This document shows positions 1 to 64,000 of a stretch of 64,000 nucleotides of DNA, piece by piece. The notes beneath the pieces were generated by a model. That model saw only the letters and a list, made by a program, of their open reading frames with translations. It had not been told where the DNA came from and did no database searches. The stretch is taken from contig CAKOZD010000001.1 of assembly GCA_934131175.1 (NCBI GenBank), forward strand, positions 32,928 through 96,927, read 5' to 3'. Made by a program: the position numbers and the translations under genes. This stretch comes from an uncultured Bacilli bacterium. Lineage in GTDB: Bacteria > Bacillota_I > Bacilli_A > RF39 > UBA660. Within the stretch, counting starts at the first letter, position 1; every line of letters starts with the position of its first letter.

Positions 1-1392
1 TGCATAGTATGGTAAAACACTTTGGAAAACATATGAAGCTTCAAAATTAAAGAAACTTGATAATATTGCAGTAATTGTAGTAGTAACAATATTAAATTTA
101 CTTCCAAGAATAGCTTTATAAATTACTAATTGGAATGGATGATATGTAACTAATACTAATACTGTATATAATAAGATAACTATACATGCAGGTAATAAAG
201 CTTTCTTAGCTCCTTCTGCAAATCCATCTAAAGCATCATCTAATTTAACTTTATAAATTATTACAAAAATTATTGTTACTAATAATAATGGTAATAATAA
301 GTCAACTAAAGTCCAAGAACCAAATGCATTCATTGTTCCTAAAATTTTACCGAAAATATTAAATCCGAATAATTCAAATTTAGAAACAGCATCAGTAGCA
401 GTAGACATAGCCTTGATTCCAAAAGCACTTTCCCATGGAATAAATGCTAAAACCATCAAAATAAATAATAATCCAAAAAGAATATAGAATGTCGCTGTCT
501 TATAATGTTTACCATTATTAGCAACAATAACATCTTCATCTACTAATGCTGCTTTATTAGCATTTTTACTAGTAGTCTTCTTTGTTGATTTCTTTGTTGA
601 TGATTTAGTTGTTGACTTCTTAGTTGATGATTTCTTTGTAGAAGTTTTTTTAGAACTTGTTTTCTTTTCTTCTACTTCTTCTTTTTCTTCTTTCTTTGCT
701 TCTTCTTTAGCAATTTCTTCTGCCATAACTTCATCAGTTACTTTTACAGCAATACTCTTTGCATCTTCAGCAGCAACAGCTTTTTTATTCTTCTTTATAT
801 ACATAATTGTATTAAAGATTACTAAAGCTATTCCTACTAATAAGATGACAAATCTTACTCCGATTTGATAATCAGTCTTAAGACTTAATGTTTGAGTAAG
901 TACACTTAAGTTAGTAGTTGCATAAGTACTACCTGCAAGTCCAACTGTCATTGAACCAACAATAACTAATGCTGCAACAATCTTATCATATCCCATAAGG
1001 AAAATTAGTGAAACTAATAATGGAATAAAAATAGCAAAGGCAATTTGTAATCCACAAATTGAAACTCCAAATGCTAAAATTATAGAAATAATTGATAAAG
1101 CAAAAATTTCTTTTCCTTTTAATTTAGCAGCTAATTTTTCAACAAAATCGTGATAAGCAGGAATTTTGTTTAAAACTCCATAAAATCCTCCAACTAAGAT
1201 TATGAATAAAGCAATATATCCAAAATATGATAATGATGTAAATGGATAATTTACTAAATCAAATAATCCCATTTGAACGCGTCCTTGTTCTACATACGAA
1301 CTTGAATAATATGCAGCAGGTAAAATCCAAGAAAGTAATAAGAAAAGTAAAATTACAATTAGAACGACTTTCACTGTATTATGTTTTTTCAT
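1..1392 (-). CDS. Integral membrane transporter, YfcC-family-like (start codon at 1390-1392, 3' end off-window); contains a Lys/Ser/Thr-rich low-complexity insertion
   Basis: Open frame on the minus strand from the window edge to an ATG at 1390-1392, preceded by RBS ggagg (revcomp of 1396-1400). Hand translation gives MKKHNTVKVVLIVILLF... with multiple TM segments. Motifs resemble the YfcC/DcuC-like family (LVGGFYGVL, VIVGSMTVGLAGSTY). Not in the ORF track because it runs off the edge. Confidence 0.5.
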   Translation of the reverse strand, partial: MKKHNTVKVVLIVILLFLLLSWILPAAYYSSSYVEQGRVQMGLFDLVNYPFTSLSYFGYIALFIILVGGFYGVLNKIPAYHDFVEKLAAKLKGKEIFALSIISIILAFGVSICGLQIAFAIFIPLLVSLIFLMGYDKIVAALVIVGSMTVGLAGSTYATTNLSVLTQTLSLKTDYQIGVRFVILLVGIALVIFNTIMYIKKNKKAVAAEDAKSIAVKVTDEVMAEEIAKEEAKKEEKEEVEEKKTSSKKTSTKKSSTKKSTTKSSTKKSTKKTTSKNANKAALVDEDVIVANNGKHYKTATFYILFGLLFILMVLAFIPWESAFGIKAMSTATDAVSKFELFGFNIFGKILGTMNAFGSWTLVDLLLPLLLVTIIFVIIYKVKLDDALDGFAEGAKKALLPACIVILLYTVLVLVTYHPFQLVIYKAILGSKFNIVTTTITAILSSFFNFEASYVFQSVLPYYA

Positions 1393-1487
1393 AATTAACC
1401 TCCCATAATAATTATAACTATTATGGCCTTATTTTACAAGCATTTACAATTTATTTTAATGAAATTTTTGTGAAAAAAAAGAAGAAC

Positions 1488-2978
1488 TTAATTTCTGTTC
1501 TTCTCCTTCATTGTAGGGAATAATAATACATCACGAATTGAATCTTGTTCAGTAAATAACATAACAAGTCTATCAATTCCATAACCGATACCACCAGCAG
1601 GAGGCATACCATATTCAAGAGCCTCTACAAAGTCATAATCAATATCAGTTGCTTCATCATTTCCTAAATCTCTTTCTGCAATTTGTGCTTCAAATCTTTC
1701 CAATTGATCAATTGGATCATTTAACTCAGTATATGCATTAGCAAATTCTTTACCACCAATAAATAACTCAAATCTATCAACAAATCTTGGATCATCTGGA
1801 TTTTTCTTTGTTAAAGGTGATATTTCAATTGGATGACCATATAAGAATGTAGGTTGAATTAAAGTTTCTTCAACATATTTTTCAAAGAATAAATTAACTA
1901 TATGTCCAAAACTCTTTTCATGTTCTTGAACTTCAATACCATGTTCTTCTGCTAACTTTAAGCATTCTTCTAAAGATAAATCTTGTTTAAAATCAATTCC
2001 TGTTTGCTCTTTAATAGCATCTACCATACTGATTCTCTTCCATGGTCCTTCTAAATTTATTTCATTTCCATAGAAAGTATAATTCATTTTTCCAACAACA
2101 TTTTTGGCAATATTTGTAAACATTCCTTCAGTTAAGTCCATCATTCCTTCTAAATCAGAATATGCTAAATATGCTTCTAATTCAGTAAATTCAGGATTAT
2201 GTCTTAAATCCATACCTTCATTTCTAAATACTCTTCCAATTTCATAAACAGCCTCCATACCACCAACTAATAGTCTCTTTAATGGCAACTCTAAAGCAAT
2301 TCTTAAATACATATCTAAATCTTGAGCATTATGATGAGTTGTAAATGGTCTTGCAGATGCTCCTGTTAATAATGTAGATAGAACTGGTGTTTCAACTTCA
2401 ACAAAACCTTGATTATCTAAATAATTTTGAATGCTTCTAATAATTCTAGGTCTTAAAAAAGCTACTCTACGTGAATCTTCATTCATTATTAAATCTACAT
2501 ATCTACGTCTATATCTTTCTTCTTTATCTGTTAATCCATGGAATTTTTCAGGTAATGGTCTAAGTGCCTTTACTAAATGAGTATACTCTAAACATTTTAT
2601 TGTAACTTCACCTGTTTTAGTTTTCATTATTTTTCCATATACTCCAACAATATCACCTATATCAGCAGTTTTGAATAATGAATAACTTTCTTCTCCAATA
2701 TCATTTATTGAAATATAAATTTGAATAGTTCCTGTCTTATCTTGTATTGTAAAGAAAGATGCTTTTCCCATTTTTCTTATAAACATAATTCTTCCTACTA
2801 CTTTTGCAGTATCATCCATATTTTCAAATGCATCATGTTCAACATCAGCATATTTTTCTTTTATATCTTTAGCATAACTATCTCTATCAAATCTATGACC
2901 AAATGGATCTAATCCTAATTCTCTTAATTTTTCTGCTTTTTCTCTTCTAACTATTTCTTGTTCAGTTAATTCTCGCAT
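1488..2978 (-). CDS. lysS: Lysine--tRNA ligase (class II)
   Basis: 496 aa. N-terminal anticodon-binding OB domain and class II catalytic core motifs (FELFIGGKEFANAYTELNDP, GGIGYGIDRLVM). Confidence 0.92.
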   Translation of the reverse strand: MRELTEQEIVRREKAEKLRELGLDPFGHRFDRDSYAKDIKEKYADVEHDAFENMDDTAKVVGRIMFIRKMGKASFFTIQDKTGTIQIYISINDIGEESYSLFKTADIGDIVGVYGKIMKTKTGEVTIKCLEYTHLVKALRPLPEKFHGLTDKEERYRRRYVDLIMNEDSRRVAFLRPRIIRSIQNYLDNQGFVEVETPVLSTLLTGASARPFTTHHNAQDLDMYLRIALELPLKRLLVGGMEAVYEIGRVFRNEGMDLRHNPEFTELEAYLAYSDLEGMMDLTEGMFTNIAKNVVGKMNYTFYGNEINLEGPWKRISMVDAIKEQTGIDFKQDLSLEECLKLAEEHGIEVQEHEKSFGHIVNLFFEKYVEETLIQPTFLYGHPIEISPLTKKNPDDPRFVDRFELFIGGKEFANAYTELNDPIDQLERFEAQIAERDLGNDEATDIDYDFVEALEYGMPPAGGIGYGIDRLVMLFTEQDSIRDVLLFPTMKEKNRN

Positions 2979-3051
2979 GAAATCACTCCTCTTTTCTTTC
3001 TAAAATAACATATTATTTAAAACAAATAAACATAAAATATAAAATTTACTA

Positions 3052-3807
3052 TTATTCAACTACATTTACAACTCTAGTTCTACAAACTAAATCATGTAAT
3101 CCTTTTCCATCTTTTCTAAACATCATCATAATTGCACATATGAAAAGAATAATATATTGAATAAAACTAACACCCATAACTACAAAAATATATGACCTTT
3201 TAGCAACAGTAAGCATAACTATAAAATCAATTATATATAGTAGCAATAAATTTATCATAAAACTTCTAAAAATCATTTGATTGATAGTAAGCTCATCTGT
3301 TTCAGATTCAACTCTTATTTTCATTAATTTTTTACCTAATGTTTGGCCTTTACTATATGTTTGATATACAACAAAATATAATATAGTTAATAAAATCACA
3401 CAAATAGACACTATTCCTTGCTCACGAGCAATACTATAACTTATATTACCATATTGAATAACATAATCTTCTGTACTAATTTCATTTTTTTGCAATTGAT
3501 CAACAATTTTTGTTGCTTGATTGCTTAAACTTTCAACTCTTTTTGCATCTAAAAATGGTGTTGCAATTAAAGATGCAATAAAACTTACTAAAAGAATATC
3601 AATTAAATAAGCAAAAACACGCTTAGTAAAATAAACTTTTTCTTCTGTTTTCTCTGATTTTTCTTCTTTGGATTTCTCAGTCTTTCTAACCTTTCCACTT
3701 TCTACATATTCTTTAATTTTAGAACTAACATCTTCTGAAGCATCTTCTTCTGTCTTTTCATCAACTTCTTCTTCAGAAACTATATCAGCCTCTATCTTTT
3801 TCTTCAT
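3052..3807 (-). CDS. RDD-family membrane protein
   Basis: Acidic N-terminus, then TM helices with the R/D-containing pattern typical of RDD proteins. Start moved to the second Met (MKKKIEADIV), which has RBS aaggagg 6 nt upstream. The ORF-track start at 3828 is probably an extension. Confidence 0.55.
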   Translation of the reverse strand: MKKKIEADIVSEEEVDEKTEEDASEDVSSKIKEYVESGKVRKTEKSKEEKSEKTEEKVYFTKRVFAYLIDILLVSFIASLIATPFLDAKRVESLSNQATKIVDQLQKNEISTEDYVIQYGNISYSIAREQGIVSICVILLTILYFVVYQTYSKGQTLGKKLMKIRVESETDELTINQMIFRSFMINLLLLYIIDFIVMLTVAKRSYIFVVMGVSFIQYIILFICAIMMMFRKDGKGLHDLVCRTRVVNVVE

Positions 3808-4777
3808 TTTGTGCCTCCTTAAATTCATTCAATAATAAGATTATATCATGAATATTAGTTGTTTGATACACCTTATTCTTTAACTCATTAGCACCTTTAA
3901 TACCTTTAAAATACCAAGAAATATGATTTCTGATTTCTAAACAAGCTAATTTTTCATTTTTTAATGAATCTAATAATTTTAAATGTTTTAAACACATATT
4001 AATTCTATCAACGATAGACACATCAATAACTTCTTTTTCTTCAAGATAATTAACAGTGTTTTTTATAAGCCAAGGATTTCCTAAAACTCCTCTACCTATC
4101 ATAACTGCATCACATTTTGTCTCTTCAAGCATCCTTTTCGCATCCTCAGGAGATTTTATATCACCATTACCAATAACAGGAATTGAAACATTCTCTTTTA
4201 CTTCTTTAATAATATTCCAATCAGCTTTACCACTATATCCTTGACTTCTAGTTCGTGGATGGACACATATAGCACTTGCTCCTGCTTTTTCTATTACTTT
4301 AGCAACTTCTACAGCATTAATATGATTGCTATCCCAACCACTTCTGATTTTAACAGTAACTGGAACATTAACAGCCGAAACAACACTAGAAACTATATCA
4401 AAAATTTTATCTGGATCTTTAAGTAATGCTGAACCAGCTTGTGCTCTAACAGCAACTTTTGGAACAGGGCACCCCATATTTATATCAATTATATCTGGTT
4501 TCATCTCTTTTTCAATAAATTTAGCTGCCTCTACAAAAGACTCTTTATCACTACCAAAAATTTGTTGACTAATTGGTCTTTCTTTTTCTGTCATATAAAG
4601 CATATCTATAGTTTTTTGATTATTATATGTAATTGCTTTATCACTTACCATCTCTGCATATATTAATCCACATCCCATATCCTTACAAATTTGTCTATAT
4701 GCAGAATTACAAATACCAGCCATTGGTGCTAAAACAACTTGATTTGATATCTTTACATTTCCTATTTTCCACTCCAT
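3785..4777 (-). CDS. dus: tRNA-dihydrouridine synthase
   Basis: 330 aa. LAPMAGICNSAYR, catalytic Cys region MGCPVPKV and a TIM-barrel FMN-binding pattern. RBS aggagtg upstream. Confidence 0.85.
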   Translation of the reverse strand: MEWKIGNVKISNQVVLAPMAGICNSAYRQICKDMGCGLIYAEMVSDKAITYNNQKTIDMLYMTEKERPISQQIFGSDKESFVEAAKFIEKEMKPDIIDINMGCPVPKVAVRAQAGSALLKDPDKIFDIVSSVVSAVNVPVTVKIRSGWDSNHINAVEVAKVIEKAGASAICVHPRTRSQGYSGKADWNIIKEVKENVSIPVIGNGDIKSPEDAKRMLEETKCDAVMIGRGVLGNPWLIKNTVNYLEEKEVIDVSIVDRINMCLKHLKLLDSLKNEKLACLEIRNHISWYFKGIKGANELKNKVYQTTNIHDIILLLNEFKEAQNEEKDRG

Positions 4778-4820
4778 AGAATCACTCCTACTAATAATTT
4801 TCTAAGACTTGCTTATTATA

Positions 4821-5351
4821 TTATAAATTAATATTTTTTTCAACGAAAAAGGAATTAATAGTTAACCCTCTTTTAGCTTCTCTTCTTTTCATTTTTACTA
4901 ATAATTTTCTTGCACGTTTTTCTTCTTTCTTTTGCCTTTTTATATCATCTTTAATTAATAATATTTTTTCCTTTACTTCTTTAAATACATCATCTCTATT
5001 TGTCGAAAAATCTAAGTTTAAAATTTTATCAAACATTAACTCTATATGAGCATCATCCAAATTAATACCAACTGGATGTACGATATCTGAACTATACTTA
5101 TTTAAAGAATCCAATTTTATACAAGAATATTTTACCTCATCTAATACTAAAAAGGGAAAATAGCAATATTTATCCTTATTATATAAAGCTGTTTTTACTC
5201 CATTAGTTATAGGACAAGTATAAACAACATTACCATTTTCAGTAACATCTTCAAATACAACTACTGATAGTCTGTTTTTCTTATTATCCTTATAATTTTT
5301 ATTATTAACCATAGTATACTCTTGAACTACAATTTCCCCTGATTTTAACAT
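4821..5351 (-). CDS. Hypothetical protein; N-terminal region has a weak PemK/MazF-like beta-barrel pattern; C-terminal K/E-rich helix
   Basis: 176 aa ORF. Segment RLSVVVFEDVTENGNVVYTCPITNG...YFPFLVLDE...IKLDSLNKYSSDIV resembles the MazF/PemK fold consensus. No adjacent antitoxin-sized ORF. Confidence 0.4.
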   Translation of the reverse strand: MLKSGEIVVQEYTMVNNKNYKDNKKNRLSVVVFEDVTENGNVVYTCPITNGVKTALYNKDKYCYFPFLVLDEVKYSCIKLDSLNKYSSDIVHPVGINLDDAHIELMFDKILNLDFSTNRDDVFKEVKEKILLIKDDIKRQKKEEKRARKLLVKMKRREAKRGLTINSFFVEKNINL

Positions 5352-5368
5352 ATATGTAATTTCTCCTT

Positions 5369-5806
5369 TTATTTATTATTTTTCTTAAGTAAATCTCTTA
5401 TTTCTTCTAAAAGTAAAACCTCATCACTTTTCTTTTCTTGTTCTTCTTTTTCTTCTTTCTTATGACCAATACTAACTATTCTATTAAAGAACTTTAATAA
5501 TAGAAACAAAACAAAAGCCATAATAAAGAAATTAATTATTGAAGTTATAAAATCTCCATATAAAATTCTTTGACCCCCATAAATCTTTAATGAACCACCA
5601 ACTTCTGCACCACCTATTCCATTAATAAGCGGATTAATAACATCTTTTGTTAAAGCAGTAACAACATCAGAAAATGCTGCACCAATAATAACACCTACAG
5701 CCATATCCATAACATTACCTCTCATAACAAAAGCTTTAAATTCATTTATAAAGCCTTCGCTTTTTTGCTTTAGTTCATCAACATCTACTTTTACATTTTT
5801 CTTCAT
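5369..5806 (-). CDS. mscL: Large-conductance mechanosensitive channel
   Basis: EFKAFVMRGNVMDMAVGVIIGAAF is the signature MscL N-terminus. C-terminal EEIRDLLKKN is conserved. Start is probably an internal Met (M6); the ORF track gives a 20-aa N-terminal extension. Confidence 0.8.
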   Translation of the reverse strand: MKKNVKVDVDELKQKSEGFINEFKAFVMRGNVMDMAVGVIIGAAFSDVVTALTKDVINPLINGIGGAEVGGSLKIYGGQRILYGDFITSIINFFIMAFVLFLLLKFFNRIVSIGHKKEEKEEQEKKSDEVLLLEEIRDLLKKNNK

Positions 5807-5848
5807 AATACTACACCTCACTTAGATTATATCAAAAAAAGAACTAGA

Positions 5849-7819
5849 TTAATCATCTAATTCTTTTAATAATTCAGCTTTATTCATTTTAGAAGCATTT
5901 TTTATACCTTTTTCTTTAGCTATTTCTCTAAGTTTTGTAATTGACATTGACTCATAACTATCATCTTTTTCTTCTGGCATTTTACCATTTTCAACAAGAT
6001 AATCAATTTGTTCCTTTGTTAATGTCTCATACTCAAGTAATGCTTCGGCAATTAATTTCAATAAATCTTTATTCTTAGAAATTATTTCTTTTGCTTCTTT
6101 ATGACAATCATTAATAATCTTTCTCATTTCCATGTCTATTTCATTAGCAACTTCATTAGAGAAATGTTGTGGTTTATTATAATCTCTTCCTAAGAACACA
6201 CTTCCACTTTGTTGTTCAAATTGTAGTGGTCCTAAATCACTCATACCATACTCAGTAACCATAGCACGTGCAATCTTAGTTGCTTTTTCAAAATCGTTAT
6301 GAGCACCTGTTGTTATTTCTCCAAATGTAATTTCTTCAGCAGTTCTACCACCAAGAAGACCAGTTATTTCTTCAAGTAAATCTGTCTTAGTTGAACACAA
6401 TTTTTCTTCGCTTGGAACCATCATATTATATCCACCAGCTTGTCCACGAGGAATTATTGTTACCTTTTGAACATCGCTAGCATTTCTTAATTTAAGTCCA
6501 ATAACAGCATGTCCTGCTTCGTGATATGCTACTAATTTTCTATCTGCTTCACTATATTTATGACTAGTCTTAGCAGGTCCCATTAATACTCTATCAGTAG
6601 CTTCGTCTATTTCACTCATTGTAATTTCAGATTTATTTCTTCTTACAGCAAGTAAAGCAGCTTCATTTAATAAGTTTTCAAGATCAGCTCCACTAAATCC
6701 TGGAGTTCTCTTTGCTAAATTCTTTAACGTAATACCATCTGCTAAAATTTTATTCTTAGCATGTACTGCAAGTATTTCTTCACGACCCTTTACATCTGGT
6801 AAGCTTACTGTAATTTGTCTATCAAATCTTCCAGGTCTTAATAATGCTGGGTCTAAAACATCTGGTCTATTAGTTGCAGCAATTATTATTATACCTTCAT
6901 TTGCTCCAAAACCATCCATTTCAGTAAGTAATTGGTTAAGTGTTTGTTCACGTTCATCATGTCCTCCACCTAAACCAGTTCCTCTTTGACGACCAACTGC
7001 ATCTATTTCATCTATAAAGATTAAACATGGAGCAGTTCTCTTAGCTTGTTGGAACATATCACGAACACGGCTTGCTCCAACACCAACAAATAATTCAACA
7101 AAATCAGAACCACTTATAAAATAGAATGGAACATCCGCTTCTCCTGCAACAGCTTTAGCAAGTAAAGTTTTACCTGTTCCTGGAGGCCCCATTAATAAAA
7201 CACCTTTTGGAATTCTTGCTCCTAATTTTTGGAATTTCTTAGGTGCTTTTAAGAAATCAATAAGTTCCTTAACTTCTTCTTTTTCTTCACTAAGTCCAGC
7301 AACATCCTTAAATGTAACTTTATTAGTATCACTATTTAATCTAGCACGGCTTTTACCAAAATCTAATGAACCTTTGTTACTTGCCATTTGCTTATTAAAG
7401 AACCAGAAAGCAACTCCAACTAATAGTACGATTGGTAAAATATTAACTAAAATATATAAAAGTGATGATGAATCAGGATCTGGTACAACAGTTAACTTAA
7501 AATCTTGATTATCACTTGCTTTTACAATCTTTTTCATAACTTCATCACTTAAAGGTAAAGTAGATTCAAATGATTCATTTTTCTTATATCCTTCTAATTT
7601 ACCAGATACGTCATAAACATATCCACTTCCTCTAGTAACAATAGTTAATTCTGTTATTTCCTCTTTATTTAATTTTTCAATAAATTTATCATATGTTAAA
7701 TCATTTACTTTTTGACCAGCAACTGTGTAAAAATAAAAAACACCTAACATAATAACAAAAATAAATAAGTAAGGTAATAACCCTTTTTTTATAGTTTTCT
7801 TATCCATTTTTTTATTCAC
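5849..7819 (-). CDS. ftsH: ATP-dependent zinc metalloprotease FtsH
   Basis: 656 aa. Two N-terminal TM segments, AAA Walker [12 protein letters not shown], and zinc motif HEAGHA. Confidence 0.96.
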
Positions 7820-7831
7820 AAATTTTCCTCC

Positions 7832-9163
7832 TTAACTATATTTCAATATTATATCATAAACATCGGATTTCTTTTTGTCAAATTTAGATTTTTTAATTCC
7901 AGGAATCCATACAACATTCCCACATGAGTCGACAACAATAGGCCAACTATCACGCTTATCCAATGATATTTTTTTATCTATAAATATATCCTTAACCTTT
8001 TTGGTACCATTTAAACCTTTTACCTTTATTTTGTCTCCAAATCTTCTTGTTCTAACAATTAAAGGTAAGGTTATTTCTGATGTATTAAGTCTACATATAT
8101 TATTACTATTATCAGAATCATCAAGTGTTTTCTCTATATAATGATTATTTGGTAACATAGCATAATTATCAAACTCAATCTCATAAGATGAAATTGTATC
8201 AATACTTCTATTAAGAGTAAAATAATTATATTCTTTCTTTGCTATTACATCATTTGGTAAATTAATAAAACTATTAGCTTTTCTACTATTAATTAAAGTT
8301 ATAATCAAATCAATATGTCTATCTCCAACTAATATTAAATCATCTTGATAAAACTCACTCAACATATAGTATAATAATTCTCTTTGAATAAACTCATCCT
8401 CTAACAAAAATTTATCAATAATTAACTTTTCTTTATCAAAAACTCTTTTTATAGCCTTATCAGTTTCCTTTTCAATAAACTTATTTGCTTCATTTAATGT
8501 ATCACTAAATTTTAAAAATTTTAAATGAACATCTTTTTCTTCTTGTTTTAGGAATGGTAACACATATTTTCTATATCTATTTCTGGTATACTTATCTTTG
8601 TCATTCGAACTATCAACATAATACTTAACATTATTATCAATATCATATTGACGAAGTTCTTCCTTAGTATAATGAACTAATGGTCTAATAATTTTATAAG
8701 TATCCATATCTACAACACTTTTAAAACCACTATAACCATTTAAGTTAGAACCTCTAACTATTCTCATTAAAACAGTTTCCATTAAATCATCACCATGATG
8801 TGCAGTCATTAGATAATTCGCATCATATTTATGAACTAAATTTTCAAAAAAATTATATCTTATATTTCTTGCCTCATTATGAAAATTATCATCACCATAC
8901 TCTTCAATAACCATAACTTCAAATACTAGGTTATTATCTATACAATATTGTTTTAAAAATTCCGCTTCTTCATAACTCTCTTTTCTAACATTATGATTTA
9001 CATGAGCAATTATTAAACTTAAATTATATTTATTTCTAATCTTTAGCAACATATCAACAAGAGCCATTGAATCAGGTCCAGTAGAACAACCAATGACAAT
9101 CTTATCATTTTGCCTAAATTTAAAGTCCTTCTCTATATTAATCATGGACATTCCTCCAATCAA
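7832..9163 (-). CDS. tilS: tRNA(Ile)-lysidine synthetase
   Basis: PP-loop SGGxDS-like motif (GCSTGPDSMAL) and TilS C-terminal domain. No hprT gene follows it, unlike the Bacillus tilS-hprT-ftsH arrangement. Confidence 0.85.
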   Translation of the reverse strand: MIGGMSMINIEKDFKFRQNDKIVIGCSTGPDSMALVDMLLKIRNKYNLSLIIAHVNHNVRKESYEEAEFLKQYCIDNNLVFEVMVIEEYGDDNFHNEARNIRYNFFENLVHKYDANYLMTAHHGDDLMETVLMRIVRGSNLNGYSGFKSVVDMDTYKIIRPLVHYTKEELRQYDIDNNVKYYVDSSNDKDKYTRNRYRKYVLPFLKQEEKDVHLKFLKFSDTLNEANKFIEKETDKAIKRVFDKEKLIIDKFLLEDEFIQRELLYYMLSEFYQDDLILVGDRHIDLIITLINSRKANSFINLPNDVIAKKEYNYFTLNRSIDTISSYEIEFDNYAMLPNNHYIEKTLDDSDNSNNICRLNTSEITLPLIVRTRRFGDKIKVKGLNGTKKVKDIFIDKKISLDKRDSWPIVVDSCGNVVWIPGIKKSKFDKKKSDVYDIILKYS

Positions 9164-9207
9164 CCAATATTATAACATAGTTACACAAAAAAAAAGAAAA
9201 TATATTT

Positions 9208-9516
9208 CTATTTCTCTGGAATTTGCAAAATATATTCTCCATCTTTAGAATATGAATATTTTTCCCTTGCGTATCTAGCTACATAATCTGGATTTTGTAA
9301 TTTTTTAGCATCAACTTGTAATTCTTCTTCTTTTTCTTTTAAACTAGTAAGTTGCTTATCAAGATCTTTTTTTTCTTGATACTTATCAAAAATTTCAACC
9401 CAGTATCTACCAATAGAGAATGTAACACCAAATATAACTACAAGAGATAGAATAGCTAAAATAAAAGTTCTACGCTTTCTCTTATTAACTTTTTTTACTT
9501 TTGCCATCACATTCAC
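9208..9516 (-). CDS. divIC: Septum formation initiator, DivIC/FtsB family
   Basis: 102 aa. N-terminal TM then coiled coil (LTSLKEKEEELQVDAKKLQNPDY). Position is syntenic with B. subtilis divIC after yabQ. Confidence 0.6.
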   Translation of the reverse strand: MNVMAKVKKVNKRKRRTFILAILSLVVIFGVTFSIGRYWVEIFDKYQEKKDLDKQLTSLKEKEEELQVDAKKLQNPDYVARYAREKYSYSKDGEYILQIPEK

Positions 9517-9599
9517 CTACCTTTTCACCTTATATTATATATCTTTTGAACAAGTCAATCTTAGCAAATAATTAAATTTATTACTCGTTTTACATTTAT

Positions 9600-9869
9600 T
9601 TACATCTTTTTATTAAGAAAATTATAACTAATTAAAAATCCAAATATAATTAATAAAAGAAAATATAAATGTAAAATTCCATTATTTAAATAATTTAAAA
9701 TTACAAAATACAAAATAGAAATAAATAAAAACAAAGAAATATAATATAAAATTCTTAACCTATATCTTCTTAAAATTAAAAATTTATAATTAACTTTAAA
9801 CATAAAAAACAAGAAAACACCAAATATAAAAGAAAAAAACATACTAATAATTTGAGTAACTAAATTCAT
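9600..9869 (-). CDS. yabQ: Spore cortex biosynthesis membrane protein YabQ-like
   Basis: 89 aa polytopic membrane protein directly downstream of yabP and overlapping it by 1 nt. Position is syntenic with yabQ. Confidence 0.45.
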   Translation of the reverse strand: MNLVTQIISMFFSFIFGVFLFFMFKVNYKFLILRRYRLRILYYISLFLFISILYFVILNYLNNGILHLYFLLLIIFGFLISYNFLNKKM

Positions 9870-10159
9870 TATTTAAATAACCTATTGAAAATACCATCTT
9901 CTTCTTTCTTTTTATTCTCAACAACATAACTAATTGAATCAATAGTTCCTTTAATAGTAACATTTCCAGCAAGTGTATCTAATTTTATAAGTTCTAAACC
10001 TTCTCCTTTAATAACCATAAATCCCATAGTCGTTTCCAAAATAAAATGTAACTTATCAAAATTATCTATTTTTTTAACACCGGTAATTACAAGAGTTTTT
10101 CTTTCAAGTAAACTAACACTATGATTATAATTATTTATTGTAGAACTTTCCTTATCCAT
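9869..10159 (-). CDS. yabP: Sporulation protein YabP
   Basis: 96 aa. YabP-family motifs (LVITGVKKIDNFD...MGFMVIKGEGLEL) and synteny. Confidence 0.7.
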   Translation of the reverse strand: MDKESSTINNYNHSVSLLERKTLVITGVKKIDNFDKLHFILETTMGFMVIKGEGLELIKLDTLAGNVTIKGTIDSISYVVENKKKEEDGIFNRLFK

Positions 10160-10230
10160 ATTTATTCCTCCTAATAATATATATGTTAAAAGGAAAAATT
10201 TTATGCAAGAAAAAAAGATGTAATCACATC

Positions 10231-10509
10231 TTATTCTTCGGTAGCTGGTTCATCTTCTGCTTTTTCATAAGCTTCTAAAATAGCTTCTTCAAACATAGCA
10301 CGAACTTCAGGATTAATTGGATGAGCGATATCGCGGTATCCTCCTGTAGCAGTTTTACGACTTGGCATTGCTATAAATAAACCGTTGTCTCCTTCAATAA
10401 TACGAATATCATGTACTGCAAAACTATCATCTAATAATACAGATGCAATTCCCTTCATACGAGAACCTTCCTTATCAATTTTACGTACATTTACAGATGT
10501 AATCTTCAT
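10231..10509 (-). CDS. spoVG: Septation protein SpoVG
   Basis: [46 protein letters not shown] is near-identical to the SpoVG consensus. Confidence 0.93.
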
Positions 10510-10592
10510 ACGATTTTCCTCCCTCTTAAAGCGTTACCACTTTATAAGTTAATTTTATAATATTATTTATTAAAATGCAATATATTTTAATT

Positions 10593-10805
10593 TTAACCAA
10601 CTATTTTCAAGTTATTTATAAGTAAATCGCTATAAGTAAAAGACAAAGTCCTACCATCACAAGTACTTATAGTGAATATTGCAGGATATGCTTTATCAAT
10701 AAATCCTTCAAAAATTTCATTTTGATTTCTAGGTCCCTTATAAAAGAATTTCCTTTTTATACCAATATTTTTATAAACAATATTTTTTGCAATATTAATA
10801 TTCAT
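10593..10805 (-). CDS. veg: Veg-like small protein
   Basis: 70 aa. GIKRKFFYKGPRNQNEIFEGFIDKAYPAIFTI...SFTYSDL aligns with B. subtilis Veg (GKRLTLKANGGRRK..ETYPSVFVIQ...SYSYADI). Syntenic position next to yabG. Confidence 0.6.
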   Translation of the reverse strand: MNINIAKNIVYKNIGIKRKFFYKGPRNQNEIFEGFIDKAYPAIFTISTCDGRTLSFTYSDLLINNLKIVG

Positions 10806-11581
10806 CGTGGATACCCCACATACATAGTACCATTAGTAATTATTCCTCCAATACCATCACTACCATATTTTGTTTTCTTAATCATATTAATTAAATCAAT
10901 ACTTTGATTTTTATCAGATAAAGCAACACTTGATGCTATTATTGCAGGATCTAGAGCATGAATATTTATCCTTTTAGGACTCGATGCAAAATTAGCACCT
11001 GCTTGAATTAGTTTTTCGTAATTAGACTGACAAGCACCAGCTATTATAATTAACTTATCTTGACTCTTTTCATATTTTCTTGCCTCTTTAATAGCCGAAA
11101 TAAAATTAGATGAATTTTCATAATTATTTAAATCATTTTCATCGTGTTTTTTTGAAAAATAAGCATCATGACCAGTAACAACAACAATATCCGGTCTATA
11201 TTCTTTTATAAGATTAACAATTTTAGAGGAAACACTTTTTTCAGGCAAAGTAATTCCATTCGCCTTAATACCCATATTTTTATAAAATTTCATACATCTA
11301 TTCAAATAATCATTATCTCCATCAATATGTAATATTTTTCCAGGTATATAAAAATAATTATCTCTATCCATATGAATTAAAGATAAATTTCTCTTTATTA
11401 TAGAATCATCATCATTTAAAACATCATTAACTATAGTAAGATCATCTATATCAGCATCAGCATATAAACGTAAATCAACGCCTTTTAAAAAAACATTTTG
11501 TTGATCTATACTAATAATTTTAAAAACGATGTCATGATTATGAGAAATACGACTTACTAAATCACCCACTTTGAATTTCAA
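10802..11581 (-). CDS. yabG: Sporulation-specific protease YabG-like
   Basis: 259 aa. N-terminal MKFKVGDLV...FKII and overall pattern match YabG. Position is syntenic between ksgA and veg. Confidence 0.6.
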   Translation of the reverse strand: MKFKVGDLVSRISHNHDIVFKIISIDQQNVFLKGVDLRLYADADIDDLTIVNDVLNDDDSIIKRNLSLIHMDRDNYFYIPGKILHIDGDNDYLNRCMKFYKNMGIKANGITLPEKSVSSKIVNLIKEYRPDIVVVTGHDAYFSKKHDENDLNNYENSSNFISAIKEARKYEKSQDKLIIIAGACQSNYEKLIQAGANFASSPKRINIHALDPAIIASSVALSDKNQSIDLINMIKKTKYGSDGIGGIITNGTMYVGYPR

Positions 11582-11638
11582 TCAATCATCTCCCATAAAT
11601 TTATATGCTAAAAAAAGAAAAATAGAATAAAAAAAGGA

Positions 11639-12442
11639 TTATTTATTATATAACCCATTTGCTAAATCAATAAAAACATCTAATTGTAAATTTTCAGCTC
11701 TGACACTCAAATCATATCCATAATTATTTAAAATATTCTCAACAATATTTAAATCATAACTTTTCAAATTATTTTTAATTGTCTTTCTCTTAAATTGAAA
11801 AGAATCTCTAACAATTTTTTCAAAAAAATCTAAATCAACGACTTCTCTTCTTTCCTTTTTTTCTTTAAAGGATACTATTACACTATCAACTTTAGGTTCT
11901 GGTACAAACTCTTTCTTTGAAACAAAAAACTCTTTTTTGATATCATAAAAATAATTTAACAATACAGTAATTGATCCATATTCTCTAGTTCCAGGTCCAG
12001 TTGAAAATCTATCTCCTACCTCTTTTTGTACCATCATTACAATTTTTTCAAAAGATAAATGTGATTTTACCAGTTTCATAAGTATAGGTGTTGTTATATA
12101 ATAGGGTACATTACTAACAAAATATAATTTATCATAATCATATTTTTCTACGTCTGACGGAATATCAGCCTCTAAAAAATCTTGAAATAAAACATCAACA
12201 TTATCAAGACCATCAAGTCTTTTAAACAACTCATCAGAAAGTTCTGTATCTATTTCATATGCAAGGACATTCTTGGCACACATTGCAAGCTCTCTAGTCA
12301 TAATTGCTCCACCTGGACCAACTTCTATAACTAAATCATCAGAACTAACTCCACTTACATCTACAATTCTTTTTACTGTATTAATATTTTTCAAAAAATT
12401 TTGTCCAAATTTCTTTTTAAATTTAACATCATACTTTTCCAT
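11639..12442 (-). CDS. rsmA: 16S rRNA (adenine1518-N6/adenine1519-N6)-dimethyltransferase
   Basis: FGQNFL motif and SAM-binding VIEVGPGGAIMTREL. True start is probably the internal Met MEKYDV (12442). The ORF-track start at 12547 adds a non-homologous 35-aa extension. Confidence 0.85.
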   Translation of the reverse strand: MEKYDVKFKKKFGQNFLKNINTVKRIVDVSGVSSDDLVIEVGPGGAIMTRELAMCAKNVLAYEIDTELSDELFKRLDGLDNVDVLFQDFLEADIPSDVEKYDYDKLYFVSNVPYYITTPILMKLVKSHLSFEKIVMMVQKEVGDRFSTGPGTREYGSITVLLNYFYDIKKEFFVSKKEFVPEPKVDSVIVSFKEKKERREVVDLDFFEKIVRDSFQFKRKTIKNNLKSYDLNIVENILNNYGYDLSVRAENLQLDVFIDLANGLYNK

Positions 12443-12497
12443 AAAATCACCAACCGTTCCTATTATAAAACATATCAAAAAAAAAGAAAAGAATTTA

Positions 12498-13106
12498 TTA
12501 AGACTCTCTTCTCTTTGACATAACAACAGTAATTTTAATAGCATCATATAAAATAACTATTCCTATAGGAATTAAAAAACAATATAAGAAATTAGAAGGT
12601 TTTGATAAAAATGAATGTACATAACCTATTTTTGGAATAACAAATAAAACCTTTCCATAAATCTGATCAGTTGCAACAGAAGCATAATCAGCAACTGGAT
12701 TATTATCACCTTTTGTAGTATAAATCGAACTATCCTTATTAACGTTTTCTTTATTGATAATTCTATGAGTTACTGTTAATCCTTTATAATATGTATCGCT
12801 AGATGAAAAACTTATAATATCTCCAACTTTATATTTATCATGATCAACTCTTTTTACAATAATAGCATCATTAATATTTATTGTTGGAACCATACTTTGT
12901 GAAACAATAACATAACCATTAAATAAAGGACTTTTATAATTTGGGTTATTAGAATTAATCAAAATATCTCCAAAATAAAGACAAAAAACAAAACCAATCA
13001 CAACTATAAAGCACAAAATTGCCAACAAAAACGCTCTTACAATAAAATGTGATAAGTACTTAATTTTATCAAAAGGGTTTTCTAATCTACCTTCCATCTT
13101 TATCAA
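12498..13106 (-). CDS. sipW: Signal peptidase I, SipW-like (archaeal/ER-type S26)
   Basis: 202 aa. N-terminal TM, catalytic Ser in VSQSMVP, His in TVTHRII, and GDNN motif typical of SipW-type peptidases. Confidence 0.65.
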   Translation of the reverse strand: MIKMEGRLENPFDKIKYLSHFIVRAFLLAILCFIVVIGFVFCLYFGDILINSNNPNYKSPLFNGYVIVSQSMVPTININDAIIVKRVDHDKYKVGDIISFSSSDTYYKGLTVTHRIINKENVNKDSSIYTTKGDNNPVADYASVATDQIYGKVLFVIPKIGYVHSFLSKPSNFLYCFLIPIGIVILYDAIKITVVMSKRRES

Positions 13107-13191
13107 CTTCTCCTATCATATTTTTATTATAATACTCAAAAAATCAAAAAACTATAAATAAAAATAAAAAGAAGTCAACTTTACACTTCTT

Positions 13192-13794
13192 TTATTTAGC
13201 TTTTCCATTAATATCAACTTCTACAGAATAAGTACCATTTTGAACTAAACTAGTATCAGCAAGCCAAATTCTTAATCTATAATTATCAGTACCTGACTTA
13301 ACTTTCTTTGTTTTAGTAAGTACCATACTATCTTTTTCACTTCCTAATACAGTTTTCTTCTTCAATCCATCAAATTTTGTAGGACCAAATACTTTAGAAT
13401 AAGTTCCATCACTTTCTTTTTCTAAATAAACTCTTATATCACTATCTGGAATAGTACTTTTACTTTTATCTCTTTTTATAGAAACTTCATATTCAACATA
13501 CTTAGCTTCATCTAGATTAACATCTACAGAAAAATCAAAATATGAACCTTCTGTATTATCTTTTATTCCTATTAAATCAGAAGTTGGAATAGCATTCGAT
13601 ATACTTAGACCATCTATATTATCAGAATAGTTAAGTAAAATATTTCCTCCTTCTTTTTTCTCAACAACAACTTCTTGCTTCTTATTACTAACAAGAGCTA
13701 TACCAACAGCAAGAACTATTATAAATATAGAACACACACATATAAAAACTATCCAAAAATTCTTTGATAATTTTTCTTTTTTTGAACTAGCCAT
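13192..13794 (-). CDS. Secreted/membrane-anchored hypothetical protein B, paralog of the adjacent gene
   Basis: 200 aa. N-terminal basic stretch plus hydrophobic signal/anchor. C-terminal motif RLRIWLAD is shared with the upstream paralog (KLRAWVSD). Probably a SipW substrate. Confidence 0.5.
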   Translation of the reverse strand: MASSKKEKLSKNFWIVFICVCSIFIIVLAVGIALVSNKKQEVVVEKKEGGNILLNYSDNIDGLSISNAIPTSDLIGIKDNTEGSYFDFSVDVNLDEAKYVEYEVSIKRDKSKSTIPDSDIRVYLEKESDGTYSKVFGPTKFDGLKKKTVLGSEKDSMVLTKTKKVKSGTDNYRLRIWLADTSLVQNGTYSVEVDINGKAK

Positions 13795-13802
13795 ATTTCC
13801 TC

Positions 13803-14396
13803 CTAAATACTCCTTACATATATATCAAAAGATATACACTTATTATCATTACCTAATGAATACAAATCAGATACCCAAGCTCTTAATTTAAACTTCATAC
13901 TACTATTAGACTTAATAATACCAGAATATAGAAGTTTAGAATCAGGTAAATCATCTATAACAGCTAAAGATGAATATGTAGGTAACTTATTATTAGTAAA
14001 TCCATTCAAAGCATTATCATTAGAATCAGTTAAATATAAATTTACAAATTCATTTCCAATTTCATTCTTCCCAGAACATTTAGAATTTTTCTTTAAGTAT
14101 ATTTGATAATTTATATCAGTAGAATATTCATTTTTATAAGTAAACTCTTTTAATACTTGCTTTGCATCATCAGCGTCTCCTCTATATACTTTACCCAAAG
14201 CATCAGAAACAGGAAAACTACTATTTAAATAAACATTATTTGTCTCAACATAATTTTCTTCTAAAACATATGCTCTCTTTAAATTATTTCTATTACTAGT
14301 ATAAAAATATCCAAGTAACATAAAAAAGACAAATAAGAATACAATTACAATAAGTGCCAGCATAACTTGTTTTTTATCTTTAACATTCATATCCAC
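13803..14396 (-). CDS. Secreted/membrane-anchored hypothetical protein A, paralog of the adjacent gene
   Basis: 197 aa. N-terminal signal/anchor. Shares LN-S block and C-terminal K-LR-W--D motif with protein B. Confidence 0.5.
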   Translation of the reverse strand: MDMNVKDKKQVMLALIVIVFLFVFFMLLGYFYTSNRNNLKRAYVLEENYVETNNVYLNSSFPVSDALGKVYRGDADDAKQVLKEFTYKNEYSTDINYQIYLKKNSKCSGKNEIGNEFVNLYLTDSNDNALNGFTNNKLPTYSSLAVIDDLPDSKLLYSGIIKSNSSMKFKLRAWVSDLYSLGNDNKCISFDIYVRSI

Positions 14397-14431
14397 ACCA
14401 ACCTATTATTTCCTAAAGAATATCACAAAAA

Positions 14432-15190
14432 CTATTTCAAGTCAAATAAGTCATACGTACTAGAAAGTGTATTCTCAGATACATTTTCAATAGATAAATT
14501 AAGAATTTCTGCTACTTTTTCTGCTATTAATGGTATATATTTGGAACTATTCTTTTGTCCTCTATAAGGATCAGGAGTTAAATAAGGACTATCTGTTTCT
14601 AATAAAATATTTTTAATACCAATAGCATCAACTACTTTATACAAATTACTATTTTTAAATGTAACAACTCCACCTATTCCAATTTTATATCCCATTGATA
14701 TATATACTTTAGCAGTTTCTACACTTCCACTAAAACAATGAATATCTCCAATTACATTAGGAAACTCTTTCAATATATTAATTGTATATTGAGTAGCATC
14801 TCTACTATGAATAACAACAGGTAAATTTAATTTTTCAGCAAGAGACATTTGCTTTCTAAATAAATCTTGTTGCTCTAACATATCTTCTTTTCCATAATGA
14901 TAATCAAGACCAATCTCACCTATACCTACAACTTTATTAGTATTAATTAATTGAGTTTCTAATAATTCTATATCTTTATCTGTTATAGTAGATACTTCAC
15001 TAGGATGATATCCTAAAGTTAAATAAACATTCTCATACTTTTTTGATAATTCAATCGATTCTAAAATACTTTCTTTAGTACATCCAGAAATAATCATTTT
15101 TTCTATTCCAGCTTTTTTATTTTCTTCTACAATTAAATCAATATCATCATAATCTTCACAAGATAAATGACAATGTGTATCAATAAACAT
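14432..15190 (-). CDS. tatD: TatD-family metal-dependent DNase
   Basis: MFIDTHCHL start motif (internal Met of the listed ORF) and TatD His/Glu/Asp metal ligands. Confidence 0.85.
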   Translation of the reverse strand: MFIDTHCHLSCEDYDDIDLIVEENKKAGIEKMIISGCTKESILESIELSKKYENVYLTLGYHPSEVSTITDKDIELLETQLINTNKVVGIGEIGLDYHYGKEDMLEQQDLFRKQMSLAEKLNLPVVIHSRDATQYTINILKEFPNVIGDIHCFSGSVETAKVYISMGYKIGIGGVVTFKNSNLYKVVDAIGIKNILLETDSPYLTPDPYRGQKNSSKYIPLIAEKVAEILNLSIENVSENTLSSTYDLFDLK

Positions 15191-15261
15191 ATTATCCCTC
15201 CAAAACAATTATACACTAAAAAGAAAAATCCTATAATGTTAACTTACATTATAGGATAATT

Positions 15262-16782
15262 TTACTTTGTAGTATCAATTCTCATAAATAATGGAGATGG
15301 TTGACCTAAAGAATAATTATTATCATCTAAATAACTAAAATCTTTTTTATCATTTGATAATTGGTTAAGTATTTTATCACTAGTGTCAGTTAAGAATGGT
15401 GCTAGGAAAACTGCACATACTCTAATAGCTTCTAATAAATTATATAAAACAGTTTCAAGTCTATCTTTTAAAGCCTCATCCTTAGCAAGAACCCATGGAG
15501 TAGTTTCATCTATATACTTATTACTTAATCTTAATAAATTAAATATTTCAGTAATAGCATCACAAATTTGTAATTTATCCATCTTTTCAGTTACTTTACT
15601 ATCTAAATTATTAATATTCATAATAAAGTCTGCATCAATATCATCATATACTTTCTTATTAGTAACTTTTCCATCAAAATATTTATTTGCCATAGAAATA
15701 GTTCTTTGAACTAAATTTCCTAAAATATTAGCAAGATCACCATTTATTCTTTCAATTAATAAATCTTTTGAGAAAACACCATCACTTGCAAATGGAATTT
15801 CATGTAAGAAATAATATCTAACAGCATCTACACCAAATTCATTAACTAAATAATCTGCATATAAAACATTTCCTTTTGATTTACTCATCTTTCCATCACT
15901 CATTATAACCCAAGGATGTCCAAATACTTGTTTAGGTAATGGTAAATCTAAACTCATCAAGAAACATGGCCAATAAATAGTATGGAATCTAATAATATCT
16001 TTACCAATTACATGAATGTCAGCTGGCCAATATTTCTTAAACATGTCAGTTTGACTATCTATATCATATCCGATATTAGTAATATAATTTGTCAATGCAT
16101 CAAGCCAAACATAAACTACATGCTTAGGATCAAAATCCACTGGTATTCCCCAACTAAATGATGTACGTGAAACACATAAATCTTGTAATCCAGGTTTAAT
16201 AAAATTATTAATCATTTCATTTTTTCTTGCGGCAGGTTGAATAAACTCAGGATGTTCTTCAATGTATTTTTCAAGTCTATCTTGATATTTACTTAATTTA
16301 AAGAAGTATGCTTCCTCACATTTTTCTTCAACATCACGTCCACAATCAGGACATTTATCATCTACTAATTGACTTTCTGTCCAAAAAGATTCACAAGGAG
16401 TACAGTATAATCCTTTATATTCTCCTTTGTAAATATCCCCTTTATCATACATATATTTAAAAATATGTTGTACTACTTTTTCATGATTTTCATCTGTAGT
16501 TCTAACAAATTTATCATAACTTGTGTTCATAATATCCCAAATATTTTTAATTTCACTTGAAACATTATCAACAAATTCCTTAGGACTTATACCAGCTTCT
16601 TTTGCTTTAATCTCTATTTTCTCACCATGTTCATCAGTACCAGTTTGAAAATAAACATCATATCCTTTTAATCTTTTAAATCTAGCAATTGCATCAGAAA
16701 GAACTATCTCATAAGTATTACCAATATGAGGCTTTCCTGAAGTATATGCAATAGCTGTTGAAATATAAAATTTTTCTTTCAT
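15262..16782 (-). CDS. metG: Methionine--tRNA ligase (short form)
   Basis: 506 aa. HIGN motif (PHIGNTYE), KMSKS motif, CxxC zinc knuckles. RBS ggaggg upstream. Confidence 0.93.
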   Translation of the reverse strand: MKEKFYISTAIAYTSGKPHIGNTYEIVLSDAIARFKRLKGYDVYFQTGTDEHGEKIEIKAKEAGISPKEFVDNVSSEIKNIWDIMNTSYDKFVRTTDENHEKVVQHIFKYMYDKGDIYKGEYKGLYCTPCESFWTESQLVDDKCPDCGRDVEEKCEEAYFFKLSKYQDRLEKYIEEHPEFIQPAARKNEMINNFIKPGLQDLCVSRTSFSWGIPVDFDPKHVVYVWLDALTNYITNIGYDIDSQTDMFKKYWPADIHVIGKDIIRFHTIYWPCFLMSLDLPLPKQVFGHPWVIMSDGKMSKSKGNVLYADYLVNEFGVDAVRYYFLHEIPFASDGVFSKDLLIERINGDLANILGNLVQRTISMANKYFDGKVTNKKVYDDIDADFIMNINNLDSKVTEKMDKLQICDAITEIFNLLRLSNKYIDETTPWVLAKDEALKDRLETVLYNLLEAIRVCAVFLAPFLTDTSDKILNQLSNDKKDFSYLDDNNYSLGQPSPLFMRIDTTK

Positions 16783-16789
16783 AATTATC

Positions 16790-17010
16790 CCTCCAAAAAA
16801 AAATTACTATAAACATAAGGACGAACAATATCGCGGTACCACCTTATTTTATAATAATTAATATTATACACTTATATAGTTAACGCCTATCTACGTCTAT
16901 ACCTACATATCGATATAGAAGTTCAGAAGCCATACTTTTATAAAAAAATTATACTCATTTTCACCAACAGAGTTCTCTAAAATAATTTTTCTTATAAAGC
17001 TCTTCATCAA
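16790..17010 (-). promoter_or_regulatory. T-box riboswitch leader of metG (Met specifier)
   Basis: Minus strand contains the hallmark T-box sequence AAGGUGGUACCGCG (revcomp of ~16829-16846), followed by a U10 run before the metG RBS. Upstream are stem I elements: a GA/K-turn-like UGAUGAAGAGC, an AGAGA box, a candidate specifier region containing AUG-G, and an F-box-like GCGUUA. Confidence 0.6.
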
Positions 17011-17060
17011 AACATTTAAAATATGAGAATAATATAACATAAATATATTAAATTAACAAG

Positions 17061-17729
17061 TTAATCATCTAAATTATCATTTAATAATCTAGAATTATTT
17101 AAAGTAAATAAATATCTTTCAGCTTGCTCCTTAGCACTATTCATCAAAGTTGTATCTTTCACTAATATCTTAATATCAACATTTTCAAGTAACTGATTTT
17201 TATATGTACTCTTAATCCACTTAGAAATATCAGTAGTAATTTTAGCCTTTTTAACATCATCAGCATCGTCCATGAATATGCAATTTATCTTTTTTAAAAT
17301 ATATTTATCAAGTCCCATAGCTAACTGATCTTTAATAATTTTTTTTATTTGTTTATTTATATTACTAAAATCCTTTTTATTAATTTTAATAACATCACTA
17401 TTTTTAACAAATTCTGTACTTTCAACCTTACTAGATAATTCAGATACTCTAATAGTTTTTATTTCATTACAACATTTCATAATATATTTTCTATAATTAT
17501 CAAGAATTTTCTTTAATTCATCAGTATTTAGAATTATTTTGTTTTTCTTTGCTAAATCAAGAAATTTGGCCTTAATTAAATCCATAGAATCTAATGGAGG
17601 TGTCTTTAATAATGATTTAATATCTTCATCAACTAAAACATTAGTATTATTTTTGATATTCTCTAATATTGCTTTTCTATAATTATCAATATGTTGAGTC
17701 TTTATTTTTTCAAGTTCTTCTTCACTCAT
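17061..17729 (-). CDS. Hypothetical coiled-coil protein
   Basis: 222 aa K/E/N-rich ORF between mfd and the metG leader. No recognisable family. Confidence 0.45.
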   Translation of the reverse strand: MSEEELEKIKTQHIDNYRKAILENIKNNTNVLVDEDIKSLLKTPPLDSMDLIKAKFLDLAKKNKIILNTDELKKILDNYRKYIMKCCNEIKTIRVSELSSKVESTEFVKNSDVIKINKKDFSNINKQIKKIIKDQLAMGLDKYILKKINCIFMDDADDVKKAKITTDISKWIKSTYKNQLLENVDIKILVKDTTLMNSAKEQAERYLFTLNNSRLLNDNLDD

Positions 17730-17796
17730 TTTTATCCTCCTAGCACAATAAATTTAACAAGTATAAAATAATTAGTCAAGAGCTTTACCAAATTTA

Positions 17797-20700
17797 TCAT
17801 ATAAATTTATCATATATTTTATTTAATAAATCAACTAGATAATAGATAGGATGCTTTTCAAGTTTTATAGTATCTAAAATAATAATTAAATTGCTTCCAC
17901 GACTAACAAATCTAAACATTGTTGTAATATAAAAGGCATCCATAAATATTTCTTCTGTATCAAGTTTTTCAACAACTTCTTTAGGAAATGTTATCTCTAT
18001 AGAATTTCTAGTTTCCCTAACATGTTCAATATGTAATTTATTAGCTAACTTCTCAAACCATTCATTATACATATAAATAATAATTTCTTCTGATAATTTA
18101 CCAAATCTATCCTCTAATTCATTCTTTACACTAGCAAATGATTTTTCATCTTCTATAGTATTAATTAACTTATGAATCTCAATTTTTAAATCATCTTCTG
18201 ATACATAATCATCAGAAATATGCGTCGCTACATTAATAAGTGGATTTTTATCAGCTATTTCATCTTCTATAACAACTTCATTATTACGACGTTTAACCTC
18301 ATCATTAAGCATCTTTAAATACAAGTCAACACCTACACTATCAATAAATCCTGCTTGTTCACTTCCCAATATGTCACCTGCTCCACGAATAGATAAATCA
18401 CGTGTTGCAATAGAAAAACCACTGCCAAGCTCAGTAAACTCTTTTATAACATTAAGTCTCTTAATTGCAGTTTCTGTAAGGGATTTAAATGGTTGATACA
18501 TTAAATATGCATAAGCAAATTTATTAGAACGACCTACCCTTCCTCTTATTTGATATAATTGACTCAATCCAAATCTATCAGCATCCATTATAATTAATGT
18601 ATTTACATTAGGTATATCAATACCTGTTTCTATTATTGTAGTACATATTAAAATATCAAACTTATAATTTACAAAATCCATTATAGTATTTTCAAGCTCA
18701 TTTTTATTCATTTGACCATGAGCAATACTAATTCTAGCATCCGGAACTAAATTTCTTATTCTATTACTAAATTCATCAATAGATTGAACTCTATTATATA
18801 ATATAAAAACTTGACCATTTCGTGACAATTCTTTATAAATAGCATCTTTTAATATTTGTTTATTTTCTTCAACAACATAAGTTTGAACAGGATACCTATT
18901 TACTGGAGGGGTCTCTATTAAACTAAGACTTCTTATTCCAACTAATGACATCTGCAAAGTTCTAGGAATAGGTGTTGCTGTAAGTGTCAAAACATCAACA
19001 TTAGTTTTATATTGCTTAATTTTTTCTTTATGAGCAACTCCAAATCTTTGTTCCTCATCTATTACAAGCAATCCTAAATTTTTAGGAATAATATCATCAC
19101 TTAAAAGTCTGTGAGTACCAAATACCATATCAATAGTACCATCTTTAAGACCAGAAATAATTCTTTTTACTTCTTTAGGAGAAGTAAATCTATTAAGTAA
19201 TCCTATATTTACTGGAAAATTTCTAAATCTAACTTTAGCATTTTCATAATGTTGATTAGAAAGAATAGTAGTAGGACATAAAAATAAAACTTGCTTTGAA
19301 TCTAAAATTGCTTTAAATGCTGCTACAAAAGCAACTTCAGTCTTACCAAAACCAACATCACCACATAATAATCTATCCATTGGAGATGGTTTTTCCATAT
19401 CATCTTTAATCTGCTTAATAGCTCTAGATTGATCAGCAGTAAGTTCATAAGGAAAATCATTCTCAAAATCTTTGGACATATCGCAATCAGGTGAAAAAGC
19501 AAATCCTTTTTGTGATTCTCTCTCTGCATACAATTTTATTAATTTATCAGCCATATCATTAACTCTAGTCTGAACTCTCTTCTTAGTCTTAATCCACTCA
19601 GTACCACCTAATTTATTTACTTTAGGAGTAATTCCTTCTCTTCCAGAATATTTACTTATCAAAGATATTTTTTCAACAGGAATATAAATTTTATCAGTTC
19701 CCGCATATAAAAGCTCTAAATAATCTTTAGAAATATTATTATTTTCCAAAGTAACTATACCATTATAAACACCAATTCCATGAACATTATGAACAACATA
19801 ATCTCCTACTTCTAATTTATTTATATCCTTAATAGCTGATGAATATTTAAACTTAGTATTATACTTTTTTGATGAACTCTTAGCATTAAATAACTCATTA
19901 GCAGTTAAAAAAACTAAATTATCATACATAAATCCTTCACTAGCATCACAATCAATAAGATTAACACAATTATTATGTATATCAGAAAAACTAGTTTCAA
20001 ATAAATTCATATTCAAATGTTTAATAATATTTTTAATTTGAAATTTCTTTAAACAAATAAGAACTGTTTTAGAAGAGTTAATAGAATCATTTATAAATTT
20101 GTTAATAGCTTCTTCATTTTCATTAAAATTATTAATAGTTCTAACAGAAAAATCTTTAATATCAGAAATATATTCACTACTTGTTAAATTATTTAATGAG
20201 AAAAAATATACAGGAAATTCATGAGTACTAGAAATTTTATTAAAATCAAGCATATAGTCTTTTTCAAAATTTGTATCTTTTTCTATTTTATATTCACTTA
20301 CTTCGTCCATTATATTAATATAGCTTAACTTTAATTGCTCATAATCTTTGAAAAATACAATTGAATTATCTAAATAATTTGAAATAGACACGACATTTCC
20401 ATAGTTTGGTAAATACTTTTGTTTACCCGCTTCATCATCATTTACTTTATTTATAGTTAAAAATTCAGAAAATGGTTTTATAAATAATTTTTCTACTGAA
20501 GAAATAGACTTTTGCGTGTCGGGATCAAAATATCTAATTGACTCTATTTCATCATCAAAAAATTCAATTCTTAAAGGATTCTCTTCATCAATAGGAAATA
20601 TATCAATTACAAAACCTCTAACACCAAATTCACCTGTCTTATTAACTAAAGTATCTCTAGAATAGCCTAATGATACAAGTTTTTCTGTAAGAATAGCAGG

Positions 20701-21105
20701 TTCAATAATATCACCAGTTTTTAATGAAAGAATACTATTTTCATAAACTTTTTTTTCTGGCAAAAAGCGTAAATATCCCATTAAATTTGTTATAACAATA
20801 CATTTTTCACAAGAAATAATACTATTTATAGTCTCAAGACGATTAATCATTAAGTCTGGTGAAATAGCAAGAGCTTCACTAGTTAAAAAATCATCCATTG
20901 GAAATAAAAATACATTATTAGTATAATTACTAAGTGAATTATATAATTTATTAGCCTCAAATAAACTATTTACAACAACTAAACAATTTCTATTTTCTTT
21001 AGAATAAACTTTGTTTAAAAGTAAACAAAAAAACTCATCGGTAACATTACATATACCCATGCTTTTTTTTAAGTCAAAATTTAAATAATTATCAAAAAAA
21101 TTCAT
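17797..21105 (-). CDS. mfd: Transcription-repair coupling factor
   Basis: 1102 aa. UvrB-homology N-terminus, RNAP-interaction domain, and superfamily 2 helicase motifs GDVGFGKTEVA and DEEQRFG. Confidence 0.96.
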   Translation of the reverse strand: MNFFDNYLNFDLKKSMGICNVTDEFFCLLLNKVYSKENRNCLVVVNSLFEANKLYNSLSNYTNNVFLFPMDDFLTSEALAISPDLMINRLETINSIISCEKCIVITNLMGYLRFLPEKKVYENSILSLKTGDIIEPAILTEKLVSLGYSRDTLVNKTGEFGVRGFVIDIFPIDEENPLRIEFFDDEIESIRYFDPDTQKSISSVEKLFIKPFSEFLTINKVNDDEAGKQKYLPNYGNVVSISNYLDNSIVFFKDYEQLKLSYINIMDEVSEYKIEKDTNFEKDYMLDFNKISSTHEFPVYFFSLNNLTSSEYISDIKDFSVRTINNFNENEEAINKFINDSINSSKTVLICLKKFQIKNIIKHLNMNLFETSFSDIHNNCVNLIDCDASEGFMYDNLVFLTANELFNAKSSSKKYNTKFKYSSAIKDINKLEVGDYVVHNVHGIGVYNGIVTLENNNISKDYLELLYAGTDKIYIPVEKISLISKYSGREGITPKVNKLGGTEWIKTKKRVQTRVNDMADKLIKLYAERESQKGFAFSPDCDMSKDFENDFPYELTADQSRAIKQIKDDMEKPSPMDRLLCGDVGFGKTEVAFVAAFKAILDSKQVLFLCPTTILSNQHYENAKVRFRNFPVNIGLLNRFTSPKEVKRIISGLKDGTIDMVFGTHRLLSDDIIPKNLGLLVIDEEQRFGVAHKEKIKQYKTNVDVLTLTATPIPRTLQMSLVGIRSLSLIETPPVNRYPVQTYVVEENKQILKDAIYKELSRNGQVFILYNRVQSIDEFSNRIRNLVPDARISIAHGQMNKNELENTIMDFVNYKFDILICTTIIETGIDIPNVNTLIIMDADRFGLSQLYQIRGRVGRSNKFAYAYLMYQPFKSLTETAIKRLNVIKEFTELGSGFSIATRDLSIRGAGDILGSEQAGFIDSVGVDLYLKMLNDEVKRRNNEVVIEDEIADKNPLINVATHISDDYVSEDDLKIEIHKLINTIEDEKSFASVKNELEDRFGKLSEEIIIYMYNEWFEKLANKLHIEHVRETRNSIEITFPKEVVEKLDTEEIFMDAFYITTMFRFVSRGSNLIIILDTIKLEKHPIYYLVDLLNKIYDKFI

Positions 21106-21109
21106 ATTA

Positions 21110-21679
21110 TCACCTATTCTTACGATTATACTTACTCATTAAATCACCAAAAGGAAGTTCAAAATAATCATCAAGAACATTAAATAATTCTTTATATAAA
21201 CTTACAAAAATTGTCTTTTCTTCACTTGAAAATGAACCTAATACATAATCTTTAGTATCAACATTACTATTCTTTGAAATACCTATCTTAAGTCGTTTAT
21301 AATTAGAACTTCCAATTTTATTTTCAATATCTCTTAATCCATTATGTCCACCACAAGAACCATTAGCTTTTAATTTAAAGTTACCAACTTTTAAATCTAA
21401 ATCATCACTAACTACTAGAATATCAGCAATATCTATTTTAAAATAATCAACAATTTTTCTAACACTATTACCAGACAAATTCATATATGTTTGTGGTTTT
21501 AAAAATAATACTTTTTCTCCGTCTATATTTGTTTGTAAAAATAACCCATCAAACTTATTTGACCAAGATACAGTTATTTTTCTATATGATAAATAGCTAT
21601 CTACAAATGAAAAGCCTACATTATGTCTTGTATTTTCATATTCTTTTCCAGGATTACCTAACCCTACTATTAACTTCAT
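21110..21679 (-). CDS. pth: Peptidyl-tRNA hydrolase
   Basis: MKLIVGLGNPGKEYENTRHNVGF start and GHNGLRDI motif. Confidence 0.92.
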   Translation of the reverse strand: MKLIVGLGNPGKEYENTRHNVGFSFVDSYLSYRKITVSWSNKFDGLFLQTNIDGEKVLFLKPQTYMNLSGNSVRKIVDYFKIDIADILVVSDDLDLKVGNFKLKANGSCGGHNGLRDIENKIGSSNYKRLKIGISKNSNVDTKDYVLGSFSSEEKTIFVSLYKELFNVLDDYFELPFGDLMSKYNRKNR

Positions 21680-21683
21680 AAAA

Positions 21684-22526
21684 TCACTTCCTATTATGAT
21701 ATTCAGAATATATTACTGACTTAGCAACATTTCTCTCTTTTGCAACTGTCTTAATTGCATCTTTCTCACTCATACCATCATCTACATATAATTTAACATG
21801 TTCAAAAACATCCAAATTACTAAAATCTTGTGCTTCTTTATTACCTTCAACAACTAACACAAACTCACCTTTCATTGAATCAACTAAAGGAATAAGTTCA
21901 CTAATTTTCCCACGAGTTATCTCTTCATGAATCTTAGATAATTCTCTACATATAGCTATGTTTCTATCTCCAAAGACATTTAACATATTTTCTAGTGTCT
22001 TTTTTAATCTATGTACTGATTCATAAAAAATAATTGTATAACTTAAACTTTTAAGACCATTTAATTCATTAACCTGTTTTGAACTCTTAGCATTTAAAAA
22101 TCCATAAAATAAAAATGGTGAAGGTTCAATACCAGATGAAGAAATTGCTGGAACAAAAGCTGTTGCTCCAGGTAAACTAATTACATTAAACCCAGCATTA
22201 ATAACTCCTCTTGCAACTATATATCCAGGATCACTAATTATAGGAGAACCTTGATCTGTAACAAGTCCTAAGTTATAACCAGCTTGAAGTTTAGAAACAA
22301 CATAATCAATCATTTTATCTTCATTATATTCATGACAACTAACTAACTTTTTCTTTATATTATAATTTTTTAATAAAATACCTGTATCGCGAGTATCTTC
22401 ACAAAGAACTTCATCAACACTCTCTAAAGTTTTTAAGGCTCTCACTGTTATATCATCAAGATTACCAATGGGAGTTGGAATTAAATAAAGACTTGCACTA
22501 TCATCATAACTTTTCTGTATCATCAT
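21684..22526 (-). CDS. rsmI: 16S rRNA (cytidine1402-2'-O)-methyltransferase
   Basis: LYLIPTPIGNLDDIT motif. Tetrapyrrole-methylase fold. Confidence 0.85.
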   Translation of the reverse strand: MMIQKSYDDSASLYLIPTPIGNLDDITVRALKTLESVDEVLCEDTRDTGILLKNYNIKKKLVSCHEYNEDKMIDYVVSKLQAGYNLGLVTDQGSPIISDPGYIVARGVINAGFNVISLPGATAFVPAISSSGIEPSPFLFYGFLNAKSSKQVNELNGLKSLSYTIIFYESVHRLKKTLENMLNVFGDRNIAICRELSKIHEEITRGKISELIPLVDSMKGEFVLVVEGNKEAQDFSNLDVFEHVKLYVDDGMSEKDAIKTVAKERNVAKSVIYSEYHNRK

Positions 22527-23247
22527 TTATTACCTCCTGTAATTTTTTATATTCTTCTGTATCATTACCTTCTAAATCATGAAGAATTAGGGGTTTATCA
22601 ACAACAAGACCACATTTTCCAGCCTTTTGTCCCTCAATCAATACGAGAGTAGAATTAGAATTAATATCATTATATATAAATTTAATTTTCTTTGGCTCTA
22701 TATTATTTTTCTTAAAACAATCGATTATTTCAATCAATCTATCACTTCTATGAACCATGCAAAAAGTACCATTATCCTTTAATACTCTTTTAGCACAATC
22801 AACAACTCCATTTAAATCAATTAATACTTCATGTCTCGCTATCATTTTCTCATAACTTAAATTTTTAATACTTTTTTCTTCATTTTTAAAGTAAGGTGGA
22901 TTACATAAAACTAAATCAAAAGAGTTACAATTATTATCAGAAAATTCTTTTATATCGGAATTAACAATTTCAATACAATCACTTAACTTATTTTGAATAA
23001 TGCTCTTTTTTGCTAAATCACATAACTTTTTCTGTATTTCCACTCCAATTATTTGACTTTTAGTTCTTCGAGACATGATTAATGGTACAATAGCATTTCC
23101 TGTACAAAAATCAACTATTTTTTTATCTCTTAAACGAATTGTAGAGAAATTAGCTAAAATTATACTGTCTAATGAAAAAGAAAAAAAATCAGTATTCTGA
23201 TAAATTTTCATATTTTTATATCCTAAAACATCATTTATAATTTCCAT
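22504..23247 (-). CDS. SAM-dependent methyltransferase, YabB/TrmN6-like (tRNA m6A37)
   Basis: NPPY(F) motif LCNPPYF and SAM-binding DFCTGNAIV. Syntenic with B. subtilis yabB. Confidence 0.7.
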   Translation of the reverse strand: MEIINDVLGYKNMKIYQNTDFFSFSLDSIILANFSTIRLRDKKIVDFCTGNAIVPLIMSRRTKSQIIGVEIQKKLCDLAKKSIIQNKLSDCIEIVNSDIKEFSDNNCNSFDLVLCNPPYFKNEEKSIKNLSYEKMIARHEVLIDLNGVVDCAKRVLKDNGTFCMVHRSDRLIEIIDCFKKNNIEPKKIKFIYNDINSNSTLVLIEGQKAGKCGLVVDKPLILHDLEGNDTEEYKKLQEVINDDTEKL

Positions 23248-24037
23248 TTTTATTATTATCTCCAGATATTTTTATTATTCCTTTTTCTTTTAAATCCACA
23301 GAATATGTATTATTAAAAACATCAATTGAAACAACTTTACCAGTTCCTTGAGGTGTTTCAACATTATGTCCAACTTTTGGTAAATTTTTCTTTAAATCTG
23401 TATAAATATCGTTTTCATAAGCAAGACAACATAACAATCTTCCACAAATACCATTTATTTTACTAGGATTTAAAGCCAACATTTGATTTTTTGCCATATT
23501 AATTGAAACACTATTAAAATCAGTTAAAAACGAATTACAACAAAGCATCAAACCACAAGGACCTATTCCGCCAATTTTTTTTGATTTATCTCTTACACCA
23601 ATTTGTCTAAGTTCTATTCTAGTTTTATATTTTTGAGCTAATTTTTTAGCCAATTCTCTAAAATCAACTCTATTATCAGACAAAAAAGATAAAATAAGTT
23701 GAGAATTATCAAAGTTCATATAAGAATCAATAAAATTCATATCAAGTTCTAATTCCTGACTAATTTTTTTAGCATCTATTAAAGACTTTTCGGAAATAAC
23801 ACGATTTTTTTCTATTTTCTTTTTATCTTCATCTTCTACAATTCGACTTACATTAAACAATGGCAATACTAAATTTTCTTCTTTTTCCTCATATTTTTCT
23901 TTTAAAATACACCCAGAAAAAAGACCATTATCTGTTTCAAAAATGATATTATCTCCAGTATTTAATTCTAATGAATTAGGAGATAAATAATAAACAATTT
24001 TAGTTTCTGGAACAATTGCAACAACTACTTCTACCAT
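23231..24037 (-). CDS. ricT: PSP1-domain protein RicT/YaaT
   Basis: 268 aa. Cys-rich PSP1 C-terminal region (GPCGLMLCC...GICGRLLCCLAYE). Syntenic with yaaT next to holB. Confidence 0.8.
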   Translation of the reverse strand: MVEVVVAIVPETKIVYYLSPNSLELNTGDNIIFETDNGLFSGCILKEKYEEKEENLVLPLFNVSRIVEDEDKKKIEKNRVISEKSLIDAKKISQELELDMNFIDSYMNFDNSQLILSFLSDNRVDFRELAKKLAQKYKTRIELRQIGVRDKSKKIGGIGPCGLMLCCNSFLTDFNSVSINMAKNQMLALNPSKINGICGRLLCCLAYENDIYTDLKKNLPKVGHNVETPQGTGKVVSIDVFNNTYSVDLKEKGIIKISGDNNKNGNYK

Positions 24038-24039
24038 AT

Positions 24040-24882
24040 CTAACCTCCAATTAGCCTACAAAACAAACCATCTAACCATAATTTATAATTAACATTAAAA
24101 GAAAGTTTTTGTATTTCTTCTTCAATTACAGAAATAATATATATTAATTTTTCTTCAGACTTATTTTTAAATAAATATTTCAAATCTTCATTAAAATTAA
24201 CATTAAGTGATAAAGAATTTAAATAGTTTATTATTATATTTTCTGAATCAGTTAACATCTCTTTAGCAATATTTTTATCAGGAATAATATTATTAAATAT
24301 ATTCTTATAGTTAATAAAAAAATTATTAGGATTTAAAACACAATCTAAAAAATCTGCAAATTCATCACTATTAGAAAAATTAAATTCATTTTCTTTTAAA
24401 GATAAAATCTGACATCTAGATAGAATTGTATCTAAAACATGATATCTATTATCAGTTAATAATATAGCAATTATTCCATCCTCAGGTTCTTCCAAAAATT
24501 TTAATATTGTATTAGCGGACGATGCATTTAATTTTTCTGCTTCTTTTATTATATAGAATCTTTTATCACTATATAATGATTTATTACTATATTCCTTTTG
24601 TAAATCAATCATCTGACTCTTCTTTATTATACTAGTATCACTAGAAATAACTCTAATATCAGGATAATTATTATTATCAATCAAATTAATAATTTTATTA
24701 GAAGTATTTTGCAACTCATCATAAGATAAATTACATATTATCATTTTGATAAAATCAAAAACATACACTAAATCTTGATCATAATTATCAACTTCAATTA
24801 AATAAGCATGAGATACCTTTTTATTTTTTATAATTTCATCAATATAATGAAGATAATTTTTTTTAATTAATGATTCCGACAT
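24040..24882 (-). CDS. holB: DNA polymerase III delta-prime subunit
   Basis: 280 aa. HAYLI motif and AAA-like clamp-loader fold. Synteny. Confidence 0.8.
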   Translation of the reverse strand: MSESLIKKNYLHYIDEIIKNKKVSHAYLIEVDNYDQDLVYVFDFIKMIICNLSYDELQNTSNKIINLIDNNNYPDIRVISSDTSIIKKSQMIDLQKEYSNKSLYSDKRFYIIKEAEKLNASSANTILKFLEEPEDGIIAILLTDNRYHVLDTILSRCQILSLKENEFNFSNSDEFADFLDCVLNPNNFFINYKNIFNNIIPDKNIAKEMLTDSENIIINYLNSLSLNVNFNEDLKYLFKNKSEEKLIYIISVIEEEIQKLSFNVNYKLWLDGLFCRLIGG

Positions 24883-24891
24883 AGATACCTC

Positions 24892-25089
24892 CTAAATAAA
24901 TAATTTAAATAAAACAATAAAAATAACTCCTAAAGTTCCAAAAATACTTATAAATAATATATTAATAAGATTAATAGGAATAAAGACATTAAATTTCATT
25001 CCAATACAGTTAAAACTATATATAAATAATGAAGTAACAATAAGTTTAAATGTAATTTTCTTTAATAATCGAAATATATTAATCACCAT
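24892..25089 (-). CDS. bofA: BofA-like small membrane protein (pro-sigma-K processing inhibitor family)
   Basis: 65 aa with two TM helices. C-terminal FIPINLINILFISIFGTLGVIFIVLFKLFI aligns with the BofA C-terminus (VPINLVTTAISGILGIPGIAALVVIKQFI). Position after recR matches Bacillus. Confidence 0.45.
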   Translation of the reverse strand: MVINIFRLLKKITFKLIVTSLFIYSFNCIGMKFNVFIPINLINILFISIFGTLGVIFIVLFKLFI

Positions 25090-25114
25090 TATAAATTATG
25101 ATATTAAATTAAAT

Positions 25115-25711
25115 TTATTCAATTATTTTTCTATCGTTTAAGGCTCTTTCTAAAGTAAGACTATCTACATATTCAATATCTGCACCTATAGGTACCCCAC
25201 TAGCTAGTCTTGTAACTTTAATATCAAGCCCATCTAAAACTTTTTTTATATACAATGATGTTGTTTCTCCTTCAATACTAGGTTTAAAAGCAAATATAAT
25301 CTCCTTAAATTTTTCTTTTTCAATCCTATTTAAAAGTTTATCAATTCCTATATCTTCTGGATTAATACCATCAAGTGGAGAAATCAATCCATCAAGGACA
25401 TGATACTTCCCATTAAACATACCTAATTTTTCAAATAAGAAAACACTTTTACAATCATCGACAACACATAACACATTACTATCACGTGTATCATCAGAAC
25501 AAATATAACAAAGTTCATCTTCTGTTAATGTATTACAGTTTTCACATTTATGAATCTTATTTTTTACATCATTCAAACACTCAGAAAATAACTCTACTTG
25601 CTCCTCTTCTAAATCCAACACAGAAAAGGCCAATCTCTCAGCCGTTTTCTCACCAATACCAGGCAAATATTTAAAAGATTCTATTAAACTTTTAATACTC
25701 TCTGGATACAT
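25115..25711 (-). CDS. recR: Recombination protein RecR
   Basis: HhH (LPGIGEKTAERLAF), C4 zinc finger (CENCNTLTEDELCYIC), and Toprim domain. Confidence 0.93.
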   Translation of the reverse strand: MYPESIKSLIESFKYLPGIGEKTAERLAFSVLDLEEEQVELFSECLNDVKNKIHKCENCNTLTEDELCYICSDDTRDSNVLCVVDDCKSVFLFEKLGMFNGKYHVLDGLISPLDGINPEDIGIDKLLNRIEKEKFKEIIFAFKPSIEGETTSLYIKKVLDGLDIKVTRLASGVPIGADIEYVDSLTLERALNDRKIIE

Positions 25712-25719
25712 ATTAATTC

Positions 25720-26016
25720 CTAAAATAAACCTGGAATATTACCAAATTTACCCATCTTTGATTCAGTCATTTTATCTATTTTTTTATTAGCATCATTGAT
25801 TGCTAAAACTAAACTATCTTGTAACATTTCAATATCATCTTTGTCTAATGAATCTTCAAAATCAATTTCAACTTTAACTGCTTCTCTTGTACCTTTCATA
25901 GTTACTTTAACCATTGAACTTTCTCCAACAAATTCAGTTTCATCTATTTCATTCTTAATTTTCATCATATCTTTTTGTAAAGCTTGTGCTTGCTTTAACA
26001 TTGCTTGCATATTCAT
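25720..26016 (-). CDS. ybaB: Nucleoid-associated protein YbaB/EbfC
   Basis: 98 aa. MLKQAQALQKDM...KMGKFGNIPGLF signature. Confidence 0.92.
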   Translation of the reverse strand: MNMQAMLKQAQALQKDMMKIKNEIDETEFVGESSMVKVTMKGTREAVKVEIDFEDSLDKDDIEMLQDSLVLAINDANKKIDKMTESKMGKFGNIPGLF

Positions 26017-26034
26017 ATATTCATTTCTCCTTTT

Positions 26035-27786
26035 CTAATCAACTTCTACAATATCGCCAAATAGGCTTACTGCACTACTTGTTATTATATCATCATTCTT
26101 TAATTCTTCATAGACTGCTTTTGGTTCTTCCTCAACCTCATATTTAATTCCATTTCGTAAATTATTAATATATTCTTGTTTAACTTTTTCCCAATAATCA
26201 TCAGAAATAATAGCAATTTTCTTATTTGAATTAGTAATTTTATTATATACATCCTCTATTTTATCAATTATATATAAATTTTGTTTAACATTAGAATCAT
26301 ATTCATAACTAATTATTATTGCATCTGAACTAACAGCTCTTAATTTTCCATCTAAAATTCCACAAACAACATATCCTATTTCTTGATCAAAACTATAATC
26401 TCTTAAAACCTCAAAATTATTCATTTCTAATCTTAACAAATTTTTATTAGCAAGGGCTAATGTATTATTAACTCTCACTTTCATTATGTCATCAATATTT
26501 ATAATTTTAGGATTTTTAGTATCAATATTTTCTTCTGTTATTTCTTCTTTGTTGTAACTTATTTCAACATTGCTATCTTTCATAGATTGTTTTTCTTCAA
26601 CCACATTATTATCATACTTATTATTTTCTACTACATTATCATTATTAATACTTTCTTCCTTAACTGGAACTTCATTATTATTAGTTAAAGAAACATTCTT
26701 GTTTATCTCTTTTACAAAATTACTTTTTTCCACAACTTCTGTTTTCAAATTAACATAATCATTTATAAATTTAAGTAAAAGCATTTCAATATATATTTTA
26801 GTATTACCACTTTTCTTTATATCAAACATCTTTTCATTCAAAATATTTACAAAATTTTGCACAATATCTATGGAAAAAGTATATTCTTTATTTGAAATAT
26901 AATAATTAACCACAATATCTCTTGAAAAATTAATTAATTGAGACATAATTTGAATTAAATTTTTACCTGAATCATTAAATTTAGCTATTGAAGTTAAAAC
27001 ATTAGGTATATTTCCAGATAAAATATCTGAAAGAAAAACATCCATATCTTTACTAGATATTACACCATTTACTTCATTAAAATCATCCATGGTAATTTTA
27101 TTTTCTGTATAAGAAACAAGTTTATCCAAAGACCCCAATGCATCCCTTAATCCACCATCAGATAATAGAGCAATATTTTCTAAAACATCTTCTTCTACAT
27201 CAATATTTTCACTAGAACAAACATACTTTAATCTATCAACAATAGCTTTGTCCGATATTCTTTTAAAAGAAAAACATTGACATCTAGATATAATTGTCTC
27301 TGGTACCTTTTGAGGATCAGTTGTTGCTAAAATAAAAATAGCATGTTCTGGAGGTTCCTCTAATGTCTTTAATAAAGCGTTAAATGCACCTATAGAAAGC
27401 ATATGAACTTCATCAATTATATAAACTTTATATTTCAATTCACTAGGAACTAATGAAATTTTATTTTTTAAATCTCTAATTTCATCAACTCCATTATTAG
27501 AAGCTGCATCTATTTCTATAATATCAACACAATCTTTTGAAAAAGAAACTTTACATGCAGAGCATTCTTCACACGCAATTCCATCCTTTGAATTTAAACA
27601 ATTAATATTTCTTGCAAATATTTTAGAAACTGTTGTCTTTCCTGTACCTCTAGGCCCAAAAAACATATAAGCATGTGAAAAATTATGATTTTTTATTGAA
27701 TTTTTTAAAGTTTTAATTATAGAATCTTGACCAACTACAGAATTAAAATCAACCGGTCTATATTTTCTATATAAAGCATGATACAT
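26035..27786 (-). CDS. dnaX: DNA polymerase III subunits gamma/tau
   Basis: Start taken at MYHALYRKYRP. Walker A GPRGTGKTT. Zn module CEECSAC. Confidence 0.92.
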   Translation of the reverse strand: MYHALYRKYRPVDFNSVVGQDSIIKTLKNSIKNHNFSHAYMFFGPRGTGKTTVSKIFARNINCLNSKDGIACEECSACKVSFSKDCVDIIEIDAASNNGVDEIRDLKNKISLVPSELKYKVYIIDEVHMLSIGAFNALLKTLEEPPEHAIFILATTDPQKVPETIISRCQCFSFKRISDKAIVDRLKYVCSSENIDVEEDVLENIALLSDGGLRDALGSLDKLVSYTENKITMDDFNEVNGVISSKDMDVFLSDILSGNIPNVLTSIAKFNDSGKNLIQIMSQLINFSRDIVVNYYISNKEYTFSIDIVQNFVNILNEKMFDIKKSGNTKIYIEMLLLKFINDYVNLKTEVVEKSNFVKEINKNVSLTNNNEVPVKEESINNDNVVENNKYDNNVVEEKQSMKDSNVEISYNKEEITEENIDTKNPKIINIDDIMKVRVNNTLALANKNLLRLEMNNFEVLRDYSFDQEIGYVVCGILDGKLRAVSSDAIIISYEYDSNVKQNLYIIDKIEDVYNKITNSNKKIAIISDDYWEKVKQEYINNLRNGIKYEVEEEPKAVYEELKNDDIITSSAVSLFGDIVEVD

Positions 27787-27839
27787 AAAGATTCCTCCAA
27801 TCAAGTAGTATTATAACATAAAAAAAAGCAAAGATTTCA

Positions 27840-28286
27840 TTATTTTCTTTGCTTTTTAAAAAAATTGCTTAAAATTTCCTTAGATTTTTCAACACCCAAA
27901 TTTGTAGTAAAATTTACCACAGAATTTGTGGAATCTTTTTTAAAAATTAAATTTAAAATATCAAAATTTTTCGTATATGAATTTTCACATGCGGAAAAAA
28001 CATTTTTTATTCTAGCCTGTTTGATAGCACTAGCACACATTGGGCATGGATCTAATGTAACATATATATCACAATTATCTAATCTCCAATTTTTTAACTT
28101 TTTAGATGCTTGATTTATTGCAATCAATTCAGCATGAGCTAAAACTGATTGTTTTTCTTCCTTTACATTATATCCAACACCTATTATTTCATTATCTTTA
28201 ACAATAACTGCTCCTATTGGTACTTCTCCATGCGCAAAAGCTGTTTCAGCATATTCAAAAGCCAAATTTAAATATTTTAAATCCAT
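27840..28286 (-). CDS. tadA: tRNA-specific adenosine deaminase
   Basis: HAELIAI and PCPMC zinc-binding deaminase motifs. 148 aa. Confidence 0.88.
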   Translation of the reverse strand: MDLKYLNLAFEYAETAFAHGEVPIGAVIVKDNEIIGVGYNVKEEKQSVLAHAELIAINQASKKLKNWRLDNCDIYVTLDPCPMCASAIKQARIKNVFSACENSYTKNFDILNLIFKKDSTNSVVNFTTNLGVEKSKEILSNFFKKQRK

Positions 28287-28296
28287 TTAATTCCTC

Positions 28297-28386
28297 CAAA
28301 ATAAAAAGTGCACATGAAAGGAGGATCTTAAGGCTGCTATTTTCCAATCCTGACCTGTTTCAATCACTTTCATTGCACGAATACAT
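28297..28386 (-). ncRNA. ffs: Signal recognition particle RNA (small 4.5S-type)
   Basis: Minus strand reads ...GUGCAAUGAAAGUGAUUGAAACAGGUCAGGAUUGGAAAAUAGCAGCCUUAAGAUCCUCCUUUCAUGUGCAC. It contains the universally conserved domain IV elements CAGGUCAGG, a GGAA tetraloop and AGCAGCC. 5' and 3' ends pair (GUGCAAUGAAAG / CUUUCAUGUGCAC). It overlaps the listed 60-aa ORF 28287..28469, which is therefore spurious. Confidence 0.78.
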
Positions 28387-28642
28387 TGTATTATAAACTT
28401 AATAAAAAGTAAATGTTTTTTTTCTTTTTTTATAAGATAGCTGTAAAAATCTGTTATATTTCTGAACATTTTAAGTTAATTTAAAATTTTTATCTCTATA
28501 TATAACAAAAACTGTGATTTTTTTATTTTGCAATTTTTAGGTGTTAAAAGTCTTTGCATTTTTATACTTTTTGTGTTGATATTTACTTTCAATCTTCTTT
28601 ATAATCACATAATATATTAGAATATTAACTTTTGCTGTGGAA

Positions 28643-28662
28643 AATGTTTCACGTGAAACATT
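28643..28662. promoter_or_regulatory. parS: parS site 1 (perfect 16-bp TGTTTCACGTGAAACA within a 20-bp palindrome); preceded by DnaA-box-like TGTGGAAAA (28636..28644)
   Basis: aatgtttcacgtgaaacatt is a perfect palindrome matching the ParB/Spo0J parS consensus TGTTNCACGTGAAACA. Confidence 0.72.
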
Positions 28663-28821
28663 AAAAAATTAAATTTAATTAATACATAGTGCATATATTT
28701 GAATTAATAGTTTTGAAATAAATAAAAACAAAGAAAAGCGCTTATATTATACTCGAAAAAAGTTAATTAAACTTTTATATTTAATAAACATTAGTAACTT
28801 ATAAACTTAACCTGTGAATAG

Positions 28822-28841
28822 AATGTTTCACGTGAAACATT
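28822..28841. promoter_or_regulatory. parS: parS site 2 (perfect TGTTTCACGTGAAACA); preceded by DnaA-box-like TGTGAATAG (28813..28821)
   Basis: Identical 20-bp palindrome to site 1. Confidence 0.72.
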
Positions 28842-28948
28842 GAAAGTTGAAAAAAAAAACACATCTTAACATTAATAAAATATCTACTATATTAATAAAG
28901 ATTTATATAATTTAATCTATCATTTATAAACTTTTATTGTGGAAAAAA

Positions 28949-28964
28949 GTTTCACGTGAAACTA
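28949..28964. promoter_or_regulatory. parS: parS site 3 (variant AGTTTCACGTGAAACT, 14/16 to consensus, still palindromic); preceded by TGTGGAAAA (28938..28946)
   Basis: 16-bp perfect palindrome agtttcacgtgaaact with the same 5' flank architecture as sites 1 and 2. Confidence 0.55.
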
Positions 28965-28996
28965 TTACAATATTTAACTTTTTCTGTGAATAAAAT

Positions 28997-29010
28997 ATTT
29001 CCTGGGAAAT
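28997..29010. promoter_or_regulatory. Noc-binding-site-like palindrome ATTTCCTGGGAAAT (13/14 to NBS consensus); preceded by TGTGAATAA (28985..28993)
   Basis: Matches the NBS consensus ATTTCCCGGGAAAT except for C7T. Same flank unit as the parS copies. Confidence 0.45.
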
Positions 29011-29174
29011 AATTTTAAAATTTACATATTTTTACAAATAAATAACTAAATTTTATTAAATAAATGAATAAAAATTAAAAAATGCATTCTCGTAAATTTA
29101 GATTATATATTATTCATCTATTAATTCTTAAATTTATTAGAATGCATTTTGCAAATTGTTAATATTTCCCAAAT

Positions 29175-29190
29175 TATTTCCCGGGAAATA
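29175..29190. promoter_or_regulatory. Noc-binding site (perfect 16-mer TATTTCCCGGGAAATA inside a 24-bp palindrome, 29171..29194), with an extra half-site ATATTTCCC at 29163..29170
   Basis: Perfect match to the published B. subtilis NBS consensus. Lies 25 nt downstream of the gyrA stop. Confidence 0.6.
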
Positions 29191-29217
29191 ATTTTAATTG
29201 TTGAAAAAAAGAAGAGA

Positions 29218-31683
29218 TTATTTCTCTTCCTCTATTTCTTGATTTTCGTTATCTAAATTTTCTTCTATATTTTCCTTTTCTACTAAAGCAACAGTTGTAA
29301 CTTTTTGATTATCTTTTAAGTTCATTAATCTAACACCTTGAGTTGCTCTCTTCAAAGTAGATACTTGTTCAAGTGGTAATTTAATAATTATGCCACTATC
29401 TGTCATTATCATTAAATCTAATTGTTCATCAGGTGCTAATGTTTTTAATGAAACCATACTACCATTTTTATCTGTAATATTAAGTGCTTTAACACCCTTA
29501 CTACCTCTATGAGTTAATCTGTATTCATCAATAACTGTTTGTTTTCCATAACCATTTTCTGTAACAATTAATACCATTTGGTTTGGTTCTACAACTTCTG
29601 CACCTACAACTATAGCTCCGTCTAATTCCATACCTTTTACACCAGAACTACTTCTTCCCATAGATCTAACTTCGTTTTCATCGAATCTTACCATACGTCC
29701 ATTGCTTGCTCCTATGACAATTTCATTTTTTCCACAAGTCTTTTTAACACTTATAAGTTCGTCGTTTTCCTTTAAAACTATAGCAATTTTTCCACCTTTA
29801 CGAATACTATCAAATTCTTCTATTGGTGTACGTTTTACAATACCATTCTTAGTAGCAAACATTAAGAACTTAGTAGAATCATCATCTTGTTTTACACTTA
29901 ACATCGAACTAATGTTCTCATCTTTCTCTAATGGTAATAAATTAATTATTGGTAAACCTTTAGATTGTCTTGAGAATTCTGGAACTTCATAACCTTTCAT
30001 TCTATAAACTCTTCCTTTATTTGAGAAGAATAAAAGATAATCATGTGTATTCATTGATAATATTTTTTCCACAAAGTCTTCTTCATTAGTAGACATACCT
30101 TTAATACCAACTCCACCCCTATTTTGAGTTTTGTAAGTATCAGCTCTTAATCTCTTTATATAACCATTATTAGTTAAGTTAATAATTATATCCTCTTCTG
30201 GAATTAAAGACTCATCTTCTATATATTCTATTGCTGTCATATCTATATTTGTACGTCTCTCATCACCATATTTTTGCTTTATTTCTAATAATTCATTTTT
30301 AATAACTTCTAATATTTTTTCATCACTAGCTAAAATTGATTTTAATTCAGCAATTGTTTTTAATAATTCATTTAACTCATTTTCAATCTTATCTCTTTCT
30401 AATCCAGTTAAACGACGTAATTTCATTTCAAGAATTGCATTAGCTTGAATTTCAGTTAATCCAAATCCATCCATTAATCCTTTTCTAGCTTCTTCATCTG
30501 ATTTAGAACCTCTAATCACTTTAATAACAGCATCAATATTATCTAAAGCTATTTTTAAACCTTCTAATATATGTACTCTCTTTTCAGCAACATCTAAATC
30601 AAATTTTGTTCTTCTTATTATAACTTCTTTCTGATAATCAATATATTTTACAATTATATCCTTTAAACCTAATGTTTTTGGAACACCTTGATCAAGCATC
30701 AAGAAAATAATTCCATAAGATGTTTGAAATGCAGTATGTTTATATAATTTATTTAAAACAACTTGTGCATTTGCATCTCTTTTTAATGTAATTGTTATTT
30801 TAATACCATTTTTTAAGTCTGAATGATAATCAGCAATACCTTCAATAGTCTTATTATGAACTAACTCAGCAACTTTATTTTTTAATTCTAAAGTATTAAC
30901 ACCATATGGAACTTCATCAATTATAATTTGTTGTTTTCCATTTTGTTCTTCAATAGTAGCCTTACTTCTAATAGTAATACTACCTCTACCTGTTTCATAT
31001 GCTTTTCTAATACCACTATTACCTAGAATAGTTGCTCCTGTTGGAAAATCTGGTCCTTTAATATATTTCATCAAACCATCTAAATCAATATCAGGATTAT
31101 CAATATATGCTACGCAACCATCTATAACTTCACCTAAATTATGAGGCGGTATATTAGTTGCCATACCAACTGCAATACCAGTAGTTCCATTAACTAAAAT
31201 ATTAGGAAATCTAGAAGGTAAAACTTCAGGTTCTCTTTCACTCTCATCAAAGTTAGGAGTAAAATTAACAGTATCTTTATTTATATTTCTTAATAATTCT
31301 AGTGATATTTTAGAAAGTCTTGATTCTGTATAACGCATTGCAGCAGCACCATAACCTTCAATATTACCAAAATTACCATGTCCATCAACAAGCATATATC
31401 TGTAAGAAAAATCTTGTGCCATTCTTACCATTGCTTCATAAATTGAAGAATCACCATGTGGATGATATTTACCCATAACGTCTCCAACTATTCTAGCGCT
31501 CTTTTTATGAGGTTTATCTGGTGTATAACCTGATTCATACATAGAATATAAAATTCGTCTGTGAACGGGCTTTAAACCATCTCTAAGGTCAGGTAGAGCA
31601 CGAGCAACAATAACACTCATTGAATACTCTAAAAATGAATCCTGAACCTCTTTTACAATATTATTCTTTTCTAATCTATCCAT
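29218..31683 (-). CDS. gyrA: DNA gyrase subunit A
   Basis: 821 aa. Active-site Tyr region AAMRYTE, QRDR-like HPHGDSS, GyrA-box and C-terminal beta-pinwheel repeats. Confidence 0.97.
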
Positions 31684-31692
31684 AAAACCCTC

Positions 31693-33627
<1,935 letters not shown>

Positions 33628-34740
33628 CTACTTTCTTTCTACATTCCCATTATTAACATTGAAAATGTATGCATTTTCTACATATTTTTTATTAATATTT
33701 CTTAGATCTGTTGTAGTAATTATACTTTGAACATCATCTAAATTAATAATTTTCAATAACTTATTCCTCTTTTTTATATCTAATTCACTAAAAATATCAT
33801 CTAATAGTAGAACTGGAGAAGTACCAGTAAACTCTTTAAATATAGGAATTTCTGATATTTTAAAAGATAAAATAGCTAATTTTTGTTGTCCTTGAGAACC
33901 ATAATATTTTAAATCATTACCTTTATATTCAAAATAGAAATCATCTCTATGAGGACCATATATAGTCATACCATAGTTAAGTTCTTTTAAATAATTTTTC
34001 TTAAATGTATGTTTTAACTTTTTTCTTATATTTTCAGAATCATAATCATTAATTTGAATATTAGGAACATATTTAACAACAATACCATTATCATTTGATA
34101 TATCTTTATAATATTTATCTATATATATATTTATAAAATCAATATATTCTTTTCTTTTTTGATAAATATATGTTGCTTTCTCTATTAATTTATCAGTTAT
34201 TATATCCAAATAATTAATATCTGCAATACTATTATTAAATAATATCTTCAAATATTCATTTCTCGTTTTTAATAATTTATTATATTCATTATAAATTTTT
34301 ATATAACTTCTAGATAATTGAGATAACTGAATGTTAAGTAAATTCCTACGAACATTAGGAGAACCTTTTATTATTTCTAAATCATCAGGAGTAAAAACTA
34401 TTACATTTAGATTTGTTATATAATCTGCTATTTTTCTAATAGTATTTTTATTAACTTCTAATTTTTTTTCTTCTTCAGAAATAACAATAGATAATTTGGT
34501 AATAATTTTATTATTTTTTATTGTTCCATTTAATGAACATTTATTTTTACCAAACTGTATTATATTTGGACTATTTCCTACTCTATGTGATTTAGTTAGA
34601 GCTAAAATAGTAATTGCTTCAAGAATATTAGTTTTACCTTGAGCATTATCTCCAACAAAAATATTCATCTTATCATTTAAAGTTATATTACATTTTGAAT
34701 AATTTCTAAAATTAAGTAAGTTAATTTTTCTAATTATCAT
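33628..34740 (-). CDS. recF: DNA replication and repair protein RecF
   Basis: 370 aa. Walker A GDNAQGKTNILEA, signature and Walker B LLLDDIFSELD. Confidence 0.92.
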   Translation of the reverse strand: MIIRKINLLNFRNYSKCNITLNDKMNIFVGDNAQGKTNILEAITILALTKSHRVGNSPNIIQFGKNKCSLNGTIKNNKIITKLSIVISEEEKKLEVNKNTIRKIADYITNLNVIVFTPDDLEIIKGSPNVRRNLLNIQLSQLSRSYIKIYNEYNKLLKTRNEYLKILFNNSIADINYLDIITDKLIEKATYIYQKRKEYIDFINIYIDKYYKDISNDNGIVVKYVPNIQINDYDSENIRKKLKHTFKKNYLKELNYGMTIYGPHRDDFYFEYKGNDLKYYGSQGQQKLAILSFKISEIPIFKEFTGTSPVLLLDDIFSELDIKKRNKLLKIINLDDVQSIITTTDLRNINKKYVENAYIFNVNNGNVERK

Positions 34741-34838
34741 TTTAAACCGCTAAAAAGACACATACATAAAATTACCCCCTAACATGGTATTCCTATACAT
34801 ACACGTATATTATACCATAAATAGCCCTATTTAAGCAG

Positions 34839-34866
34839 AAAAAAATAGCTAAATTAGCTATTTTTT
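34839..34866 (-). terminator. Rho-independent terminator after the comK-like gene (hairpin aaaaaaatagct/agctattttttt overlapping the stop codon)
   Basis: Near-palindromic hairpin flanked by an A-run and a T-run, so it could act bidirectionally. Confidence 0.5.
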
Positions 34867-35339
34867 CTTTTTGATAACACATTTTTTAACCTCGTTGCTC
34901 TAGCAATTTGATTTTCCATTGATCGAAGTGAGCACGGAACTATAATTTCCTTCTTATTGTCAAAAACAATTCTCGTATTGCTCTCATCTACTCTATAGAT
35001 ATTTTCGACTCTTCCAACAGAAATCCACGCACAATCGTCAGCTCTAGGCGATGTTGTAGGAAATGCTATTAATTCATTTGTATCAGCAATAACTATTGGC
35101 ACTTTATATTCGGCTCCTAGTATTTCTTTAGCTCCCTTCTTTCTGCCTTCATAGCTACTACCAAAATATTTACAACTATCTTCCATAATACTTAAAGGAT
35201 TATCATCAATTATATAACGACTATCATCTTCATATATTAGGCTAGACTCCTTTCCGTTTGGCAAAATTGCCAATGTTCCCTTATTAAACTCGTATAAATT
35301 CTTGTTATTTAACATATTATCTTTTCTCCCCCAAAACAA
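34854..35339 (-). CDS. comK: ComK-family competence transcription factor homolog
   Basis: 161 aa. GTLAILPNGKES...CKYFGSSYEGRKKGAKEI...PIVIADTNELIAFPTTSPRADDCAWIS...IVFDNKKEI aligns along the full length with B. subtilis ComK (GATIAVLPEE...CRFFGSSYAGRKAGTYEV...PIMVDPSNQIFLFPTLSSTRPQCGWIS...VTFSNGKTM). RBS gggggag is followed by 6 nt and then ATG. Confidence 0.72.
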   Translation of the reverse strand: MFWGRKDNMLNNKNLYEFNKGTLAILPNGKESSLIYEDDSRYIIDDNPLSIMEDSCKYFGSSYEGRKKGAKEILGAEYKVPIVIADTNELIAFPTTSPRADDCAWISVGRVENIYRVDESNTRIVFDNKKEIIVPCSLRSMENQIARATRLKNVLSKRKNS

Positions 35340-35461
35340 GAGCTAATCTGCTCTTGCATAATAATCATATAACAATAAGTTTTACACTTTTGTAGAATTT
35401 TGACGAAAGAACACATAAAATTTTCTTTCTATATAAATTATTAGTAATTTTTATAATTTTT

Positions 35462-35496
35462 TTGCAAAAAAAAAGAGAAATTTAAATTTTTCTCTT
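35462..35496 (-). terminator. Rho-independent terminator after dnaN
   Basis: Minus strand AAGAGAAAAAUUUAAAUUUCUCUU hairpin followed by a U9 run. Confidence 0.6.
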
Positions 35497-36622
35497 AATA
35501 TGTTCTAATTGGTAAAACTAATTGAGTTAAAGTTTCGTCTTCTGTTGATTTTATAAGGATTGGTTTTACTTCTCCTACAAAATGTAAATCAACAGTTTCT
35601 GTTGAAAAACTCTTTAAAGCTTCCATCATATATTTAGCACTAAATGAAATCTTAATATCTTCACTATTATTTTTAGAAATACTCATTTTTTCTTCTACAC
35701 GACCAATTTCTGCAGAACTACTTTTTAATGTTAATGTATTTCCTTCAGTTTCTAAAGTAACTATATTCTTTTCTTTATCACTAGTTAAAATACTTACACG
35801 GTCAATTACACTATAGAAATCATTTAAATTAGTACTTACTACTAAATAAGAATCATCAGGTAAAAGATTTGCAGTATTAGGATATGTTCCATTAATTAAA
35901 CGAGATTCAAATTTTAAATTACCATTTTTAAATAAAACTTTATTATTAAAGATATGAACCTCAACATCTTCACTATCATCACCTAAAATTTTTGTAAATT
36001 CAATTAAGTTATGACTTGGAATTACAATATTATAATTTTCTTCACTTGCTTTTTCTAATTTAACTATTTTTCTAGCTAAACGATATGAATCTGTAGAATT
36101 ACATTCAAGAATATCCCCTACTATATTAAAGTTAATACCAGTTAAAACAGGCTTACTTTCTTCATTAGATGTTGCAAATGCTGTTTGATTAACAATACTT
36201 TTTAAAACACCAGCATTGATATTAATTTTTTTCTTACTTTCTTCTAAACCAACATTTGGATATTCTGATTCACTAATACCATTTAAATTAAATTCACTAT
36301 TTTCTGTGTAAATTAATATTTTTAATTCATCAATTACTTCTACATTTATATATTGGTCAGGTAATTTTCTAACTATATCTAATATATATTTACCTTGAAT
36401 AATAATACTACCTTCGCTATCTATTTTAAATTCATCATCATTTACAGATTCAATAGTAGTTTGAATAGTAATATCGTTATCACTTGCTGTTAAAGTAAGT
36501 TTTTTCTTTTTTAATTCAAATTTAATACCTGCAAGAACTGGAATTAAATTTTTAGTAGATATTGCTTTTGATACTTTTGATAAAGCGTCTAATAATAAAT
36601 CTTTTTTAATTGTAAATTTCAT
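35495..36622 (-). CDS. dnaN: DNA polymerase III beta sliding clamp
   Basis: 375 aa. Three-domain beta-clamp pattern. Synteny dnaA-dnaN. Confidence 0.95.
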   Translation of the reverse strand: MKFTIKKDLLLDALSKVSKAISTKNLIPVLAGIKFELKKKKLTLTASDNDITIQTTIESVNDDEFKIDSEGSIIIQGKYILDIVRKLPDQYINVEVIDELKILIYTENSEFNLNGISESEYPNVGLEESKKKININAGVLKSIVNQTAFATSNEESKPVLTGINFNIVGDILECNSTDSYRLARKIVKLEKASEENYNIVIPSHNLIEFTKILGDDSEDVEVHIFNNKVLFKNGNLKFESRLINGTYPNTANLLPDDSYLVVSTNLNDFYSVIDRVSILTSDKEKNIVTLETEGNTLTLKSSSAEIGRVEEKMSISKNNSEDIKISFSAKYMMEALKSFSTETVDLHFVGEVKPILIKSTEDETLTQLVLPIRTY

Positions 36623-36745
36623 ATATTATTCCTTCTTTCTTATTTATATTTATATTATAGCTGTGGAAAAAGTTGAAAACTCAAAAATTGTCTTATTTTT
36701 CAACAAAAATGTATCCACATAACCTGTGGAAAAACATCTTAAAAC
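36623..36745. promoter_or_regulatory. oriC: oriC part 2: dnaA-dnaN intergenic DnaA-box cluster
   Basis: DnaA boxes are TGTGGAAAA at 36662..36670, TATCCACA at 36712..36719 and TGTGGAAAA at 36725..36733. Confidence 0.7.
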
Positions 36746-38173
36746 TCACATGTTTTTCACAACCCCAATATCTTTCTTTAATTTTTCTATTATATTAGCT
36801 AAATCTTTATTAACTTTAATTTCATTTTCAATTTTTTCAACCGAATGCATTACTGTAGAATGGTCTTTGCCACCAAATTCCGTACCAATCTTAGGAAAAC
36901 TCTCATTTGTCATTACTCTACATAAATACATAGCAATTTGCCGTGGAAAAGAAATATTTGAACTTCTCTTTTTACTTCTTATGTCATCAACTGTAATTTG
37001 GAAATATTCAGATACTATTTTTTGTATTCTATGAATATCATTTTTCTCCCCTATTCCTTTACTAATAAAGTCTTTCAAAGCATCAATTGCTAAATCAAGA
37101 TTAATTTTTTCTTTTCCCATAATAGTTGAATATGCAATTAATCTAGTAATAGAACCTTCTAGATTTCTAACATCTGGTCCTATATTTGATGCAATATACT
37201 CTATTACATCATCTGGTATTTCTTGCTCAACGTTTTCTGCAACTATTTTTTTCTTTAAAATTTCCATTCTAAGTGAGAAATCTGGTGGGAATATATTAAC
37301 CGTTAATCCCCAGCAAAACCTTGTCCTTAAACGATCTTCTAGTAATTTTAAATCATCAGGAGATCTATCTGATGAAATAATGATTTGCTTATTATCATTA
37401 TATAAATTATTAAATGTATGGAAAAATTCTTGTTGTGATTGCGTTGCTCCTCCTAAAAATTGAATATCATCGATTAGTAAAACATCTATATTTCTATATT
37501 TATCTTTAAAGAAATCAACGTAATTAAAATTAGTTCCTTTATCATCTTTTCTTGTGGATTTTACAAATTCTTCTCTAAATTGTTCGCTTGTAACATAAAG
37601 GACTCTTTTATCAGAATTTTCAACTATATAGTTTCCTATAGCATGCATTAAATGTGTCTTCCCTAACCCACTATTTCCAAATAGAAATAAAGGATTATAT
37701 ATTTTTCCAGGGTTTTCTGCTACAGAAAGTGCAGCTGCTCTTGCGAATTTGTTTGTATTTCCTACAATAAAATTATCAAAAGTATAGTTTTTCTTTAAAT
37801 TAGAATTAATATTAAATTGTTTATTAGGTGGTGATTTATCTTCTAATTTTTTCTTTTCTTCTAGCATTTCTTTTTCAACTATAATTGTGGATATTTCTTC
37901 TTCTAATAAAAACAAAAGTTCATATGAAGAATCAGTTAATTCATTTAGTTTGCTAGATATTGTCTCATAATAATTCTCTTGTAAATGTTTTTTGTGAATT
38001 GGCATAGGAACTATTATATAAGCTTTTTCATCTTTTAGTTCATATAATTTGGTTTCCTTAAACCAGGTTTGATAAGAGATGGATGAGATTTCATCTTTTA
38101 TTTGTTCAAGTATTTTAGACCATAAAATATCTACATTCAAGTTACCATCTCCCCATAAGTAATAATCAATCAA
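36746..38173 (-). CDS. dnaA: Chromosomal replication initiator DnaA
   Basis: 475 aa. AAA+ Walker A GNSGLGKTHL. C-terminal DNA-binding signature (KKRSSNISFPRQIAMYLCR). Confidence 0.97.
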   Translation of the reverse strand: MIDYYLWGDGNLNVDILWSKILEQIKDEISSISYQTWFKETKLYELKDEKAYIIVPMPIHKKHLQENYYETISSKLNELTDSSYELLFLLEEEISTIIVEKEMLEEKKKLEDKSPPNKQFNINSNLKKNYTFDNFIVGNTNKFARAAALSVAENPGKIYNPLFLFGNSGLGKTHLMHAIGNYIVENSDKRVLYVTSEQFREEFVKSTRKDDKGTNFNYVDFFKDKYRNIDVLLIDDIQFLGGATQSQQEFFHTFNNLYNDNKQIIISSDRSPDDLKLLEDRLRTRFCWGLTVNIFPPDFSLRMEILKKKIVAENVEQEIPDDVIEYIASNIGPDVRNLEGSITRLIAYSTIMGKEKINLDLAIDALKDFISKGIGEKNDIHRIQKIVSEYFQITVDDIRSKKRSSNISFPRQIAMYLCRVMTNESFPKIGTEFGGKDHSTVMHSVEKIENEIKVNKDLANIIEKLKKDIGVVKNM

Positions 38174-38583
38174 ACCTATTCTACATTAAAATAATTAAAA
38201 ATGAAAGTAAAAAAACATAAAAAAAACAAATTAATTTTGTAGATTAAATTTGATGTGTCGATATATACAATAACATATTTTTTCATTTTATTAAATAAAA
38301 AAATAATTAAATTTTTTTTAGTACAAAATTAGGGTACTTTTCAACATAATTTTACACTTCAAAAAAATCAAAAAAATAGCATTCGACATTTTCCACCAAT
38401 ATTCCACAAAGTTTTCAACAATTGAAGTGTATATATAATAAGGATAAAAATAAGTTTTCCACATTTTCCACAGAAAAGTTATTAATAGGGTATAAAAAAG
38501 TTTTAAACAAACTTGTGGAAATTGTTAATAACTAAAAAAATAATTAAAATAAATTAAAAAAAGAATAAATTAACAACTTTTAT
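38174..38583. promoter_or_regulatory. oriC: oriC part 1: DnaA-box cluster plus AT-rich unwinding region upstream of dnaA
   Basis: Box-like 9-mers are at 38389..38397 (TTTTCCACC), 38400..38408, 38455..38463 and 38464..38472 (tandem TTTTCCACA x2), and 38514..38522 (TGTGGAAAT). An extremely AT-rich stretch at 38200-38340 is the candidate DNA-unwinding element. Confidence 0.7.
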
Positions 38584-38613
38584 TTGACAAAATCACAATT
38601 ATATTATTATAAT
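38584..38613 (+). promoter_or_regulatory. Sigma-A type promoter for rpmH-rnpA (TTGACA-18-TATAAT)
   Basis: ttgaca at 38584..38589 and tataat at 38608..38613, 30 nt upstream of the rpmH RBS ggaggtgg. Confidence 0.5.
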
Positions 38614-38643
38614 AATGTAGATTTATGTCTGGAGGTGGAACAA

Positions 38644-38766
38644 ATGAAGAGAACATATCAACCAAACAATCGTAAAAAATCAAAAAAATTAGGATTTTTT
38701 GCACGTAAGAAAACAAACATTTTAAATCGTCGTCGTCGTAAAGGACGTAAAAGTCTTTGCAAATAA
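38644..38766 (+). CDS. rpmH: 50S ribosomal protein L34
   Basis: MKRTYQPNNRKKSKKLGFFARKKTNILNRRRRKGRKSLCK. Start at the internal Met of the listed ORF, preceded by RBS ggaggtgg. Confidence 0.96.
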   Translation: MKRTYQPNNRKKSKKLGFFARKKTNILNRRRRKGRKSLCK

Positions 38767-38771
38767 AAATA

Positions 38772-38800
38772 CCGCTGCTAAAAAACAGTGGTTTTTTACT
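38772..38800 (+). terminator. Probable partial rho-independent terminator or attenuator after rpmH
   Basis: ACCGCUG-cuaaaaaa-CAGUGGU hairpin followed by U7. Confidence 0.45.
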
Positions 38801-38825
38801 ATAAAAAGATAGGAATAGGGATATT

Positions 38826-39146
38826 ATGAGAAAAACATACATAGTAAAAGAAGCAAAAGATTTTGAAAATATAATAAAAAAAGGAAAATGTCGTAAAAAT
38901 CAAAGCTTTGTAATACATTTTAAGAAAAATAATTTACCATATGATAAATATGGAATATCTGTTAGTAAAAAATTAGGTAATGCTGTTTTTAGAAACAAAT
39001 ATAAAAGAAAAATACGAAGTATTATAGATAATTATAGAAAACTATATAATAATGGAGAAGATTATATTATAATATTAAGAAGAGGCGGAGTAGAGAAGTC
39101 GTTTCAAGATTTAGAAAGAGATTTTTTAAATCTTATGAAACGTTAG
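38826..39146 (+). CDS. rnpA: Ribonuclease P protein component
   Basis: 106 aa basic protein with RnpA motif region (GNAVFRNKYKRKIR). Synteny after rpmH. Confidence 0.85.
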   Translation: MRKTYIVKEAKDFENIIKKGKCRKNQSFVIHFKKNNLPYDKYGISVSKKLGNAVFRNKYKRKIRSIIDNYRKLYNNGEDYIIILRRGGVEKSFQDLERDFLNLMKR

Positions 39147-39165
39147 TGTAGAAAGGAAAGCAAGG

Positions 39166-40098
39166 ATGAAAAAAAACAAAAAATTCAAAATAGTAATAGT
39201 ATTGTTACTTTTATTATTAACAACAGGGTGTACAAAGACATTAACAGATAGTGATAAGAAAGCTGTAAAAAATGAAACAACAGGTCAAACATTAACAGAG
39301 AACATATTATGTAGACCAACAAATAAGGAAACAATAAAACTTTATGAAAAAAATAAAGTTAAAATTGATAAATTACCTGAATGTAAAGATTTCAATATAA
39401 CTTCTGGTAAATATGAAGGTTTATGGACAAGTTTATTTGTAAAACCATTAGCTTTTATACTAATATGGTTAGGAAATCTAGTTAAAAACAATGCAATATC
39501 AATTATTATTGTAAGTTTAGCTATAAGATTAATTGCATTCCCATTAACAAAAAAGACTGCAATGCAATCTGAGTTAATAAAAAAAGCACAACCAGAATTA
39601 AACAGAATTCAAAAAAAATATGCTAATAAACAAGACCAAGAGTCAATGATTAAACAAAATCAAGAAATTATGATGGTATATCAAAAATATAAAATAAATC
39701 CTATTTCAGGATGTCTATTTGCTTTTATACAATTACCAATATTTATTGCATTTTTTGAAGCAATTCAAAGAACACCAGTAATCTTTGAAGATAAATTCTT
39801 AGGATTACAACTTGGAACAACACCTGCAATTGGTATTACATCAGCAACATTCTATGCATATTTAATTATAATGATAATAATTGGAGCAACAACTTTCTTC
39901 TCATTTAAACTAAACTCAACAGGAAACATGGAAGACCCATCAATGAAAATGATGCCAACTATGATGACTGTGATGATTATTGTAACTGCCTTATTCATGC
40001 CATCAGGTTTAGGAATATATTGGGCTACATCAAATTTATTTACAATAGTTCAAAATGTAATGGTTAAAAGGAGTAAAGAAGTAAATGGAAAAGCATAA
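39166..40098 (+). CDS. yidC: Membrane protein insertase YidC (lipoprotein form)
   Basis: Lipobox LLLTTGC. Conserved YidC core (MQSELIKKAQPELNRIQKKY...GCLFAFIQLPIFIAFF). Confidence 0.9.
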   Translation: MKKNKKFKIVIVLLLLLLTTGCTKTLTDSDKKAVKNETTGQTLTENILCRPTNKETIKLYEKNKVKIDKLPECKDFNITSGKYEGLWTSLFVKPLAFILIWLGNLVKNNAISIIIVSLAIRLIAFPLTKKTAMQSELIKKAQPELNRIQKKYANKQDQESMIKQNQEIMMVYQKYKINPISGCLFAFIQLPIFIAFFEAIQRTPVIFEDKFLGLQLGTTPAIGITSATFYAYLIIMIIIGATTFFSFKLNSTGNMEDPSMKMMPTMMTVMIIVTALFMPSGLGIYWATSNLFTIVQNVMVKRSKEVNGKA

Positions 40099-40705
40099 AT
40101 ATAGTGGAAAATCTAAAGAAGAAGCAATCAAGAAAGCACAAGAAGAATTACAAGAATTAGAAAGTAATTTATTTATTAGAGAAATATCAGAAACAAAAGC
40201 AGGCTTATTTAAAAGTAAAAAAGTAGAAATAGAAGTAATTGAAAAAAGAGAAGTTGTACAACATATTAAAGAATACTTAATAAAAATATTAAAATCTATG
40301 GGAATCACAGCAAATATTGAAATAAAAAATAAAGATGATGTTCCAAAATATATAATCTATTCTGATAATGATGGAATTTTAATTGGAAAGAATGGAAAAA
40401 ATTTAAAAGCCTTATCAATGGTAGTTGCACAACATCTTAATACAGAATTATCAAGAACTTATAAATTTACAATAGATGTTAATGATTATCAAGAAAGAAG
40501 AGAAAAATCATTAGAACATCTTGCAAAAAGAGTAGCAAAAGAAGTTTCAGAGACAAAAATTGAAGCAAAACTTGATTCGATGAATTCTTATGAAAGAAGA
40601 ATAATACACAATGCTTTAACAAACAATAAAAAGGTTTATACAGAAAGTGAAGGGGAAGAACCTAACAGATATGTTGTAATTAAACCAAAAGAAGAAAAAG
40701 AGTAG
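40085..40705 (+). CDS. khpB: RNA-binding protein Jag/KhpB (KH + R3H domains)
   Basis: 206 aa. Jag_N, KH (IGKNGKNLKALS) and R3H (YERRIIHNAL) motifs. Synteny after yidC. Confidence 0.8.
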   Translation: MEKHKYSGKSKEEAIKKAQEELQELESNLFIREISETKAGLFKSKKVEIEVIEKREVVQHIKEYLIKILKSMGITANIEIKNKDDVPKYIIYSDNDGILIGKNGKNLKALSMVVAQHLNTELSRTYKFTIDVNDYQERREKSLEHLAKRVAKEVSETKIEAKLDSMNSYERRIIHNALTNNKKVYTESEGEEPNRYVVIKPKEEKE

Positions 40706-40774
40706 ATTTCTCTTCTTTTTTTGTTTATACTGAAAAAGATATGTTATAATAACAAAGAAAAAAGGAGGTATACC

Positions 40775-42136
40775 ATGAATGATACAATATGTGCAATTGC
40801 TACAAGTCAAGGAGTAGGAGCGATTGCAATAATAAGGGTTAGTGGAGAAGATTCTATAAAAATTGTTAATAAAATATTTAAAGGTAAAGATTTAGAAAAA
40901 GTTGAGTCTCATACAATAAATTATGGTCATATTACTGATGGAGATAAAATAATAGATGAAGTCTTAGTTTCAGTAATGAAAGCGCCAAAAACATTTACAG
41001 CAGAAGATACAGTAGAAATAAATACTCATGGTGGAATATCTCCAACTAATAAAGTCTTGGAATTATTGTTAGAAAATGGATGTAGATTAGCAGAACCTGG
41101 TGAATTTACTAAAAGAGCCTTTTTAAATGGAAGAATAGATTTATTAGAAGCGGAAGCAGTAATGGATATGATTAATTCTAAAACTGATGCACAAAGACAA
41201 ATGGCAATAAATCAAATCGGTGGAAAAGTATCAGACCTAATAAATAGTTTAAGAAGTGACATGGTTCAAATAATATCGAATATAAATGTAAATATTGACT
41301 ATCCAGAGTATGATGATGTTGATATCATTACAAATGAAATATTAATTCCAAAAATAACAAGTTTAAAAGCGAGAATAGAAAAAATATTAAAAGAATCTGA
41401 AAATGGAAAAATAATTAAAGAGGGTATAAAGACTTCCATTGTAGGAAGACCAAATGTAGGAAAAAGTTCACTTTTAAATGCTCTATTAGAAGAAGACAAA
41501 GCAATTGTCACAGATATAGCAGGAACAACAAGAGATATTGTAGAAGGACAAATTACAATTAATGGTATATTGCTAAATATGATAGATACGGCAGGTATTA
41601 GAAAAACTGAAGATAAGATAGAAGCAATAGGTGTTGAAAAGAGCTTTAAAATGATAGATGATTCAGAACTAGTGTTACTAATGCTTAACAATAATGAAAA
41701 TTTATCAAATGATATAAAAGAAATAATAGAAAAAATAAAAGAAAAACACTATATAGCAATAATAAATAAAATAGATTTAGAAAGTAAATTAAATAGAGAT
41801 GAACTAGGTATACCTTTAGATAAAATTGTTGAAATAAGTGTAAAAGAAAACAAAGGAATTGACGATTTAAAAGAAAAAATAGTAAAAATGTTTAATATAG
41901 ATGAATTAGAAACAAAAGATCCAACATATTTAAATAATTCTAGAAGTATTAGCATTTTAAAAAGATGTTTGAAATCTATTAATGACATTGAATATGGATT
42001 AAAAAATAACATGCCAATAGATATGATAGAGTTAGACATAAAAAATATTTGGGAAGAACTAGGAACAATAAATGGAACAACATATGAAGAAGAATTATTA
42101 GATGAGATGTTCCAAAGATTTTGTTTAGGAAAGTAA
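40775..42136 (+). CDS. mnmE: tRNA modification GTPase MnmE
   Basis: Start at MNDTICAIAT with RBS aaaggagg. G-domain GRPNVGKSSL and DTAGIR. C-terminal CLGK (here CLGK at the end). Confidence 0.95.
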   Translation: MNDTICAIATSQGVGAIAIIRVSGEDSIKIVNKIFKGKDLEKVESHTINYGHITDGDKIIDEVLVSVMKAPKTFTAEDTVEINTHGGISPTNKVLELLLENGCRLAEPGEFTKRAFLNGRIDLLEAEAVMDMINSKTDAQRQMAINQIGGKVSDLINSLRSDMVQIISNINVNIDYPEYDDVDIITNEILIPKITSLKARIEKILKESENGKIIKEGIKTSIVGRPNVGKSSLLNALLEEDKAIVTDIAGTTRDIVEGQITINGILLNMIDTAGIRKTEDKIEAIGVEKSFKMIDDSELVLLMLNNNENLSNDIKEIIEKIKEKHYIAIINKIDLESKLNRDELGIPLDKIVEISVKENKGIDDLKEKIVKMFNIDELETKDPTYLNNSRSISILKRCLKSINDIEYGLKNNMPIDMIELDIKNIWEELGTINGTTYEEELLDEMFQRFCLGK

Positions 42137-42150
42137 TAGAAGGTGATAAA

Positions 42151-44019
42151 ATGTATGAAATAATAGTTGTTGGCGGTGGTCATGCAGGATGTGAAGCTGC
42201 TCATGCCTGTGCTAGAAAAGGGCATAAAACTTTATTAATAACAAGCAACATAAAAAATATAGCAGATATGCCATGTAATCCTCATATTGGAGGAAGTGCA
42301 AAAGGAATCGTAGTAAGAGAAATAGATGCATTAGGTGGAGTAATGGGACGTGTTGCAGATAAAACACATTTACAAATTAAAATGCTAAATAGTGCAAAGG
42401 GTCCTGCTGTTCAATCATTAAGAGCACAAGGAGATAAAATTGCTTATCCAAAAGAAATGTTAAAAGAGTTAAATAGTCTTGAGAACTTAGAAATAAAAGA
42501 AGCAATGGTAGAAGATTTAATAGTAGAAGATGAAACAGTTAAAGGTGTAATCTTAGAAGATGGAGAAAAAATAGAAAGTAAAGCTGTAATATTAACAACA
42601 GGAACATATTTAAAAGCTGATGTATTAGTAGGAAATACTAGAACAAGACAAGGTCCGCACGGAGAGAAACCATCAAATCATTTAAGTGATAAATTAAAAG
42701 AATATGGTTTTAAAATTATTAGATTAAAAACAGGAACACCTCAAAGAATTGATAGAAAAACAATAGATTTTAGTAAAACTAAAGTAGAGCCAGGCGATGA
42801 TAAATTACTTACTTTTAGTTTTGATTTAGAACCATGCTATAAAATAGAAGATCAATTACCTTGTTATTTAACATATACAACTCAAGAAACGCATCAAATA
42901 ATAAGAGATAATCTAAAAAAATCAAGTATGTATGGTGCTCTTGATGATATAGAAGGAATAGGTCCAAGATATTGCCCTTCAATTGAAGATAAAGTTGTAA
43001 GATTCTCAGATAAAGAAAGACACCAATTATTTTTAGAACCAGAAAGTAAATATTATGATGATATTTATGTACAAGGATTTTCTACATCTATGCCACCGGA
43101 AATTCAAGAGAAAATGGTACACAGTCTACCAGGTTTAGAAAATGCTAAAATATTAAAATATGGTTATGCAATAGAGTACGATGCAATATACCCAACTCAA
43201 TTGAATGCATCACTAGAAACTAAGATTTTAAATAATTTGTATACTGCAGGACAGATTAATGGAACTAGCGGATATGAAGAAGCAGCATGTCAAGGTTTAA
43301 TGGCAGGAATAAATGCAAGTTTAAAATTAGAAAACAAAGAACCATTAATTTTAAAAAGAAATGATGCATATATTGGAGTTTTAATAGATGACTTAATTAC
43401 AAAAGGAATTAGAGACCCATATAGACTATTAACAAGTAGAGCAGAATTTAGATTATTATTAAGAAGTGATAATGCAGATTTAAGATTAAGAAAATATGGT
43501 TTTGAAGTTGGTATGATTGATAATGAACAACTAAACAGACTAATTGAAAAAGAAAATAAAATTCAAGAGTTAAAAGAATTCTTAAAAGAGAATAAGTTAA
43601 AAATAACTGAAGAAGTAAAACAAGAATTTGAAAAAAATAATTATCAAGTTCCAACAGCAACAATGACTTTAGAGCAACTTATAAAAAGACCAGAATTAAA
43701 CATGAATTTCATAGGTAAATTTATAGAAATACCATATCAAGATGAAATAAAAGAACAAGTAGAAATAAATCTTAAGTATGAAGGATATATTGCAAAAGCA
43801 TACAAAGAAGCAGAAAAAATGTTAAAATTAGAAAAAAAACAAATTCCTGAAGATATAGATTATGATGATATAACTAATATTGCATCAGAAGCTCGTCAAA
43901 AATTAAAAGAAGTAAGACCAAAAACAATAGCTCAAGCTATAAGAATAAGTGGAGTAAATCCTTCAGATATATCAATTCTTTCAGTATATTTAAAAAAGGA
44001 ATACAATAAAAATGAATAA
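42151..44019 (+). CDS. mnmG: tRNA uridine 5-carboxymethylaminomethyl modification enzyme MnmG
   Basis: Start MYEIIVVGGGHAGCEAA (FAD-binding GGGHAG). Confidence 0.95.
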   Translation: MYEIIVVGGGHAGCEAAHACARKGHKTLLITSNIKNIADMPCNPHIGGSAKGIVVREIDALGGVMGRVADKTHLQIKMLNSAKGPAVQSLRAQGDKIAYPKEMLKELNSLENLEIKEAMVEDLIVEDETVKGVILEDGEKIESKAVILTTGTYLKADVLVGNTRTRQGPHGEKPSNHLSDKLKEYGFKIIRLKTGTPQRIDRKTIDFSKTKVEPGDDKLLTFSFDLEPCYKIEDQLPCYLTYTTQETHQIIRDNLKKSSMYGALDDIEGIGPRYCPSIEDKVVRFSDKERHQLFLEPESKYYDDIYVQGFSTSMPPEIQEKMVHSLPGLENAKILKYGYAIEYDAIYPTQLNASLETKILNNLYTAGQINGTSGYEEAACQGLMAGINASLKLENKEPLILKRNDAYIGVLIDDLITKGIRDPYRLLTSRAEFRLLLRSDNADLRLRKYGFEVGMIDNEQLNRLIEKENKIQELKEFLKENKLKITEEVKQEFEKNNYQVPTATMTLEQLIKRPELNMNFIGKFIEIPYQDEIKEQVEINLKYEGYIAKAYKEAEKMLKLEKKQIPEDIDYDDITNIASEARQKLKEVRPKTIAQAIRISGVNPSDISILSVYLKKEYNKNE

Positions 44020-44647
44020 AGAAGAATTTATAGAAGCAGTTGAACAATTAAAAATAGATTTAACAGAAGAAAAATTAGAACAATTAAATAAATTTTATAA
44101 TTTATTAATAGAATGGAACAAGAAAATAAATTTAACAAGGATTGAAAAGGAAGACGAAGTTTACTTAAAACACTTTTATGATAGTTTAACTATTGCAAAA
44201 ATTGTTAATTTATCAGAAAAGAAGACATTATGCGATATTGGAACAGGCGCAGGTTTTCCAGGAATAGTTTTAAAAATTGTTTATCCAAATTTAAAAATTA
44301 CATTAATAGATTCTTTACAAAAAAGAGTAAATTATCTAAATGAAATAATAAAAGATTTAGGACTTGATAATATTGAAGCAATTCATGTACGTGGAGAAGA
44401 CTATAAAGGTCAATATGATGTTGTCACATCACGTGCAGTGGCAAATATAGAAAAACTATTAGGCTATACAATGCATTTAGTTTCACCAACTGGAATTTTT
44501 GTTGCTATGAAAGGTGATATAGAAAAAGAACTAACACCTGATGTTAAGAAAAAAATCGAAAAGAAATATAAAATAGAAAAAATCGAAAAATTTCTATTAC
44601 CTAAAGAAAATAGTAATAGAAGCTTAATTGTTATTAAAAATAAATAG
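44012..44647 (+). CDS. rsmG: 16S rRNA (guanine527-N7)-methyltransferase
   Basis: 211 aa. SAM motif DIGTGAGFPGI. Confidence 0.9.
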   Translation: MNKEEFIEAVEQLKIDLTEEKLEQLNKFYNLLIEWNKKINLTRIEKEDEVYLKHFYDSLTIAKIVNLSEKKTLCDIGTGAGFPGIVLKIVYPNLKITLIDSLQKRVNYLNEIIKDLGLDNIEAIHVRGEDYKGQYDVVTSRAVANIEKLLGYTMHLVSPTGIFVAMKGDIEKELTPDVKKKIEKKYKIEKIEKFLLPKENSNRSLIVIKNK

Positions 44648-44674
44648 AACATGTCAAACAGATATGTTCTTTTT
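44646..44674 (+). terminator. Rho-independent terminator after rsmG
   Basis: agaacat...atgttct 7-bp stem followed by tttt. Confidence 0.55.
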
Positions 44675-44772
44675 AAAAACTATTGAAAGAAAAATTAAAA
44701 TAAACTATAATGATAATATAGGGAAAATAAAAGTAAATAAATGAAAAATGATAATAGAAAGGGGAATGACTC

Positions 44773-46053
44773 ATGTTTAATACAGAAAAAGATGAGGTTG
44801 TACAACTATATTTAGACGATATTATTCCAAATAGATTTCAACCTAGAGAAATATTTGATGAAAGAGCATTAAAAGAGTTAGCGGTTTCTATAAGAGAACA
44901 TGGTGTTATTCAACCAATAATTGTAAGAAGTGTTGCAAACGGAAAATACGAGATAATAGCAGGAGAAAGAAGATACAAAGCATCAGCATTAGCTGGATTA
45001 ACAAAAATTCCTGCAATAATAAGAAATTTAGATGATAAAGAAAGTTCAAAAGTCGCATTATTAGAAAATTTACAAAGAAAAAATTTAAACCCAATAGAAG
45101 AGGCTAGAACATATCAAAAGATTCTTGAAATTGATCAAATGACACAAGAAGAATTAGCAAAAACAATGGGTAAGAGTCAATCTGCAGTAGCAAATAAATT
45201 AAGATTACTTTCATTACCAGATGCTATACAAAATGCTCTTTTAAAAGAACAAATTTCTGAAAGACATGCAAGAGCACTTATAAATGTACCAGATACAAAG
45301 AAACAAAAAGATTTATTAAAAAAGATAATTGACAACAAAATGAGTGTACGTGCAGTAGAAGAAGAAATTAAAAAATTGTATCCAAAAGATACAAAGAGTG
45401 GAAATGATGTTCCATTGATGCCACAGGACCAAGTTGCTTCAGCATCAGCTTTTGTTAATAGTAATCCTTTAATACCAACTGCAGAGTTACCACAAGATGA
45501 ATCAAATTTCGGAAAGGTTACTATTGCACCACCAGAAGGAGAGGAGATGCCTACGGGTAAATTTATAAATTATGGAGAAATAGGAAAAGAAAAAGATGAA
45601 GAGCCAACTATACCAAATATTCCAAATTCAGTTACATCAATAGATGTTAATACCTTAAGAAATAATACTAACGATATTAATTCTGGAAATAATGGTTCAT
45701 CATTAGATAATTTATTAAATATTGGAGGACAATCAAGTTTTATAACTCCAGCAGAAAAAATAGTTAAAACAGATACATTTGATAAAGAAAATAAATCAAA
45801 AGACTATTTCAGTACAGCAGATTTATCAGCATTAAATATTCCACAAGAAACATCTAATATCGTTCCAATTAACAATGGTATGATTCCAACTTCAAACGTT
45901 GCTGAAGAAAATTATACAATAGAAGAAGCAACAGAAAAGATTAGAGAATTAGTAAATGATTTAAAAGAACATGGTGTTAATATAAATACTGATGAAATGA
46001 ACTTTGAAAAGTCTTATCAAATTATCATAAAATTATATAAAGACAATAAATAA
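44773..46053 (+). CDS. noc: ParB-family nucleoid occlusion protein Noc-like, with a ~215-aa low-complexity C-terminal extension
   Basis: ParB N-domain (IPNRFQPRE, IAGERR) and HTH. The recognition helix GKSQSAVANKLRLL carries the Noc-type specificity residues (Gln and Lys where Spo0J has Arg and His/Met), matching B. subtilis Noc GKGQSTIANKLRLL. The gidB-noc-soj-spo0J gene order matches Bacillus. Confidence 0.7.
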   Translation: MFNTEKDEVVQLYLDDIIPNRFQPREIFDERALKELAVSIREHGVIQPIIVRSVANGKYEIIAGERRYKASALAGLTKIPAIIRNLDDKESSKVALLENLQRKNLNPIEEARTYQKILEIDQMTQEELAKTMGKSQSAVANKLRLLSLPDAIQNALLKEQISERHARALINVPDTKKQKDLLKKIIDNKMSVRAVEEEIKKLYPKDTKSGNDVPLMPQDQVASASAFVNSNPLIPTAELPQDESNFGKVTIAPPEGEEMPTGKFINYGEIGKEKDEEPTIPNIPNSVTSIDVNTLRNNTNDINSGNNGSSLDNLLNIGGQSSFITPAEKIVKTDTFDKENKSKDYFSTADLSALNIPQETSNIVPINNGMIPTSNVAEENYTIEEATEKIRELVNDLKEHGVNINTDEMNFEKSYQIIIKLYKDNK

Positions 46054-46054
46054 G

Positions 46055-46081
46055 TGGAGTTTAAAAACTCTACTTTTTTTA
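46055..46081 (+). terminator. Rho-independent terminator after noc
   Basis: GUGGAGUU-uaaa-AACUCUAC hairpin followed by T8. Confidence 0.7.
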
Positions 46082-46149
46082 TTAAAAACATTTAAAAATA
46101 ATATATTATTTGATACAATATACTAGTAAAATGGAAAATGGGTGATTAG

Positions 46150-46947
46150 ATGGGAAAGGTTATATCGTTAGTTAATCAAAAAGGTGGAGTAGGAAAAACT
46201 ACCACAAGTATTAATCTTTCTGCATCATTAGCAGTATTAGGGAAAAGAGTTTTGTTAATAGATTTAGACCCTCAAGGAAATACAACTACTGGTGTAGGAA
46301 TAAATAAAGGAGAAATAGAAAAAAGTATATATGATGTTTTAATTGGAGAGTGTAATGCAACAGAAGCTATGATTAAAACAAAATACAAAGGATTATATGT
46401 TCTACCAGCAACAATAAATTTAGCAGGAATTGATGCTGAATTATTAGAAAAAAGTAGAACACAAAATGGATTTAAAAAAGGTGAACAATTAAAAAATAGT
46501 TTAGCAGACCTAAAGGATAGTTTTGACTATATTATAATAGATTGTCCACCATCTCTAGGTGTAATTACAACCAATGCGTTAACAGCATCAAACTCAGTAA
46601 TCATCCCCGTACAATGTGAATTCTTTGCATTAGAGGGAATTACTCAGTTATTAAAAACAATAATGTTGGCTCAAAAAGGATTAAATCCAACATTAGATAT
46701 AGAAGGGGTACTATTGACTATGTTAGATTCAAGAACAAATCTTGGGTTTGAAGTTGTAGAAGATATAAGAAGATTCTTTAAGGAAAAAGTATATAATACA
46801 ATAATACCAAGACTTGTAAGATTAACAGAAGCTCCATCTCATGGAGAACCAATAGTAGCATATGACCCAAAAAGTAGAGGGTCAGAAGCCTATATCAATC
46901 TAGCAAAGGAAGTGATTGAAAGAAATGAAGGAAATGGAAATAAATAA
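46150..46947 (+). CDS. soj: Chromosome partitioning ATPase ParA/Soj
   Basis: Deviant Walker A KGGVGKTT. 265 aa. Confidence 0.93.
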   Translation: MGKVISLVNQKGGVGKTTTSINLSASLAVLGKRVLLIDLDPQGNTTTGVGINKGEIEKSIYDVLIGECNATEAMIKTKYKGLYVLPATINLAGIDAELLEKSRTQNGFKKGEQLKNSLADLKDSFDYIIIDCPPSLGVITTNALTASNSVIIPVQCEFFALEGITQLLKTIMLAQKGLNPTLDIEGVLLTMLDSRTNLGFEVVEDIRRFFKEKVYNTIIPRLVRLTEAPSHGEPIVAYDPKSRGSEAYINLAKEVIERNEGNGNK

Positions 46948-47857
46948 TATTCATGAAAATGAACACGAAGGAGAAATACCTAAAAGAAGAGCGTTAGGAA
47001 GAGGTTTGGAAGAATTATTTAGTAGTGAAGTACTTGATTATAGTTCAGTTGAAAAACAAATTGTAGAAGAAACATCAAAAGATGAAATAGTAAACATAAA
47101 ATTAAGTGAACTTAGAAGTAATCCATATCAGCCAAGAAAAATTTTTGATGAAAAAGCTTTGGAAGAACTTGCTAATTCAATTAAAGAACATGGCGTTTTC
47201 CAACCAATAATTGTAAAAAAATCAATTAAAGGCTATGAAATAATAGCAGGTGAGCGAAGAGTTAAAGCATCACTTATGGCAGGGTTAACAGAAATTCCAG
47301 CAATTGTTAGAGATTTTAATGATACTCAGATGATGGAGATTGCTTTACTTGAAAACTTACAAAGAGAAAACTTAACAGCTATAGAAGAAGCCAATGCTTA
47401 TAAAAAATTACAAGATACTCTTGGTTTGACACAAGAACAATTAGCAAATAGACTTGGAAAAAGTAGAAGTCATGTAACTAATATGTTAGGTCTTCTAAAT
47501 TTACCAGAAACAATCCAAAGTGATATAAATGATAAAAAAATCACTATGGGACATGCAAGAGTTCTAAGTAAATTACAAGATAAAGTACAACAAGCAGAAT
47601 TAGAAGAAAAAGTAATTTCAGAAGGAATGAGTGTTAGAGAATTAGAAGAATTAACACAAGCTCCAAAAATAATAAAAACAAACCCACAGAAACCAAAAAT
47701 AAGAGAAAATAATGAATATAGTTACTTACAAGAGGAGTTAAGTGAAAAATTAGGAACAAAAGTTATAGTTAAGAAAAATAAATTAGAAATAAGTTTTGTT
47801 AATGGAAATGATTTAAATAGACTATTAGAATTAATGCATATAGAGGTTGGAAAGTAA
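46916..47857 (+). CDS. spo0J: Chromosome partitioning protein ParB/Spo0J
   Basis: RALGRGLEELF, NPYQPRK and GERR motifs. The recognition helix GKSRSHVTNMLGLL has Spo0J-type specificity residues (Arg retained). Confidence 0.92.
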   Translation: MKEMKEMEINNIHENEHEGEIPKRRALGRGLEELFSSEVLDYSSVEKQIVEETSKDEIVNIKLSELRSNPYQPRKIFDEKALEELANSIKEHGVFQPIIVKKSIKGYEIIAGERRVKASLMAGLTEIPAIVRDFNDTQMMEIALLENLQRENLTAIEEANAYKKLQDTLGLTQEQLANRLGKSRSHVTNMLGLLNLPETIQSDINDKKITMGHARVLSKLQDKVQQAELEEKVISEGMSVRELEELTQAPKIIKTNPQKPKIRENNEYSYLQEELSEKLGTKVIVKKNKLEISFVNGNDLNRLLELMHIEVGK

Positions 47858-48671
47858 AATGCTTGATATATTAGGGTTTAAAATAAATATTATTCAATTA
47901 ATATTACCAATTGTATATATAACAGTTGGTTCAATATTATTTAGAGTATTAAAAAAATTAATATTAAGAGCAACGACTAAGAAAACCTTTATTAGGAAAG
48001 AACAACAACAAAAAATTAAAACTATAAGAAGCTTAATAGTAAACATAATAAAATATACAATAGTAATAATAGTACTTCTAGCAATACTTGCTAACTTTGG
48101 TATAAATGTAAAATCAATTTTAGCAGGACTAGGTATTGGAACTGCTTTAGTAGGACTTGCATTTCAAGATTTAGCAAAAGACCTTATTGCAGGATTCTCT
48201 ATCATTACAGAAGGAGAATATGAAGTAGGAGATACTATAGAAGTAGATGGATTTATGGGTGAAGTCGTTTCCATAGGTTTAAGAACAACAAGAATTAAGA
48301 ATTTTAAAGGTGCTACAAAAATAATAGCAAATCATTACATGGACAATTTAATAAATTATAGTAATAATAATTCATTAGCAGTTGTTGATGTTGGTATAGC
48401 ATATGAAAATAATGAAGATGAAATAGAAAAAGTATTTGATAAATTATTCAAAAGACTTAATGGTAACATAAAAGATGCTACAAAAGATTTAGAATTATGG
48501 GGTGTAAATGAACTTGCTGATTCATCAGTAGTCTACAGAGTCGTAGTAGAAACTAACCCAACTAAACAATTTGCCGTGGAAAGATTTTTAAGAAAAGAAA
48601 TAAAAAAGGAGTTTGATCAAGCAGGAATAAAGATTCCTTATCAACAAATCGAGGTGCATAATGGAAAATAA
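47847..48671 (+). CDS. Small-conductance mechanosensitive channel family protein (MscS-like)
   Basis: 274 aa. N-terminal TMs and conserved MscS beta-domain region ([28 protein letters not shown]). Confidence 0.75.
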
Positions 48672-48864
48672 AGATTATAAGTTAGGTTCGATTGTAATCA
48701 TGAAAAAGCAACATCCATGTGGCACAAATGAATGGGAAGTAGTTCGGGTAGGAGCGGATATAAAAATAAAATGTTTAAATTGTGGAAGAACAGTTTTAAT
48801 TCCTAGAATAGACTTTAATAAAAAACTGAAAAAGATTAAAGATGTAGGAGGAGAAACATGTTAG
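48661..48864 (+). CDS. DUF951-family small zinc-ribbon protein
   Basis: 67 aa with CxxC...CxxC (HPCGTNEW...CLNCGRTV). This family is typically found next to parB in Firmicutes. Confidence 0.6.
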
Positions 48865-50453
48865 AAAAACCAAAATTAAAATTAAAAAAATTTTATTTTC
48901 ATCCAATAACCGTATTTATATTTTTAACATTCTTTGTAATGGCACTGAGTGGAATACTTTCACTTTTTCAAGTACAAGCAACTTACAATACAATTAATAG
49001 TAATACACATGAGTTAGAACCTGTATTACTTTCAGTAGAAAATTTATTTTCATTCGATGGATTAAAATTTCTAATAAGTAATGCAGCAGTTAATTTCTTA
49101 AGTTTTGCTCCTTTAGGAACATTATTAATATCACTTATTGGATTAACAATAGCTGAAGGAACAGGATTTATTGAAATGCTAACAAAAAGACATATAAGTA
49201 AAGCAAATAAATATGTCTTAACATTTATAATTATATTAATATCAACTATATCTTCATTAATAAATGAAGTAGGATATGCAATATTAATACCATTAGTTGC
49301 ATTAATATACTTTATAAATAATAGAAATCCAATTTTAGGAATAGTTACAGCATTTTGTGGAGTATCATTTGGATACGGTGTATCAATATTTGTAGGTTCT
49401 ACAGAAGTAAACCTTATGGGATATACAAAAATTGCAGCAAGATTAGTAGATGATACAGCTCATATTGCTTTAACATCTAACTTAATATTTATAATAGTTG
49501 CAACTATAATATTATCAATAGTAGGTACTATCATAATAGAAAAAATAGTAGCACCAAAAATAGGAAAATATAAAAAGGATGAAGAGTTTGCAAAAACTGA
49601 ACAATATAGAGTTATAAATATCGAAGAAGAAGAACAAAAACAAATTGAAAAAGATAAATATGAAAATAGAGGTTTAAGATTTGCTTTAATAGTAGGAATT
49701 ATAATGCTTTTATTATTTATATATGCATTAATTCCAAATCTTCCATATTCTGGAATGTTACTAGATAAAGATGCCACTACATATTTAGACCAGTTATTTG
49801 GAAAGAATTCTTACTTCCAAGATGGATTTACATATATGGTATCATTAGTATTTATCCTTATGGGTATAGCATATGGATTAGGAAGTAAATCAATAAAAAA
49901 TGATAAAGAAATAATTGAAAATGCTAGTAAAAGATTTACTGGTATTGGAAGTATGATTATTCTTATATTTGTTGTATCACAATTCATTGCAGTATTTAGA
50001 AAAACAAATATTGGTTATATAGTAACAGCATGGTTTGCAACAATTCTAGAGAATATGCAACTTAGTGGAATCCCATTAGTTTTAATAACATTATTACTAA
50101 TCGCAATTTCAGGATTCTTCTTAACATCTCCATCAAGTAAATGGATGATATTCTCACCAGTTGTAGTTCCAATGTTCATGCAATCAAATCTATCTCCACA
50201 ATTTGCTCAAATAATTATGAGAGCAGGAGATTCAATGACAAAAGGATTTACACCGTTACTTGCATCATTTGTTATTTATATAGGATATTTAAATATTTAT
50301 AACTTAAATAAAAAGAAACCTTATACTATAAGAAAATCATTAAAATTAATAACACCATACTTTTTAATAATTGCAGCAACATGGATTCTTATAGTAATTG
50401 GATGGTATATTTTAGGATTACCAATAGGACCTGGAGTTGGCCCAACAATTTAA
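48858..50453 (+). CDS. AbgT-family transporter
   Basis: 531 aa polytopic. N-terminal block [47 protein letters not shown] aligns with E. coli AbgT (LLSVEGLHWFLPNVIKNFSGFAPLGAILALVLGAGLAERVG). Confidence 0.75.
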
Positions 50454-50457
50454 TGAC

Positions 50458-50486
50458 AAAGAGCACTGATTTTAGTGCTTTTTTAT
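50458..50486 (+). terminator. Rho-independent terminator after the AbgT gene
   Basis: agcact-gatttt-agtgct stem-loop followed by T6. Confidence 0.65.
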
Positions 50487-50553
50487 TTTGGTATTATTTT
50501 ACATTAAAGATTATAAATGATATAATATTGACGAAAGAAAAGAGGTATAAATT

Positions 50554-51654
50554 ATGAGTTTAACAGCAGGAATAGTAGGATTACCAAATGTAGGAAAATC
50601 AACATTATTTAATGCAATTACAAATCAAAAAATATTAGCAGAAAACTATCCATTTGCAACAATAGAACCAAATGTAGGAATAGTTACTGTACCAGATAAA
50701 AGAATGGATAAATTAAAAGAAATGTATGAACCAAATAAATTTATTCCAACAGCCTATGAATTTACTGATATAGCAGGACTTGTAAAAGGAGCAAGTAAGG
50801 GTGAAGGACTTGGAAATAAATTCTTATCTCATATAAGAGAGGTAGATGCAATTGTTGAAGTAGTTAGATGCTTCGATGATGGAAAAATTATCCACGTAGA
50901 TGGAAATATTGATCCAATAAGAGATATTGAAACTATTAATCTAGAACTTGCAATAGCAGACTTAGATGTAATTAATGGAAGACTTGAAAGAGTCGCTAAA
51001 AAAGCAAGAACAACAAAGAATAAAGATGATATTTTAGAAACAGAAGTTTTAGAAAAATGTAAAAAAGCCTTAGAAGAAAATACACCAATCAGACAGCTAG
51101 ACTTAACAGAAGAAGAAAAGAAGGTAATCAAGTCATATAGTTTCTTAACTCAAAAGCCAATAATTTATTTAGCAAATATTAAAGAGTCAGAATTAGGAAA
51201 TCCAGATAATATATATGTTGAAAAAGTAAAAGAGTATGCATCACAAGAAAACGCTAGAGTAGTTAGTTTATGTGCTAAAGTAGAAGAAGATTTAAGTGAA
51301 CTAAGTAAAGATGAAAAACAAGAAATGTTAGATGCTCTAGGAATAGATGGCTCAGGCTTGGATAAATTAATAACTGCAACATATGATATCTTAGGATTAG
51401 CAACATATTTTACAGTAGGAAAAGATGAAGTAAGAGCTTGGACATTTAAAAAAGGAATGAATGCCAAACAATGTGCAGGAATAATTCATACAGATTTTGA
51501 AAAAGGATTCATTAGAGCAGAAGTTATGTCATATGAAGACTTAATTGAATGTGGTAGTGAATTAAAAGTAAAGGAGTCAGGCAAAGCAAGACTAGAAGGA
51601 AAAGAATACCTTATGCAAGATGGAGATATTTGCCATTTCAGATTTAATGTGTAG
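50554..51654 (+). CDS. ychF: Ribosome-binding ATPase YchF
   Basis: GIVGLPNVGKSTLFNA G1 motif and TGS domain. 366 aa. Confidence 0.95.
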   Translation: MSLTAGIVGLPNVGKSTLFNAITNQKILAENYPFATIEPNVGIVTVPDKRMDKLKEMYEPNKFIPTAYEFTDIAGLVKGASKGEGLGNKFLSHIREVDAIVEVVRCFDDGKIIHVDGNIDPIRDIETINLELAIADLDVINGRLERVAKKARTTKNKDDILETEVLEKCKKALEENTPIRQLDLTEEEKKVIKSYSFLTQKPIIYLANIKESELGNPDNIYVEKVKEYASQENARVVSLCAKVEEDLSELSKDEKQEMLDALGIDGSGLDKLITATYDILGLATYFTVGKDEVRAWTFKKGMNAKQCAGIIHTDFEKGFIRAEVMSYEDLIECGSELKVKESGKARLEGKEYLMQDGDICHFRFNV

Positions 51655-51703
51655 ATTAGATTCTCAAATAAAAATATTTGAAGCAAATAAAAAAGATGGA
51701 ATA

Positions 51704-52429
51704 ATGAGTAGAAACAAAATATTCTATGATGAAAATTTAACTCAAGATGAGATAAATGAAATATTTAAAGAAACAAGAATAAAGCTTGGAGAAAAGCATG
51801 GATTTAATGGATTAAAAATGATACAAGCAGTCCAAAAAACAGAAACTAATAATGTAGAATATCCTGATGGAAAATATATAAATATTAATGATAAAATATT
51901 AACTACAGACGACTATTGGTATTTAAATTTAGAAACAGATATATTAATGATTAGTAATAAATATAAAGGTATTGTAATAGGAAATATGTGTGCAGATTGT
52001 CCGATAGTTATAGCAGAAGATAGAAAAAAGGGAGTAACAGCTCTTGCTCATTGTGGAGCAGCATATATTGATAGAAATCTCCCATATCAAATAATAGAAT
52101 CTCTAAAAAAGGAATATAGTAGTAATTCAGAGGATATTTATGTGTATATATCAAGTGGAGCTAAAAAAGAGAATTTTATATATGATACATACCCACATTG
52201 GGCTAAAAATGATAATGTTTGGGTGGATTGCATAAATAAAAAAGATAATAAATATCAAATTGACATGTATAAAGCAATAATTAATCAACTAAAAAAGCAA
52301 GAAATAAAGAATATAGAAATAAATGAAATCGATACTGTAACTAATCAAGATTATGCCTCTCATTACTGTAGGATAAGAGGTCAAGAAAATAAATCCGGAC
52401 AAAATTTTGTTGGTTTCTTTTATAAATAA
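51704..52429 (+). CDS. Hypothetical protein, tentatively PgeF/YfiH (DUF152) laccase-domain family
   Basis: MCADCPIVIA...ALAHCGAAY resembles the PgeF MTADCLPVL...AAHAGWRG motifs but lacks GWRG. Start chosen at MSRNKIF; the listed ORF overlaps the ychF end. Confidence 0.35.
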   Translation: MSRNKIFYDENLTQDEINEIFKETRIKLGEKHGFNGLKMIQAVQKTETNNVEYPDGKYININDKILTTDDYWYLNLETDILMISNKYKGIVIGNMCADCPIVIAEDRKKGVTALAHCGAAYIDRNLPYQIIESLKKEYSSNSEDIYVYISSGAKKENFIYDTYPHWAKNDNVWVDCINKKDNKYQIDMYKAIINQLKKQEIKNIEINEIDTVTNQDYASHYCRIRGQENKSGQNFVGFFYK

Positions 52430-52430
52430 C

Positions 52431-52459
52431 TAGACAAAAAAAGAGACTTTTGTTATAAT
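52431..52459 (+). promoter_or_regulatory. Sigma-A promoter of the rpsF-ssb-rpsR operon (TAGACA-17-TATAAT with extended TG)
   Basis: tagaca at 52431..52436 and tgttataat at 52451..52459. A hairpin gagtattt-aaaa-atactc lies in the 5' UTR. Confidence 0.5.
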
Positions 52460-52526
52460 ACGTTCGAGTATTTAAAAATACTCCTTGCTGTTTTAACAGC
52501 CAAAAGTCCAAAAGGAGGTGCAAATA

Positions 52527-52817
52527 ATGAACAAATATGAAATTATGTTTATCGTAAGACCAGACATGGAAGAAGCAGAAATCAAAAAGACTGCTGAAAA
52601 CATGAAAAAAGTATTAACTGATGCAGGAGCAAAGGTTATGGAAGAAAAAGCAATGGGTCAAAGAGAATTAGCTTATGAAATTAATAAGTTCAACACTGGA
52701 TACTATTTCTTATTCGTAGTAGAAGCTGATAGTAAGAGTGAACAAGAATTTAATCGTGTTGCTAGAATTAATGAAAGTCTACTTCGTCATATCGTTGTTA
52801 GAGTAGAAGATAAGTAA
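52527..52817 (+). CDS. rpsF: 30S ribosomal protein S6
   Basis: MNKYEIMFIVRPDM. RBS aaaggagg upstream. Confidence 0.92.
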   Translation: MNKYEIMFIVRPDMEEAEIKKTAENMKKVLTDAGAKVMEEKAMGQRELAYEINKFNTGYYFLFVVEADSKSEQEFNRVARINESLLRHIVVRVEDK

Positions 52818-52833
52818 GAAAAAGAGGTAATTT

Positions 52834-53325
52834 ATGAACAAAGTTGTTTTAATAGGAAGATTAACAAGAGATCCTGAATTAAGATATACAGGTAATAATA
52901 CTCCAGTTGCATCTTTTTCACTAGCTGTAAATAGAAACTATTCAAACCAACAAGGAGAAAGAGAAGCTGATTTTATTAATATCGTTGTTTGGAGAAAACA
53001 AGCTGAAAATGTAAAAAATTATCTTACACAAGGTAGTCAAGTAGCAATAGATGGTAGACTTCAAACTAGAACATATGATGATCAAAATGGTCAAAGAAGA
53101 TATATTACTGAAGTAATTGCTGATAACGTTGAATTTTTAGGATCAAGAAATTCCTCAAATAATTCTAATAATATGAATAATACAAGTTCTGCAACAACAA
53201 CTGCAGGACCAACACCTTATGATTTTGCAGATAATGCAAGTCCAAAAGGTACAGACGTAGATAGTAATCCATTTGCTGATTTTGGTGCAAACATTGAAAT
53301 TAGTGATGATGAATTACCTTTCTAA
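52834..53325 (+). CDS. ssb: Single-stranded DNA-binding protein
   Basis: MNKVVLIGRLTRDPELRYT OB fold and C-terminal acidic tip DDELPF. Confidence 0.93.
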   Translation: MNKVVLIGRLTRDPELRYTGNNTPVASFSLAVNRNYSNQQGEREADFINIVVWRKQAENVKNYLTQGSQVAIDGRLQTRTYDDQNGQRRYITEVIADNVEFLGSRNSSNNSNNMNNTSSATTTAGPTPYDFADNASPKGTDVDSNPFADFGANIEISDDELPF

Positions 53326-53345
53326 TATAAAAAAGGAGGATTAAC

Positions 53346-53561
53346 ATGGCAGAATTCAATCGTAGAAAGAAAAAAGTATGTGCAATGTGTACTGGAAAAA
53401 ATGTTGATTGGAAAGACACAGAAACATTAAGAAGATATACAAATGAAAAAGGTAAAATTTTACCAAGACGTGTTACAGGAAACTGTGCTGAACACCAAAG
53501 ATTTATTTCAAAACAAATTAAAAGAGCACGTGCAATAGCATTAATGCCTTATTCAAGATAA
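53346..53561 (+). CDS. rpsR: 30S ribosomal protein S18
   Basis: RRKKVCAMC...[17 protein letters not shown] signature. Confidence 0.95.
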
Positions 53562-53565
53562 AATA

Positions 53566-53590
53566 AATGTAGGAAACTACATTTTTTTAT
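53566..53590 (+). terminator. Rho-independent terminator after rpsR
   Basis: aatgtag-gaaa-ctacatt hairpin followed by T7. Confidence 0.7.
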
Positions 53591-53666
53591 TGTTTATAGA
53601 AGTCGTAGTATTAGACAAACATAATGATTTATTATATAATGATAGTAAGACTTTATAGGAGGTACT

Positions 53667-54650
53667 ATGGGAATTATTAAAGAAAGAAGAAAACTAAATA
53701 GTGCAATTAGAAATGCCAAAAATATATTTTTAATGGCACATAAAAACTTAGATTTAGATGCTCTAGGAAGTCAAATTGGAATGTATATGATTCTTAAAAA
53801 AAAGAAAAAGAATTGTTTCATAATAATAGATGACAAAGAACATGAAGCAGGAGTAGAAAAAGTATTAAGAGAATTAGATGGCGTAATGAATAGAATAAAA
53901 AGTAGCCAAATAGAAGAAAATTTATATCCGAGAAGTTCTAAAAATCTTTTAATAATTTTAGATACTAATAAAACTGAACTAGTTCAAAGCAAAGAAGCAT
54001 TAAATAAAATAAGTAAAAAGATTGTAATAGATCATCATGATTTAGGAAAAACAACAATAAAGGATGCTGAAATAATAGACGATACAAAAGTATCAAGTAC
54101 ATGTGAAATGATTACAAGTTTAATTGAATATTATGATGTAGAATTAGATTCATATTATGCAACAATCCTTTTATCAGGAATTGTATTAGATACTAATAAT
54201 TACACTTTAAATACAAGTGCAGAAACGTATTATTCATCATATTATTTGGCATCACTAGGAGCAAGTGCTAAGAAAGTACAATATTTATTAAAACAAGATA
54301 TTGATGAATATACAGAACGTCAAAAATTGATGGCCGATATTGAAACAATAGATGAAAAAATTGCTTTTACAAAAGCAAGTGCCAATACAATATATAGAAG
54401 AGAAGATTTAGCAAAAGTTGCGGATACATTATTATTCTTTAATAACATCGAAGCATCATTTGTAATTGGAAAATTAAGCAAAGATACAGTTGGTTTGAGT
54501 GCAAGAAGCTTAGGAAACTACGATATTGGAAAAATATTAAAGAAGTTTGGTGGCGGAGGAGATGCCAACGCTGGAGCAGCTGTAATTGAAAAAACAACAA
54601 TTTCAAAAGTAGAGCAAGAATTAAAAAAGCTTTTAAAGGAAGGTGAATAA
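53667..54650 (+). CDS. DHH/DHHA1-family phosphoesterase (standalone, occupying the gdpP position)
   Basis: 327 aa. DHH motif region (IVIDHHD) and C-terminal GGGH (FGGGGDANAGAA). Sits in the conserved rpsR-[gdpP]-rplI slot but lacks TM/PAS/GGDEF-like domains. Confidence 0.7.
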   Translation: MGIIKERRKLNSAIRNAKNIFLMAHKNLDLDALGSQIGMYMILKKKKKNCFIIIDDKEHEAGVEKVLRELDGVMNRIKSSQIEENLYPRSSKNLLIILDTNKTELVQSKEALNKISKKIVIDHHDLGKTTIKDAEIIDDTKVSSTCEMITSLIEYYDVELDSYYATILLSGIVLDTNNYTLNTSAETYYSSYYLASLGASAKKVQYLLKQDIDEYTERQKLMADIETIDEKIAFTKASANTIYRREDLAKVADTLLFFNNIEASFVIGKLSKDTVGLSARSLGNYDIGKILKKFGGGGDANAGAAVIEKTTISKVEQELKKLLKEGE

Positions 54651-54651
54651 A

Positions 54652-55092
54652 ATGGAAGTAATTTTCATAAAAGATTTAAAAAATCAAGGAAAAAAAGGAC
54701 AAGTAAAGAATGTAAAAGATGGTTATGCAGAAAATTATTTAATTAAAAATGGTTATGCAGTAAAGAAAACAAAAGAAAATTTACTTAAACTAAATCAAGA
54801 ACAAACAAAAAAAGCTAAAGAAGACGCTGCAAATAAAGAAGAAGCAAAAATTTTAAAAGAAAAACTTTCAAAGGTAACCTTAGAATTTAAAGTAAAAACA
54901 GGAGAAGGAGATAGAGTTTTTGGAAGTATAAGTATTAAACAAATAAAAGATGAATTAGCAAAACAAGGTTATAAAATAGAAAAGAGTGCTATTGAATTAA
55001 CAAGCAATATTTCATCATTAGGATTTCATAATGTAAATATAAACTTATATCCAGAAATAACTGCTCAAATAAAAGTTCATGTTATTAAGTAG
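54652..55092 (+). CDS. rplI: 50S ribosomal protein L9
   Basis: MEVIFIKDLKNQGKKGQVKNVKDGYAENYLI. Start at the internal Met of the listed ORF. Confidence 0.92.
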   Translation: MEVIFIKDLKNQGKKGQVKNVKDGYAENYLIKNGYAVKKTKENLLKLNQEQTKKAKEDAANKEEAKILKEKLSKVTLEFKVKTGEGDRVFGSISIKQIKDELAKQGYKIEKSAIELTSNISSLGFHNVNINLYPEITAQIKVHVIK

Positions 55093-55104
55093 AGGTGATT
55101 TATT

Positions 55105-56466
55105 ATGCCAATACGTGCATTACCAAACAACTTAGAGGCTGAGGAATCAGTTCTAGGATCTTGCTTTTTATCAAAATATGCATTACAAAAAGCAAATGAA
55201 AACTTAACAGAAGATTCATTCTATAATGAAAGAAATAGTAAAATATTTAGTACTATGACTGCATTAATGGAAGAAAATACTCCAATTGATATTACTACAG
55301 TAACTAGTTACTTAAAAAGAAAAAACGAGCTTACTGAAGTAGGTGGAGTTGAATATCTAACAGAAGTACTTAATTATGTACCAACGGCAAGCAATATTGA
55401 TTATTATATAAAGTCAGTAGAAGAAGCTGCTATATTAAGAAATTTAATTACAACTGCTGAAGAAATAGCATCTGAAGGATATAGTCCTGATGAATCTGTA
55501 AATGAAATATTAGATAATTCAGAGAAAAAGATTCTTAATATTGTAAAAAATAGAAAATCTAGTGAGTTTAGGTCAATTAGAGACGTTTTAATAAAAACAC
55601 AATCCGATTTAGAGAGATTATCTGAAAATAAAGGTGAAATTACAGGACTTGCTACTGGATGGTATGATTTTGATAAATTAACAACAGGACTACATCCTAA
55701 TGAATTTATTATTATTGCAGCAAGACCAGCAATGGGAAAAACAGCATTTGCTCTTAATCTTGCAACGCATGCTGCAATGACCCAAGAAAAATCAGTTGCT
55801 TTATTTAACTTAGAAATGAGTGCTGAACAATTAGCAATGCGTATTTTGTCGAGTCTAGGTCAAATTGAAGGCTTTAAGTTAAGAACAGGTAATTTAATGA
55901 ATCCAGATTGGAAAAGAATAAATGAAGCCTCATCACAACTATCAAATACTAATTTAGTTATAGATGATACACCAGGTATAACAATAGGTGAAATAAGAGC
56001 AAAATGTAGAAGATTAGCAAGTAGTGAAAAAGGCTTAGCTTTAGTAGTAATCGACTACTTACAGTTGATTTCTGGAGGTAAAAATTATGGTACAAATAGA
56101 CAACAAGAAGTTTCTGATATATCAAGAAGTCTAAAAACGCTAGCTATGGAATTAGGAGTACCAGTAATTGCTCTATCACAGTTATCCCGTGGAGTAGAAG
56201 CAAGAGAAGACAAACGACCATTAATGAGTGATCTACGTGAGTCTGGTTCAATAGAACAAGATGCTGACATAGTAGCCTTTCTTTATAGAGATGATTACTA
56301 TAATAAAGAAGCAAGAACAGAAGATAATAACAGTATTAGTGAATTAATAATAGGAAAACATCGTAATGGACCAACCGCAACAATAGAACTTTTATTTAAG
56401 AAGAATACATCAACATTCTTGAATCTAAGAAAAGAAAGAGGTATGGAGGGACAAGCTAGTGAATAA
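55105..56466 (+). CDS. dnaB: Replicative DNA helicase (DnaB family; DnaC in Bacillus nomenclature)
   Basis: 453 aa. Walker A ARPAMGKTAFALN, Walker B VVIDYLQLI, SQLSR motif. Confidence 0.95.
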   Translation: MPIRALPNNLEAEESVLGSCFLSKYALQKANENLTEDSFYNERNSKIFSTMTALMEENTPIDITTVTSYLKRKNELTEVGGVEYLTEVLNYVPTASNIDYYIKSVEEAAILRNLITTAEEIASEGYSPDESVNEILDNSEKKILNIVKNRKSSEFRSIRDVLIKTQSDLERLSENKGEITGLATGWYDFDKLTTGLHPNEFIIIAARPAMGKTAFALNLATHAAMTQEKSVALFNLEMSAEQLAMRILSSLGQIEGFKLRTGNLMNPDWKRINEASSQLSNTNLVIDDTPGITIGEIRAKCRRLASSEKGLALVVIDYLQLISGGKNYGTNRQQEVSDISRSLKTLAMELGVPVIALSQLSRGVEAREDKRPLMSDLRESGSIEQDADIVAFLYRDDYYNKEARTEDNNSISELIIGKHRNGPTATIELLFKKNTSTFLNLRKERGMEGQASE

Positions 56467-57949
56467 AAAACTAAGAAGAATTACAGTCTTTATTCTCATA
56501 CTATCTATTTTCTTAACAACAGGTTTTTCAAGAATTCTCTCATCACCAAGAACTTTATACAGAGTATACTTAAAAGGAGAGTCTCTTGGTCTTATTAAGT
56601 CAAAAAAAGAATTAGAAAAGTATATCAATAAAGAACAAAATGAAATAAAAAAGAAATATAATGTAGATAAAGTATATGTACCAGAAGATTTAGACATAGA
56701 AAAAGAAGTAACATATTCAAATAATGTTAAATCAATAAATAAAATATATGAAGAAATAAAAGATATTTCTCCATTTACAATTAAAGGTTATATTATAAAA
56801 ATAAAAGGATTAGATACAAAAAATAGTGAAACAGGAAAAACTATTAAAGGAAAAACTCAATCATTATATGTTATAGATAAAAAAGTGTTTACAAATTCAA
56901 TTCAAAATACAGTAAAGTCTTTTATTTCAGAAGAAGATTATAATGCATATGCTAATAATTCACAAAAAGAAATAGAAGATACAGGAAAAATTATTGAAGA
57001 TATATCAATTCAAAATAAAATAACTATTAAAAAAGGTAATATTCCAGTAGATAAGAAAATTTATCAAACAGAAGAAGAATTAAGTAAATATTTACTATTT
57101 GGAACAGAAGAAGAACAAGGAACATATACTGTTCAAGCAGGAGATACAATTCCAGATGTAGCATTTAATAATAAGGTTTCTACACAAGAATTTTTAATTG
57201 CTAATCCCAATTTAAAAGATGAAAATAGTTTATTATCTCCTGGTCAAAATGTTACAATTGGTATCTTAAAGCCACAAATAAGTGTTGAAGAAAGAGACCA
57301 TGTTGTAGAAATTGAAACTCAAAACTATACAACAGAAACAAGATATGATAATGATAAAAATGTTGGATATGAAGAAGTAATTCAAAAAGGAGTAGCCGGA
57401 GAAAATAAAGTTACTAAAAAAGTTCAAAAAGTAAATGGTGAAACTACTAGTACTGTAGGAGTAAGTACAGAAGTAATTAAAGAAGCTGTAAACGAAATAA
57501 TTGTAAAAGGTGGTAAAAAGAATTCATATTCTGGAGGAGGATATGGCTCAGTTGTACCTACAAAAGGACAATGGGGATGGCCAGCAACATGTTCTTCAGT
57601 ATCAAGTTCATTTGGATGGCGTTGGGGAACATTACATGATGGTACAGATATCGCTGGATGTGGATATGGTTCAAATATTTTTGCTGCTCAATCAGGAACA
57701 GTTGTTCAATCATCTTATAAGTATGATAATGGTCAATATATAACAATAGATCATCATAATGGATATTTCACTATGTATGCACATTTATCTGCAAGATATG
57801 TAGGTGTTGGAACATATGTAGAAAAAGGACAAGTAATTGGAGCTATGGGACAAACAGGATTCGCAACAGGAGTTCACTTACATTTCGGTATGTGGTATGG
57901 TTATCCTTATCGTGGAGGAAGAGCGCAAAACGCTATGAATTTCTATTAG
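56459..57949 (+). CDS. LysM/G5 domain-containing M23-family peptidoglycan metalloendopeptidase
   Basis: GTG start overlapping the helicase stop. N-terminal TM; LysM (YTVQAGDTIPDVA...LIANPNL); G5-like region (VIQKGVAGENKVTKKVQKVNGETT); C-terminal M23 motifs (HNGYFTMYAHL, GVHLHFGMW). Confidence 0.7.
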   Translation: MNKKLRRITVFILILSIFLTTGFSRILSSPRTLYRVYLKGESLGLIKSKKELEKYINKEQNEIKKKYNVDKVYVPEDLDIEKEVTYSNNVKSINKIYEEIKDISPFTIKGYIIKIKGLDTKNSETGKTIKGKTQSLYVIDKKVFTNSIQNTVKSFISEEDYNAYANNSQKEIEDTGKIIEDISIQNKITIKKGNIPVDKKIYQTEEELSKYLLFGTEEEQGTYTVQAGDTIPDVAFNNKVSTQEFLIANPNLKDENSLLSPGQNVTIGILKPQISVEERDHVVEIETQNYTTETRYDNDKNVGYEEVIQKGVAGENKVTKKVQKVNGETTSTVGVSTEVIKEAVNEIIVKGGKKNSYSGGGYGSVVPTKGQWGWPATCSSVSSSFGWRWGTLHDGTDIAGCGYGSNIFAAQSGTVVQSSYKYDNGQYITIDHHNGYFTMYAHLSARYVGVGTYVEKGQVIGAMGQTGFATGVHLHFGMWYGYPYRGGRAQNAMNFY

Positions 57950-58705
57950 ATGAAAGTACAGACAATAGCAAGTGGTTCTAAAGGAAATTGTACAATTGTG
58001 TTATGTAATGATACAAATTTAATTATAGATATGGGAATTTCCTACTTGACTTTAAAAAATAGTCTTGAAGAAAATTCCCTTTCTTTTGATAATTTTAATG
58101 GTATCTTAATAACCCATTGTCATAAAGACCATACTAAAGGATTGTCTTCCTTAATAAAAAAGACAAATATACCAGTCTATATACCAGAAAAAATGTATGA
58201 TAGTATAAAGGAATATGTCCCATATCCAAGATGTATAATAATAGATGATGAGTTTTATATAAATGATGTTAAAATAAATTTACTACATACATCACATGAT
58301 GCTCCATGTTCAGTAGGGTTTATTATTAGACATAATGATAAAAGTCTAGTATATATAACAGATACAGGTTATATAAATAGAAAAATATTAAATAATATAG
58401 TAGGAATAGATTGCTACATAATAGAAAGTAATCATGATGAAGTAATGTTAATGGATGGACCATATCCAAGATTCTTAAAAGAAAGAGTAATAAGTGATAA
58501 AGGACATTTATCAAACATAACAACAGCTAAATATTTAAAAAAAATAGTAGGTAAAAATACTAAAAATATTATTTTAGCACATAGAAGTGAAACAAATAAT
58601 ACAGAAGATAAAATACTAGAAGCAATAAACAATGTAGAATTAGATAAAAATATAAATATCTATATAGCAAAACAAAATGAAGAAGGACCATTAATAGAGG
58701 TATAA
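57950..58705 (+). CDS. yycJ: MBL-fold metallo-hydrolase, YycJ/WalJ-like
   Basis: HxHxDH motif (THCHKDHTKG). 251 aa. Position is syntenic with yycJ, next to rlmH. Confidence 0.7.
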   Translation: MKVQTIASGSKGNCTIVLCNDTNLIIDMGISYLTLKNSLEENSLSFDNFNGILITHCHKDHTKGLSSLIKKTNIPVYIPEKMYDSIKEYVPYPRCIIIDDEFYINDVKINLLHTSHDAPCSVGFIIRHNDKSLVYITDTGYINRKILNNIVGIDCYIIESNHDEVMLMDGPYPRFLKERVISDKGHLSNITTAKYLKKIVGKNTKNIILAHRSETNNTEDKILEAINNVELDKNINIYIAKQNEEGPLIEV

Positions 58706-58707
58706 GT

Positions 58708-59163
58708 ATGATAAAAATAATAACAGTAGGGCAAATAAAAGAAAAGTATTTACAAGATGCTATAAATGAATATAAAAAAAGACTAAGTAAATATACAAAC
58801 ATAGAAGTAATAGAAGTTAAAGATGAAGGATTAGTAGAAGAAGTAAAAGCAATTAAATTAGAAGCAGAAAAGATAAAAAAACATATTAATGATAGAGATT
58901 ATATTGTTACTTTAGAAATAGAAGGAAAACAAATGACTTCTGTTGGATTTGCTAATAAAATAGATAACATATTAATAGAAAATAGTAATATAGATTTTAT
59001 AATTGGTGGAAGTTATGGCTTATCTGATGAGATAAAAAATATGTCAAGATTACATTTATCTTTTTCAAAAATGACATTTCCACATCAATTATTTAGAGTT
59101 TTATTACTAGAACAAATTTATAGAGCATACAAAATTAATAATAATGAAAGTTATCATAAATAG
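58708..59163 (+). CDS. rlmH: 23S rRNA (pseudouridine1915-N3)-methyltransferase
   Basis: SPOUT family. MIKIITVGQIKEKYL...GGSYGLSDEI motif. Confidence 0.9.
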   Translation: MIKIITVGQIKEKYLQDAINEYKKRLSKYTNIEVIEVKDEGLVEEVKAIKLEAEKIKKHINDRDYIVTLEIEGKQMTSVGFANKIDNILIENSNIDFIIGGSYGLSDEIKNMSRLHLSFSKMTFPHQLFRVLLLEQIYRAYKINNNESYHK

Positions 59164-59173
59164 GAGGTTCAAA

Positions 59174-59836
59174 ATGATAGGAAATAGTTGGGATAATAAA
59201 TTAAGCGAAGAATATAAAAAAGAATATTTTACCGAACTAATGAATTTTGTAAAAGATGAATATAAAACAAAAACAATTTATCCAAAGCAAAATGAAGTAT
59301 TTAATGCTTTTAGATATACAGACTTTGATAATGTAAAGGTTGTTATTCTAGGACAGGACCCATATCACGGTCCAAATCAGGCAGAAGGTTTATCATTTTC
59401 AGTTAGTAATGAAGTATTAAAACCGCCTTCTCTACAAAACATTTTTAAAGAACTAGAAAGTGACTTAGGAATACAATTTCCGAAATCTAACTCATTAAAA
59501 CCATGGGCAAAGCAAGGCGTATTATTACTAAATGCTGTCTTAACTGTAGAAGAACATAAACCAACATCACATAAAGGAAGAGGTTGGGAAACATTTACAG
59601 ATGATGTAATAAAAATATTAAATGAAAAAGAAGAACCTCTAGTATTTATTTTATGGGGAGCATATGCCAGAAGTAAGAAAGCATTAATAACTAATCCAAA
59701 GCACTTAATAATAGAGTCAGCTCATCCATCACCATTTTCAGCAAGAAACGGTTTCTTTGGAAGCAAACCATTCTCAAGAACAAATGCTTTCTTAAAAAAC
59801 AATGGATTAAAAGAAATTGATTGGAGAATAGAATAG
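59174..59836 (+). CDS. ung: Uracil-DNA glycosylase
   Basis: Start MIGNSWDNKL with RBS aggagg. GQDPYH catalytic motif. HPSPFSA. Confidence 0.92.
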   Translation: MIGNSWDNKLSEEYKKEYFTELMNFVKDEYKTKTIYPKQNEVFNAFRYTDFDNVKVVILGQDPYHGPNQAEGLSFSVSNEVLKPPSLQNIFKELESDLGIQFPKSNSLKPWAKQGVLLLNAVLTVEEHKPTSHKGRGWETFTDDVIKILNEKEEPLVFILWGAYARSKKALITNPKHLIIESAHPSPFSARNGFFGSKPFSRTNAFLKNNGLKEIDWRIE

Positions 59837-59844
59837 GTAAGTAT

Positions 59845-59875
59845 CATACTTATCTTTTTTATTTTACACAATTTA
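59845..59875 (+). terminator. Rho-independent terminator after ung
   Basis: taagt-atcat-actta hairpin followed by tcttttttatttt. Confidence 0.55.
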
Positions 59876-59938
59876 CATAAAAATACCGCCTTATGCTTTA
59901 ATAAAATAAAGAAAAAATGATATATTAAGGATGGAGGA

Positions 59939-60829
59939 ATGTATATGGATAATAAAAAATTAGAAGTAGTAAAAACAAGAGCTGGTTTCATAGCAGCACT
60001 AGACCAATCAGGAGGAAGTTCTGCAAAAACATTAGAAAAATATGGTATAAAAAAAGATGAGTATCAAACAGAAGAAGAAATGTTTGATTTAATTCATCAA
60101 ATGAGAACAAGAGTAATAACTTCAGCGGTCTTTAACGATAAGCATATTTTAGGAACAATTCTTTTCTATAAAACTATGATGGGAAAAATAGAAGGAGAAT
60201 ATAGTGCAGATTATTTATGGAATAAGAAAAATATAGTTTCATTTTTAAAAGTCGATAAAGGTCTTGAAGAAGAAGTAAACGGCGTTAAATTAATGAAACC
60301 AATTCCAGATTTAGAAAATCAATTAGATGAAGCTAACGAAAAACATGTATTTGGTACCAAAATGCGAAGTGTTATTTATGAAGCAAATGAAAAAGGAATC
60401 GAGGATATTGTTAATCAACAATTTGAATTTGCAAAAGTAATTTGCAATAAAGGATTAGTTCCAATAATTGAACCAGAAGTAGATATTAATTCCAAAGATA
60501 AAGAACAATGTGAAGAAATATTACATGAAAAGATAAAAGAAAAATTAAACAGTTGGGATTCAGAAGATAAAATTATGTTTAAATTTACAATCCCAACTAA
60601 GGAAAACCTTTATGAAGACTTATATAACTATGAAGCAGTTATAAGAGTCGTTGCATTATCAGGTGGATATAATATTGATAAAGCGTGTGAATTATTATCA
60701 AAAAATAATAAAATGATAGCAAGTTTTTCAAGAGCATTACTTGAAAATTTAAATGTTAACCAAACAAAAGAAGAGTTTGATAGAGAATTAGATAATGCAA
60801 TTACAAAAATATATAATGCATCAATCTAA
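59939..60829 (+). CDS. fba: Fructose-bisphosphate aldolase class I
   Basis: GFIAALDQSGGS Schiff-base-class aldolase N-terminus. 296 aa. Confidence 0.8.
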   Translation: MYMDNKKLEVVKTRAGFIAALDQSGGSSAKTLEKYGIKKDEYQTEEEMFDLIHQMRTRVITSAVFNDKHILGTILFYKTMMGKIEGEYSADYLWNKKNIVSFLKVDKGLEEEVNGVKLMKPIPDLENQLDEANEKHVFGTKMRSVIYEANEKGIEDIVNQQFEFAKVICNKGLVPIIEPEVDINSKDKEQCEEILHEKIKEKLNSWDSEDKIMFKFTIPTKENLYEDLYNYEAVIRVVALSGGYNIDKACELLSKNNKMIASFSRALLENLNVNQTKEEFDRELDNAITKIYNASI

Positions 60830-60840
60830 AATTTAGACAC

Positions 60841-60910
60841 AAAAAAAGTAGAGAAATATAATAGATGTGAATTATAATATTTCACAACGAAACATTCTCT
60901 ACTTTTTTAT
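60841..60910. terminator. Bidirectional terminator between fba (+) and pta (-)
   Basis: aaaaaaa-gtagagaa ... ttctctac-tttttt inverted repeat enclosing a nested gtgaa/ttcac hairpin. Confidence 0.5.
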
Positions 60911-61905
60911 TAATTATTTTGTGCTTGTACTGCAGTAATGGCAATTACACCAACTATATCATCAGCAGAGCAACCTCTACTTAAGTCATTAATTGGAGAA
61001 GCAATTCCTTGAGTAATTGGTCCATAAGCTTCAGCCTTAGCAAGTCTTTGAACTAATTTATAACCGATATTACCAGCATCTAAGTCTGGGAATACTAAAA
61101 CATTAGCGTGTCCAGCAACTTCACTATTTGGTGCTTTAGAAGCAGCAACACTAGGTACAATAGCTGCATCTAATTGTAACTCGCCATCGATTTTATAATC
61201 TGGATAAGTTTCTTTAGCTATTTTGCAAGCTTCAACAACCTTATCAACATCTGCATGCTTTGCACTTCCTTTTGTTGAATGAGAAAGCATAGCAACAAGC
61301 GGTTCTTTTTCTACTAACAATTTAAAACTTTCAGCACTACTAGCAGCAATTGCAGCAAGTCTTTCTGGAGTTGGATTTTGCTCAAGACCGGAATCTGCAA
61401 AAACGAAAGTACCATCACTACCATATTCACAATTAGGAACAACCATTAAGAAAAATGCAGAAACAAGCATAACTCCAGGTTTAGTTTTAATAATTTGTAA
61501 TGAAGGTCTTAATGTATTAGCAGTTGAATGACAAGCGCCTGATACAACACCATCAGCACGACCAGTCTTTACTAACATACATGCATAATACATATAATCA
61601 GTTAATAATAATTTTTTAGCATCATCATAAGTAAGACCTTTATTCTTTCTTATTTCAACAAGTCCGTTTATTAATTCTTCAGTAATATCAGCAGTATTAG
61701 GATCAATAATTGTAGCCTTACTAATATCAAAGCCTTTAGAATTCTCATTAATTTCTTCAGGAGTACCAATAATTATAATATCAGCAATATCTTCTTTTAA
61801 AGCCTTATCAGCAGCCTCCATAGTTCTTTTATCCATTGATTCTGGTAGAACAATTCTCTTTTTATCCTTTTTAGCACGTAATTTAATACTATCAATAAAA
61901 TTCAT
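60910..61905 (-). CDS. pta: Phosphate acetyltransferase
   Basis: 331 aa PTA/PTB fold. MNFIDSIKLRAKKDKKRIV...SGACHSTANTLRPSLQI motifs. Confidence 0.85.
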   Translation of the reverse strand: MNFIDSIKLRAKKDKKRIVLPESMDKRTMEAADKALKEDIADIIIIGTPEEINENSKGFDISKATIIDPNTADITEELINGLVEIRKNKGLTYDDAKKLLLTDYMYYACMLVKTGRADGVVSGACHSTANTLRPSLQIIKTKPGVMLVSAFFLMVVPNCEYGSDGTFVFADSGLEQNPTPERLAAIAASSAESFKLLVEKEPLVAMLSHSTKGSAKHADVDKVVEACKIAKETYPDYKIDGELQLDAAIVPSVAASKAPNSEVAGHANVLVFPDLDAGNIGYKLVQRLAKAEAYGPITQGIASPINDLSRGCSADDIVGVIAITAVQAQNN

Positions 61906-61918
61906 AATTTACCTCTTT

Positions 61919-62452
61919 CTATTTATCTTCATTTAATATTTCGTATATTTCCCTTTTTTCATTATTATAAAATTCTTTCTTTTTAAATCTTCTAAAAAAA
62001 GCAATTATATTAGATGGAAAAGACATAATTAATTGATTAAATTCAACAACAGTATCATTATAGAACTTAATTGCTCCAACAATATCCTCTTCATTATCAT
62101 TTAAATCTTCTAAAATAGAAACTAATGATTCACTTTTAAACAACTTCTCATTTTCATCTAAAGTTTTAAATAATTCGTTATAGCATTTCTTTAGAGTATC
62201 GTGTAACGAAAAATTATTAACATCATCAAAAGATTCATCTAGTTCATCTAAAAAACTTTCTAATTTTAGTTCCTTTTTTATTGTAGGTCGACATCTATCA
62301 AGTAGTTCTTTCTTTTTATCTAAGTAAAGACTTATATCCTCTTCAGCTTTATCTATTTTTATAATAGAAAATTGAAATTTATTATTAATAATTATTATCA
62401 TTATTAATAAAATACTTATTAAAACAATCACACCTAAAATAATTTCTAGCAT
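61919..62452 (-). CDS. lemA: LemA-family protein
   Basis: N-terminal TM. LemA motif IKFYNDTVVEFNQLIMSFPSNIIAFFRRFKKKEFY. Confidence 0.7.
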   Translation of the reverse strand: MLEIILGVIVLISILLIMIIIINNKFQFSIIKIDKAEEDISLYLDKKKELLDRCRPTIKKELKLESFLDELDESFDDVNNFSLHDTLKKCYNELFKTLDENEKLFKSESLVSILEDLNDNEEDIVGAIKFYNDTVVEFNQLIMSFPSNIIAFFRRFKKKEFYNNEKREIYEILNEDK

Positions 62453-62514
62453 CTTACACCTCCAACTATCTAGATTATATCACATCACAATAAAAGAGAA
62501 AATAATTTCTCTTT

Positions 62515-64000
62515 TCAATTACTTGTAATTTCATCAAATGTAGTATCTGTTTCTTTAGGCTCAGTTCCTTTTAAAAAATACATCAATTTTTGCTTTTTGT
62601 CACTTTCAGTTGCTGGTTTTCCAGAAATTGGTTCTACAAGCATACCAACAACATTTTTAGGTTTTTCATACCAAACATCTTCATCTTTCATATCTTTCTC
62701 ATAACTTTCTACAGTTTTATACCAAATATTTTGAGCATATTTATAATCCTTTTTAGATAGTTCTTTATTATTATCATATCCAACCCATACAGCACACACA
62801 ATCTTTTTATTAAAACCAATATTCCAATTATCTCCATTAGTAGTACCACTTTTTAAAGCATAGGTATGAGTTAATTTTCCATTAAGTCCAATACCCGTTG
62901 GATAATTATAATCAACATATAATGGATCATAAGTTGCTGTAAGCATATTATTTAGAATATATACAAGTGAAGAATTTAAAACTAGTTCTTTATTTTTTTT
63001 ATATTCATAGAGAACTTCTCCTTTACCATTTTCAATCTTTTCAATAAAATGTCCCTCTACTTTATATCCTTCATTTGCAAAAGCAGCATATCCTTGAGCC
63101 ATTTCAATTATATTTATTTCATTGGTACCTAAAGGAAGAGAAGGAACACTTTCAAGTTTTGATTTAATTCCAACTCTTCTTGCGACATTGATAAGAGCAT
63201 CATATCCTAAAAACATATGTGTTTTAACAGCATATATATTATCACTATAAGCAATAGCAGTAGCCATACTTATAGCTTTATTTCCATATTTATCATTATA
63301 ATTAACTGGTGAATATGTCTTGCCATTCTCTAAAGGAAAAGTTGTCTTTTCACTTGTAAAAGCAGTACTAGAAGTAAAACCATTTTCTAATGCAGCATAA
63401 TATAAATAAGGTTTCATAGTAGATCCTACCTGCCTTTTGGAAGAAATTGCACGATTATAAGTAGAATTATTATAGTCTCTTCCTCCAATAAGTGCCATTA
63501 TACCACCGTTTTCTGGATTCATTACAACACTAGAAGTCTCTATTTTAGAATCATCTGGAAAAGTATTTTTTACATTTTCTTCAAGACTACTTTGAATATC
63601 ATAATTAAAGTTTGTATATATTTTTAACCCATTATAATCACTATAATTTCTTGGAATACTATCAATACTCTCAAGTTCATTCATAACCGCATCAATATAG
63701 TAATTTATACTGGTTAAATTTTCTTTATCAGAATTTGCTGTAATAGTAAGTTCTTCACTATAAGCTTTATCTTTCTCACTTGATGAAATAATTCCGTTAT
63801 TTACTAAAGCATTTAATACAACAAGTTGTCTCTTTTTAGCATTTTCAAAATTTATAATAGGAGAATATATACTAGGAGCCTTTGGAATACCACTAAGCAT
63901 AGAAGCTTCAGCTAAATCTAAATCTTTACTACTTTTATTAAAATAAAACTTAGAAGCATTCTCAATTCCATATTTTCCATGACCATAATTAATAGTATTT
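62515..64000 (-). CDS. Class A penicillin-binding protein (PBP1A-type), N-terminus off-window
   Basis: Transpeptidase motifs STMKP, SDN and KSGTT. Hand translation of 63901..64000 continues the frame into the glycosyltransferase motif (YGHGKYGIENASKFYFNKS...LAEASMLSGIPKAPS), so the listed Met is internal. Confidence 0.88.
   Translation of the reverse strand, partial: NTINYGHGKYGIENASKFYFNKSSKDLDLAEASMLSGIPKAPSIYSPIINFENAKKRQLVVLNALVNNGIISSSEKDKAYSEELTITANSDKENLTSINYYIDAVMNELESIDSIPRNYSDYNGLKIYTNFNYDIQSSLEENVKNTFPDDSKIETSSVVMNPENGGIMALIGGRDYNNSTYNRAISSKRQVGSTMKPYLYYAALENGFTSSTAFTSEKTTFPLENGKTYSPVNYNDKYGNKAISMATAIAYSDNIYAVKTHMFLGYDALINVARRVGIKSKLESVPSLPLGTNEINIIEMAQGYAAFANEGYKVEGHFIEKIENGKGEVLYEYKKNKELVLNSSLVYILNNMLTATYDPLYVDYNYPTGIGLNGKLTHTYALKSGTTNGDNWNIGFNKKIVCAVWVGYDNNKELSKKDYKYAQNIWYKTVESYEKDMKDEDVWYEKPKNVVGMLVEPISGKPATESDKKQKLMYFLKGTEPKETDTTFDEITSN

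Follow-up and report, generated by a model that had tools for sequence, protein, structure and literature searches.

The window, a 64,000-nucleotide stretch of DNA from an uncultured Bacilli bacterium of the RF39/UBA660 lineage, contains three minus-strand open reading frames at positions 12498-14396, with tatD (14432-15208) on one side and ksgA on the other. The first-pass annotation had placed here two paralogs of about 200 residues and a SipW-type signal peptidase, and the open reading frames confirm this gene content. The first gene, referred to here as parA (13803..14390, minus strand), encodes 195 residues from an ATG at 14390; this form agrees with the public gene calls and has 100% identical matches in public assemblies, while an alternative GTG start at 14396 would yield 197 residues (13803-14396). 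The second, parB (13192..13794, minus strand), is a 200-residue open reading frame whose strong ribosome-binding site, AGGAGG, shares bases with the parA stop codon. The third, sipW (12498..13097, minus strand), encodes 199 residues if translation begins at the ATG at 13097, the start given in public assemblies, or 202 residues from a TTG at 13106 (12498-13106). Within the 64 kb window we found no second S26 peptidase and no further members of the parA/parB family, and a tRNA scan of the window returned no tRNA genes.

The peptidase is a genuine signal peptidase of the ER/archaeal type (SipW class) with an intact catalytic set. Its sequence scores 90.9 bits against TIGR02228 (cutoff 51.85), covering model positions 12-155 of 158, and in an alignment with human SEC11A/C the residues Ser71, His114 and Asp134 (numbered in the 202-residue open reading frame) fall on the catalytic residues. 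The segments VSQ-S71-MVP, T-H114-R and KG-D134-NN match the SEC11A/C motifs SGSMEP, VHRV and KGDNN; SipW has the catalytic His, not the Lys of the P-type LepB/SipS enzymes, and its GDNN box retains the conserved Asp. The original assignment to SipW-like peptidases would have been in doubt had the catalytic Ser or His been missing, but both are there, and Ser71, His114, Asp134 and Asp140 are invariant in 63 SipW orthologs. Hydrophobic segments are located at both the N-terminus and the C-terminus. The Bacillus SipW equivalog model NF046067 is matched below threshold (72.4 bits against a cutoff of 190); judging from sequence, the protein belongs to the same class as B. subtilis SipW without ortholog-level membership.

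ParA and ParB are distant paralogs. BLASTP aligns them over nearly their full length at 20% identity (E 8e-6, a single comparison), their AlphaFold models have secondary-structure elements in identical order, and both contain the motifs P.SD..GK, YFDF/EF, YEI/YQI, YL[TE] and [KR]LR.W[LV][SA]D. The last of these, reported earlier as K-LR-W-[AS]-D, turned out to be the most conserved block of the family, with W177 invariant and L174 and R175 conserved in at least 90% of sequences (alignment A2). In the model of ParB (pLDDT 88, pTM 0.71), a Lys-rich N-terminus is followed by a hydrophobic helix (residues 11-36), a low-confidence linker (37-50) and a nine-strand jelly-roll (51-199). ParA, which evolves faster than ParB, is modeled (pLDDT 78) with an N-terminal hydrophobic helix at about residues 3-35 of the 195-residue form and a jelly-roll ectodomain of about 150 residues. 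The signal or anchor sequences proposed for both proteins are seen in the models as a helix ahead of the jelly-roll; the hydrophobic segment spans 24 residues and is modeled as one continuous, anchor-like helix. The nearest fold matches are carbohydrate-binding jelly-rolls, namely PNGase F, BcsB, CBM32, CBM6 and CBM3, and the modules CBM32/F5_F8_type_C, CBM6, the PNGase F N-domain and the BcsB CBD may be counted among the nearest known parallels.

None of the 199 ParB homologs has a name, and neither ParA nor ParB matched any Pfam or NCBIfam family, so that homology to a cytoplasmic family, which would have spoken against export, was not found there. Matches of ParA, ParB and seven distant relatives to Filamin, TipC, MAG1140 and SAG1386 were at noise level and driven by the transmembrane region, and the sole return of a PDB sequence search with the family profile, CXCR4, was spurious. 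As modeled, ParA and ParB are exported or anchored extracytoplasmic proteins, not cytoplasmic ones, of a family without a name.

The trio had been viewed as an insertion, presumably occupying the place of yabE-rnmV on the Bacillus subtilis map. We found that it is not local: more than 60 related species have their genes in the order metG-tatD-parA-parB(-more paralogs)-sipW-ksgA-yabG-veg-spoVG-yabP, which persists down to about 35% ParB identity. Because of this recurrence, the arrangement must be an old, fixed feature, and the locus is a lineage-wide ancestral property of RF39-type uncultured gut Bacilli. The roughly 60 species sharing the trio at the tatD-ksgA position are uncultured gut and rumen Bacilli, two of them classified in GTDB as RF39/UBA660. 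In some relatives the number of paralogs at this position reaches 3-5. In a crown group of about 40 species, which includes the window, ParA, ParB and SipW occur strictly 1:1:1. RF39 bacteria are predicted to be walled and spore-forming (PMC10868615); the supplement of that study has no sipW or lepB entries.

Such strict stoichiometry, along with the resemblance of SipW to SEC11, brings to mind the eukaryotic signal peptidase complex. There, SPC22/23 (SPCS3) is a type II membrane protein of about 180 residues, whose lumenal beta-sandwich packs on SEC11. ParA and ParB might then be non-catalytic membrane partners of SipW, their size and architecture (an N-terminal transmembrane segment followed by a beta-sandwich of about 150 residues) being a good match, SipW being a bacterial homolog of SEC11 that aligns with SEC11A/C including the Ser, His and Asp, and their own cleavage sites looking unusable. 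However, HHalign of the family against human SPCS3 (sequence verified against 7p2p_B) gave a probability of 0.45%, PF04573 was not matched, and relatives of ParA and ParB include cleavable-looking adhesin-type proteins unlinked to sipW. SipW of B. subtilis is not known to need partners of this kind. With no detectable relationship in sequence or fold, the likeness to SPC22/23 is architectural only (type II transmembrane topology, beta-sandwich and size), and we consider this explanation highly improbable.

The non-coding DNA of the locus is also conserved. A promoter-like site for parAB (14417..14445, minus strand), consisting of TTGACT, a 17-nt spacer and the extended -10 element TG-n-TATTCT, straddles the tatD stop codon, and its motif is kept in the non-coding stretch of 32 out of 58 related loci. 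Directly after the parB stop codon there is an intrinsic-terminator-like hairpin (13161..13191, minus strand) with the stem AAGAAGT / ACTTCTT, a 9-nt loop and a following T-run; a hairpin with a T-run is present at this position in 56 of 62 loci, the stem sequences varying by lineage while the pairing is kept. Upstream of sipW, a perfect TATAAT (13126..13131, minus strand) lies inside the conserved block GTATTATAAT, and 47 of 62 loci have such a -10 box no more than 70 nt ahead of sipW, compared with about 0.17 expected by chance per locus (an estimate from base composition). A generic scan for consensus promoters found 34 sites against 31 expected, which is not above chance in AT-rich DNA. 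The three elements are credible only because they are conserved across species. Taken together, the conserved promoter and terminator indicate that parAB is a transcription unit separate from sipW. No sporulation-type promoter was recognised, the conserved parAB promoter looking sigma-A-like.

These data leave room for the view that the genes are coincidental neighbours, SipW being the general and perhaps the sole type I signal peptidase in genomes of reduced size, and ParA and ParB unrelated anchored surface proteins. As examples of what they might then be, one may think of glycan- or wall-polymer-binding modules in a highly syntenic origin-proximal region. The entire region from mfd to ftsH is collinear in all loci compared, and for this reason the adjacency to sipW may reflect inherited gene order, not functional coupling; linkage as such carries little information. 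The separate transcription units, the jelly-roll fold matches, the family members found away from sipW and the strict conservation of SipW even where both neighbours lack a recognizable cleavage motif fit this view as well.

Evidence to the contrary came from the deep-branching relatives, which carry the sequence G-[IV]-[ST]-[YF]-A|[AIV]-F mirroring the TasA cleavage site TWA|AF. The P3-P2' cassette [ST][YF]A|[AIV]F is present, in the same register as in TasA, in 33 of the 142 family members at related loci. All carriers belong to deep or intermediate lineages and none to the crown group. In three-paralog loci (e.g., L046 and L063), only the copy adjoining sipW has kept the cassette, and in the intermediate lineages the cassette-bearing copy lies directly upstream of sipW. 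HHalign places the cassette, a 'TG.I.M' strand and an 'N..P' element in register with 'GGTWA|AF', 'GTLDL' and 'NLKP' of TasA (probability 50%, E 1.6e-4; 20% in a second comparison). The aromatic P2 and P2' residues make TasA a poor LepB-type substrate, and it is SipW that cleaves TasA (PMC10269814). That the relatives' cassette copies this unusual aromatic character of P2 and P2', that it sits next to sipW in intermediate lineages and that paralogs have expanded at the tatD-ksgA locus all argue against mere coincidence, which we regard as unlikely. At the level of the family, the sequence data make a SipW connection credible.

For the window pair itself, the situation is different. Neither ParA nor ParB has the cassette after its hydrophobic segment, nor does either paralog anywhere in the crown group, and the third, cassette-bearing paralog of the intermediate lineages is absent from the window's locus. 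The first-pass annotation had pointed to cleavage sites and to TasA/camelysin and TIGR04088 profiles as checks, and the profile checks came out negative. The ParA and ParB N-termini did not match TIGR04088 (cutoff 19 bits), which describes signal peptides ending in ...T-aromatic-A|x-F-[ST]-D. Canonical relatives matched it weakly (10.9 and 9.5 bits, model positions 2-34 of 34), so a TIGR04088-like pattern is seen in relatives only; TasA, as a positive control, scored 38 bits on this model and 513.8 bits on the TasA-family profile. Searches of ParA, ParB and seven distant relatives against the TasA/camelysin profiles (PF12389 Peptidase_M73; NF046066) gave no match, even with the threshold relaxed to E<=1 to 10. 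HHalign of the mature domains against the TasA-family alignment gave a probability of 0.4%, that is, no sequence similarity. Likewise, BsaA and the TIGR04089 and TIGR04090 models were matched by neither the window proteins nor their relatives; these two models were indeed searched, since TasA gave weak matches to both. In the ParB orthologs, the would-be P1 residue is mostly Val or Ile. Since Gly31 is conserved in 34 of 40 ParB orthologs and position -3 holds a small or an aliphatic residue, ParB may nevertheless have a cryptic cleavage site.

Thus, the idea of a SipW-cognate secretion module holds in part: the link to SipW stands at the level of the family, but the window pair lacks the cassette and is transcribed separately from sipW. 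The hypothetical fibre, matrix or spore-surface role assigned to the pair would entail cleavage of ParA and ParB by the adjacent SipW and subsequent TasA-like assembly, for example, by donor-strand exchange. A TasA-like cassette is ancestral to the family and the paralogs adjoin sipW in more than 60 species; a promoter and terminator of their own, together with the strong ribosome-binding site, would suit an abundant structural protein, and Gly31 with its permissive -3 residue could provide an alternative cleavage site. TasA itself entered the literature as CotN, a protein associated with spores. The lineage, too, is predicted to sporulate (PMC10868615). On the other hand, loss of the cassette throughout the crown group with mostly Val or Ile at P1, the missing profile matches, mature domains without detectable sequence similarity to TasA, a continuous anchor-like helix and a sigma-A-like instead of a sporulation-type promoter all weigh against it, making this role rather unlikely, if worth keeping in mind.

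The family extends far beyond the sipW locus. An earlier word-indexed profile search (the third) stayed within close relatives, whereas an exhaustive HMMER profile search went beyond them, finding 3271 protein clusters at E<=1e-3, of which 1349 reach E<=1e-10; the matches listed are the best 150, without taxonomy. Many family proteins are 400-1743 residues long, with the ParA/ParB-type domain at the N-terminus and Big_2, Flg_new or F5/8-C domains following it. In every long protein inspected the domain was N-terminal, and Big_2, Flg_new or F5_F8_type_C was found in most of those that were scanned for domains. Some members are encoded far from any sipW (L074): none lies within 8 kb of the long member P0304, and none was called in the stretch inspected around P0360, where the contig ends about 0.8 kb downstream. 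The label of one fragmentary member reads simply 'hypothetical protein'. This is a large family without a name or a Pfam/NCBIfam model, and by domain composition many of its members are adhesin-like.

On balance, we lean towards an ancestral, lineage-wide pairing of an active SipW-class peptidase with Sec-exported jelly-roll surface proteins, in which ParA and ParB are now cassette-less, uncleaved surface anchors expressed as a separate unit. Family members would begin with a Lys-rich n-region, a hydrophobic stretch of about 20 residues and the TasA-like cassette. In canonical members, SipW would cut within G-[IV]-[ST]-[YF]-A|[AIV]-F, so that some 15 residues preceding the beta-sandwich would become a free N-terminal segment, and in many relatives this sandwich may be the foot on which Big_2, Flg_new or F5/8-C domains of a long adhesin-like protein stand. 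As ParA and ParB have lost the cassette and the third, cassette-bearing paralog is absent, the most likely course is that Sec exports them and that an uncleaved signal-anchor keeps them on the outer side of the membrane, where the pair may have a structural or glycan-binding role at the surface; cleavage at a non-canonical site, such as after Gly31, seems less likely. The pair would use its own sigma-A-type extended -10 promoter and its own terminator, with a separate promoter for sipW, and the cell would keep SipW because it serves other substrates or secretion in general.

A bolder extension, which we consider quite unlikely, is that the 'RLR-W' jelly-roll domain is the hallmark of a system for surface display or fibre formation that needs no sortase, with ParA and ParB as TapA-like anchors. 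Cleavage of the cassette by SipW might release an N-terminal strand that lets base domains polymerise or dock, mutually or to the wall; long Big_2, Flg_new or F5/8-C adhesin arms would ride on the polymer, and the cassette-less, membrane-anchored ParA and ParB would serve as its membrane-bound nucleator or anchor. If true, TasA-type assembly would have a second, independent counterpart in which the adhesins are part of the subunits.

The closest parallels are tapA-sipW-tasA of B. subtilis and sipW-calY/tasA of the B. cereus group, where the genes for small exported beta-sandwich proteins likewise adjoin that of an ER/archaeal-type peptidase. Among the relatives of ParA and ParB, the signal peptide is as long as that of TasA and follows the same P3-P2' pattern ([ST]-aromatic-A|A/I/V-F versus T-W-A|A-F). 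In contrast to the tapA-sipW-tasA proteins, the window pair lacks the cleavage cassette, its mature domains show no sequence homology, and there is no Peptidase_M73, TasA or TIGR04088 match. The loci also differ in layout: the window genes form two transcription units split by a conserved terminator, the paralogs are upstream of sipW, the site is fixed between tatD and ksgA near oriC, and the domain also heads adhesin-like proteins of 400-1700 residues. Other SipW-linked exported families, such as BsaA of Clostridium perfringens (TIGR04090), the TIGR04089 'alternate-type signal peptide' proteins and the archaeal TasA-like AbpA of bundling pili, share the concept of a dedicated SipW/Sec11-type peptidase and a special signal peptide on matrix or pilus subunits. 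The window domain family differs from these and is without a name. The locus is a variation on the sipW-plus-cognate-protein theme, played with this different, nameless domain family.

RF39-type Bacilli are common, uncultured inhabitants of the human and ruminant gut, and their cell surface is almost undescribed. The locus exposes a very large unannotated family, with thousands of clusters and no Pfam or NCBIfam model, which apparently provides the N-terminal module of many big adhesin-like proteins in these organisms and carries a rare type of signal peptide otherwise known from TasA-class matrix proteins. Should the dependence on SipW prove false, what would still stand is a new domain family, cleanly defined, together with its conserved regulatory layout. 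Should it be true, one peptidase and one motif would offer a handle for predicting the exported surface proteome, the lineages, graded from those with the cassette to those that have lost it, would be a natural setting in which to study how a cleavable signal peptide becomes a membrane anchor, and the TasA/SipW paradigm would be widened beyond Bacillus, Clostridium and archaea.

On the minus strand, the genes of this locus run in the order mfd, a 222-aa ORF, metG, tatD, parA, parB, sipW, ksgA, yabG, veg, spoVG, yabP, yabQ and divIC, where parA and parB are names coined in the present analysis for the genes of two paralogs and sipW encodes a signal peptidase. Next to tatD (14432-15208) lies parA, a mechanical ORF at 13803-14396, for which the ATG start in public gene calls (13803-14390, 195 aa) is more likely. 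It is followed by parB (13192-13794, 200 aa), whose ribosome-binding site, AGGAGG, overlaps the stop codon of parA, and by sipW, which reads as 202 aa from TTG (12498-13106, mechanical) or 199 aa from ATG (12498-13097). The last 50 nt of sipW are shared with the mechanical ksgA ORF (11639-12547, minus strand, 302 aa). In public gene calls ksgA begins further in, encodes 267 aa and is separated from sipW by ~55 nt; the 35 extra N-terminal residues of the longer reading are probably untranslated. The 222-aa ORF (17061-17729, minus strand) has no Pfam or NCBIfam match and, with phmmer E-values of 1e-35 to 1e-136, is found between mfd and metG at almost every related locus; it is a lineage-specific gene with no assigned function. 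Farther away, within 36000-40000, GC skew changes from about -0.3 to +0.25, and the long ORFs switch strand, all being minus to the left of the flip and plus to the right. ORFs leftward from 38185 are compatible in size and order with dnaA-dnaN-recF-gyrB-gyrA, a putative assignment, and DnaA-box-like 9-mers cluster at 36662-36733 and 38455-38472. A chromosomal replication origin is thus probable at about 38.2-39.1 kb, ~25 kb from parA-parB-sipW, which are co-oriented with replication.

The peptidase proved to be what the first-pass annotation had proposed. With the model for ER/archaeal-type signal peptidase I (TIGR02228, cutoff 51.85), SipW scores 90.9 bits; the bacterial P-type model gives 24 bits and the Bacillus SipW equivalog 72, below its cutoff of 190. 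In phmmer alignments with human SEC11A and SEC11C, Ser71 (SQSMVP/SGSMEP), His114 (THRI/VHRV) and Asp134 (KGDNN/KGDNN) coincide. All 63 SipW orthologs from related loci have these residues, the catalytic Ser and His included, as well as Met72, Pro74, Thr113, Arg115, Gly133, Asn136 and Asp140. Taken together, the profile score, the SEC11 alignment and the invariant residues identify an enzyme of the SipW class on which purifying selection is strong. No other S26 peptidase was found within the 64-kb window.

The paralogy and export of ParA and ParB were likewise borne out. In a single BLASTP comparison they share 20% identity over nearly the full length (E 8e-6), with common blocks P.SD..GK, [YF].[DE]F, Y[EQ]I, YL[ET] and [KR]LR.W[LV][SA]D. 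Their AlphaFold models (pLDDT 88 for ParB, 78 for ParA) agree in their layout: a long helix at the N-terminus (residues 11-36 in ParB, 3-35 in ParA) leads through a linker of low confidence to two short strands with a short helix, and then to seven more strands that form a beta-sandwich. Searches of Pfam and NCBIfam placed neither protein in a family, cytoplasmic or other, and the weak matches were all driven by the transmembrane region. The 199 homologs of ParB in a collection of 5.8 billion proteins are all unnamed or labeled 'hypothetical protein [Bacilli bacterium]'; ParA, which evolves faster, has 54.

A survey of one genome per GTDB species yielded 67 loci, in MAGs from guts of humans, rodents, rabbits and ruminants, whose NCBI labels include uncultured Bacilli, Mollicutes, Tenericutes, Erysipelotrichaceae and 'Mycoplasma sp. 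CAG:877'. The genera CAG-877 and UBA3789 belong to o__RF39, f__UBA660 (supplementary table, PMC10868615). Most RF39 species are predicted to have a cell wall, and RF39 to be able to sporulate with an unusual gene set (PMC10868615); yabG, yabP and yabQ in the window are consistent with the latter. Among the surveyed loci, the nearest relative is UMGS532 (95% ParB identity). A sipW homolog directly follows the paralog genes in 62 of the 67 loci; in four of the others (L031, L044, L071-L073) a contig end cuts the locus, or the stretch examined has no sipW. Where flanks are known, the order is metG-tatD-parA-parB(-extra paralogs)-sipW-ksgA-yabG-veg-spoVG-yabP. Two paralogs are present in 47 loci, three in 11, four in 4 and one in 5, the last being shortened loci or separate single-copy sites. 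Deep-branching loci are enlarged to 3-5 family genes, with four paralogs each in L051 and L057; in L068 a 1120-aa member (1294-4656), combining a Big_2-like domain with a long C-terminal part rich in Cys, lies in the tatD-sipW interval, and in the otherwise collinear L006 an extra 157-aa DnaB_C/AAA-like gene (8179-8652) separates ksgA and yabG. The three genes stand between tatD and ksgA as first described, but not as an insertion: the conserved order makes them a lineage trait. Their base composition is that of the flanks (GC 0.23-0.28), with no mark of foreign DNA. We take the trio to occupy the place of yabE-rnmV in B. subtilis. Because the whole region is collinear among loci, it is possible that the paralogs and sipW are neighbors by coincidence.

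Three non-coding elements, all on the minus strand, are conserved across species with proteins only ~50% identical. A promoter-like site for parAB (14445-14417; TTGACT, 17 nt, TG-n-TAT[TC][CT]T) extends across the stop codon of tatD and recurs in 32 of 58 loci. Directly behind the last paralog, a hairpin with a T-run (13191-13161) forms a putative terminator found in 56 of 62 loci; its stems vary by lineage with pairing kept (GAAGTG/CACTTC, GAACGTG/CGTTC, TAGAAA/TTTCTA). Upstream of sipW, a TATAAT promoter element (13131-13126) lies in the block GTATTATAAT; this element is present in 47 of 62 loci, with roughly 0.17 expected per locus by chance. A generic promoter scan taken alone was uninformative. 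Together, the three elements indicate that parAB is a transcription unit of its own, probably sigma-A-driven, and that sipW(-ksgA) begins another. This differs from tapA-sipW-tasA, which is a single operon. Between metG and tatD, a perfect inverted repeat of 12 bp with a T-run behind it (15228-15257) resembles an intrinsic terminator, suggesting that tatD begins a new transcript upstream of parAB.

A link to SipW substrates emerges from relatives. Many members at the deeper-branching loci (L045-L073) have a K-rich start, ~20 hydrophobic residues and V-G-[IV]-[ST]-[YF]-A-[AIV]-F-[STN]-[YF]-[ST]..G...N.I.TG.I.M.Y.E. This putative cleavage cassette has the same P3-P2′ pattern as TasA (T-W-A|A-F; sequence checked against PDB 8AUR), where aromatic P2 and P2′ make the site a poor LepB-type substrate and the ER-type SipW cleaves (PMC10269814). 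A regular expression for its core matched 33 of 142 members, all from L045-L073, and none in the crown group (L007-L044, ~40 species including the window). HHalign of the family against TasA and six plasmid-borne TasA-family proteins gave a probability of 50% (E 1.6e-4, 67 columns), aligning in one register the cassette, a 'G-T-L-D-L / T-G-x-I-x-M' strand and 'N-L-K-P / N-A-x-P'. The probability was 20% for cassette-bearing members only, and with signal peptides removed no similarity to this set was detected (0.4%). Against TIGR04088, TasA scores 38 bits and canonical, cassette-bearing members 9.5-10.9, below the cutoff of 19; ParA and ParB gave no match. Although the family failed all formal tests of TasA membership, its signal peptides are probably of the SipW class, and it may belong to the TasA superfamily as a very remote member.

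For the pair in this window, the cassette is missing, and none occurs elsewhere in the 64 kb. The 40 ParB orthologs have a conserved Gly31 followed by [FIY]-[VIA]-[LV]-F-S-N-R, two residues fewer than canonical members between Gly31 and the conserved Phe, and Val or Ile as the P1-equivalent residue in 26; the ParA region is similarly degenerate. The loss runs as an evolutionary gradient. Every copy is canonical in the deepest loci; at intermediate L046 and L063, with three paralogs, this holds only for the copy adjoining sipW; L053 has two canonical copies, the ones closest to sipW, and at L062 the adjoining copy has a near-canonical SYAVM. In the crown group the third copy is absent and both remaining copies are degenerate. 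AlphaFold models the 24-residue hydrophobic stretch as a single helix. Most simply, ParA and ParB would by now have become type II signal-anchored ectodomains. Alternatively, there could be a cryptic cleavage site after Gly31, conceivable because the -3 residue is Ile, Ala, Thr, Ser or Val. The SipW-substrate relationship is plausible for the family, given the cassette and the TasA register; cleavage and fibre formation are unproven in general and doubtful for ParA and ParB. The proposed fibre, matrix or spore-surface role is possible but less likely for these two, which lack the motif on which that model depends and any match to TIGR04088, in a family without TasA similarity outside the signal peptide. 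The first-pass observation itself was correct, as was its reading of peptidase and export. Strictly conserved in the crown group, SipW may act on other members of the family or in secretion at large.

Beyond the pair, the only members in the 64-kb window, the family is large. An exhaustive HMMER search of 1.84 billion cluster representatives, with a profile built from 22 sequences, gave 3271 matches at E<=1e-3, of which 1349 reached E<=1e-10 and 183 reached E<=1e-30; none of ten members checked is named in any source. Many among the matches listed are 400-1743 aa long, with the domain at the extreme N-terminus, right behind the hydrophobic segment, and Big_2 repeats, Listeria-Bacteroides (Flg_new) repeats or an F5/8 type C domain C-terminal of it. 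In P0266, P0267 and P0346, a long Ser/Asn/Gly-rich low-complexity spacer, or one of CDxNGDGKCD-type repeats resembling calcium-binding ones, separates hydrophobic segment and domain. Such spacers resemble a stalk holding the domain away from the membrane and speak for continued membrane anchoring of at least these three. One giant member, P0304 (1743 aa, locus L074), adjoins murG-murB-ftsQAZ, with no sipW within 8 kb; downstream are two small paralogs of 190 and 194 aa (13869-15077), only one with the cassette, and between them and P0304 lies a 151-aa ORF with an N-terminal hydrophobic segment (called gene 13293-13748). The main value of these results lies in defining, for an uncultured gut lineage, a large family of surface proteins that had no annotation, together with a natural transition within it from cassette to putative anchor.

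Follow-up and report, generated by a model that had tools for sequence, protein, structure and literature searches.

In the window, as we call the whole 64-kb stretch of DNA analysed, gyrA and ffs are separated by a gap of 828 bp, measured between the gyrA stop (29218) and the ffs 5′ end (28389). An earlier note on this DNA had put its length at about 750 bp. The gap holds an array of parS palindromes and Noc-binding sites (NBS), which is bounded by ffs on one side and by the intrinsic terminator of gyrA on the other (Table 1). At gathering thresholds, ffs at the edge was the only RNA that Rfam found in the gap, in the window as well as in 10 relatives, and its place in the gene order is identical in 10/10 of them. 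A scan of the gap for promoters and terminators gave no enrichment besides the gyrA terminator. The array is situated 7.5–9.5 kb from oriC, and the GC skew changes sign near 38 kb, at the location of dnaA and of the DnaA boxes. Around oriC only a few non-coding stretches reach an appreciable size, and the gap is among them.

The possible loss of an rRNA operon, which Bacillus carries at this position, had been raised for the gap. In the synteny check none of the relatives was found to carry an rRNA operon there, and their complete gaps, all of 2.3 kb or less, run directly into ffs and tadA. A remnant or loss of such an operon in the clade was therefore rejected. Since the operon is absent from the gap of every relative, its position in Bacillus is uninformative on the origin of the array.

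Table 1. Features of the gyrA-ffs gap, of oriC and of the ParB-family gene region, in window coordinates.
Feature	Position	Strand	Remarks
ffs (small SRP RNA)	28295..28389	-	Rfam match; array boundary on the far side from gyrA
DnaA-box-like TTTTCCACA (TGTGGAAAA)	28636..28644	-	one mismatch to consensus; immediately adjacent to parS-1, on its oriC-distal side
parS-1, perfect TGTTTCACGTGAAACA palindrome	28645..28660	.	closest site to ffs; invariant in same-species loci
degenerate box-like CTATTCACA (TGTGAATAG)	28813..28821	-	two mismatches to TTATCCACA; 2 nt from parS-2
parS-2, perfect TGTTTCACGTGAAACA palindrome	28824..28839	.	sequence match
DnaA-box-like TTTTCCACA (TGTGGAAAA)	28938..28946	-	one mismatch; 1 nt from parS-3
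parS-3, AGTTTCACGTGAAACT	28948..28963	.	14-bp core perfect; differs in outer bases only
DnaA-box-like TTATTCACA (TGTGAATAA)	28985..28993	-	one mismatch; 2 nt from 16-bp NBS-1
NBS-1, 16 bp, TATTTCCTGGGAAATA	28996..29011	.	14-bp core ATTTCCTGGGAAAT at 28997-29010, one mismatch
NBS half-site ATTTCCC	29164..29170	.	separated by 5 nt from the 14-bp NBS-2 core; invariant in same-species loci
NBS-2, perfect TATTTCCCGGGAAATA	29175..29190	.	gyrA stop codon 27 bp away
gyrA intrinsic terminator	29204..29229	-	hairpin 29211-29229, then minus-strand T run; other array boundary
oriC part, dnaA-dnaN	36623..36745	-	TTTTCCACAG boxes at 36662 and 36725; reference for box variant
oriC part upstream of dnaA	38380..38530	-	head-to-tail TGTGGAAAATGTGGAAAA boxes 38455-38472; GC skew flip
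Noc-type ParB paralogue, 426 aa	44773..46053	+	specificity residues Q-K-S-R; presumed NBS binder
soj/parA, ParA/MinD-family ATPase gene	46150..46947	+	assigned from its location, with a parB-family gene on either side
spo0J/parB	46916..47857	+	R...G parS-type specificity residues; presumed parS binder

The window was scanned for parS and NBS, the reference sequences being the 16-bp palindrome TGTTNCACGTGAAACA and the 14-bp core ATTTCCCGGGAAAT, respectively. The scan returned the three parS sites reported earlier, two perfect and one variant, and both of the NBS; the variant parS had been correctly recognized, while its position (28949-28964) had been given one base too high. NBS-1 is perfect in same-species loci. 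At up to two mismatches, shuffled sequences gave 0.08 parS matches per window against the three palindromes observed, each of which was counted on both strands, and 0.15 NBS matches against two. Besides an unrelated two-mismatch parS match at 16159, no other parS or NBS was found within the 64-kb window. The array of the gyrA-ffs gap is thus confirmed as real and non-random, and the local enrichment of sites holds for the origin region. At the density of B. subtilis approximately one NBS is expected per 63 kb, so little follows from the lack of NBS elsewhere in the window, and the array may be one among many NBS loci of the chromosome. The NBS unit at 28976-29009 and the parS unit at 28804-28837 are 76% identical, which fits an interconversion of units; the earlier note had remarked that the NBS copies look like derivatives of the parS unit.

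Four of the five sites in the window are accompanied by box-like 9-mers at 0–3 nt from the respective 16-bp palindromes, while the fifth (29175) has an NBS half-site in place of the 9-mer; half-site words of NBS are enriched clade-wide. The degenerate 9-mer next to parS-2 belongs to a repeated unit, D4; the ATTCACA core of this 9-mer is invariant in same-species loci. A perfect TTATCCACA was found nowhere in the 64-kb window. The TTTTCCACA variant is also present in oriC (36662, 36725, 38455, and 38464), as had been claimed for the flanks of these four sites. Altogether three boxes with at most one mismatch to TTATCCACA lie in the gap (28636, 28938, and 28985; two of them are TTTTCCACA), while scaling the 22.5 per window on both strands to a region of a few hundred bp would give about 0.1.

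The joining of boxes to palindromes extends beyond the window. The composite unit of DnaA box and palindrome that had been proposed recurs in separate lineages, mostly with a perfect TTATCCACA at a fixed offset. Boxes are found 1–3 nt past the 14-bp parS core in 57 flanks, the background being about 0.7 per offset, and at offsets 2–5 from NBS in 34 flanks. Of the boxes adjacent to parS, 30/32 are on the side away from oriC, and about a dozen loci have tripartite parS-box-NBS units. On the other hand, no more than some 40 of 200 loci have a box abutting a site, and the fixed offset and polarity at parS are seen in a minority of lineages. The DnaA box is thus facultative and cannot be essential to the array.

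With several oriC-type boxes within a few hundred bp (three in about 360 bp of the window), the gap has the make-up of a DnaA-box cluster outside oriC. It could be asked whether the locus is mainly a DnaA-titration or regulatory cluster, comparable to those of B. subtilis or to E. coli datA, with the palindromes being secondary. The most enriched 8-mers of the spacers are indeed DnaA-box words, with TATCCACA occurring in 38/189 loci against 1.0 expected, and near-oriC clusters of B. subtilis restrain initiation (PMC3245932). However, the palindromes are universal, while loci with any box at all make up just one-fifth to one-third or so of the total, and it is the boxes that are positioned relative to the palindromes, not vice versa. 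We regard this explanation as very unlikely.

Some 200 relatives share a non-coding parS/NBS array just downstream of gyrA. In 49 related species the gap is assembled completely; all of them have sites there and 46 have both types. No sites were found in 620 kb of dnaA-to-gyrA sequence of the relatives; one subclade has additional isolated NBS within dnaX. When metagenomes were scanned without bias for parS and NBS in close pairs, nearly all of the 120 contigs had the pair at gyrA, tadA, or dnaX, and the gyrA identity to the window ranged from about 60% to 99% among contigs with most of the gene. Viral contigs contained no parS-NBS pairs, and a mobile or viral origin of the array was therefore rejected.

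Gaps of the same species are only 84–86% identical, yet their sites and boxes are invariant. In a clade-wide comparison the flanks carried no information past the extended palindromes AATGTTTCACGTGAAACAT and AAATTATTTCCCGGGAAATAATTT, and the candidate of a flanking motif common to all sites was discarded on this ground. By these data, constraint acts on the palindromes only, while the spacers turn over. The array could in principle be a functionless AT-rich minisatellite evolving neutrally, or an assembly artefact, as its copy number and period vary widely among species and many contigs end within it; the latter also makes copy numbers taken from metagenome assemblies unreliable. Such an origin is, nevertheless, extremely improbable, since two exact 14-bp palindromes that contain GC have been conserved amid diverging spacers in hundreds of independent assemblies, and since the genome encodes the matching specificity residues.

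Throughout, the array stops a short distance upstream of ffs, at approximately 40–110 bp in seven relatives inspected by hand, and in 40/49 species the final site before ffs is a parS. Both observations would suit a role of ParB and Noc that, as with KorB, consists mainly in regulating the transcription of ffs, tadA, and dnaX downstream. In the window, however, 255 bp lie between ffs and the site closest to it, arrays with as many as 18 sites across 2 kb would be excessive for the control of a promoter, and the promoter scan of the gap showed no enrichment. A predominantly regulatory role thus seems most improbable.

The two types of sites tend to alternate. Adjacent pairs of different type outnumber those of the same type by 276 to 90, and many species have strictly alternating tandem arrays with lineage-specific periods of 56–136 bp. 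Head-to-tail repeats of the sopC kind that include the palindromes are found in relatives (loci L011, L014, L023, L049, L024, and L016), with 4–9 units per array; that of L049 consists of nine 75-bp units. The species of the window itself has its sites scattered at 48–179 bp with only one adjacent parS-NBS pair, and Tandem Repeats Finder detected no array spanning the sites in the window, so that direct repeats like those of sopC are lacking there. In the single pair, the centres of NBS-1 and parS-3 are 48 bp, or about 4.6 helical turns, apart.

The centres of adjacent parS and NBS are separated by half-integer numbers of helical turns (26, 36, 47, 58, 68, and 78 bp); this half-turn spacing is a feature that the earlier note did not contain. 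A Rayleigh test at 10.5 bp on 305 spacer clusters gave p ~2 × 10−11 with a phase of 0.49 turn, and the 79 genome loci alone gave p ~7.5 × 10−7. In a per-locus sign test, 40/56 loci followed the phasing (p = 0.002). These statistics use related sequences, and the clustering and the per-locus test lessen but do not abolish the non-independence. The signal remained in spacers of 50–130 bp without hidden sites (p ~3.5 × 10−4), by which hidden degenerate sites were rejected as the source of the long-range phasing. Adjacent pairs of the same type displayed no helical phasing.

These data bear on the simplest alternative, namely that the locus is an ordinary ParB/parS centromere in which the NBS are ordinary occlusion sites, co-amplified by slippage in a permissive gap, with no relationship between ParB and Noc. 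Tandem duplication of a two-site unit would automatically generate alternation, the isolated NBS in dnaX indicate that NBS can occur elsewhere, and non-coding space of this size near oriC is scarce, as stated above. Against this, the phasing is confined to pairs of different type, close parS-NBS pairs are essentially limited to this locus in the unbiased scan, and both types have been kept in 46/49 species despite complete turnover of the spacers and independent amplifications of differing period. We therefore consider an ordinary centromere unlikely, although it is the least improbable of the alternatives discussed here.

The window also encodes two candidate binders of the sites. Aligned to B. 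subtilis Spo0J (GKSR...MGHAR), the spo0J product has the residues of a parS-type ParB (R173 and G201 in Caulobacter numbering), and its ParA partner gene soj is adjacent. The Noc-like protein has Q, K, S, and R at Noc positions 158, 164, 169, and 186, with S replacing K at 169, and its best solved relatives are Noc structures. For NBS specificity, Q and R together with K at either of the permissive positions suffice (PMC7383237). Q-K-S-R thus agrees with the NBS-type set (Q158, K164, K169, R186), as one permissive lysine is enough. Among 150 representatives of the subfamily, 110 have Q-K-x-(R/K) and two Q-(L/T)-N-R, while 38 were not matched by the pattern. The GERR motif of the CTP pocket is present in both Spo0J and the Noc-like protein. 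A search for close homologues of the latter returned near-identical variants only and was uninformative.

The Noc-like protein has no N-terminal amphipathic membrane helix: its residues 3-4 align to Noc 23-24, its ORF starts at the first possible start codon, and in the subfamily representatives where the PNxxQPR motif was found, the motif starts at median residue 16. About 170 aa are inserted before its C-terminal domain, as a long, variable linker of low complexity. With 288.6 bits it scored below the cut-off of 315 for the NCBIfam Noc model TIGR04285, matching profile positions 1–200 of 255. Judged by its sequence, the lack of the membrane helix sets the protein apart from canonical Noc.

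Taken together, we consider it likely that the gyrA-ffs gap serves as a composite platform, similar to a centromere, onto which two CTP clamps and also DnaA are loaded. The interpretation originally given to the array is supported: its claims on the sequence were borne out, and the comparison with relatives lends it further strength. Spo0J/ParB would nucleate at parS and the Noc-type paralogue at NBS. By homology, both would be CTP-dependent clamps that slide onto the flanking DNA, over a range plausibly reaching oriC. The half-turn spacing of the alternating array would have ParB dimers and Noc dimers occupy opposite faces of the DNA. In the subset of lineages where oriC-type boxes abut the palindromes, including that of the window, the same structure probably recruits DnaA as well, which could there couple the control of initiation to the partition complex or block the sliding of clamps on one side. 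Without its helix, Noc is probably a second centromere-binding clamp and not a membrane-tethered factor of nucleoid occlusion. We infer the binding of ParB and Noc, the loading of the clamps, the occupancy by DnaA, and the physiological role from sequence.

A bolder proposal, which we put forward tentatively and consider rather doubtful, is that Noc has been repurposed in this clade of reduced-genome gut Bacilli, from an inhibitor of division that is tethered to the membrane and spread along the chromosome into a second centromere protein. ParB and Noc, together with DnaA in some lineages, would then form an assembly with a loose resemblance to a kinetochore, on a two-faced, phased array beside oriC, and would physically couple initiation, origin segregation, and possibly division, with motifs in the Noc linker (residues 291-326) as the output.

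ParB and Noc are textbook examples of paralogous DNA clamps that have diverged in their sites, jobs, and places. The clade-wide interleaving of their sites in helical register at one locus points to a direct link between the clamps, physical or functional, that had previously gone unconsidered. The joined DnaA boxes would provide the crosstalk of initiation with segregation, which has long been discussed (Soj/Spo0J-DnaA and Noc-DnaA), with a concrete substrate on the DNA, and the helix-less, long-linker subfamily suggests a role of Noc other than membrane-mediated nucleoid occlusion. The organisms are uncultured, and the hypotheses are testable in vitro with the three purified proteins and short synthetic DNAs. 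On the practical side, the arrays break short-read assemblies right beside oriC.

No earlier description of parS-NBS arrays was found in the literature searched, which was not covered exhaustively. The closest likeness is to Spo0J/parS of B. subtilis, with which the window shares the 16-bp palindrome, the origin-proximal location, an R/G-type ParB accompanied by Soj, and the gene order rsmG-noc-soj-spo0J. B. subtilis has roughly ten parS sites scattered across hundreds of kb, mostly within genes and one of them in spo0J. Here, in contrast, all sites in the 64 kb are in one non-coding gap (0.3–2 kb), none is in spo0J, and the relatives have theirs in tandem arrays. With Noc/NBS of B. subtilis and S. 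aureus the locus has in common the identical NBS core and a paralogue in the noc gene position with Q158, K164, R186, and the CTP-pocket motifs (PMC7383237). Canonical NBS are scattered around the chromosome (PMC8429893), in B. subtilis over the origin-proximal two-thirds and in S. aureus with 40/41 loci in the origin-proximal half (PMC5540599), while here, within the 64 kb and the loci of about 14 kb covered, they are clustered and interleaved with parS at a single locus. In addition, membrane binding and occlusion by canonical Noc depend on an amphipathic helix of 10 residues at the N-terminus (PMC8429893).

With regard to DnaA, the clusters of boxes near oriC in B. subtilis interact genetically with spo0J and soj (PMC3245932), and S. 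aureus Noc restrains DnaA-dependent initiation (PMC5540599). The oriC-type boxes described here are likewise outside oriC and within about 10 kb of it, but each is joined to a ParB-family palindrome, with no autonomous cluster. The centromere of Caulobacter crescentus is bound by DnaA (Mera et al. 2014, reviewed in PMC6399470), and DnaA boxes within the parS centromere region, implying recruitment of the initiator to the partition complex, are common to both systems. Caulobacter belongs to another phylum and has no Noc there, whereas in the present arrays the box is 0–3 nt from the palindrome with a fixed polarity, and this in some lineages only. Finally, centromeres of the F-plasmid sopC type consist of tandem repeats with one ParB-family palindrome each, and the head-to-tail units of the relatives similarly hold 16-bp ParB-family palindromes. 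Unlike sopC, these arrays are chromosomal, their unit length varies among species, and each unit has two different palindromes, for two paralogues, in helical anti-phase.

The non-coding gap between gyrA and ffs holds, within 546 bp, three parS sites (for ParB/Spo0J) and two Noc-binding sites (NBS); by chance, shuffling the window with its dinucleotides preserved would give 0.08 parS-like matches and 0.15 NBS-like ones. The earlier note had reported all five from the sequence, and they were recovered where it placed them, except that the third parS lies one base lower. Elsewhere in the 64 kb no parS or NBS was found, save one unrelated match with two mismatches at position 16159. B. subtilis spo0J contains a parS; none lies inside the spo0J of the window. 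The minus-strand gene order is dnaA, dnaN, recF, gyrB, gyrA, gap, ffs, tadA, dnaX, and the plus-strand order is rsmG, a Noc-like parB paralogue, soj, spo0J; the GC skew switches sign at about 38 kb, and the GC content of the window is about 26%. On the plus strand, four of the five sites are preceded by TGTGGAAAA, TGTGAATAA or TGTGAATAG, separated from the 16-bp palindrome by 0-3 nt, and at the fifth (NBS-2) an NBS half-site replaces this DnaA-box-like 9-mer. A half-site beside a full NBS was also seen at L001 and many other relatives' loci. In the window a unit of about 35 bp recurs in scattered copies that hold the sites, without a tandem array; the 76% identity between one NBS unit and a parS unit fits interconversion of site types inside duplicated units.

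Features of the window and of relatives' loci (L labels), with positions within each sequence
Feature	Sequence	Position	Strand	Remark
dnaA	window	36746-38173	-	
gyrA	window	29218-31683	-	
ffs	window	28295-28389	-	
Noc-like parB paralogue	window	44773-46053	+	
spo0J	window	46916-47857	+	
parS-1	window	28645-28660		
parS-2	window	28824-28839		
parS-3	window	28948-28963		
NBS-1	window	28996-29011		
NBS-2	window	29175-29190		
NBS half-site ATTTCCC / GGGAAAT	window	29164-29170		5 nt from 14-bp core of full NBS; invariant within species
oriC boxes TTTTCCACA(G)	window	36662, 36725		
oriC boxes TTTTCCACA(G)	window	38455-38472		head-to-tail pair
T-box leader	window	16814-17019	-	Rfam RF00230, 106 bits; upstream of 506-aa ORF 15262-16782; ordinary-looking
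NBS-only array	L059	8503-9129		
NBS-only array	L052	8587-8814		
Isolated NBS (approximate; others exist)	L036, L046, L068, L076, L103, L152	10281, 10289, 10272, 10284, 5242, 3152		in this order
Tandem unit	L011, L014, L023, L024, L016, L066			56, 62, 64, 84, 97, 136 bp, in this order
Tandem unit	L049			75 bp, nine units

The closest gyrA protein (99% identity) belongs to an uncultured 'Mollicutes' gut metagenome-assembled genome, and the protein is 80-95% identical in 79 further species. The relatives carry the labels Bacilli, Erysipelotrichaceae, Tenericutes, 'Mycoplasma sp. CAG:877' or Candidatus Onthousia, the last placed by NCBI only in Bacilli incertae sedis; the organism of the window probably belongs to the GTDB order RF39. 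With at most one mismatch allowed in the 14-bp core, parS and/or NBS were present in the gyrA-tadA gap of all 49 species with a fully assembled gap, and both types in 46 of these; medians per array were three parS and three NBS, maxima nine each, and spans 75-2046 bp. Loci lacking sites are contigs that end about 400 bp or less from gyrA, and 620 kb of dnaA-to-gyrA sequence contained no site. The array was followed by ffs in ten of ten loci tested, in which no other Rfam family and no rRNA was detected. When metagenome contigs were scanned without bias for the pattern parS-N(8-38)-NBS, 120 loci came back, nearly all at gyrA, tadA or dnaX of low-GC organisms; those that include most of gyrA share about 60% to 99% gyrA identity with the window. 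Viral contigs scanned in this way gave none. That the two site types share the locus by coincidence fits less well than a proposed composite loading platform beside oriC for two paralogous CTP clamps, which is the best-supported reading. About one-third of the relatives' genome contigs stop inside or just before the array (L004, L005, L007, L012, L014, L015, L020, L027 and others), so the repeats break short-read assemblies beside oriC and copy numbers from metagenome-assembled genomes are unreliable.

Strictly alternating parS/NBS tandem arrays with a species-specific unit length are found in many species, and neighbouring pairs across species are of different type in 276 cases versus 90 of the same type. 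Across species, the flanking bases are uninformative once past the extended palindromes. Such repeats might be read as a neutral minisatellite. Between loci of the window's own species, gyrA proteins are 98-99% identical and gap nucleotides only 84-86%, and despite this divergence the palindromes and box flanks are unchanged. Invariant sites within a diverged gap argue that selection acts on the sites, not the spacers, and the minisatellite explanation fits less well than the loading platform. The NBS half-site word TATTTCCC occurs in 48 of 189 loci, and half-site words are enriched in the array spacers of the clade. Two species carry NBS-only arrays, of nine NBS with a period of about 75-83 bp (L059) and of four (L052); neither has a parS at one mismatch or fewer, and the two contigs stop within the array or shortly past it. 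Every NBS of L059 is preceded, about 12 nt upstream, by TGTGGAAAA/TGTAGAAAA words. One or two isolated NBS were seen 1.8-3.7 kb past gyrA in a subclade; in L103, L117 and L152, the loci checked, they lie around codon 350-390, either inside the dnaX match or at its margin. The window has no isolated NBS of this dnaX kind past gyrA.

Missing from the earlier note, and added here, is a helical phasing of the two site types. Centre-to-centre distances of adjacent parS and NBS peak at 26, 36, 47-48, 58, 68 and 78 bp, and a Rayleigh test at 10.5 bp gave R = 0.28 and p ~2e-11 (305 clusters, similar spacers collapsed) with a phase of 0.49 turn, i.e., half-integer turns that place parS and NBS on opposite helix faces. 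The phasing was kept at 53-125 bp, distances that the metagenome scan did not constrain (p ~6e-6), when only the 79 unbiased genome loci were used (n = 140, p ~7.5e-7), in 50-130 bp spacers without degenerate sites or half-sites (n = 155, p ~3.5e-4) and in a per-locus sign test (40/56, p = 0.002). Adjacent parS-parS and NBS-NBS pairs showed no phasing, and same-type neighbours separated by one site of the other type are, as expected, integer turns apart. The sole adjacent parS-NBS pair of the window, 48 bp apart, is in line with the pattern. Adjacent ParB and Noc nucleation complexes would thus be kept on opposite faces of the DNA; the phasing may stem from ParB-Noc contact, avoidance of a steric clash or DNA architecture.

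The earlier note had also proposed that the flanking 9-mers match the DnaA-box variant of oriC. No perfect TTATCCACA occurs anywhere in the window; all oriC boxes are of the TTTTCCACA variant, which also abuts parS-1 and parS-3, so the proposal holds. In the close relative L002, perfect TTATCCACA lies beside the parS sites. With the palindromes masked, DnaA-box words were the top enriched spacer 8-mers of the 189 loci, TATCCACA occurring in 38 (1.0 expected) and ATCCACAG in 19 (0.2 expected), followed by NBS half-sites and two-mismatch parS words. In 57 distinct flanks a box with at most one mismatch to the consensus begins 1-3 nt past the 14-bp parS core, and in 34 such a box begins 2-5 nt past the NBS core, over a background of about 0.7 per offset; tripartite units of the type parS-AT-TGTGGATAA-AATT-NBS occur in about a dozen loci. 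In the genome loci, 30 of 32 parS-adjacent boxes are on the ffs side, away from oriC, and the 12 species with such boxes are scattered in the lower half of the gyrA tree. This distribution and position argue that the DnaA box is a recurrent, positioned and facultative third component, by which DnaA would be recruited next to the ParB/Noc complexes in some lineages. DnaA titration as the main role of the locus fits less well.

The final site before ffs is a parS in 40 of the 49 species (p ~1e-5). Of the ten relatives with ffs mapped, seven have this final site about 40-110 bp upstream of the ffs 5' end; in the window the distance is 255 bp. Given this closeness, ParB could also influence the ffs promoter. 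As the explanation of the array, ffs promoter control fits less well than the loading platform.

Both predicted clamp proteins are encoded in the window. For Spo0J the top alignment was with the B. subtilis protein, and its specificity residues, GKSR...MGHAR, are of the parS type. The 426-aa paralogue aligned best to solved Noc structures (227 bits vs 180 for the top ParB) and scores under the NCBIfam Noc cut-off; the GERR motif is present in both proteins. The Noc-like protein has Q, K, S and R at Noc positions 158, 164, 169 and 186, and for NBS specificity Q, R and a lysine at either permissive position are sufficient (PMC7383237). Its start is equivalent to Noc residue 22-24. The alpha-1 of Noc is a 10-residue amphipathic membrane-binding helix, and a Noc variant lacking it has a nucleoid-occlusion defect (PMC8429893). 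In the Noc-like protein, about 170 aa of low-complexity sequence are inserted ahead of a recognisable Noc C-terminal domain. The best 150 representatives at 50% clustering share this architecture (median 463 aa, range 221-798, a few fragments included), the PNxxQPR motif, where found, starting at median residue 16; 112 match the specificity pattern, 110 of them with Q-K-x-(R/K). The linker contains three short motifs, in order (V/I)D(I/V)xxIKxxAxDI, P.A(D/N)LDSLL and (K/R)F(F/I)xP (window protein residues ~291-326), that are conserved in about 130 diverse subfamily members and look like docking motifs for a partner. The helix-less, long-linker proteins form a distinct and diverse Noc subfamily.

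Interleaved, phased parS/NBS arrays were not found described in the searchable literature. Tandem plasmid centromeres of the sopC type are among the closest precedents. So are the Caulobacter centromere, where DnaA is bound (PMC6399470), the S. aureus Noc, which restrains DnaA-dependent initiation (PMC5540599), and the DnaA-box clusters of B. subtilis, which act with Spo0J and Soj (PMC3245932).

Follow-up and report, generated by a model that had tools for sequence, protein, structure and literature searches.

A conserved comK gene between dnaN and recF near oriC in RF39-type gut bacteria, and a candidate Spo0A-type box array at its promoter

The gene that lies between dnaN and recF in the window (the whole 64-kb stretch of DNA analysed here) is confirmed as a member of the ComK family, and this dnaN-comK-recF slot beside oriC has long been fixed in the uncultured, reduced-genome gut group around RF39. 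The gene appears to form a conserved unit, in which a minimal ComK is encoded on its own transcription unit, behind phased boxes and a promoter that lacks a -35 element, and which is probably gated by Spo0A. In this account of the unit we place a little more belief than doubt. Public MAGs already carry the ComK annotation for this gene; the novelty lies in its conserved slot and in the architecture of its promoter, and no new kind of system is described here.

Identity, lineage and conservation of comK

The Pfam ComK model (PF06338) matched the protein with E=1.1e-42 and 145.8 bits, far above the cutoff of 22.3. The alignment spanned residues 7-151 of the protein and positions 3-151 of the 152 in the model, i.e., end to end. 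Both sequence blocks, FGSSY.GRK and FPT...C.WIS, were found, which agrees with the original prediction of a full-length ComK homolog carrying the two blocks. A metagenome relative gave E=3.2e-47 with the same model, and homologues carry the name 'competence protein ComK' in NCBI and JGI. Among the ComK proteins of 36 relatives, IMEDSCKYFGS, G57, R58, F85, P86 and W97 were invariant. When NCBIfam was searched, no ComK model was matched (the sole match, at E=0.08, was meaningless), and a sequence search of solved structures returned none for ComK.

The coding sequence (34854..35315, minus strand) encodes a bare ComK domain of 153 aa, followed by the stop codon. A product of 161 aa had been proposed; the open reading frame is real, but that length is wrong. 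The TTG start listed for it, at 35339, falls within a hairpin, and the true start is almost certainly the ATG at 35315-35313, which lies 10 nt past a Shine-Dalgarno (SD) sequence, GGGGGAG (35326..35332, minus strand). In the relatives, AGGGGGA was the top enriched 7-mer upstream of comK.

The window was ~99% identical to UQQI01000002.1, a human-gut MAG named 'uncultured Mollicutes bacterium UMGS532'. One of the relatives, L011, is Mycoplasma sp. CAG:877, and CAG-877 is placed by GTDB in o__RF39, f__UBA660 (supplement of PMC10868615). Since the organism belongs to the GTDB class Bacilli, the earlier remark that ComK is rare outside Bacilli is beside the point.

The upstream neighbour of comK is dnaN, the gene for the beta clamp of DNA polymerase III (35495..36622, minus strand), whose product showed 47-99% identity to that of the ORF 5' of comK in all 36 loci; the downstream neighbour, assigned as an ORF and by synteny in relatives, is recF (33628..34740, minus strand). 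These coordinates bear out the slot that had been predicted. The gene order dnaA-dnaN-comK-recF-gyrB-gyrA was present in each of the 36 species-level relatives retrieved, at identities as low as 41% for ComK and 47% for DnaN, and the identical order was found on 7 further metagenome contigs. A comparison with relatives had been suggested as a check in the original prediction, and its outcome is strongly in favour of a conserved arrangement. The comK ORF was intact in all 36 relatives (148-159 aa, with strong SDs), and its dN/dS had a median of 0.18 (257 pairs) and a maximum of 0.41. Purifying selection and the uniformly intact genes argue for comK being a functional gene and not a remnant.

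Transcription unit and box array

The original prediction placed terminators on either side of comK, at 34839-34866 and 35462-35496, and both were found there, the dnaN one being weak. The dnaN terminator (35465..35496, minus strand) consists of an A/T-rich stem of 8 bp and a subsequent T9 run, with a fold of -6.5 kcal/mol; most relatives carry a hairpin and T-run of another sequence at this site. The comK terminator (34838..34867, minus strand) has a 13-bp stem that includes A/T tracts and overlaps the stop codon, followed by a T-run (-11.4 kcal/mol, z=-3.5). Its hairpin and T-run are kept in position among the relatives, with a different sequence. Because the generic promoter and terminator scan requires 3 G-C pairs, it missed both terminators, and they were therefore folded directly. 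The promoter matches of the generic scan were at chance level.

After the comK terminator, transcription of recF is predicted to restart at a separate promoter, TGgTATAAT (34817-34809), which is followed by a conserved 77-nt leader (promoter and leader together 34738..34817, minus strand; predicted by sequence comparison). The leader holds the motif TGTATAGGAATAC (34799-34787, minus strand) and a putative 8-codon uORF (34763-34737, minus strand), the TGA of which overlaps the ATG of recF. A structured RNA in this leader was considered and dropped, as RNAalifold gave only a 4-bp hairpin, without covariation. Rfam returned nothing for the recF leader or for the hairpin upstream of comK; its only matches within the window were a T-box and the SRP RNA.

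The promoter and the transcription start of comK were assigned from sequence only. The predicted promoter is an extended -10 element, TG-T-TATATG (35366..35374, minus strand), with no -35 element at 16-18 nt. The position of TGnTAnnnT was conserved in 34 of the 36 loci, where the best -35 match was at most 4/6. An earlier proposal that comK has its own promoter region thus holds. Its choice of TTCTAC as a -35 element with a spacer of 17 does not; this sequence lies 19-20 nt from the TG-n-TATATG hexamer and is therefore no canonical -35. A few nucleotides past the predicted transcription start is a stem-loop, CAAGAGC-agatta-GCTCTTG (35337..35356, minus strand), that ends 4 nt before the SD. The palindrome had been noticed before, at the wrong coordinates (35345-35364). 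A hairpin with other stem sequences occupies the same position in about 22-24 of the 36 relatives, and the palindrome is best described as a positionally conserved, predicted 5'-UTR stem-loop.

The sequence TTCTAC appears instead to belong to one of the Spo0A-type boxes that make up a phased array. In the window, the putative distal box is TTCGTCA (35401..35407, minus strand; reverse complement TGACGAA), which matches at 6/7 positions and ends 29 nt upstream of the -10 hexamer. The second candidate box, TTCTACA (35391..35397, minus strand; 6/7), is separated from it by a 3-bp spacer and ends 19 nt upstream of the hexamer. A third, promoter-proximal position (35381..35387, minus strand) is degenerate in the window (GTGTAAA, 3/7); in most relatives it is well conserved, 11 nt from the -10. 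The boxes of the window sit 2 nt off the phase of the relatives (19 vs 21 nt for the second box).

In the relatives, two or three direct repeats of TTCGACA with 3-bp spacers lie upstream of the -10 of comK; at the L016 promoter all three boxes are perfect. Read on the opposite strand, TTCGACA is TGTCGAA, the core of the Spo0A '0A box' (PMC3485338), and Spo0A footprints span two boxes 3 bp apart (PMC2731898). The arrays run head-to-tail with a 10-bp period, and the distance from the end of a box to the -10 was quantised at 11, 21 and 31 nt (20, 20 and 15 instances, respectively, in 36 loci). TTCGACA, CGACAAA and TTTCGAC were the top 7-mers, other than those of the SD, in the 36 regions upstream of comK, with an enrichment of 50-80x. 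Exact copies numbered 22 in 6.5 kb of DNA upstream of comK, vs 20 in the remaining 422 kb. When the 64-kb window was scanned for tandem boxes with up to 3 mismatches, 6 matches were obtained vs 3.1 expected; the window's own tandem (2 mismatches), taken alone, is not significant in 64 kb. The layout of the unit would thus read, in order, as a weak dnaN terminator, two or three TTCGACA boxes (at 31, 21 and 11 nt), a TG-extended -10 without a -35, a stem-loop at the 5' end of the mRNA, a strong SD, comK, a strong terminator, and the putative promoter of recF.

Since comK lies ~1.3 kb from one DnaA-box region and ~3 kb from another, we considered whether the TTCGACA repeats are weak DnaA boxes that place comK under the control of DnaA. 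Such control would tie comK directly to the status of replication initiation. The nearer region, between dnaA and dnaN (36623..36745), contains two copies of TTTTCCACA and one of GTATCCACA and forms one half of oriC; the other, upstream of dnaA (38174..38570), carries an array of DnaA boxes of the TGTGGAAAA type. The resemblance between the two kinds of site is real: similarity of 0A and DnaA boxes has been documented (PMC5295017), TTTTCGACA is one base away from TTTTCCACA, the common DnaA box of this genome, and the array upstream of dnaA includes an exact 0A box (TTCGACA, 38382-38388, plus strand) in register with its DnaA boxes. Moreover, true DnaA boxes (TGTGGAA) are ~3.6-fold enriched upstream of comK in the relatives, usually right after the dnaN terminator. 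The two motif classes are nevertheless split by location, the ratio of TGTGGAA to TGTCGAA being 84:5 and 41:0 in the oriC regions vs 8:22 upstream of comK. At the discriminating position, 70 array units had G in 61 cases and T in 9, and never the C of the DnaA type. The spacing of 7+3 bp matches that of Spo0A dimers, and genes far from any origin (spo0A, abrB-like and spoVS genes) are also preceded by the tandem motif. We rejected the DnaA assignment on the partition of motifs between oriC and the DNA upstream of comK, and regard it as very improbable.

Spo0A and the sporulation context

Among 120 metagenome contigs with TTCGACAWWWTTCGACAWWW, 68 ORFs lay just downstream of the tandem motif. 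They included 8 with Spo0A_C, 4 for ComK, 3 for histidine kinases, 2 AbrB-like and 1 for SpoVS. That spo0A is the commonest gene downstream of the motif fits the known autoregulation of Spo0A. The recognition helix of B. subtilis Spo0A (PDB 1LQ1), SRVERAIRHAIEV, is retained in low-GC Spo0A proteins encoded on such contigs. One relative is named Spo0A [Bacilli bacterium], and spo0A genes with the same tandem boxes were found on low-GC contigs labelled 'Bacilli bacterium'.

Neither the 64-kb window nor the additional ~18 kb of flanking DNA contained spo0A, and no coincidence was seen when Spo0A homologues were checked against comK-bearing genomes by accession prefix. The window does encode YabP, a YabG peptidase and SpoVG. 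A Hadza contig from the same species allowed the window to be extended by 10 kb per side. The added DNA held a ClpC-like gene and, at the conserved sigH position, the gene for a divergent SigH-like sigma factor, and it contained no spo0A, com genes or additional box arrays. RF39 has been predicted to be sporulation-capable (PMC10868615), and a machine-learning study put RF39 MAGs at 0% sporulation probability (PMC12536801).

The repeats might be bound by some other regulator, e.g., a response regulator of the OmpR/PhoB type, in which case their likeness to 0A boxes would be a coincidence of this lineage. Phased direct repeats that abut a -10 without a -35 are the classic layout for activation by PhoB/OmpR-type proteins, and the Spo0A homologues looked up had accession prefixes other than those of the comK-bearing genomes. 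The core, on the other hand, is exactly the 0A box and comes with the 3-bp spacer, spo0A follows the identical tandem motif in metagenomes more often than any other gene does, and sporulation genes are present in the window. We judge such a coincidence rather unlikely.

We therefore keep Spo0A as the preferred regulator, and infer that the genome encodes a Spo0A that binds these boxes. Spo0A~P would bind the phased array and control RNA polymerase at the -35-less comK promoter, most probably as an activator. At other promoters, a site between -35 and -10, such as that of the promoter-proximal box, is one from which Spo0A represses, and this counts against the activator sign. If Spo0A~P controls the promoter as proposed, ComK would be produced when the cell enters a stationary or pre-sporulation state governed by Spo0A. 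[quoted passage not shown]

Competence, origin proximity and comparison with known systems

Searches of the 64-kb window and a further ~18 kb of flanking DNA gave no comG, comE, comF, dprA or ssbB. Late com genes of Bacillus are not origin-proximal either, so the absence of such genes near the origin is uninformative. Pairs of AAAA-N5-TTTT (with 8-, 18- or 31-bp spacers), the Bacillus consensus from which the box of this host may differ, were present upstream of comK in 0 of the 36 loci. Single ComK boxes upstream of comK fell mostly within the A/T tracts of the terminator. Anywhere in the window, no Bacillus-type pair was found at up to 1 mismatch, vs ~1 expected. These scans give no indication of autoregulation of the Bacillus type. 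Since the comK promoter has no such pairs, the loop that makes the Bacillus switch bistable is not evident.

A true ComK could also have ceased to be a competence switch, or not be one only. It might act on recombination or replication genes or on growth arrest, or be retained mainly by the inertia of the dnaA-gyrA block. Several results would fit: the lack of DNA-uptake genes in the 64 kb and ~18 kb of flanks, the lack of Bacillus-type ComK boxes, the missing C-terminal extension of ~40 aa that B. subtilis ComK has, and a literature search linking RF39 with competence, ComK or comEC, which yielded nothing relevant. Purifying selection on 36 intact genes speaks against it, however, and to our knowledge the com regulon is the target of all ComK proteins characterised so far (those of B. 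subtilis, B. cereus, S. aureus and Listeria); an origin-proximal window, as stated above, tells little about com genes. We take this to be the less probable course, though it deserves more weight than a coincidental likeness to 0A boxes.

The position of comK could itself be a regulatory device, replication stress lifting the comK copy number past a threshold, as for pneumococcal comCDE. In the pneumococcus, comAB and comCDE are close to oriC, where a rise in dosage of less than two-fold triggers competence (PMC5034851). The position of comK is conserved over deep divergence, and read-through past the weak dnaN terminator would bring in additional transcription from the replication operon. But the pneumococcal effect requires positive feedback, and no autoregulatory ComK boxes were detected here. 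Furthermore, most Firmicutes share the synteny of the whole dnaA-gyrA block, so that a constant position is to be expected regardless of function. By analogy alone, a dosage device seems to us doubtful.

Several of these elements can be joined in one reading. Through an array responsive to Spo0A~P, the cell would turn on a minimal ComK that lacks autoregulation and is encoded between the clamp gene and recF, with a DnaA box often just upstream, a 0A box within the oriC array, and recF separately gated by its leader and uORF; DNA uptake or recombination would then depend jointly on the sporulation phosphorelay and on the state of replication (copy number, DnaA). We regard the combination as speculative and improbable. 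If it were true, its logic would be unlike the bistable, ComK-autocatalytic switch of Bacillus, and it would offer a handle on the genetic tractability of these uncultured auxotrophs, or on their scavenging of DNA.

The gut harbours RF39 and its relatives in abundance; they are uncultured, their genomes are reduced, and they have many auxotrophies (PMC12306168). As ComK is intact, under selection and apparently wired directly to Spo0A, our analysis suggests that RF39-type bacteria may become naturally competent at the transition toward sporulation. This would bear on horizontal gene flow in the gut, on DNA as a source of nucleotides for auxotrophs, and on future genetic access. It also provides a natural comparison with Bacillus, having the same regulator and apparently the same Spo0A input, with no visible autoregulation and a fixed place beside oriC, and it makes the joint gating of competence by chromosome position and Spo0A testable.

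Like B. subtilis ComK, the protein described here belongs to the same family over the whole domain, with FGSSY.GRK and FPT..C.WIS, and is encoded by a stand-alone monocistronic gene. In the Bacillus model, ComK binds AT-rich boxes as a tetramer and activates transcription. B. subtilis ComK has 192 aa, whereas the present one has 153 and is without the C-terminal extension. In B. subtilis comK is far from the origin and autoregulated by AAAA-N5-TTTT pairs, in contrast to a gene between dnaN and recF with none of these pairs at its promoter. PcomK of B. subtilis receives direct Spo0A input at five sites, through which Spo0A opens and closes the competence window (PMC3297582); the RF39-type promoter, with its candidate boxes, may be likened to it.

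The array shares with known Spo0A promoters (spo0A, abrB, spoIIG and spoIIE of Bacillus; spo0A and sigH of C. difficile) the TGTCGAA core, the 3-bp spacers, the head-to-tail arrangement and boxes in place of a -35 element. It differs in its target, comK, in having up to three putative boxes that reach to 11 nt from the -10, and in an unusually rigid phasing. In S. pneumoniae, too, the master switch of competence, comAB/comCDE, lies a few kb from oriC (PMC5034851). Its regulators, a two-component system and a peptide, are unrelated to ComK, and its dosage effect is experimentally shown and autocatalytic, neither of which holds for comK here.

As the original prediction also said, the corresponding slot in Bacillus, X in dnaA-dnaN-X-recF-gyrB-gyrA, belongs to yaaA (rlbA, S4-like), which in B. 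subtilis comes third, behind dnaA and dnaN, as BSU00030 (PMC3814617). The YaaA protein is unrelated to ComK. Compared with that slot, comK has a predicted promoter and terminators of its own, and recF has a separate putative promoter, a conserved leader and a coupled uORF.

The comK gene and its surroundings

When the product of the minus-strand ORF at 34854–35339 was compared with the Pfam ComK profile (PF06338), it matched at E=1.1e-42 over model positions 3–151 of 152. The predicted homology along the whole length was thus borne out, and the protein is a ComK-family member; its homologues are already named ComK by public pipelines. The predicted length of 161 aa is obtained if the ORF is counted from a TTG, which falls within a stem-loop. 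An ATG at 35315 lies 10 nt 3′ of a strong Shine–Dalgarno (SD) sequence (GGGGGAG, 35332–35326), and the relatives start equivalently. Hence, the product was corrected to 153 aa.

As originally predicted, comK lies between dnaN (35495–36622, minus strand), on its upstream side, and recF (33628–34740, minus strand), on its downstream side, in the slot that yaaA (BSU00030) indeed fills in B. subtilis (PMC3814617). Further out, gyrB and gyrA are found downstream and dnaA upstream, with DnaA-box clusters in the dnaA-dnaN spacer and in the region upstream of dnaA. Both terminators flanking comK were present at the predicted positions, with folding energies of −6.5 kcal/mol (dnaN side) and −11.4 kcal/mol (comK end).

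Scanning a genome collection with the ComK protein gave 36 loci, each from a different species. The human-gut MAG ‘uncultured Mollicutes bacterium UMGS532’ matched best, at 99% identity; the remaining loci came from MAGs of gut or rumen that bear the labels Bacilli, Erysipelotrichaceae, Tenericutes or Mycoplasma sp. CAG:877. In GTDB, CAG-877 is a member of family UBA660 in order RF39 (supplement of PMC10868615), and through these relatives the window, with a G+C content of 26.7%, can probably be placed in the RF39 group. The order dnaA-dnaN-comK-recF-gyrB-gyrA was found in all 36 loci, which extends the predicted dnaN-comK-recF arrangement to the relatives, and in seven more metagenome contigs. 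It was kept from dnaA to gyrA down to 41% ComK and 47% DnaN identity, and rnpA and yidC lay divergently upstream of the dnaA block in every contig extending that far. ComK was intact in 36/36 loci (148–159 aa, with an AGGGGGA-type SD) and under purifying selection, with a median pairwise dN/dS of 0.18 (257 pairs; dS partly saturated). The gene is therefore not a degraded remnant, and the comK-bearing slot is an old and stable trait of the lineage.

The comK-recF spacer is conserved more strongly than comK itself. Between the comK terminator and recF lies a leader (34738–34817, minus strand) that has a TGgTATAAT promoter and is of constant length: TATAAT and the recF start are 77 nt apart, and 76–78 nt apart in about 27 of the 36 relatives. 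It carries an invariant motif, TGTATAGGAATAC (34799–34787, minus strand), in which a 4-bp hairpin with an AGGA loop is possible; our guess is that it resembles a CsrA-type GGA-loop site. There are also tandem SD-like sequences (AGGGG/AGGTGA) and an 8-codon uORF (MCLFSGLK; 34763–34737, minus strand) whose TGA overlaps the ATG of recF; recF itself lacks an SD. The leader gave no Rfam match and no covariation.

Several other features of the window were recorded. A 600-bp non-coding stretch (28600–29200), between the SRP RNA (28295–28389) and the end of gyrA, holds a centromere-like cluster of three parS sites (TGTTTCACGTGAAACA at 28660–28645 and 28839–28824; TTCACGTGAAAC at about 28960–28949), two Noc-type sites (ATTTCCCGGGAAAT at 29189–29176; ATTTCCCAGGAAAT at 29010–28997) and DnaA boxes at 28636, 28938 and 28985. 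Elsewhere, the window encodes a ParB/Noc-like protein (44773–46053, 426 aa) and soj-spo0J (46150–47857). A penicillin-binding protein ORF (62515–63900, minus strand, 461 aa) starts inside the transglycosylase domain, and Hadza contigs of the species encode 649 aa (L193, 7442–9391); the short form could stem from a frameshift, from a sequencing error, or from a start that lies past an in-frame stop in this assembly. An ordinary T-box leader (16814–17019, minus strand; Rfam 106 bits) lies 5′ of metG (15262–16782).

Phased boxes and a hairpin upstream of comK

The 36 dnaN-comK spacers were aligned on the start codon and 7-mers were counted without prior assumptions. After the SD, the most enriched were CGACAAA, TTTCGAC and TTCGACA, at 50–80 times expectation. 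Exact TTCGACA occurred 22 times in 6.5 kb of comK spacers, against 20 times in the other 422 kb. Upstream of comK, the boxes form head-to-tail arrays of 2–3 units with a 10-bp period (7-bp core and 3-bp A/T spacer). A TG-extended −10 (TGnTAnnnT) lies 3′ of the array, and the distance from box end to −10 hexamer takes the discrete values 11, 21 and 31 nt (20, 20 and 15 instances). No decent −35 was found 16–18 nt from the −10 at any of the 36 loci. In the window the array is decayed, TTCGTCA-aaa-TTCTACA-aaa-GTGTAAA (35407–35381), and moved 2 nt toward the −10. The TTCTAC originally read as a −35 is present; it is the second box, 19–20 nt from the −10 hexamer.

Read on the opposite strand, TTCGACA becomes TGTCGAA, which is the core Spo0A box (PMC3485338), and Spo0A footprints cover two boxes with 3-bp separation (PMC2731898). 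The DnaA box of this genome, TTTTCCACA, is only one base away from TTTTCGACA, a likeness of 0A and DnaA boxes noted earlier (PMC5295017). TGTGGAA and TGTCGAA were counted 84 and 5 times upstream of dnaA, 41 and 0 times in the dnaA-dnaN spacer, and 8 and 22 times upstream of comK; at the discriminating position, none of 70 array units had the DnaA-type base. These counts speak clearly against DnaA boxes as the identity of the comK array. A genuine, separate DnaA box of consensus type (TGTGGATAA or TGTGGAAAA) directly follows the T-run of the dnaN terminator, 5′ of the array, in about 8–10 of the 36 relatives (among loci L003–L016 and others, e.g., L016, L029 and L032), and is absent there from the window.

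An exact Spo0A-type box, TTCGACA (38382–38388, plus strand), was also seen upstream of dnaA, in register with the DnaA-box array (..TGTGGAATAT TGGTGGAAAA TGTCGAATG..). At least six relatives have an equivalent at about the same place, and on metagenome contig L086 two perfect boxes stand in tandem upstream of dnaA. The arrangement is reminiscent of B. subtilis oriC, which carries Spo0A boxes.

In about 22–24 of the 36 loci, a stem-loop separates the predicted transcription start from the SD, with loops of 4–8 nt and stems such as GAAAAC/GTTTTC, GAAAGC/GCTTTC, GGAAAC/GTTTCC and AAAGCC/GGCTTT. That of the window (CAAGAGC/GCTCTTG) is the palindrome of the original prediction, and sits at 35337–35356, 8 nt off the predicted place. 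Because the loops vary in both length and sequence, an RNA hairpin is more likely than a protein operator. The location of this hairpin at the extreme 5′ end suggests, under the mRNA decay rules of B. subtilis, that it stabilises the mRNA. Bacillus-type ComK-box pairs were found in none of the 36 spacers, so there is no sign of the autocatalytic ComK loop on which bistability rests in B. subtilis.

The tandem motif in metagenomes and the case for Spo0A

A metagenome collection was scanned for TTCGACAWWWTTCGACAWWW, giving at least 120 contigs. For each match, same-strand ORFs starting within 300 nt downstream were taken, and the resulting 68 were scanned against Pfam. Among the matches listed, these included Spo0A itself (Response_reg + Spo0A_C; 8/68), ComK (4/68), histidine kinases (3/68), AbrB/MazE-fold proteins (2/68) and SpoVS (1/68); by tblastn, dnaN-comK-recF loci made up 7 of 120 contigs, again among the matches listed. 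Such a profile looks as expected of a Spo0A site (spo0A autoregulation, abrB, kinases), and marks comK as a putative target that recurs among organisms of very low G+C. On the motif contigs, the low-GC Spo0A proteins already bear that annotation from their sources. Alignment of their C-terminal domains with 1LQ1, a complex of B. subtilis Spo0A with DNA, showed the recognition helix SRVERAIRHAIEV to be identical. The name Spo0A (Bacilli bacterium) is given to one relative. In low-GC ‘Bacilli bacterium’ contigs (L157–L164, L170–L190, L195–L203), spo0A lies within a glycolytic cluster (pgk or tpiA - spo0A - gpmI/eno), with perfect tandem 0A boxes 5′ of it, whereas Bacillus has it in a spoIVB-spo0A context.

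Neither the window nor about 18 kb of flanking sequence (Hadza-metagenome contig, same species) contained a spo0A gene, and every Spo0A homologue that could be placed was on a record outside the 36 with comK. The presence of Spo0A is indirectly supported by the sporulation genes yabP (9869–10159, minus strand), spoVG (10231–10509, minus strand) and yabG (peptidase U57; 10802–11581, minus strand), kept in a genome that has been called strongly reduced in other respects; the window also has yaaT/ricT (PSP1; 23231–24037). Indirect support comes as well from a divergent SigH-like sigma factor of 193 aa, about 7 kb past the left end of the window (17871–18452 on L191, Hadza contig NODE_59_length_215339), in the conserved sigH position cysS-mrnC-rlmB-sigH-secE-nusG. 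Its best matches are SigH models, far under cutoffs (57 vs 212 bits). A 661-aa ClpC-like ATPase is encoded nearby on L191. A comparative study predicted RF39 to be spore-forming, with spo0A as prerequisite (PMC10868615), and in an egg-inoculation experiment RF39 sequence variants were passed on along with spore-formers (PMC7028958). However, a machine-learning predictor gave RF39 MAGs 0% sporulation probability (PMC12536801).

A proposed mechanism and comparison with Bacillus

We propose that comK forms a unit by itself, with a promoter that would require Spo0A~P, or be gated by it, at the phased boxes. Activation is favoured on two grounds: the promoter lacks a −35, and the boxes span −50 to −24. 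At high Spo0A~P, repression from the proximal box could also occur, as it does from the R sites of B. subtilis PcomK (PMC3297582). ComK would then switch on DNA-uptake and recombination genes elsewhere in the genome. A replication-linked input may come in addition from slight read-through of the weak dnaN terminator and from origin-proximal copy number, by analogy with comCDE (PMC5034851). No literature linking RF39 with ComK or competence was found. The comK arrangement is solid and conserved, and the regulatory hypothesis that it suggests is clear and testable, but the organisms are uncultured. Compared with the Bacillus paradigm, the ComK described here is of minimal length and its gene lacks ComK boxes, while holding a fixed dnaN-recF position behind a consensus, rigidly phased Spo0A-type array.

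Follow-up and report, generated by a model that had tools for sequence, protein, structure and literature searches.

The gene at positions 44773 to 46053 of the window, by which we mean the whole 64,000-nucleotide stretch of DNA around oriC that was analyzed, encodes a Noc-type ParB paralogue, the orthologue of Noc in a gut lineage of uncultured low-GC Bacilli. The protein differs from canonical Noc in having neither the N-terminal membrane-targeting amphipathic helix nor the alpha-2 spacer, and in carrying a 175-aa acidic linker (net charge -15) where canonical Noc has a short basic one (KPKPKRK, about +5). This state is clade-wide and not a quirk of one protein: the missing helix, the long acidic linker and the conserved C-terminal domain recur in 76 full-length orthologues drawn from species-representative genomes as well as in about 145 clusters at 50% identity, and hundreds of contigs show the same architecture. 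A helix-less, long-linker Noc is, we believe, a variant not described before; our literature search returned no description of one, which, given its incomplete coverage, is absence of evidence only.

The open reading frame is genuine and encodes 426 aa (Table 1). The gene order at the locus is rsmG-noc-soj-spo0J, near oriC, and noc lies likewise between rsmG and soj-spo0J in B. subtilis, G. thermoleovorans and S. aureus. The order mnmG-rsmG-noc-soj-spo0J recurs in 61 of 80 related loci, with shorter runs of the same order in most of the others and with noc, soj and spo0J listed in a differing order in two.

Table 1. Features of the noc-like gene, its neighbors and the predicted binding sites (positions in the window).
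Feature	Position	Strand	Remarks
parS for neighboring Spo0J	28645-28660	.	exact
parS for neighboring Spo0J	28824-28839	.	exact
parS for neighboring Spo0J	28948-28963	.	2 mismatches
NBS TATTTCCTGGGAAATA	about 28996..29011	.	1 mismatch to 16-bp NBS
NBS TATTTCCCGGGAAATA	about 29175..29190	.	exact 16-bp NBS
Promoter-like TTGAAA-17-TATAAT, 5' of noc-like gene	44683..44711	+	11/12 consensus; consensus match only
Ribosome-binding site AGGGG of noc-like gene	44760-44764	+	direct sequence reading
In-frame TGA two codons before noc-like ATG	44767..44769	+	in-frame TAA and TAG farther 5'
noc-like CDS	44773..46053	+	426 aa plus stop
ParB N-terminal (CTP-binding) domain, aa 8-101	44794..45075	+	Pfam PF02195 E=1e-36; AF2 pLDDT 65-80
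HTH DNA-binding domain, aa 103-202	45079..45378	+	Pfam PF17762; alignment to Noc structures; Foldseek
Disordered acidic linker, about aa 206-380	45388..45912	+	net charge -15; N/S/P/I/T/E-rich
C-terminal dimerization-type domain, aa 381-426	45913..46050	+	one helix plus two strands
Terminator-like hairpin then T-run, directly 3' of noc-like stop codon	46052..46075	+	
soj (parA)	46150..46947	+	ParA/MinD-type NCBIfam matches; synteny
spo0J (parB)	46916..47857	+	LGRGL ParA-binding peptide; R..M..N..G parS-type residues; short basic linker

The sequence-only reading had called the product a Noc-type paralogue and not a second Spo0J, and synteny, sequence and structure matches, specificity residues (Q-K-S-R) and NBS palindromes all bear this out. 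In the PDB the best sequence matches are to Noc, at 227 bits compared with 180 bits for ParB, and the top structural matches of the 426-aa protein are the Noc structures 7nfu and 7ol9, while its DNA-binding domain (DBD) superposes on that of the Noc DBD-NBS complex 6y93 with a TM-score of 0.89-0.90 and an rmsd of 1.8-2.2 Å (Foldseek). Identity with G. thermoleovorans Noc reaches 56% across the N-domain and DBD, and in a neighbor-joining tree the helix-less family is the sister of canonical Noc, apart from Spo0J. On the Noc model TIGR04285 the protein scores 288.6 bits, against 241 for the neighboring Spo0J and 378.9 for canonical Noc; the curated NCBI cut-off of 315 bits is reached neither by the native sequence nor with the linker excised (300.3 bits).

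All three domains of Noc are present (N-terminal CTP-binding domain, HTH DBD and C-terminal dimerization domain), with folded regions at 9-202 and 383-421 in the AF2 model. The N-domain shares with Noc the CTP-binding motifs GERR (aa 64-67, nt 44962-44973) and ENLQR (aa 98-102), both invariant in the family, and from these conserved motifs CTP binding and hydrolysis with clamp closure on NBS DNA are predicted. Chromosomal ParB/Spo0J, the paralogue at the same locus, has a similar three-domain clamp architecture and similar CTP motifs. Unlike ParB/Spo0J, however, the noc-like protein has a long acidic linker and lacks the LG(R/K)GL ParA-binding N-terminal peptide, which in the neighboring Spo0J reads ALGRGLEELF.

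The recognition helix, GKSQSAVANKLRLL (aa 133-146, nt 45169-45210), differs from GKSRSHVTNMLGLL in the adjacent Spo0J, as had been noticed from the sequence alone. The four specificity residues are Q136, K142, S147 and R164, of which three are identical to Q173, K179 and R201 of Noc; the earlier claim of Noc-type Gln/Lys residues thus stands for Q136, K142 and R164, but not for position 147, which is Ser where Noc has K184. That Lys is almost invariant in canonical Noc, whereas the helix-less family never has Lys or Arg there, using Asn, Ser, Thr or Ala instead; the Q-K-x-R pattern is present in 141 of 147 family members, with Q-K-[NSTA]-R as the family pattern. Q173 reads A1 and R201 reads C6, and a single Lys, at either 179 or 184, suffices for NBS specificity (Jalal 2020, PMC7383237), so that the noc-like protein conforms to the functional rule despite its Ser at 184, although the missing Lys could slightly shift affinity or specificity. 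The residues with which ParB/Spo0J reads parS, R173 and G201, are absent and replaced by Q and R, and the predicted target is NBS, not parS. Membership of the ParB family and the lack of K184 might instead speak for a second parS-binding ParB whose specificity residues have been mis-aligned, but this is very improbable. Q (173) and R (201) align unambiguously with the Noc structures in an ungapped helix, which speaks against the misalignment that the sequence-only reading had named as a possible flaw; parS-specific variants carry an invariable Arg at 173 (Jalal 2020, PMC7383237); the clade has conserved NBS sites that match exactly; and the true Spo0J, with its R..G residues and LGRGL, is encoded two genes downstream.

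The palindromes reported earlier for the window are indeed there: ATTTCCCGGGAAAT occurs once exactly and once with one mismatch. These two occurrences compare with 0.15 expected, and two or more were found in none of 100 shuffles. Both share a single gyrA-SRP RNA intergenic region with the three parS sites (28645..28963). The search for NBS and parS covered the 64-kb window around oriC and ±6 kb at the related loci; in the latter (877 kb) eight exact 16-mers identical to the NBS of Noc were found, seven of them intergenic, against about 2e-4 expected by our own base-composition estimate, and no parS was found. Within the window both NBS are found beside the three parS, at a distance of about 9 kb from dnaA, and DnaA-box-like 9-mers flank four of these five sites. 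This arrangement would suit an NBS-directed organizer of the chromosome or origin, or a regulator of replication, in place of a division inhibitor, with a precedent in S. aureus Noc, which controls DnaA-dependent initiation (PMC5540599). We nevertheless consider such a role decidedly unlikely: no DnaA-box-like motif was seen adjoining the NBS of the related loci, and because the window covers the origin region only, the proximity of its NBS to the origin says nothing about their genome-wide distribution.

The absence of the amphipathic helix, claimed earlier together with a start directly at the ParB N-domain, is confirmed on both counts. The N-domain begins at residue 8, seven residues after the protein start, and an N-terminal extension is excluded by the in-frame stop two codons 5' of the ATG (TGA-TAA-TAG-AAA-GGG-GAA-TGA-CTC-ATG). 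An alternative start or a code reading TGA as Trp would not supply the missing segment, as in-frame TAA and TAG stand 7-8 codons upstream with no start between; read with table 11, the other genes of the window have their full length. Across the 76 full-length species orthologues the segment before PNRFQPR is 14-25 aa long; in 145 cluster representatives it has a median of 16 aa, as opposed to 39.5 aa in canonical Noc. The helix motif was found in 0 of 147 family members, compared with a MKHPFSRFFGLG-type pattern in 97 of 120 canonical Noc proteins. B. subtilis Noc loses both membrane binding and function when its first 10 aa are removed (PMC4331003). Since ParB and canonical Noc share a homologous N-terminal peptide, the lack of the helix is most parsimoniously a secondary loss.

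Between the DBD and the C-terminal domain lies the second distinguishing feature. The sequence-only reading had described a 215-aa disordered C-terminal tail; the long, low-complexity disorder is real, but it forms an internal linker (about aa 206-380), and a folded domain follows at the end. In the AF2 model residues 206-377 are predicted to be disordered; the linker has a pLDDT below 50 and includes two short helices, one at 292-298 and one at 311-315. In the family as a whole the linker has a median length of about 215 aa and a median charge of -27, and is negative in 99% of members, whereas that of canonical Noc is about 12 aa long and basic. It evolves under purifying selection (dN/dS 0.17-0.41, versus 0.05-0.09 for the core) while being hypervariable and intrinsically disordered. 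No Pfam or NCBIfam domain was found in it, and growth through tandem DNA repeats was rejected, as TRF returned only two trivial low-score arrays. The Noc/ParB C-terminal dimerization domain is kept at the very end of the protein: aa 381-426 have a pLDDT of 71-80 and show 32% identity to residues 243-280 of G. thermoleovorans Noc (BLASTP, E=1e-5), and an HMM of this domain built from the helix-less clade matches 119 of 120 canonical Noc proteins. The chance that a sequencing or frameshift error fused a truncated noc to another gene, a concern raised with the original reading, is thereby negligible. The end of the protein is homologous to that of canonical Noc, dozens of independent contigs encode a 426-aa protein that is the same or nearly so, the 76 orthologues keep a single ORF of 355-544 aa with the same terminal domain, and dN/dS stays below 1 across the linker.

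Conservation within the linker is local. Its most widespread clade-conserved motif is IDxxxIKxNAxDIN (aa 288-304, nt 45634-45684). Six conserved islands lie at aa 226-256, 260-272, 288-304, 308-318, 322-335 and 343-353. Their HMMs, derived from close relatives, match between 4 and 39 of the 147 representatives (39 for the best island and at most 14 for the others), so that a universal linker motif was rejected and the motifs are taken as lineage-specific; with conservation confined to sub-clades, a single universal partner-binding motif is not demonstrated. The FtsZ C-terminal peptide has the form DIPxFLRxR. Island 3 (SIDVNTLRNN) bears some likeness to it and is a low-probability candidate, the family consensus ID..xIKxN being without the Pro and Phe. 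A second segment, LDSLLNL, was compared with the LGRGLxALL peptide of ParB; it has no Arg or Lys, and we consider the resemblance coincidental.

The full conservation of the Noc-NBS module, together with the conserved short linker motifs and the helices predicted at 292-298 and 311-315, could also be taken to mean that the protein works as Noc does elsewhere and brings NBS-bound DNA to the membrane, either by means of a membrane-binding element that has moved to the linker or lies hidden there, or with the help of a dedicated membrane-protein adaptor. We think this unlikely. A hydrophobic-moment scan peaks only inside the folded domains and reveals no cationic amphipathic segment outside them, which speaks against a relocated membrane helix; the acidity of the linker, in this protein as in the family, disfavors binding to an anionic bacterial membrane; and no family member carries the helix-type motif.

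The distribution of the family also bears on how it has been annotated. The noc-like protein scores below the TIGR04285 cut-off, so that family members with a source name bear nothing more specific than the labels 'ParB/RepB/Spo0J family partition protein' or 'ParB family chromosome partitioning protein'; Noc is therefore under-called in gut Bacilli MAGs. The host species has also been deposited under the name 'uncultured Mollicutes bacterium UMGS532'; the MAGs related to it belong to class Bacilli, and its gene order near ori is Bacillus-like. The sequence-only reading had found it surprising to meet Noc in a host with clostridial-style sporulation genes, a view that does not hold for this gut Bacilli MAG lineage; the only sporulation-specific gene recognized in the window is yabG. 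The ancestral Firmicutes ORI cluster is itself inferred to have contained noc (PMC8136486).

Two other systems offer partial parallels. KorB of plasmid RK2 is a ParB-family CTP clamp with an unusually long, flexible 53-aa linker between DBD and C-terminal domain (PMC11790492), and its output depends on a partner protein, not on ParA-driven segregation. It differs from the noc-like protein in recognizing OB operators, in having an N-terminal peptide that interacts with IncC (ParA), in being plasmid-borne and in a linker about a third as long, and in sequence the two are related only across the ParB core (53.9 bits). E. coli SlmA has a TetR-family fold unrelated to ParB. It is a functional analogue only (see also PMC8136486): the noc-like protein would likewise sit at specific DNA sites and could affect division with no membrane binding of its own.

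Based on these features we can present a rough proposal for how the protein might work. We infer that it is probably an NBS-loading CTP clamp that acts without direct membrane binding, by way of its disordered linker. It would nucleate on NBS and close into a CTP-dependent sliding clamp, as in Bacillus Noc, but would by itself be unable to tether DNA to the membrane, and the linker would deliver whatever the protein does at NBS sites. Short linker motifs may recruit a partner, such as a divisome or membrane protein, or the linker may surround clamps loaded at NBS, acting there as a polyanionic steric brush or spacer. More tentatively, and as a possibility we consider less likely than not, the Noc-NBS module of this gut Bacilli clade may be altogether independent of the membrane, with the acidic linker as its effector: short linear motifs could touch a divisome component directly, a logic resembling that of SlmA but built on ParB, or the linker could form a polyanionic brush or condensate that sterically keeps division or other machinery off NBS-marked DNA.

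In the current model of Noc, nucleation at NBS is followed by CTP-dependent spreading and release of the helix, and the resulting membrane-anchored nucleoprotein complexes exclude the divisome. The helix on which that model hinges is essential in B. subtilis, and here a species-rich sister clade, comprising at least 145 clusters at 50% identity, has kept DNA recognition and NBS while doing without it. This amounts to a natural experiment on which parts of Noc serve which function, and on whether nucleoid occlusion, or another NBS-directed function, is possible without membrane tethering. If the more tentative, membrane-independent reading is true, the Noc family would have at least two solutions, of which the membrane-tethering mechanism of Bacillus is one.

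The 426-aa ORF is genuine. Dozens of independent contigs encode a 426-aa protein that is identical to it or matches it at 97-100%, another species carries a 430-aa counterpart at 82% identity, and the best 150 representatives of 50%-identity clusters are nearly all 335-800 aa long and open straight into the ParB N-domain. As the same architecture recurs on dozens of contigs and across cluster representatives, a sequencing or frameshift artefact was ruled out, and we regard the residual chance of one as negligible. An AGGGG ribosome-binding site precedes the ATG, with a near-consensus promoter-like site farther 5' and a terminator-like hairpin directly 3' of the ORF.

Coordinates of features in the window, in the protein and in related loci
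Feature	Position	Strand	Basis
noc-like ORF, 426 aa	44773..46053	+	translation of window
Promoter-like site TTGAAA-17-TATAAT	44683-44711	+	consensus match
Terminator-like hairpin	46052-46075	+	sequence scan
ParB_N domain	residues 8-101		Pfam
HTH_ParB domain	residues 103-202		Pfam
spo0J	46916..47857		
NBS, exact 16 bp	29175-29190		site search
NBS, one mismatch	28996-29011		site search
parS	28645 (exact), 28824 (exact), 28948 (2 mismatches)		
Intergenic region, gyrA 3' end to SRP RNA gene	28390-29217		
Exact NBS in related loci (locus:position)	L056:7284, L069:2994, L070:11393, L077:1566, L077:3027, L078:1068, L079:3008, L080:2328		
Two DnaA-box-like 9-mers	38455-38472	+	
YabG	10802-11581	-	296 bits vs curated cut-off 270
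DivIC	9208-9516	-	
Small SRP RNA gene	28295-28389	-	55 bits
T-box leader	16814-17019	-	106 bits
Four unmatched ORFs, 197-222 aa	12498-14396 and 17061-17729	-	

In a PDB sequence search the protein matched G. thermoleovorans Noc at 227 bits and B. subtilis Noc at 198 bits, with every ParB at 180 bits or less. The same Noc entries were the top structural matches of its AlphaFold model, and the modelled HTH DNA-binding domain (DBD) superposed on 6y93, a complex of the Noc DBD with the Noc binding site (NBS), with a TM of 0.89-0.90 and an rmsd of 1.8-2.2 Å. Neighbour joining on the N-domain and DBD places the family sister to canonical Bacillaceae Noc, with Spo0J of the same genomes apart from both. 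The NCBI Noc model TIGR04285 gave 288.6 bits, against 241 for the adjacent Spo0J; this falls below the 315-bit cut-off, as does the protein with its linker excised in silico (300.3; canonical Noc, 378.9). The neighbouring Spo0J bears the N-terminal ParA-binding peptide ALGRGLEELF and the recognition helix GKSRSHVTNMLGLL, in contrast to GKSQSAVANKLRLL in the window protein, just as the sequence-only reading had given it.

Noc specificity involves four positions, Q173, K179, K184 and R201, and one Lys, at 179 or 184, is enough (PMC7383237); Q173 reads adenine 1 and R201 cytosine 6 (Jalal et al., 2020, PMC7383237). The corresponding residues here are Q136, K142, S147 and R164, so that the Gln/Lys Noc signature claimed earlier stands at three positions, the remaining one being a Ser. 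Since a single Lys suffices, the protein conforms to the rule for NBS binding. Q-K-x-R occurs in 141 of the 147 family representatives, with N, S, T or A at the third position in 134 of these; K or R is found there in none of the 147. Cognate NBS palindromes had also been proposed, and the window indeed holds two against 0.15 expected, a number reached by no shuffle. The 877 kb of related loci contain eight exact 16-mers (~2e-4 expected, our own estimate from base composition), seven of them intergenic, and a parS search across the same 877 kb returned none. Where a source names family members at all, the label is 'ParB/RepB/Spo0J family partition protein' or 'ParB family chromosome partitioning protein'. 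That the protein is a parS-binding ParB seems to us very improbable. ATTT lies directly 3' of the NBS in 10/10 clade sites (eight in related loci, two in the window), often with AAAT 5'. Conservation in the clade thus reaches beyond the 16 bp of the B. subtilis NBS, to as much as the 24-bp palindrome AAATTATTTCCCGGGAAATAATTT, which may reflect an AT-rich background or a recognition site that is truly longer.

Five ParB-family sites, three parS and two NBS, lie within 550 bp between gyrA and the SRP RNA gene. The repeat AACTTTTnCTGTG(G/A)A(A/T)AA stands 5-7 nt before four of the five, and its core, TGTGGAAAA/TGTGAATAA, has one mismatch to the DnaA box at three of these four and two at the fourth. 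Since the 34-nt units around parS site 2 and NBS site 4 are 76% identical, parS and NBS appear to occupy homologous units related by duplication, and these may preserve an in-situ record of one site type changing into the other.

Whereas the DNA-recognition half resembles and descends from Noc, the membrane-targeting helix, the one feature defining the Noc mechanism, is missing. Among 120 canonical Bacillaceae Noc sequences (246-298 aa), 97 match the strict pattern of the start, MKHPFSRFFGLGEKE; the helix motif occurs in 0/147 family members. The PNRFQPR motif is preceded by a median of 39.5 residues in canonical Noc (n=120), 18 in the window protein, a median of 16 in the family and 14-25 in 76 full-length orthologues from species-representative genomes. 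Residues 1-8 are modelled as coil, a hydrophobic-moment scan found no cationic amphipathic segment outside the folded domains, and in-frame stops before the ATG (TGA-TAA-TAG-AAA-GGG-GAA-TGA-CTC) make a longer N-terminus impossible, even under a TGA=Trp code. The suspected lack of the helix and direct start with the ParB N-domain are thus confirmed, and clade-wide. Deleting the first 10 residues of B. subtilis Noc abolishes membrane binding and function (PMC4331003). The alignment makes ParB LGRGL and canonical Noc FFGLG homologous N-terminal peptides, so that their absence from the sister clade would most simply be a secondary loss. Taken together, the window protein is very likely a Noc orthologue that binds NBS but has no direct anchor in the membrane.

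What had been described as a long C-terminal tail is instead an internal linker (residues 206-380). The last 46 residues, 381-426, are modelled as a helix and two strands (pLDDT 71-80), align with G. thermoleovorans Noc 243-280 (32% identity, E=1e-5) and yield a clade HMM that detects 119/120 canonical Noc and 136/147 family members; by these three measures the C-terminal dimerisation domain is kept. The linker has pLDDT <50 save in two short helices (292-298 and 311-315) and is N/S/P/I/T/E-rich, with a net charge of -15. Family linkers are long and acidic (median 215 aa, up to about 545; median charge -27, negative in 99%), whereas that of canonical Noc is ~12 aa with a charge of about +5 (KPKPKRK...). 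The nearest analogue in a ParB-family clamp is the long flexible linker of KorB, of 53 aa (PMC11790492). Neither a Pfam or NCBIfam domain nor a tandem-repeat signature was found in the linker. Close relatives share short, conserved islands (N..PL.PTAELP.D.SNYGKVTIAPPEG; KFINYGEI; IDxxxIKxNAxDIN; DLDSLLNL; FITPAExIVKTD; DYFxTPDL), which are lineage-specific, the most widespread occurring in 39 of the 147 representatives. With dN/dS at 0.17-0.41 in the linker and 0.05-0.09 in the core (rough values, dS being near saturation), sequence comparison indicates that the linker is not junk and is under selection.

Gene order and GC skew put the gene in the classical noc position by oriC: the skew changes sign near 38 kb, with dnaA/dnaN/recF/gyrB/gyrA on the minus strand and yidC-jag-mnmE-mnmG-rsmG-[noc-like gene]-soj-spo0J on the plus strand. 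The order mnmG-rsmG-noc-soj-spo0J-mscS recurs in 61 of the 80 related loci, and most others are shorter stretches in the same order; two list noc, soj and spo0J differently. An origin or replication-related role, with no part in division, is in our view improbable. Two abutting DnaA-box-like 9-mers, TTTTCCACA, in the dnaA-rpmH intergenic region at the skew switch are consistent with oriC. Some 22 kb right of the origin (60000-64000) the skew is negative again and genes (60910-63900) switch to the minus strand; either the local strand bias of the genes or a recent inversion could account for this.

The best match of a 102-aa HTH query in a species-representative genome collection (100% identity) is 'uncultured Mollicutes bacterium UMGS532', whose full-length protein differs from ours at a few residues; the other 79 best loci come from gut MAGs labelled mostly Bacilli, Bacillales, Erysipelotrichaceae, Tenericutes, Clostridium sp. 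CAG:451/417/710 and Candidatus Onthousia, the last in class Bacilli (NCBI taxonomy). Further window genes (tadA-dnaX-recR-holB ... pth-mfd ... metG-tatD ... ksgA-yabG ... divIC-tilS-ftsH ... dusB-lysS) follow what we take to be a Bacillus-like, ori-proximal arrangement. Surprise at a Noc in a host with clostridial-style genes finds no support in these labels and this order, and the ancestral Firmicutes ORI cluster is inferred to include noc (PMC8136486). Given its genes for the sporulation peptidase YabG and the septum-formation protein DivIC, the host, despite its 'Mollicutes' deposit label, probably divides with a wall-based divisome and keeps, at the least, remnants of sporulation. The window also carries a small SRP RNA gene and a T-box leader 5' of metG. 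Four ORFs among otherwise fully recognisable housekeeping genes have no Pfam match, and one of them (13192-13794) has no NCBIfam match either.

The window protein thus retains the N-domain with its conserved CTP motifs, an HTH of Noc type and the dimerisation domain, and NBS sites are conserved alongside it; it lacks the membrane helix and has a long acidic linker, predicted to be disordered, that is under selection. We suggest that it would nucleate on NBS and then undergo CTP clamp closure as in Noc. With no cationic amphipathic segment and a polyanionic stretch as its only novel region, it would not bind the membrane directly, and its output would run via the linker, which could recruit a partner through short motifs or work sterically or entropically, as a polyanionic brush or spacer. 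The specific reading of the linker as effector is tentative, and a membrane tether, cryptic or adaptor-mediated, is unlikely. The explanation we consider best for the protein overall is, on balance, probable. The literature searched yielded no account of Noc proteins that lack the helix and have a long linker. The biological role proposed here is read from sequence, and the hosts are uncultured. As a natural 'NocΔMTS plus IDR' that spans the clade, the family makes the need for membrane tethering directly testable.
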